From: Fibrobacteria bacterium
GTDB taxonomy: Bacteria > Fibrobacterota > Fibrobacteria > UBA11236
Reading direction: 5' to 3'
Assembly (NCBI GenBank): GCA_043732185.1
Contig: JAYTHY010000043.1
Coordinates: 1-13,675, forward strand
Length of the DNA: 13,675 bases
Shown here: one piece after another, positions 1 to 13,675 of the stretch
Layout of the letters: each line of letters starts with the position of its first letter
Position numbering within the stretch: the stretch's first letter is position 1
Program-made: the position numbers and the translations under genes
The notes under the pieces: model-generated
What the model saw: only the letters and a program-made list of their open reading frames with translations
The model's database searches: none
Told to the model about the DNA's origin: nothing

Positions 1-1002
1 TTCCATCTGGATGGGATTTTGGAAGTCCAAACTCCGAGATCGGATTAAGGTCTCAGGGCTGGCAGTCCATTCACGGGAAATGTACTCGGCATTGATCAAG
101 AATATTTCCGATTTTTGGTGAATGGACCAGAAATAATCACGGATCTCCCTAGGAAGGTTTTCCAGAGATGTCAACAGGTTAACGGTTTCAGTAAGATAAA
201 AGTGAACTTGATAGTAGCTGCCAAAGCCATTCCCTCGCAGTAAGGCTTGGATGAGCTCGCGACCTTGTCCAACAGCTTCTTCTGTCAGATTGAGACCGAT
301 GAGACACTTAATTTCCAATTGCCAAAGTCCATACCGATACAGGGTACCGGCTCGGGTAGCGTACAGCCCTTCCGCCATGTGATTGAAGGTCCGGATCAGT
401 CTTAAAGCATGCAGATAGCGACCTTGACGATATTCTAGTTGAATGGCGGCAATGAATTCCTGAGCCTTGACTGGAATTTCAAGTGAATCATCTTCCGGTA
501 GGGAAGTCGAAGGTGTATATCCAATTATCCCTGCTGTTCCCACCATTCCTGGGGTGTTCAATGTGCCAGTATTTCCTGTGCCGATAGCATTTGCGGCTAC
601 GGCGGTGCTGGACTGGCCCGTAGATTTTATGTCATTGCCAAAGCCAAGGCTGTCCTGGTATAGCAACCGCCTGGGAAAAACCATTTCATCGCCGTAAAAA
701 ATGGCTAAGGATTGAACCAGTGAGTTTTCCAGCAAATCAGTGGCAAGGAAAAGGTAATTGTCGGGGGAAGAGGTTGAACTGGACCGCTGTAATTGTTCCT
801 GAAGGCGTGTCAGATGTTCAGACTTTGTTTTTTCCAAAACACCTTGAATGGCACCGACGAATTCTGTATTGCGATTTTCCAGTGATTTTTCGATCAGGAT
901 ACGTTCCTCTTTGACGGTACGGAAGCTGAGATAGGCGAGTATCAAACCGGGCACCAGAATGCTGAACAAGAATACCTGGTAGAGGTATTTGGATAAATTC
1001 AC
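1..1002 (-). CDS. Probable membrane sensor protein (likely histidine kinase N-terminal/extracytoplasmic region); 3' end runs off the left edge
   Basis: Not in the ORF track because no stop falls inside the window. Manual translation from GTG at 1002 (AAGG upstream) stays open to position 1: MNLSKYLYQVFLFSILVPGLILAYLSFRTVKEERILIEKSLENRNTEFVGAIQGVLEKTKSEHL...REIRDYFWSIHQKSEIFLINAEYISREWTASPETLIRSRSLDFQNPIQME. An N-terminal TM helix followed by a helical segment is typical of sensor kinase TM1. The kinase core is not visible in the window. Confidence 0.7.
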   Translation of the reverse strand, partial: MNLSKYLYQVFLFSILVPGLILAYLSFRTVKEERILIEKSLENRNTEFVGAIQGVLEKTKSEHLTRLQEQLQRSSSTSSPDNYLFLATDLLENSLVQSLAIFYGDEMVFPRRLLYQDSLGFGNDIKSTGQSSTAVAANAIGTGNTGTLNTPGMVGTAGIIGYTPSTSLPEDDSLEIPVKAQEFIAAIQLEYRQGRYLHALRLIRTFNHMAEGLYATRAGTLYRYGLWQLEIKCLIGLNLTEEAVGQGRELIQALLRGNGFGSYYQVHFYLTETVNLLTSLENLPREIRDYFWSIHQKSEIFLINAEYISREWTASPETLIRSRSLDFQNPIQME

Positions 1003-1047
1003 GTCAATTCGCCTTGTGAACGTTTTCGATTGCCTGGAGCACGAGCA

Positions 1048-1299
1048 TCAGAACAGCAGTGTTTCCAGCATCAGCAATGCGTGCTCACCCAGTTGACGGT
1101 AGATAAAATTGCGCGCAAAGGGAAATTGATAAATTTCCAAACAAAGCAAGACCATAGTAAAAACGATAAAGGCGACGAAAAATCCAATTACATAGTAGAG
1201 AAGAAAAAACAGGATACGCTTTGGTTCCCTCGAACTGCGGTCGATGGCAAAGGAATAAATGAAATTGAGTACGACCGTTGTCATGACTGTTGCATCCAA
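1048..1299 (-). CDS. Small putative membrane protein (start may be ATG at 1284)
   Basis: 83-aa ORF with a strongly hydrophobic segment (ILFFLLYYVIGFFVAFIVFTMVLLCL). It is co-oriented with both flanking genes and fills most of the 381-bp gap between them. No family recognised. Confidence 0.45.
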   Translation of the reverse strand: MDATVMTTVVLNFIYSFAIDRSSREPKRILFFLLYYVIGFFVAFIVFTMVLLCLEIYQFPFARNFIYRQLGEHALLMLETLLF

Positions 1300-1383
1300 A
1301 AGGTCGAATTAATGTACCAAAAAGGTGCCTTGACCCTTCTGGGGAAAGTTAAAAATTAGTTGGGCATACCGTTACATTGCAGC

Positions 1384-2496
1384 TTACATCACGGTCGTTT
1401 GCACGATAACGGTATAGTCGCCGCGATTGATGATACCTGGATACAAGTCCTTGATTAAAATTGTGGATGATTTTTCCTTGATATTCACCACTATTCCATT
1501 CGCCAGCACCTTATCCGTCATTCGGCCATCGCTTTGGTTGAAAAACAAAACCATGTCTCCAATTTTATAGCCACGGGCAGACCCGCGGTCCACAATGGCG
1601 TATGAGAAGGGTTGCGGAAATTCCTCATCATTCAGCCAAACCACTCTTGCACTCAGTTTTCCGTTTGTGACCGGTGAATAGCCGGTGGCGACAACCTCGG
1701 TTAGCGAAGTCAGTGGGCATGCCCGGGCACTTTGGGAAATGGTGCCAAAACAACGAATCAGGCGACCCACCGAAGTTTTCGGCCCTACGCGCACTATTTC
1801 CACAATACCGTTGGTTTCAATAATGTGGCCTAAATCGTGTCCAGTAGCTAGGGAGCGATAACTAAGTCCGACATTGTAGGTACGGAATAAATCACCTGGT
1901 TTCACACCCACTTCGCGACCAGCACCAATCACCACTTCATCGAATAATTGTAAAATTTCCGATTCATTGGACCCGCTGTAACGCAGAGAACATTCATGCG
2001 GAAAGGCGTGGGAACCGATACCCGTTTCTGCGAGAAATGGCGTGCCGAGAACCACTTCCTGTGAGAGGTAATACTTAGCAGGAGCGCCCTCACTGGTGGA
2101 AGATTCCCGTCTTGGACTGTCCTGTGGAGGCAGCGGTTCACTTTCATTTGGCTTGAGTGCGCCCACTTTCTGCAGGTAGCTTTGCGTACGATTGGTGGGA
2201 TTTTTTTTCCAATCTTCGTTGCCAAACTTCTTACTACCGCGGACTGATTTTGTGGAAGCGCCTTCGCTTTCTTTTTCCGGATTTGGCGATTCACCCACAG
2301 GGACGGGATTGGCAGTTTGTGGATTCAGTTGCCAAACACTGGGCCAATTCATGGGATCCTTTAGATGGGTTTTGCTGATCTCCCACAGTGCATCTGGATT
2401 TTCAACCAAAGGAGTTCCGGCACAAAAAAGGATGGTGGGAACACTGCACACCAAGGCTGCCAGTCTGAACTTATATCTCGGGAACTTAATTCGCAT
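1384..2496 (-). CDS. Exported TsaP-like LysM-type protein with degenerate LysM and C-terminal beta domains
   Basis: Signal-peptide-like N-terminus. DALWEISKTHLKDPMNWPSVWQLNPQTANP resembles the GDTLWDIS..YL.DPW.WP.IW..NPQI.NP LysM motif. The C-terminal motifs VVIGAGREVGVKPGDLF, GIVEIVRV, IVDRGSARGYKIGD and INRGD fit this family. SD-like TAAGGTGG at 2501-2508 (minus strand). Confidence 0.75.
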   Translation of the reverse strand: MRIKFPRYKFRLAALVCSVPTILFCAGTPLVENPDALWEISKTHLKDPMNWPSVWQLNPQTANPVPVGESPNPEKESEGASTKSVRGSKKFGNEDWKKNPTNRTQSYLQKVGALKPNESEPLPPQDSPRRESSTSEGAPAKYYLSQEVVLGTPFLAETGIGSHAFPHECSLRYSGSNESEILQLFDEVVIGAGREVGVKPGDLFRTYNVGLSYRSLATGHDLGHIIETNGIVEIVRVGPKTSVGRLIRCFGTISQSARACPLTSLTEVVATGYSPVTNGKLSARVVWLNDEEFPQPFSYAIVDRGSARGYKIGDMVLFFNQSDGRMTDKVLANGIVVNIKEKSSTILIKDLYPGIINRGDYTVIVQTTVM

Positions 2497-2904
2497 CCGG
2501 CCACCTTATTTGATGTTTTTGTGTCTTCTCAGACTAAGGATATGATTTCCTTTTTTTCGTCCAAGAGGCAACCCTTTTTCATTTTTGCGGTATTTGCGCT
2601 CTTAGTGAGGATAGCAAATTTCCACACATTGGATCGGTATTCACCCCTCTGCTTTGGCAAAGCTATGGAGGGGTCCAGAACTCGGTTAAAAATGAGGTTA
2701 TTCTCGGGTTTTTGATGAGGTCCCCGTCCATTTCGAAATGAGCTTTAGCAACACCTTCGGCAACTGGGTCATCGAATGGCTTTATGAACCCTGATTTTCG
2801 TGGGTATTTGGATAAGTTCATGGGCCACTTAAGTCCATGAAATTCTAGGGCATTAGGTCCTCCACCCCATAAAATATTTAGACGTCCCAAACAAAGGAGT
2901 TCAG
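2497..2904. promoter_or_regulatory. Divergent intergenic control region with several dyad elements
   Basis: 408 bp between divergent starts. Inverted repeats at 2592-2619, 2643-2674, 2729-2740 (perfect CATTTCGAAATG) and 2817-2841. TAAAAT at 2870-2875 and SD AAGGAG at 2894-2899. Confidence 0.5.
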
Positions 2905-3162
2905 ATGTACAGCCTGAACGAATCAAATAGTCCATCCTATCACACTAGCGGTCAGGTGGCGAAGGCTCTTCGAGTCTCCGTCTCTACCTTGAAGCGTTGG
3001 CTGGAAGAAAATCCCAGCCTCGCCGGATTCAGAACAAATGCCAGTGGCTGGCGTTTGTTCTCTCCGGCAGAGATCGATCTTTTACGCGAGCACCAGCGGC
3101 AGCGTAAAAAAGATGGCAAAACATTTAAGCCGTCTACCCTGAGGCCCGTCAACGATGAGTAA
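2905..3162 (+). CDS. Stand-alone MerR/excisionase-like winged HTH DNA-binding protein
   Basis: YHTSGQVAKALRVSVSTLKRW...RTNASGWRLFSPAEIDLL is a MerR-type HTH plus wing. Only 85 aa, with no effector domain. Strong SD AAGGAG; overlaps the next gene (ATGAGTAA). Confidence 0.85.
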   Translation: MYSLNESNSPSYHTSGQVAKALRVSVSTLKRWLEENPSLAGFRTNASGWRLFSPAEIDLLREHQRQRKKDGKTFKPSTLRPVNDE

Positions 3163-4390
3163 GATCGTGCCGTTCCTCCTAACCCTTGGACTCCTGGCCC
3201 ACATCGCCATGGCTGCCCAGTTACGTTCCCGGGCGCAAGGCGTTCCAGGAGTGCTGGCATCCAATACTGTGGGCTTGGGTGACATTTGGGTTACTGTGGG
3301 CGCGAGTTCCTATTTCCGCATTCAACCGGTTTCCAATCAACGATTGGCAAAGCTGGTGGATACGGTCTACCGCAACGATTTCCGCCTGCTGTACGGGTCA
3401 GGAAATAGGTTGCATAGGGACTTGCTCCTTGCTCCAAGTGTCGGTGCAACATTAGGATTGGCGAATTTCTTGCATTTGGAAGTCGAGGGAATACCCTGGG
3501 ACGGGGAAAAACTCGGCGCTTCCACTGCGCGATTAAAAGTAACGACTCCAGGAAATGACAACCTCCGAATTATCGGCATGGCTCTGATATTGAGTGCCAC
3601 GCTGTCTACGGAGGAAGACATTTATTCCAAAGCGGAATCGACGCCCGGCTTTGACCCTATGCTGTACTGGGGTGTAGTTGCGGATCTCGATTTAGTGAAG
3701 GTGGTCCACGCCTTGCCTATCAAGGCCTATTTCAATTACACCAACTTGGACGACTATCGGCTTGTCCACGCTTATACGCAGCACCAATTTCGTTTTGCCA
3801 TGGAATATATGGGAAATCGTAGGAATTGGTTTGTACGGGGTGGAGCGATGTTGTACAAACCCTTGCCTACGCAGTTCAATCCCAATCCTTCCGGTGGATT
3901 TCTTCCAACCATCTATGAGTTTGGAATGGGATACCGCGCAGCTATGGGGGATAGGCTCACCTTTACAGCTGATTTCACCATGGATCCCATTCATCCCATT
4001 TCCTTCTTCAATCGCGAAACGGGAAAACCACCAAAGTTGCAAATCGGGTTCGAAGCTCCACTGGTATTCAACGAAACCAGGACGGAAGCCATCCGAGCGC
4101 TCATATTCAACGAGGAGCAACGTAAGGCCTACCGAGAAAAAGTTGCGAAAAATGCCGCGCAGAAAAAGGGTCAACCGGATTCTGCTTCGACAGCCAGTTC
4201 TCTGGCTGCCTCTGGCTCAGCAGCGGCGGCCGCCGGTCTTAAAGTTGAGGAAATCGGTTTGGAAGAAAGAAAGGCAACACAGTCGAAAGATGTTTTCAAA
4301 GGCGTATTCGACGAATCGGAAGTGGAAGTCACGGAAAAGCGAAAGCAAATTCGGAATGAACTGAAACAAATTGAGGATTTATTGGAATGA
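3155..4390 (+). CDS. Secreted beta-strand-rich protein (putative outer-membrane barrel) with charged helical C-tail; paralog of 4387..5643
   Basis: Sec signal (MSKIVPFLLTLGLLAHIAMA). Amphipathic strands such as SVGATLGLANFLHLEVEG, YEFGMGYRA, LTFTADFT and LQIGFEAP. Ala/Ser linker and Glu/Lys-rich C-terminus. Confidence 0.75.
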   Translation: MSKIVPFLLTLGLLAHIAMAAQLRSRAQGVPGVLASNTVGLGDIWVTVGASSYFRIQPVSNQRLAKLVDTVYRNDFRLLYGSGNRLHRDLLLAPSVGATLGLANFLHLEVEGIPWDGEKLGASTARLKVTTPGNDNLRIIGMALILSATLSTEEDIYSKAESTPGFDPMLYWGVVADLDLVKVVHALPIKAYFNYTNLDDYRLVHAYTQHQFRFAMEYMGNRRNWFVRGGAMLYKPLPTQFNPNPSGGFLPTIYEFGMGYRAAMGDRLTFTADFTMDPIHPISFFNRETGKPPKLQIGFEAPLVFNETRTEAIRALIFNEEQRKAYREKVAKNAAQKKGQPDSASTASSLAASGSAAAAAGLKVEEIGLEERKATQSKDVFKGVFDESEVEVTEKRKQIRNELKQIEDLLE

Positions 4391-5643
4391 AACAGTTATC
4401 TAAAACCCTGTTCATCGGGGTAATGCTTTACCTGACACTTGCCCAGTCGATTCTGGCTCAGGCTCGGCGATCGCGTCAGGATGGATTGAGTACGACATCC
4501 TCCTCCTCAACTTCTGGGGCGGGAAATATGAATATAACCATGTACGGCAGGACGTTCCTTTGGGACAATGCTGCAGCGCAAAAAATCCCTCCGGTTCTGC
4601 CGCATATTGAATTGAATTATGGACTAACCGATTTCCTGGATCTGGTAGGTGGTATCAACGCCTTAACCTACGTGTTCTCACCTGGGTATTTGTATGCCCG
4701 GGCAAAACTTACGACTCCGAATAACAAATACATTCGATTGCTGGGTTTCAGCCAAACTTTGGAATTGAAAAAGACTTTACTGGATTATTTTCCATCCAAC
4801 GGATACCGAGTACAAAGAGAAGGATTTGGGCCGGAAGGATTCATACTCGGCAATTCCGATCGTGTGACCAGTTGGAAATTGCTGACCTCGGCAGACGTTG
4901 AACTTATTCGAATTTCCTCATACTTGCCTTTCAAGCTTTACGCAAACTTGGGATGGGAAGGGGAATTCTCCTCAGATGTCAATGACTACAATGCGAAATT
5001 GGTGAGAGAGAGCAAGGGAAAACTGAAGCTGCCGGGACAGGATTTATCCTTGGTGCCTATGTCATTGGGCTTGGAATTAAAAACATATACAACTGATTTC
5101 TTTACCGAATTCGAAGCGCAACCGTTCATGAGTCAAATTTCCAAAAAAATCCGAGCCAATATATTTGGCGAGAAAAATGGAAATTGGAAACGCTTCTATG
5201 TGGTTGGAAAGCCCTTTGACATGCATTTCATGGAAATGCCCATGTATGTGAATTCCGGAGCCAAGATGAAATACGCAAACGGACTTGAATTGCAAGGGGG
5301 GCTATCTTGGCTTCTCAGCAAAGACCGCGGGCCCAAGTTGGGTCCGTGCACTGTGGCAACCAACCCATGCCTGGAAGGCGCGTCAGACGGGTATTCGCCG
5401 TTTTATCCACAGTGGAAAGTTTTCTGGCTAGTGCGATATCCCTTCTGGTTTACCCAGCCCTCAAGTGAACTGTACCGATCGTTTCTGCTTAAACGCTATC
5501 AAGACAAACGAAAGAAAGTCGACCTGGACGCCACTTTGGGCGCGCCGGTAAACCAGTCCGAGGAATTGGACGCATCCGAAAGGAAGAAAAAGCTGGAACT
5601 GCGGAGAAAGGAGGCTGATGGCAAAACCGTCGACCTCAACTAG
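4387..5643 (+). CDS. Secreted beta-strand-rich protein (putative outer-membrane barrel) with charged C-tail; paralog of 3155..4390
   Basis: ATGA overlap with the upstream gene. Sec signal ending ILA-Q. Strands IELNYGLTDFLDLVGGI, MSLGLELK and LELQGGLSW. Shares motif blocks with the preceding ORF. Confidence 0.75.
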   Translation: MKQLSKTLFIGVMLYLTLAQSILAQARRSRQDGLSTTSSSSTSGAGNMNITMYGRTFLWDNAAAQKIPPVLPHIELNYGLTDFLDLVGGINALTYVFSPGYLYARAKLTTPNNKYIRLLGFSQTLELKKTLLDYFPSNGYRVQREGFGPEGFILGNSDRVTSWKLLTSADVELIRISSYLPFKLYANLGWEGEFSSDVNDYNAKLVRESKGKLKLPGQDLSLVPMSLGLELKTYTTDFFTEFEAQPFMSQISKKIRANIFGEKNGNWKRFYVVGKPFDMHFMEMPMYVNSGAKMKYANGLELQGGLSWLLSKDRGPKLGPCTVATNPCLEGASDGYSPFYPQWKVFWLVRYPFWFTQPSSELYRSFLLKRYQDKRKKVDLDATLGAPVNQSEELDASERKKKLELRRKEADGKTVDLN

Positions 5644-8600
5644 GGTCGGGATGCCGCTAGTGCGGCTTCTGATTCTGGTTTTATTATTCCTGCGTGCCCT
5701 TCTGGGTATTGCACCTGCTTTTGCTGCGGCTCCTGTCGCTTCTGGCTCGAGTCTTGGCTGGAATCGTGGCCTCACCTTTGGATCTATTGCACCCTCCAAT
5801 AAGGGTCTTTGGTCCCAAGCTGATGCCATGGTTAATCGTCTGCGTGAAGAACGTCGCAAATTAAACCTCATTCTTGAGGAATTAGAACGATTGCAGTATA
5901 TGGGGCAAGATTTCCGGGATCTCCAGCTTTATCCGACGCGGATTACCGGTTTGGGTCCCAAGGATGACATTAAACTAGACCGGATGATCGAAGGTCTGGA
6001 AAGAAACTTGGCCTTAACTCGGAAGCAGGTCCTGGAGCTTGAGAAGCCTCTCGAGGATGCGAATTTCATCGCTCGGGAAATGTTGGAAGAAAGTCCCAAC
6101 CAAGACATGATCGATCTGTTGCTTAAAGACAATGTGGAAAGAATCGGACGCTTGGTTAAGGTACAGAAAGAATTGAACAAGCGATGGGACGATGCCTTTG
6201 CCTTGCTGTCGGAATACAGCGACCGTATTGGGCTAGGCAAGTTGGTAAATCAGAATACGCTTATTGAAGATGAATTCTTTAAGGTGCTGATGACCAATGT
6301 TGGCCGAGCGTCGCAGCGGTTCTATGGGGAAATGAATGACTATAAGGACTCCCTGGCGGCGCGCAGTGAAAAATCGGATTGGGAGAAAATGGCAAGCCTG
6401 GATCTTGGCCGTATTAAGGGACGCATTACCTCCAAGAGCATTGAAATGGTTCAATCTGATTTGGAAAGATTGTCATTGCGCTTCCACGGACGGATTTCAA
6501 TTGGGCTCGTGAACTATTATTTGGGCGCCAGTTTCATGCAAGGTGAAAAGCCATTAAAGGCTGTGGAAGCATATGGCAAGGTTGCACATGAAAGCCGCAT
6601 GTATGGGCCTGCATGCTTGGGACTTCTCCAAGCCCTCTTCGAATCCCGTCAAGATGATTCGCTCATCGTTCGTTTCCATGCCTTTAGGGCTGCAGGCATT
6701 TTGGATGCCAAGTTATTGCCTCCAGCCCTCTATTTGGTTATTCAAAGCACCTATGCACTAGGCAAAGATTCCTTGTTGGAAACCGAAATGACCTCTACAA
6801 CGGCAAAGGATCGGTATCACTTCAAATCCCTATTCATCTATGCCAAATCGTTAGTGCGTCAAAAGCGCTATGCGGAGGCCCGTGGCGTGCTGGTAACCTT
6901 GGTGGCGGAATCGCAAATTGATAAGCAACTGCATAACCAGGCGGAAATTGCCCTGGCACATCTCAATTTTAAAGAAGCCCATTACGAGACTTCACTGAAG
7001 GGTTATCAAAACCTTCTCGACCAGCCTGGATTCCAAGCTGAGGCACTTTATGGCATGGTGTGGTCCAATATCAAGATGCAGGATTTGGATGCAGCAGAAT
7101 TCATTTTGAAAAAACTGATTTCGCAATATCCGGATAATCCTTGGGCTATCGAAGGATTTATGGTCTTGGTCCGGAAGGTGATGCTAAAAGCCAAAAATGA
7201 ATGGGCGTTCCGTGTTATGGTTGACCGGGAATCCGATCAACTGCAGGATTTCAGTAAAAAATTATTGGAACGCCAACAGAATAACCTCATTTCCGAAAGT
7301 CAGTTGAAATCGGTGCGCGCCAAATTGACGCAAGCCTCCGCCGCTTTAAGTCGACAGAAGCCACTGACCGCGGAACAAATCGCCCAGCTCTATCAACAAG
7401 GACTAGGGCTTTGTGACTTTGTTGATGAGCGTTACAAAACGGGCGAGTATTCCGAACAATCCTTCAATAGTGAAAGAGAAGCAGTGTTGACAAAACTGAA
7501 GGATCCGGCCCTTTCAAATCTGAAAGGTGTCGACTCCAGCGCGAGCGATACCACCGGATTCCGATTGGTTGTCAAAGAAAAGCTATTTGAAAGCCGTGCC
7601 CTTGCCTTGGATATTCACGTGATGCATAAAGCCTGGCTGGAAGAATTACTGAAGTATTCCCAGCGCAAGCTTCAGGATGAAATTTATGCTTTGCGATCGG
7701 ATAGTTCCAAGACCATTGTTCGGTCGGAAATGGTCAAACGTTCACATGTATTGGCAGACGATATTTCGGAGCGCTTGGCAGGTAAATCGGATGACATTCT
7801 GGGGCGTATCCGTGAGCTGAGTGAGGACCCCAACTCCCTTGGTATTATGGATTGGATGCTGTTCCAGAAGGGTTATTTGAATTACGGTCTCGAGGAGGAT
7901 GCACTAAAGAAACGTCTGGCATCATTCCAATGGATAGAGGCGCAGGCAGGTGTAGGCCGGGCTCCACAAGCGGAACCCACTCTCGAACCGGAGAGTTTTG
8001 AATTGCCCTGGAAGGATCTGATATCAAATTATCCGAACTCGCCTTACGTCCCTGCGGCTCTATACTATATGGGTTATTCACAAACCTTGCGGGGTGAAAC
8101 GGTTTCTGGTCTGCACTATTTTGAAGAGTTGGTACAGCGTTTCCCGCAGGCGTCATATGCACAGCAGGCATATATATTTATTGGGGAATATTATTTCAAC
8201 GAAAACAAACTGGAACAGGCTGCGGAAGCGTATGATAAGGTGCTTGACTTCGCGGATTCTAAATATTTTGAACAAGCTCTTTATAAGTTGGCTTGGACCA
8301 GATACAGGGCCAATGCCTACAAAACGGCCATCAGTTCTTTCACCTTCATATTGGAGGAATCCGGAAGAAACGCTAAAGGCAAGGTAAAATCCGTACTGAC
8401 CAGTGAGGCACTCCAATTTGCGGCTCTATCCATTGCAGAAAGCGATACAAGCGGTGATGGAGGTCTCAAACAAAGTAAAGCTTTCGCGGAAAAACTGGGT
8501 GATGCGTACTTGGGGGCTAAATTATTACATCGCATGGCGGTAATTTATAGACAGCAGGGTCGATTGGATCGGTCCAAACATGCGCTGGAAGCCTTGCTGG

Positions 8601-9127
8601 ATGGCTATCCCGATTATGATCGTATGCCGGAAGCCATTATGGAGCTAGGGCTCGCCTATGAAAAGGAACAGAATTATCAAAGAGCTGCTGAAGTTCGGGA
8701 AAAGATTTTCAGACTGTATTGTCGCAATGGCGAATGGTATAAGAAAATCAAGGCCAAGGAATCTAAAGAAATTGCGGACTCGGTTAGCCAGGCGGCCATC
8801 GAACTGGTGGCGCGTCATTACCTATACGAAGCCAAGCAATTGAAGGACGCGAATGGACCCGGAAAACAAACTCGTGAAACTTATTTCCGCAAGGCAATCT
8901 CAGCGTATGAGGCATTCTTGGCAATCTATCCCGAAAATCCAAATCGGGCCAAGTACAATTATCAGGAAGCGGATGCATACTACTCTTTGGAAGATTACTC
9001 TGCCGCAGTCAAGAAATATATTGAAGTTTCGGCCATCGGCGATAAGAAACTCAAAATGACAGCAGCGTACAATGCCATTGTGGCTGCGCAGGAAATGCTG
9101 AAGAAGGCTGAAGATGGCAAAAAGTAA
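5618..9127 (+). CDS. Large exported TPR protein; GltC-like region fused to a GltD(AgmU)-like N-terminal TPR array (alternative start ATG 5651)
   Basis: Signal peptide ending AFA-A and an N-terminal coiled coil. TPRs QAEIALAHLNF..AEALYGMVWS..LISQYPDNPWAIEG are GltC-like. YPNSPYVPAALYYMG..QAYIFIGEYYFN..EQALYKLAWTRY..TAAYNAIVA are GltD-like. Confidence 0.85.
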   Translation: MAKPSTSTRVGMPLVRLLILVLLFLRALLGIAPAFAAAPVASGSSLGWNRGLTFGSIAPSNKGLWSQADAMVNRLREERRKLNLILEELERLQYMGQDFRDLQLYPTRITGLGPKDDIKLDRMIEGLERNLALTRKQVLELEKPLEDANFIAREMLEESPNQDMIDLLLKDNVERIGRLVKVQKELNKRWDDAFALLSEYSDRIGLGKLVNQNTLIEDEFFKVLMTNVGRASQRFYGEMNDYKDSLAARSEKSDWEKMASLDLGRIKGRITSKSIEMVQSDLERLSLRFHGRISIGLVNYYLGASFMQGEKPLKAVEAYGKVAHESRMYGPACLGLLQALFESRQDDSLIVRFHAFRAAGILDAKLLPPALYLVIQSTYALGKDSLLETEMTSTTAKDRYHFKSLFIYAKSLVRQKRYAEARGVLVTLVAESQIDKQLHNQAEIALAHLNFKEAHYETSLKGYQNLLDQPGFQAEALYGMVWSNIKMQDLDAAEFILKKLISQYPDNPWAIEGFMVLVRKVMLKAKNEWAFRVMVDRESDQLQDFSKKLLERQQNNLISESQLKSVRAKLTQASAALSRQKPLTAEQIAQLYQQGLGLCDFVDERYKTGEYSEQSFNSEREAVLTKLKDPALSNLKGVDSSASDTTGFRLVVKEKLFESRALALDIHVMHKAWLEELLKYSQRKLQDEIYALRSDSSKTIVRSEMVKRSHVLADDISERLAGKSDDILGRIRELSEDPNSLGIMDWMLFQKGYLNYGLEEDALKKRLASFQWIEAQAGVGRAPQAEPTLEPESFELPWKDLISNYPNSPYVPAALYYMGYSQTLRGETVSGLHYFEELVQRFPQASYAQQAYIFIGEYYFNENKLEQAAEAYDKVLDFADSKYFEQALYKLAWTRYRANAYKTAISSFTFILEESGRNAKGKVKSVLTSEALQFAALSIAESDTSGDGGLKQSKAFAEKLGDAYLGAKLLHRMAVIYRQQGRLDRSKHALEALLDGYPDYDRMPEAIMELGLAYEKEQNYQRAAEVREKIFRLYCRNGEWYKKIKAKESKEIADSVSQAAIELVARHYLYEAKQLKDANGPGKQTRETYFRKAISAYEAFLAIYPENPNRAKYNYQEADAYYSLEDYSAAVKKYIEVSAIGDKKLKMTAAYNAIVAAQEMLKKAEDGKK

Positions 9128-12116
9128 GCACCGATTTTTACGGAGTGGAGCATTTTTGGCGGCATTGCTGCTGGTTCATTGTGCCGGCTTTAAGTCTTTG
9201 CATAAATCGTCGACACATGCGACAGGTGCGCCCTTACCGGAAATTGTTGCTGCTACCGCAAAAGGCGATACCGTGGTTTCGGTAGAATTAGATGTCCCTA
9301 AACCCGACTCTGCTCGAAAGCCACCTTCAGAGGCTTCTATCCTTTATCTGCAAAGCCTGGATAATTATCTGAGCTTGGATTCTAATGATGAAAAGATTCC
9401 GGAAATAATGCTTTGGAAAGGAAATCATTTATACAACCAGGGCGACTTTTCCAAAGCGCTGGTTATCTACGAAGCGATGCGGAAAAAGTTTCCACAAAAC
9501 ACTTTTTATGGTGAAGCGTCCCAGATGGCGGCGCAATCCTATGGTCAGCTCGGGAGGCTAAAGGACGCTGAAACTATTTATAGAACCATGCTGAAAGAAT
9601 CCGATGGTGCGGCAAAGGCAGAGGCAACGGAAAGACTGGCCCAATCCATTTATCTGCAGGCGGAAAAAAAAGAAAAGCATGGTGATTTGCAATCGGCTTC
9701 GGAAGCGTATGCGCGAGTTGCCAAGGAATTCCCGACTTCTGAATTTGCACCCGTGGCACTATTTAATTCCGGCGTAATGCAGGAAAAACAAAAAAAATGG
9801 AAGGAAGCCATTCACATTTATGAAGTGTTTTTTGACGCCTATTTTGAATCGAAGCTGCTTGCTAAGGTACTTTTTCGTGAGGCCAAATGCCGGGAATTGG
9901 ATGGGCAATGGGAATCGGCGGGTCAAAAATATTTGAACTTGGTACGCACCTATCCAGAAAGTCCGGATGCGGAGCCCTCGCTTTATAATGCTGGTTTCGC
10001 ATTTTTCAATGGCAAGCGTTCAGATTCGGCTGCGAAAGCGTTTGAATTGTATGCAAAAAAATATCCACAAAATGCCGAGGCTCCCAATCTCCTTTTCCGC
10101 GCGGTGGAATTATATGGAGAACAACAGAATTGGGAAAAAGTCGGTGAGCTACAAAGTCTCTTCACGCGACGATACGCATCGGATAAAAATCGCCTTATAC
10201 AGGCATTGTGTATGGGTGGAACGGCTGCGTTTCAACGAGGGCAACAGGAAGAAGCCGTACAACTCATGAAGCAGGCTGTAAATGAATTCTCCGGACTCAA
10301 AAACGCCGATGCCTCGGCTCGTTTTTACGCTGCCCAAGCCCAGCATACTTTAGGTGAAATCGCCAGTAAACGCATGCGGGCATTGGTCATCCGGGCATCA
10401 GCATACGAGTCAGATCTCAAGTCCAAAACCGCATTACTCAAAGCAGCTGTTGATGAGTTTATCAAGGTGCTCGATTACCGTATCGTGGACTGGTCTTTAC
10501 GAGCTGCCTTTTCGCTTGGTCAAGGATTTGAGGACTTTGGCACAGAAGTGTATTTGGGCGCGCGCAAACCGACCAAGGTTGTATCTGATCAATTGGATCA
10601 GGAAGAAGATGCCATGGCTTCACTTTCTGCGGCATATGCCAAGGCACAAAAGCAGTATATGCAAGTGCTGGCCATTGGTCGGAAGCAGGAGGTTAATAAC
10701 AAATGGGTTGGTGATGCGAGCCTGCATATGTTGAGTATGGCCAATGCGTATGAAGGGTTTCAAATCAAAGCCATGGCCTTGGTGGCCCAGGTAATTCGGG
10801 TGGATGCCGCTACCCCGGAAAAAGCCATTGCGGGAAAGCTGCAACAAATATCCCGGATTACGCCGTATCAAGAACAAGGCATGAAGTACTTCATTGCTTT
10901 TCTAGAAATCGCTCAAGAGTATGAGTTTGACCCCAAAACTCTCGATACTCTTGGAGGCAGAATACTAGAGAGCACACGTGATTTAGGGCGCCATTACTTG
11001 GCGGCTGCTGAACTGGCACGATCGGCTCCTTTTCCTTCCGGTTTTCAAGCGATGGAGCGATTCTATTATCAGGTAAAATTATTGCAGGAAGGCATTCCGA
11101 AACTTGAAGATAAAGCCATGGATAATTTTCAGACTGGTCTTGATTTCGCTTTCAAGTACAATCTGAATAAAAATTCCATGGTTGATTCATTGAAGCTTGA
11201 CCTGGGCAGGGCCCTTTTTATACAGGCTAAATGTCTCGATTTACTTTCCCAGGAAGCTCTGACCAATCCTCCCATTCCTCCGGAGGCTGGACCTGAACAA
11301 CGTAAAATTTATTCGGAAAAACTCGAAACTGCAGGATATCAGTTGCAGGACCAGGCCCTGGAACGCTATCGCAAATTAATCGAAAAAGTTATTTCCGGAT
11401 CGATATCCACCGAATGGGGTGAACTTGCCTTTGCCAGGTTATTCCAGATTGAACCTGACAAGTGGACACATAGCGCCGAGGCAGACACCACACTGGATAT
11501 TTTCACGAGTAAGGACTGGACGGTACTCCCCGAGTTACCCAAATCGGGATGGCCACCTGCCGATAGTTCTATTTGGAAGCGGTCTCGAAAAGGTGTAATG
11601 CCAAAGAAAAATTATCCAGAAGACGTGGCCGCGGTGGTTCGCTTTCTTTGGGCTGGAGATAAAGGGCAAGGTCCGAAGGTGGACTCCACTCTAAGCCCGT
11701 ACATTCCTTGGAAACAAGTTTGGGCGCAAATGGTTTTTAATGTTCCGGATAATGTTCAGGGGATGGAATTAAAAATCGTTGCCCCGCAAGAATGGTCGGC
11801 GCAAATTGATCAAACCATGGTTTTAAGCCAAAAGAATTTAACGGGCAGTTGGGAAAAAGGAATCAGTATGGATATATGGCCATTGCTTTCCAAGAAAATG
11901 TCTACAGGTCGGCATTACCTTAGGATCTCGGCCCAAAACCTTAAGGTAACGGAAGGCTTCGGGATATGGGCGAGACTGCGTATTCACTTTAAGTTTGATG
12001 GGGCAGGAGCCGTGTTTCCATGGAACCAGGGAAAGCCAACTCCAGAATATTTGAAATCGCTAAGGGAACAGGAAATTCCCATTCCAAACTTTTCATCTCA
12101 TGGCGCCAAAGGTTGA
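9114..12116 (+). CDS. Probable lipoprotein TPR protein; GltD(AgmU) C-terminal-half-like, with repeated terminal module and C-terminal beta-sandwich
   Basis: Basic N-terminus, hydrophobic core and Cys23 (LLLVHC). TPRs EFPTSEFAPVALFNSG, YPESPDAEPSLYNAG and YPQNAEAPNLLF. GltD-like AAQAQHTLGE..KVLDYRIVDWSLRAAFSLGQGFEDF and PPIPPEAGPEQRKIYSEKLE. Trp-rich beta domain after ~aa 790. Confidence 0.85.
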   Translation: MAKSKHRFLRSGAFLAALLLVHCAGFKSLHKSSTHATGAPLPEIVAATAKGDTVVSVELDVPKPDSARKPPSEASILYLQSLDNYLSLDSNDEKIPEIMLWKGNHLYNQGDFSKALVIYEAMRKKFPQNTFYGEASQMAAQSYGQLGRLKDAETIYRTMLKESDGAAKAEATERLAQSIYLQAEKKEKHGDLQSASEAYARVAKEFPTSEFAPVALFNSGVMQEKQKKWKEAIHIYEVFFDAYFESKLLAKVLFREAKCRELDGQWESAGQKYLNLVRTYPESPDAEPSLYNAGFAFFNGKRSDSAAKAFELYAKKYPQNAEAPNLLFRAVELYGEQQNWEKVGELQSLFTRRYASDKNRLIQALCMGGTAAFQRGQQEEAVQLMKQAVNEFSGLKNADASARFYAAQAQHTLGEIASKRMRALVIRASAYESDLKSKTALLKAAVDEFIKVLDYRIVDWSLRAAFSLGQGFEDFGTEVYLGARKPTKVVSDQLDQEEDAMASLSAAYAKAQKQYMQVLAIGRKQEVNNKWVGDASLHMLSMANAYEGFQIKAMALVAQVIRVDAATPEKAIAGKLQQISRITPYQEQGMKYFIAFLEIAQEYEFDPKTLDTLGGRILESTRDLGRHYLAAAELARSAPFPSGFQAMERFYYQVKLLQEGIPKLEDKAMDNFQTGLDFAFKYNLNKNSMVDSLKLDLGRALFIQAKCLDLLSQEALTNPPIPPEAGPEQRKIYSEKLETAGYQLQDQALERYRKLIEKVISGSISTEWGELAFARLFQIEPDKWTHSAEADTTLDIFTSKDWTVLPELPKSGWPPADSSIWKRSRKGVMPKKNYPEDVAAVVRFLWAGDKGQGPKVDSTLSPYIPWKQVWAQMVFNVPDNVQGMELKIVAPQEWSAQIDQTMVLSQKNLTGSWEKGISMDIWPLLSKKMSTGRHYLRISAQNLKVTEGFGIWARLRIHFKFDGAGAVFPWNQGKPTPEYLKSLREQEIPIPNFSSHGAKG

Positions 12117-12187
12117 AAAAATAGTGGAAAGATTGAACTAAAGGAAAATTTGAGTTTCTACGAAAAATACCGATAATCTGGAACAGA

Positions 12188-12568
12188 ATGAGTCTATTTG
12201 AAATGTGCAATCGCAGGGCAGTGTTGGCAGTATCCCTTCTTCTGACAGGTTTATACAGTAGTGGCTGGACTGCTGGAAAGGGTGCCATTGTAAAAAAGAG
12301 TGTAGTGGCCCAGCCGCCGGTGGCCAAGCAAACTGAAACCGTTCAGGCAGGTCCTGCATCAGAAACCAGTACTGTTTTTCAGGAATTGAATTTTAACAAA
12401 ACCTTAGTTATTGAAGGCAAGGTTGAAAAACCGCAGGTGCAATTTACTTTGTTAAAAGAGCCACCTCCGGAAAAACAAATCCGATTCGAAACCAGTTTTC
12501 TTCAGAATATTCTTAAGCTGGATCGCGAAAATACTTTCAAGGTGGGGGAGTCCTACGGTCGGGATTGA
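12188..12568 (+). CDS. Small secreted GltF/CglF-like protein (alternative start ATG 12203)
   Basis: Signal-like N-terminus and low-complexity linker, then LNFNKTLVIEGKVEKPQVQFTL...FETSFLQNILK, resembling the GltF-family IEG...KP....F...I core. It lies immediately after the GltD-like gene, similar to the gltD-E-F order. Confidence 0.7.
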   Translation: MSLFEMCNRRAVLAVSLLLTGLYSSGWTAGKGAIVKKSVVAQPPVAKQTETVQAGPASETSTVFQELNFNKTLVIEGKVEKPQVQFTLLKEPPPEKQIRFETSFLQNILKLDRENTFKVGESYGRD

Positions 12569-12611
12569 GGCTTCTGCTACGGCTTCAAAATGTTTTAAAT
12601 TCCGCCTCGAT

Positions 12612-13675
12612 TTACTTGAAGGCAAGTATGCTGCGATTCCACATGTCTGGTGCTGCATAGCCTAATAAATTGACCGTTGTCGCGGCCAAGTTAGACAAGC
12701 CGAAATCCTTGCCATCGATTTGATACTTCCCAGTATTTACGTTGTCATAAAAAATGCATGGCACTGGATTCAAGGTGTGACTGGTCTTCGCCTTGACACG
12801 ACCATCTTTCGCGTATTGCGGCTTTCCAGTTTTCTTGTCCAATTCATACATCTCATCGGCATTCCCGTGGTCAGCGGTGATCAATGCCATGCCACCTAAA
12901 GCGTCAATAGCTGGGAGCAACCGGCCCAGACACAAATCCACGGCTTCAATGGACAGGATGGCGGCGCGGAGATTTCCGGTATGTCCTACCATGTCTCCAT
13001 TGGCATAGTTCAAGCGAGTCGATCGGTACTTGCCGGTCTTTAGTTGCTCGATTACGGCATCGGTGATTTCCGCCGCCTTCATCCATGGGCGTTCATCGAA
13101 GGAAACTCGATCAGAGGGAATTTCGATCCAGGTTTCCAGCTTATCGTCAAATTTTCCGCTACGGTTTCCATTCCAAAAGTAGGTTACATGTCCAAATTTT
13201 TGGGTTTCCGAACAGGCGAGTTGTGAGACACCGCTGGCGGACAAATATTCGCCCATTGTATTTTTAATCTCTGGCGGGCTTACTAAATAATGCGAGGGAA
13301 TATGCAGATCCCCATCGTATTCCAGCATGCCGGCATAGACGACCTTTGGTTTTCGAATTCGGTCAAAGTGCGGAAAGTCCTGGTCTTCAAAGGCTCTGGA
13401 AATTTCGATGGCTCGGTCGCCACGGAAGTTGAAAAAAATAACGCTGTCACCGTCCTCAATGGTCCCAACCGGTTGACCGTTTTTGGCTATTACAAAAGGC
13501 GGCAAATCCTGATCGATGACGCGACTTTTGGCACCCTCTGCTTCGCTGCGGTAGGTTTTTATGGCGGTTTCTGAATTTGCAAACTGACGACCCTGTCCCA
13601 GGACATGCGTGTGCCAACCCTTTTCCACCATGCCCCAGTCCGCCTGGTAGCGATCCATGGTTATTTTCATGCGAC
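12612..13675 (-). CDS. gpmI: 2,3-bisphosphoglycerate-independent phosphoglycerate mutase (5' end beyond the right edge)
   Basis: Hallmark motifs (R)MKITMDRY, FFNFRGDRA, SETQKFGHVTYFWNG, NYANGDMVGHTG, TADHGNAD and TSHTLNPVP. The frame stays open to the window edge, so ATG 13670 is internal. Confidence 0.97.
   Translation of the reverse strand, partial: RMKITMDRYQADWGMVEKGWHTHVLGQGRQFANSETAIKTYRSEAEGAKSRVIDQDLPPFVIAKNGQPVGTIEDGDSVIFFNFRGDRAIEISRAFEDQDFPHFDRIRKPKVVYAGMLEYDGDLHIPSHYLVSPPEIKNTMGEYLSASGVSQLACSETQKFGHVTYFWNGNRSGKFDDKLETWIEIPSDRVSFDERPWMKAAEITDAVIEQLKTGKYRSTRLNYANGDMVGHTGNLRAAILSIEAVDLCLGRLLPAIDALGGMALITADHGNADEMYELDKKTGKPQYAKDGRVKAKTSHTLNPVPCIFYDNVNTGKYQIDGKDFGLSNLAATTVNLLGYAAPDMWNRSILAFK

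Follow-up and report, generated by a model that had tools for sequence, protein, structure and literature searches.

In the Agl-Nfs system of Myxococcus xanthus (NfsA-H together with AglRQS), the tie to the Exo (Wza/Wzc-type) spore-coat polysaccharide is functional, as described in the available part of PMC3858216. The Agl-Glt gliding machinery of the same species includes GltD, which is described with Cys1 (available part of PMC11761067), and the OmpA-like barrels GltA and GltB, which carry N-terminal extensions (PMC4488436; PMC9946355). Outside the myxobacteria, a seven-gene core complex (gltC, D, E, G and aglR, Q, S) was reported by Luciano et al. (2011), with one Fibrobacteres genome included (accessible sections of PMC3169522). 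The window analysed here, a stretch of 13,675 nt from a Fibrobacteria bacterium, represents an entire contig (C43) of the source genome and contains the following operon:

2905..3162, + strand: HTH, MerR-type helix-turn-helix protein of 85 aa, leading the operon
3155..4390, + strand: B1, predicted outer-membrane beta-barrel of 411 aa with a signal peptide
4387..5643, + strand: B2, paralogue of B1, 418 aa
5618..9127, + strand: T1, exported TPR protein of 1169 aa with homology to the N-terminal half of GltD
9114..12116, + strand: T2, probable lipoprotein of 1000 aa with homology to the C-terminal half of GltD
12188..12568, + strand: S, small exported protein of 126 aa, closing the operon

The co-orientation of all six ORFs, as stated in the first-pass annotation, was confirmed, and the overlaps of 8 (HTH/B1), 4, 26 and 14 nt between the first five genes were reproduced; because overlaps are counted from the first in-frame start codon, that of 26 nt between B2 and T1 is uncertain. 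Within the window's own taxonomic order, 16 related loci were compared; 12 keep all six genes in the same arrangement and the remaining four are cut by contig ends, and the arrangement is not due to chance. The reported absence of a local motor was borne out, with all 11 MotA_ExbB and 8 ExbD matches of the genome located on contigs other than C43. We consider it reasonably likely that the operon in the window supplies one half, outer-membrane and periplasmic, of a second envelope-spanning machine of the Agl-Glt/Nfs type in the Fibrobacterota ('system 2'). The parts are of the same kind as in the seven-gene core complex, and a cluster of that type, which presumably corresponds to the complex of Luciano et al., is found on another contig (C66) of the same genome; the window operon differs from it as a separate, paralogous set with its own barrel family, a split GltD and its own motor type.

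T1 and T2 matched TPR-type Pfam families only (12 and 10 families, respectively), in agreement with their initial description as two giant TPR proteins. When the possibility of a purely generic TPR likeness was considered, comparisons with a GltD profile and by hhalign revealed an affinity to GltD that goes beyond it. T1 carries a type I signal peptide; its N-terminal part (residues ~1-680; helical/coiled with some TPR) is specific to the family, and residues ~684-1165 show homology to GltD's N-terminal half. The T1 profile (positions 728-1149) aligned with positions 117-533 of Myxococcota GltD (full E down to 6.3e-28), and reciprocally a GltD profile (211-582) matched window T1 at 801-1165 (E 1.6e-18). 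In hhalign, the C-terminal part of T1 reached a probability of 99.8, an E of 5.4e-28 and a score of 233.7 with GltD, compared to scores of 57.9-62.7 for the GltC and GltE controls. T2 shows homology to the C-terminal half of GltD over residues ~67-612, with GltD profile segments 631-990, 1067-1125 and 1112-1191 aligning to T2 residues 79-410, 434-493 and 716-793 (E 5.2e-14). The only strong relative of T1 and T2 in the source genome was the unsplit, 1185-aa GltD-like protein on C66, which was the best match of T1 (at residues 90-551) and was hit by the T2 profile at residues 564-1145 (E 6.9e-46). Among the ~1200-aa proteins found at the GltD position of Myxococcota loci, 39 were matched by the T1 profile (best E 6.3e-28) and 40 by the T2 profile (best E 3.5e-30), while the best E of these profiles with GltC was 1.3e-5. 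A myxobacterial GltD profile matched six of six T1 and six of six T2 sequences tested; along this profile, T1 ends at positions 578-586 and T2 begins at 590-631 (or at 747-748 in two of the six), so that the join lies at about position 585-590. The GltC and GltE profiles gave no match at E <= 1 to window T1 or T2, and none among the six T1 and six T2 sequences.

A cysteine is present at the end of the T2 signal peptide in 19 of 20 sequences (the remaining one starts later), suggesting that T2 is a probable lipoprotein; this conserved lipobox cysteine parallels the Cys1 of GltD (available part of PMC11761067). The C-terminus of T2 comprises a helical region (residues ~600-785) and a galactose-binding-like beta-sandwich (residues ~790-965), whose model (pLDDT 86.6) yielded Foldseek matches to the sugar-binding domains of GH2 glucuronidases/galactosidases and to CBM61 (E 9e-5 to 8e-4), with low TM values because a single domain aligns. 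T1 and T2 were shown by profile alignment to make up one predicted GltD-type scaffold divided into two separately exported proteins, with a long extension of its own preceding the GltD N-half in T1 and a lectin-like beta-sandwich trailing the GltD C-half in T2. A large scaffold of the GltD/NfsD type, as judged against the Myxococcota proteins at the GltD position, is thus shared with Agl-Nfs, whereas its division and the added lectin-like domain are not; GltC/NfsC and GltE/NfsE equivalents are likewise missing from the window. The match to GltD supports the relatedness of the locus to Glt/Nfs proposed in the first-pass annotation. Its assignment of the TPR pair to GltC and GltD held with respect to GltD, for which the affinity is specific, and failed with respect to GltC, as both proteins are halves of one GltD; the label 'rearranged' proved unneeded, the Myxococcota loci running GltC-GltD-GltE-GltF-GltG.

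B1 was modelled with AlphaFold2 (pLDDT 73.9, pTM 0.64). Its signal peptide precedes a barrel predicted to have 12 strands (residues ~44-304), and two periplasmic helices at the C-terminus (309-337 and 377-410) flank a disordered linker; as the confidence of the model is middling, the strand count could be off. It had no match in Pfam or NCBIfam. Scoring of 8000 candidates returned 77 homologues at E <= 0.001, of which those with names were 'hypothetical' or from a Fibrobacteres/Fibrobacterota MAG, with one 'opacity protein-like surface antigen'. B2 has the same layout (signal peptide, barrel and charged C-terminal tail), and its profile matched 108 representatives at E <= 0.001 in a search of 1.84 billion proteins, with known B1 relatives among the weaker matches. 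The two proteins, previously noted as secreted beta-rich paralogs, are weakly paralogous (BLASTP E 1.3e-5; profile E 2.2e-6 to 3.9e-6), and B1 folds as a beta-barrel in the model. As a separate lead only, the protein-language features of B2 were closest to those of Phenol_MetA_deg barrels (score 0.97).

FapF is a 12-strand barrel with an N-terminal coiled coil that acts as the amyloid-subunit secretion channel of Pseudomonas. Its structures (PDB 5o67 and 5o68) represent the closest solved fold to B1, with Foldseek E values of 8.9e-7 to 7e-6 (best match 5o67_C, E 8.9e-7), a probability of 1.00 and a TM of 0.48-0.59 normalised by FapF. A periplasmic helical extension is found on both barrels, at the C-terminus in B1/B2 versus the N-terminus in FapF; the sequence identity of B1 to FapF is just 8-11%, there is no Pfam match, and no Fap genes lie nearby. 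B1 and B2 are predicted to be a paralogous pair of 12-strand, FapF-like outer-membrane barrels with periplasmic helical tails. Their profiles gave no match at E <= 10 in any of five Glt-bearing Myxococcota genomes. The proposed likeness to GltA/GltB was therefore not upheld: homology was not detectable, and the 12 predicted strands and C-terminal extensions differ from the OmpA-like barrels and N-terminal extensions of GltA/GltB. Paired paralogous outer-membrane barrels also lead the Agl-Nfs operon (taking the nfsA-H order from general knowledge), although the FapF-like, tailed 12-strand type predicted here is a difference from that system.

The missing motor half of the window operon was shown to lie on C23, another contig of the genome, beside polysaccharide-export genes; with 11 MotA/ExbB-type genes in the genome, another motor, that of C66 included, could serve the window operon. 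C23 carries a single TolQ with two TolR and a TonB-like protein of the GltG type, together with a short exporter of the Wza type, a tyrosine kinase/co-polymerase of the Wzc type, a Wzx flippase and glycosyltransferases (beyond TonB: Poly_export/SLBB, Wzz/GNVR/kinase, flippase, Bac_transf and glycosyltransferases). The GltG match of its TonB-like protein has an E of 5.1e-15, and its match to the tail model scores 71.1 bits. This protein measures 337-356 aa in two scanned loci and covers the GltG model only from its membrane helix on, differing from Agl-Nfs in its shortness and in lacking the cytoplasmic FHA part. The Wza-like protein (330 aa as called; 298 aa in locus L124) has Poly_export and SLBB domains only and matched EpsY below the cut-off (NF041843, E 1.3e-17). 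The C66 cluster comprises a GltC-like TPR protein fused to a barrel, the unsplit GltD-like protein, TolQ, two TolR and a GltG-like TonB, which matched GltG (NF033760, E 5.4e-21) and passed the AgmX/PglI tail model (74.5 bits; cut-off 40).

In all eight loci examined from other families, TolQ, two TolR and a TonB-like protein come after T2 in this order, with S between T2 and TolQ in seven, a STAS protein between the two TolR in seven, and Wza- and Wzc-sized genes next in seven (identity established in L124). The motors of these loci share 51-53% identity with the C23 TolQ, compared to 33% with the C66 TolQ. Of the barrel-positive genomes, 49 belong to orders other than that of the window; in at least 32 of them a GltG-type tail follows ~10 kb further downstream, on the contig and strand of the barrel, a lower bound obtained from 150 listed tail matches. 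B2 was detected in 58 of the 151 genomes of the phylum and in none of the 56 of family f5; C23-type TolQ was present in 57 of the 58 B2-positive and 5 of the 93 B2-negative genomes, counts that overstate the evidence since related genomes are not independent. In one genus, both halves occur in one of five genomes and neither in the other four; the member with both is a complete genome, in which they lie ~350 kb apart. The C66 GltD-like protein was matched at E <= 1e-40 in 144 of the 151 genomes. With Agl-Nfs, the system shares a GltG/NfsG-type TonB-like protein and a motor built from one TolQ and two TolR, located elsewhere in the source genome, as well as a tie to a Wza/Wzc capsule-type pathway, which here takes a physical form, as a single gene string in other families; the unlinked state of the two halves in the source genome is a difference.

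The machine probably handles surface polysaccharide, as suggested by gene neighbourhood, co-occurrence and one modest fold match (Foldseek E about 1e-4). In such a machine, the proton-driven TolQ/TolR motor of C23 would act on the T1/T2 scaffold through the TonB-like protein, and on the B1/B2 barrels through the scaffold. The cargo would be a polysaccharide exported by the neighbouring Wzx/Wzy-Wza/Wzc pathway, and the surface polymer may be anchored, spread or moved, comparable to Agl-Nfs and the Exo spore-coat polymer of Myxococcus.

Synthase-type exporters usually combine a TPR protein with a barrel, and the operon could instead form the outer-membrane exit of the polysaccharide pathway. B1/B2 would then be the channel for a short, periplasm-only Wza and T1/T2 the TPR scaffold, as in AlgK/AlgE, BcsC, PgaA or EpsY/EpsX, with TolQ/TolR/TonB energising or gating secretion. 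This reading, which we hold to be rather unlikely, overlaps the preferred one, the main difference being the use of force. It gains from FapF, the nearest solved fold to B1, being a polymer secretion channel, and from the C23 Wza-like protein, which is short, restricted to Poly_export and SLBB and has EpsY among its matches; exporters of this kind, with periplasmic domains only, are said to need a beta-barrel partner, as in the EpsY/EpsX translocon of Myxococcus (Schwabe et al. 2022, PMC9601211, available part). The barrels of such composite translocons are AlgE-like with 16-18 strands in the same text (18 for the EpsX type), versus 12 predicted in B1, which is moreover accompanied by a specifically GltD-like scaffold and by a TolQR/TonB motor whose make-up (one TolQ, two TolR, GltG-type protein) is that of Agl-Glt/Nfs.

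The GltD-type scaffold, GltG-type TonB and AglRQS-like motor, parts that power gliding in Myxococcus (PMC3169522 and PMC11761067, in the sections available), would also fit a strict Agl-Glt surface motility/adhesion machine, which moves a protein adhesin or barrels for gliding or tight attachment, with the polysaccharide genes providing slime only. This appears distinctly improbable: CglB had no match in the genome at E <= 10 (NF033757), no equivalents of GltC, GltE, GltH, GltI, GltJ, GltK or CglB were found in the window, the gene string leads directly into Wza/Wzc in seven of eight loci, and Luciano et al. doubt, in the accessible sections, that the core genes alone drive motility (PMC3169522). 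Very improbable indeed is an envelope-maintenance operon unrelated to Glt/Nfs, made up of barrels and of TPR proteins resembling Tol-Pal/CpoB/BamD, in which the GltD likeness reflects only shared TPR repeats and the C23 link is coincidental. The best curated matches of T1/T2 are indeed YbgF/CpoB (TIGR02795; 83.7/78.2 bits, cut-off 90.1) and BamD, and no Glt-named NCBIfam model matched any window protein at E <= 0.1; since the Myxococcota proteins at the GltD position also lack a GltD-named NCBIfam match and hit the same generic families, this silence says little. T1/T2 are, however, collinear end to end with the two GltD halves, while the GltC/GltE controls stay at the generic TPR level. GltE-model matches number 60 among the dozens of TPR proteins of the genome, and only the C66 GltD-like protein matches strongly. 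The fusion to the motor in 8/8 loci and the co-occurrence in 57/58 genomes are hard to ascribe to chance.

In S, a variable linker joins the signal peptide to a highly conserved domain of ~60 aa (residues ~62-120). An alignment of 16 sequences contained 32 invariant columns, and the IEG..KP motif recognised earlier corresponds to an invariant I-E-G-K-V-E-K-P stretch. S had no match in Pfam, NCBIfam or PDB; of 156 candidates, 133 were homologues at E <= 0.001, all named ones being hypothetical proteins of Fibrobacteres/Fibrobacterota MAGs. Its suggested likeness to GltF was not significant in shuffle tests, with the observed score reached by 127 of 300 column shuffles for the domain alone and by 12 of 200 for the wider S family, although the position agrees; S is thus not demonstrably GltF/NfsF, a difference from Agl-Nfs. 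It was shown to be a small periplasmic protein occupying the position of GltF in myxobacterial loci, and a small exported protein downstream of the TPR genes is shared with Agl-Glt. Of the seven small ORFs between T2 and TolQ in other families, four matched S by BLAST and all align to its shared core. HTH matched PF13411 MerR_1 (E 3.1e-8; 34 bits versus a cut-off of 21.6) and probably regulates the operon; a homologue is the first gene in 12 of the 16 loci of the window's own order and in seven of the eight from other families.

The six co-oriented plus-strand genes proposed in the first-pass annotation were recovered as ORFs with identical start and end coordinates and with the same overlaps of 8, 4, 26 and 14 nt. 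They are referred to as HTH, B1 and B2 (outer-membrane barrels), T1 and T2 (TPR proteins) and S (small exported protein).

Genes of the window (the entire contig C43) with coordinates, strand and description
1-1002, minus strand, upstream gene without a Pfam or NCBIfam match
1384-2496, minus strand, upstream gene of 370 aa without a Pfam or NCBIfam match
2905-3162, plus strand, HTH, 85 aa, MerR-type helix-turn-helix protein
3155-4390, plus strand, B1, 411 aa, no Pfam match
4387-5643, plus strand, B2, 418 aa, no Pfam match
5618-9127, plus strand, T1, 1169 aa, TPR-type Pfam families only
9114-12116, plus strand, T2, 1000 aa, TPR-type Pfam families only
12188-12568, plus strand, S, 126 aa, no Pfam match
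12612-13670, convergent and downstream of the operon, phosphoglycerate mutase gene (PF01676, E 5.1e-52)

The S gene was present in 22 of 41 related genomes, a tally that includes one unpublished genome (G011), which was used for no other result. Sixteen loci around S were fetched from the window's own family and order; all six genes followed in the same order in 12 of them, the remaining four being cut by contig ends, and the convergent mutase gene lay after S in 12 of the 16. The one complete genome among these relatives had an identical operon layout. A promoter and terminator scan gave counts at or below the shuffled expectation. The divergent upstream gene of 370 aa had a match adjoining the operon in 12 of the 16 loci from the window's order and was absent beside the operon in eight loci from other families.

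T1 and T2 yielded, among the NCBIfam models, only the generic YbgF/CpoB, BamD and PorW families below their cut-offs, and no window protein was matched by a Glt-named NCBIfam model at E <= 0.1 or by NF033756 and NF033758. Their strongest relative within the genome was a single 1185-aa TPR protein on contig C66, which was matched collinearly, with T1 profile positions 684-1142 corresponding to its residues 90-551 (full E 3.8e-23) and T2 profile positions 67-612 to its residues 564-1145 (full E 6.9e-46). Using the full-length GltG-family protein P0211 (NF033760, E 1.9e-122), which a homology search had returned, 80 Myxococcota loci were fetched, in which the gene order is GltC, a protein of ~1200 aa at the GltD position, GltE, a small protein matching CglF (= GltF) and GltG. 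The proteins at the GltD position were matched by the T1 profile in 39 cases (best E 6.3e-28) and by the T2 profile in 40 (best E 3.5e-30); the best match of these profiles to GltC had an E of 1.3e-5. Reciprocally, a GltD profile derived from 40 sequences of Myxococcota matched each of the T1 and T2 sequences tested (six of each), its positions 211-582 aligning with residues 801-1165 of T1 from the window (E 1.6e-18) and its positions 631-1191 with residues 79-793 of T2 in three stretches (E 5.2e-14). On the GltD profile, T1 ended at positions 578-586 in all six sequences, and T2 started at 590-631 in four and at 747-748 in two. Myxobacterial GltC and GltE profiles gave no T1 or T2 match at E <= 1 and recovered only a barrel-TPR protein encoded on C66. 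In profile-to-profile comparisons with hhalign, the C-terminal part of T1 scored 233.7 against GltD (probability 99.8), compared with 62.7 against GltC and 57.9 against GltE, whereas its N-terminal part of ~690 residues had no preference (75.4 for GltC, 68.5 for GltD, 66.1 for GltE). The GltC-GltD pair of TPR proteins originally suggested for this locus was thus borne out for GltD, divided into two halves, and not for GltC, and the GltD match is specific beyond the generic TPR, BamD and CpoB families. The Tol-Pal model for YbgF/CpoB (TIGR02795, cut-off 90.1) scored 83.7 bits for T1 and 78.2 bits for T2; unlike the short YbgF/CpoB proteins encoded with tolB-pal, T1 and T2 comprise 1000-1169 aa, and the window lacks tolB and pal.

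The two proteins were encoded by separate ORFs in all 20 loci covering the junction. T2 carries its own signal peptide, with a terminal cysteine in 19 of 20 cases, the remaining sequence having a later start, and the signal peptide of T1 lacks the cysteine. Judged from their sequences, T1 and T2 constitute one GltD-type scaffold that is predicted to be exported in two separate pieces, and the split is old and clean. A single gene interrupted by a frameshift was also considered and was rejected in view of the separate ORFs in 20 of 20 loci and the signal peptide with cysteine of T2.

The model of T2 residues 600-1000, of good confidence (pLDDT 86.6), has long helices, after which comes a beta-sandwich at ~790-965. 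The closest solved folds of the sandwich were sugar-binding domains of family-2 glycosidases, an alpha-L-rhamnosidase (3w5n) and CBM61, with Foldseek E values of 9e-5 to 8e-4 and a probability of ~1.00. The model fits a galactose-binding-like fold, with which sugar binding would be compatible, although the fold does not prove it. In two genomes of the sister family f2, both among the 12 with the full gene order, T2 is only ~355 aa long (L037:10617-11681, L038:3271-4344); the helical region, the beta-sandwich and the later GltD-like stretches are all missing from it, and the other five genes are kept.

The model of B1 (pLDDT 73.9) shows a 12-strand barrel and, behind it, helices that on this model must lie in the periplasm; its top solved match was FapF (Foldseek E 8.9e-7). 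B2 is a weak paralogue of B1, and its protein-language features scored 0.97 to Phenol_MetA_deg clusters, which serves as a lead only. Neither barrel had a Pfam match at E <= 0.01, and the best hit of the B1 profile among PDB sequences was CdvA (E 0.0056), confined to the C-terminal helices. A wide B2 profile, run with HMMER against all 1.84 billion representatives, returned only 108 proteins at E <= 0.001, including known B1 relatives; among ten that were looked up, four were named, three of them as "hypothetical protein" and one as hypothetical from a Fibrobacterota MAG. GltA and GltB are described as mutually stabilising, OmpA-like paralogues (PMC4488436). B1 and B2 resemble them in their pairing and operon position and differ in the predicted 12 strands of B1, as opposed to the OmpA-like domain of GltA/GltB. 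The B1 and B2 profiles had no match at E <= 10 in any of five Glt-bearing Myxococcota genomes, and the initial assignment of the barrels to GltA/GltB was abandoned, these genome searches having revealed no homology.

In S, a signal peptide and a variable linker precede an almost invariant domain of ~60 aa. GltF of the Myxococcota loci resembles it in size and layout and occupies the same position, between the TPR genes and gltG. The domains of the two proteins aligned end to end in hhalign, and both show a hydrophobic strand followed by G, two residues, K or R, and P, with an SF/HF...LK helix further on. With the narrow S family, this domain score was reached in 127 of 300 column shuffles, and with a wide family extended by 12 more distant members in 12 of 200; the full-length comparison gave P 0.015 with both signal peptides included. 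S had no match to NF033764 (GltF = CglF) at E <= 0.1, and the S profile recovered no GltF in the Myxococcota loci. The proposed identity of S with GltF thus found no profile match and no domain score above chance, and S is treated as a positional analogue of GltF. The S profile had no match among PDB sequences, and the best score in a protein-atlas look-up (0.86) was below the useful range. GltF is predicted to add a strand to GltG. When the S domain (residues 58-126) was modelled with the C-terminal domain (residues 225-346) of the TonB-like protein encoded on contig C23, the score was 0.01 against a mark of 0.32, which speaks neither for nor against binding.

The first-pass annotation described the operon as parts of a machine without a local motor. 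This absence was confirmed for the window, with 0 MotA/ExbB and 0 ExbD matches on the contig, the 11 and 8 matches of the genome (4.46 Mb in 139 contigs, completeness 100%, contamination 1.21%) all lying elsewhere; a GltG-type TonB-like protein and a motor were found on C23. In at least 32 of 49 barrel-positive genomes outside the window's order, a GltG-type TonB tail was located ~10 kb downstream of the barrel on the same contig and strand, and in at least 10 of the other 17, among the matches listed, the barrel lay less than 10 kb from the contig end on the downstream side. Eight loci with a barrel and a downstream TonB tail were fetched from other families. All eight had the order B1-B2-T1-T2, then TolQ, TolR, TolR and a TonB-like protein, with HTH first in seven; in two of them, B2 was an open frame seen by profile search and not in the ORF listing. 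A small ORF occupied the S position between T2 and TolQ in seven of the eight, and genes for proteins of ~300 aa and ~720 aa followed the TonB-like gene in seven, which in L124 encode a Poly_export/SLBB (Wza-type) and a Wzz/GNVR/P-loop (Wzc-type) protein, respectively. An ORF for a STAS protein (~106-124 aa) lay between the two TolR genes in L122, L123, L124, L125, L127, L128 and L129 (7/8); on C23, no counterpart lies between the TolR pair.

Genes of contig C23 and locus L124 with coordinates and description
C23:35479-37225, motor with one TolQ-like and two TolR-like proteins, in its make-up of the AglRQS type
C23:37215-38255, TonB-like protein of the GltG/NfsG type (AgmX/PglI tail model NF033768, 71.1 bits, cut-off 40; GltG model NF033760, E 5.1e-15)
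L124:14254-14628, STAS-domain protein (PF01740, E 1.8e-13; scanned in L124)

For the TonB-like protein of both L122 and L124, GltG was the best match (E 1.9e-32 and 7.5e-24, respectively). That of C23 stayed below the GltG model cut-off (650 bits), its match lacking the N-terminal FHA part. TolQ of C23 was 51-53% identical to TolQ of L122/L124, compared with 33% for TolQ of C66, and the identity to L122/L124 was 39-47% for the two TolR proteins, 41% for the Wza-type protein and 36% for the Wzc-type protein. The second-half genes of C23 are orthologues of the motor, Wza and Wzc genes that are fused to the operon in other families. Further along C23 lie genes for a Wzx-type flippase, an initiating sugar transferase and five glycosyltransferases. 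A search of the genome with NF033755 (CglE), NF033757 (CglB) and NF033759 (TraA) gave nothing at E <= 10. Simple abutment of the window's contig on the motor contig was considered and rejected, the halves being ~350 kb apart in a complete relative and C23-type motor genes occurring in none of the 16 loci of the window's order.

Across the phylum, the B2 profile was positive in 58 of 151 genomes (35 of 54 genera; 0 of 56 in family f5) and a C23-type TolQ (E <= 1e-45) in 62 of 151. The latter was found in 57 of 58 barrel-positive and 5 of 93 barrel-negative genomes, counts that are descriptive because related genomes are not independent; four of the five barrel-negative carriers had weak matches (E 1e-46 to 1e-50), and the completeness of the fifth is 68%. 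Both halves were present in one genome of genus g4 and absent from four; in the carrier, which is a complete genome, the operon lies at ~3.10 Mb and TolQ at 3.46 Mb. This joint loss within one genus in which the halves are unlinked is still telling. The AgmX/PglI tail model proved a poor system marker, as it matched 148 of 151 genomes, usually in several copies.

The unsplit GltD-like protein of the C66 type was matched in 144 of 151 genomes, including 56 of 56 of family f5, compared with 58 of 151 for B2; the phylum therefore has a near-universal system 1 (C66-type set) and a patchy system 2 (window-type set), to which the window belongs. The C66 cluster encodes, along with the 1185-aa GltD-like protein, an OmpA-like protein, a barrel-TPR fusion (TPR part matched by a myxobacterial GltC profile, E 1.4e-16), TolQ, two TolR proteins and a TonB-like protein (GltG model, E 5.4e-21; AgmX/PglI tail model, 74.5 bits, cut-off 40). 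This set resembles the Glt "core complex" reported for one Fibrobacteres genome by Luciano et al. (PMC3169522). The cluster (C66:49125-66028, corresponding to L040:2125-19028) lies directly upstream of genes resembling mreB, mreC, mreD and penicillin-binding protein 2, as judged by eye from the translations, and its barrel-TPR fusion is a protein of 744 aa with a barrel-like domain at the N-terminus, ahead of the GltC-like TPR region. Several of the long relatives of the C66 TonB-like protein (P0198-P0204, P0208-P0209) are annotated with von Willebrand A, VIT and other Pfam domains, which suggests fusions; the two weakest-matching ones have no TonB_C domain in the precomputed list.

Around the observed parts list, the GltD split, the fusion with motor and Wza/Wzc genes in other families and the co-occurrence of the halves, a working model was drawn by analogy with Agl-Glt/Nfs, following the outlines in PMC5349195, PMC11761067 and PMC3858216. 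Briefly, the TolQ/TolR channel of C23 would use the proton gradient to drive the TonB-like protein, which would reach the T1/T2 scaffold beneath the outer membrane; the scaffold would couple to B1 and B2, possibly via the C-terminal helices of both barrels and the helical N-terminal part of T1. The most likely cargo would be the polysaccharide of the adjoining Wzx/Wzy-Wza/Wzc pathway, on which the beta-sandwich of T2 might provide a grip. In an Nfs-like use, the force would spread or anchor the polymer; sequence does not decide among the uses.

Force could instead open an exit channel, as in a composite translocon of the EpsY/EpsX type. A short OPX protein is present on C23, but the barrel of such a translocon is AlgE-like with 16-18 strands, whereas B1 is predicted to have 12 and is nearest to FapF, and we consider this use unlikely. 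Gliding, with force moving an adhesin, appears more improbable still. The spreading or anchoring of a polymer resembles the proposed working of Agl-Nfs. Because GltD, GltG and the motor are common to the set and to Agl-Glt/Nfs but GltA/B, GltC and GltE are not matched, and S is so far a counterpart of GltF by position, the set is regarded as a Glt/Nfs variant that is a member of neither named system.

An opinion article by Agrebi et al. (2015) reportedly proposed a tie between capsule assembly and gliding. The physical fusion of a Glt-type set to Wza/Wzc, seen here in a distant phylum, provides a concrete system for testing this tie. Tentatively, and with somewhat less than even confidence, Fibrobacterota may offer a living example of a Glt-type proton-driven conveyor in one operon with Wzx/Wzy-Wza/Wzc, the supposed origin of the myxobacterial gliding and spore-coat machines, in which the exported glycan would be gripped by a lectin-like domain on a split GltD and the conveyor would use its own barrel family, the operon having been cut in two in the window's lineage and the halves kept or lost together. 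The ancestral role of the Glt/Nfs "core" genes outside myxobacteria is presented as an open question in PMC3169522 and PMC3858216. Among the articles covered by a full-text search, none described a second Glt-like set in Fibrobacterota or its fusion with Wza/Wzc. To go by its sequence, GltD may work as two separately exported halves, accompanied by new parts, namely a FapF-like barrel family and a small, very conserved protein, and five genes annotated as "hypothetical" or generic "TPR" that recur across the phylum are thereby explained.

Elsewhere in the window's genome, C22:4491-6690, C74:11652-13779 and C138:31461-33651 each encode a long MotA/ExbB-type protein (~520-570 aa) with, next to it, a short one and an ExbD-type protein. 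In the Glt locus of a member of the Polyangiales, a group II intron reverse transcriptase/maturase fragment (TIGR04416, E 5e-55) directly follows gltG (L045:12423-13235).
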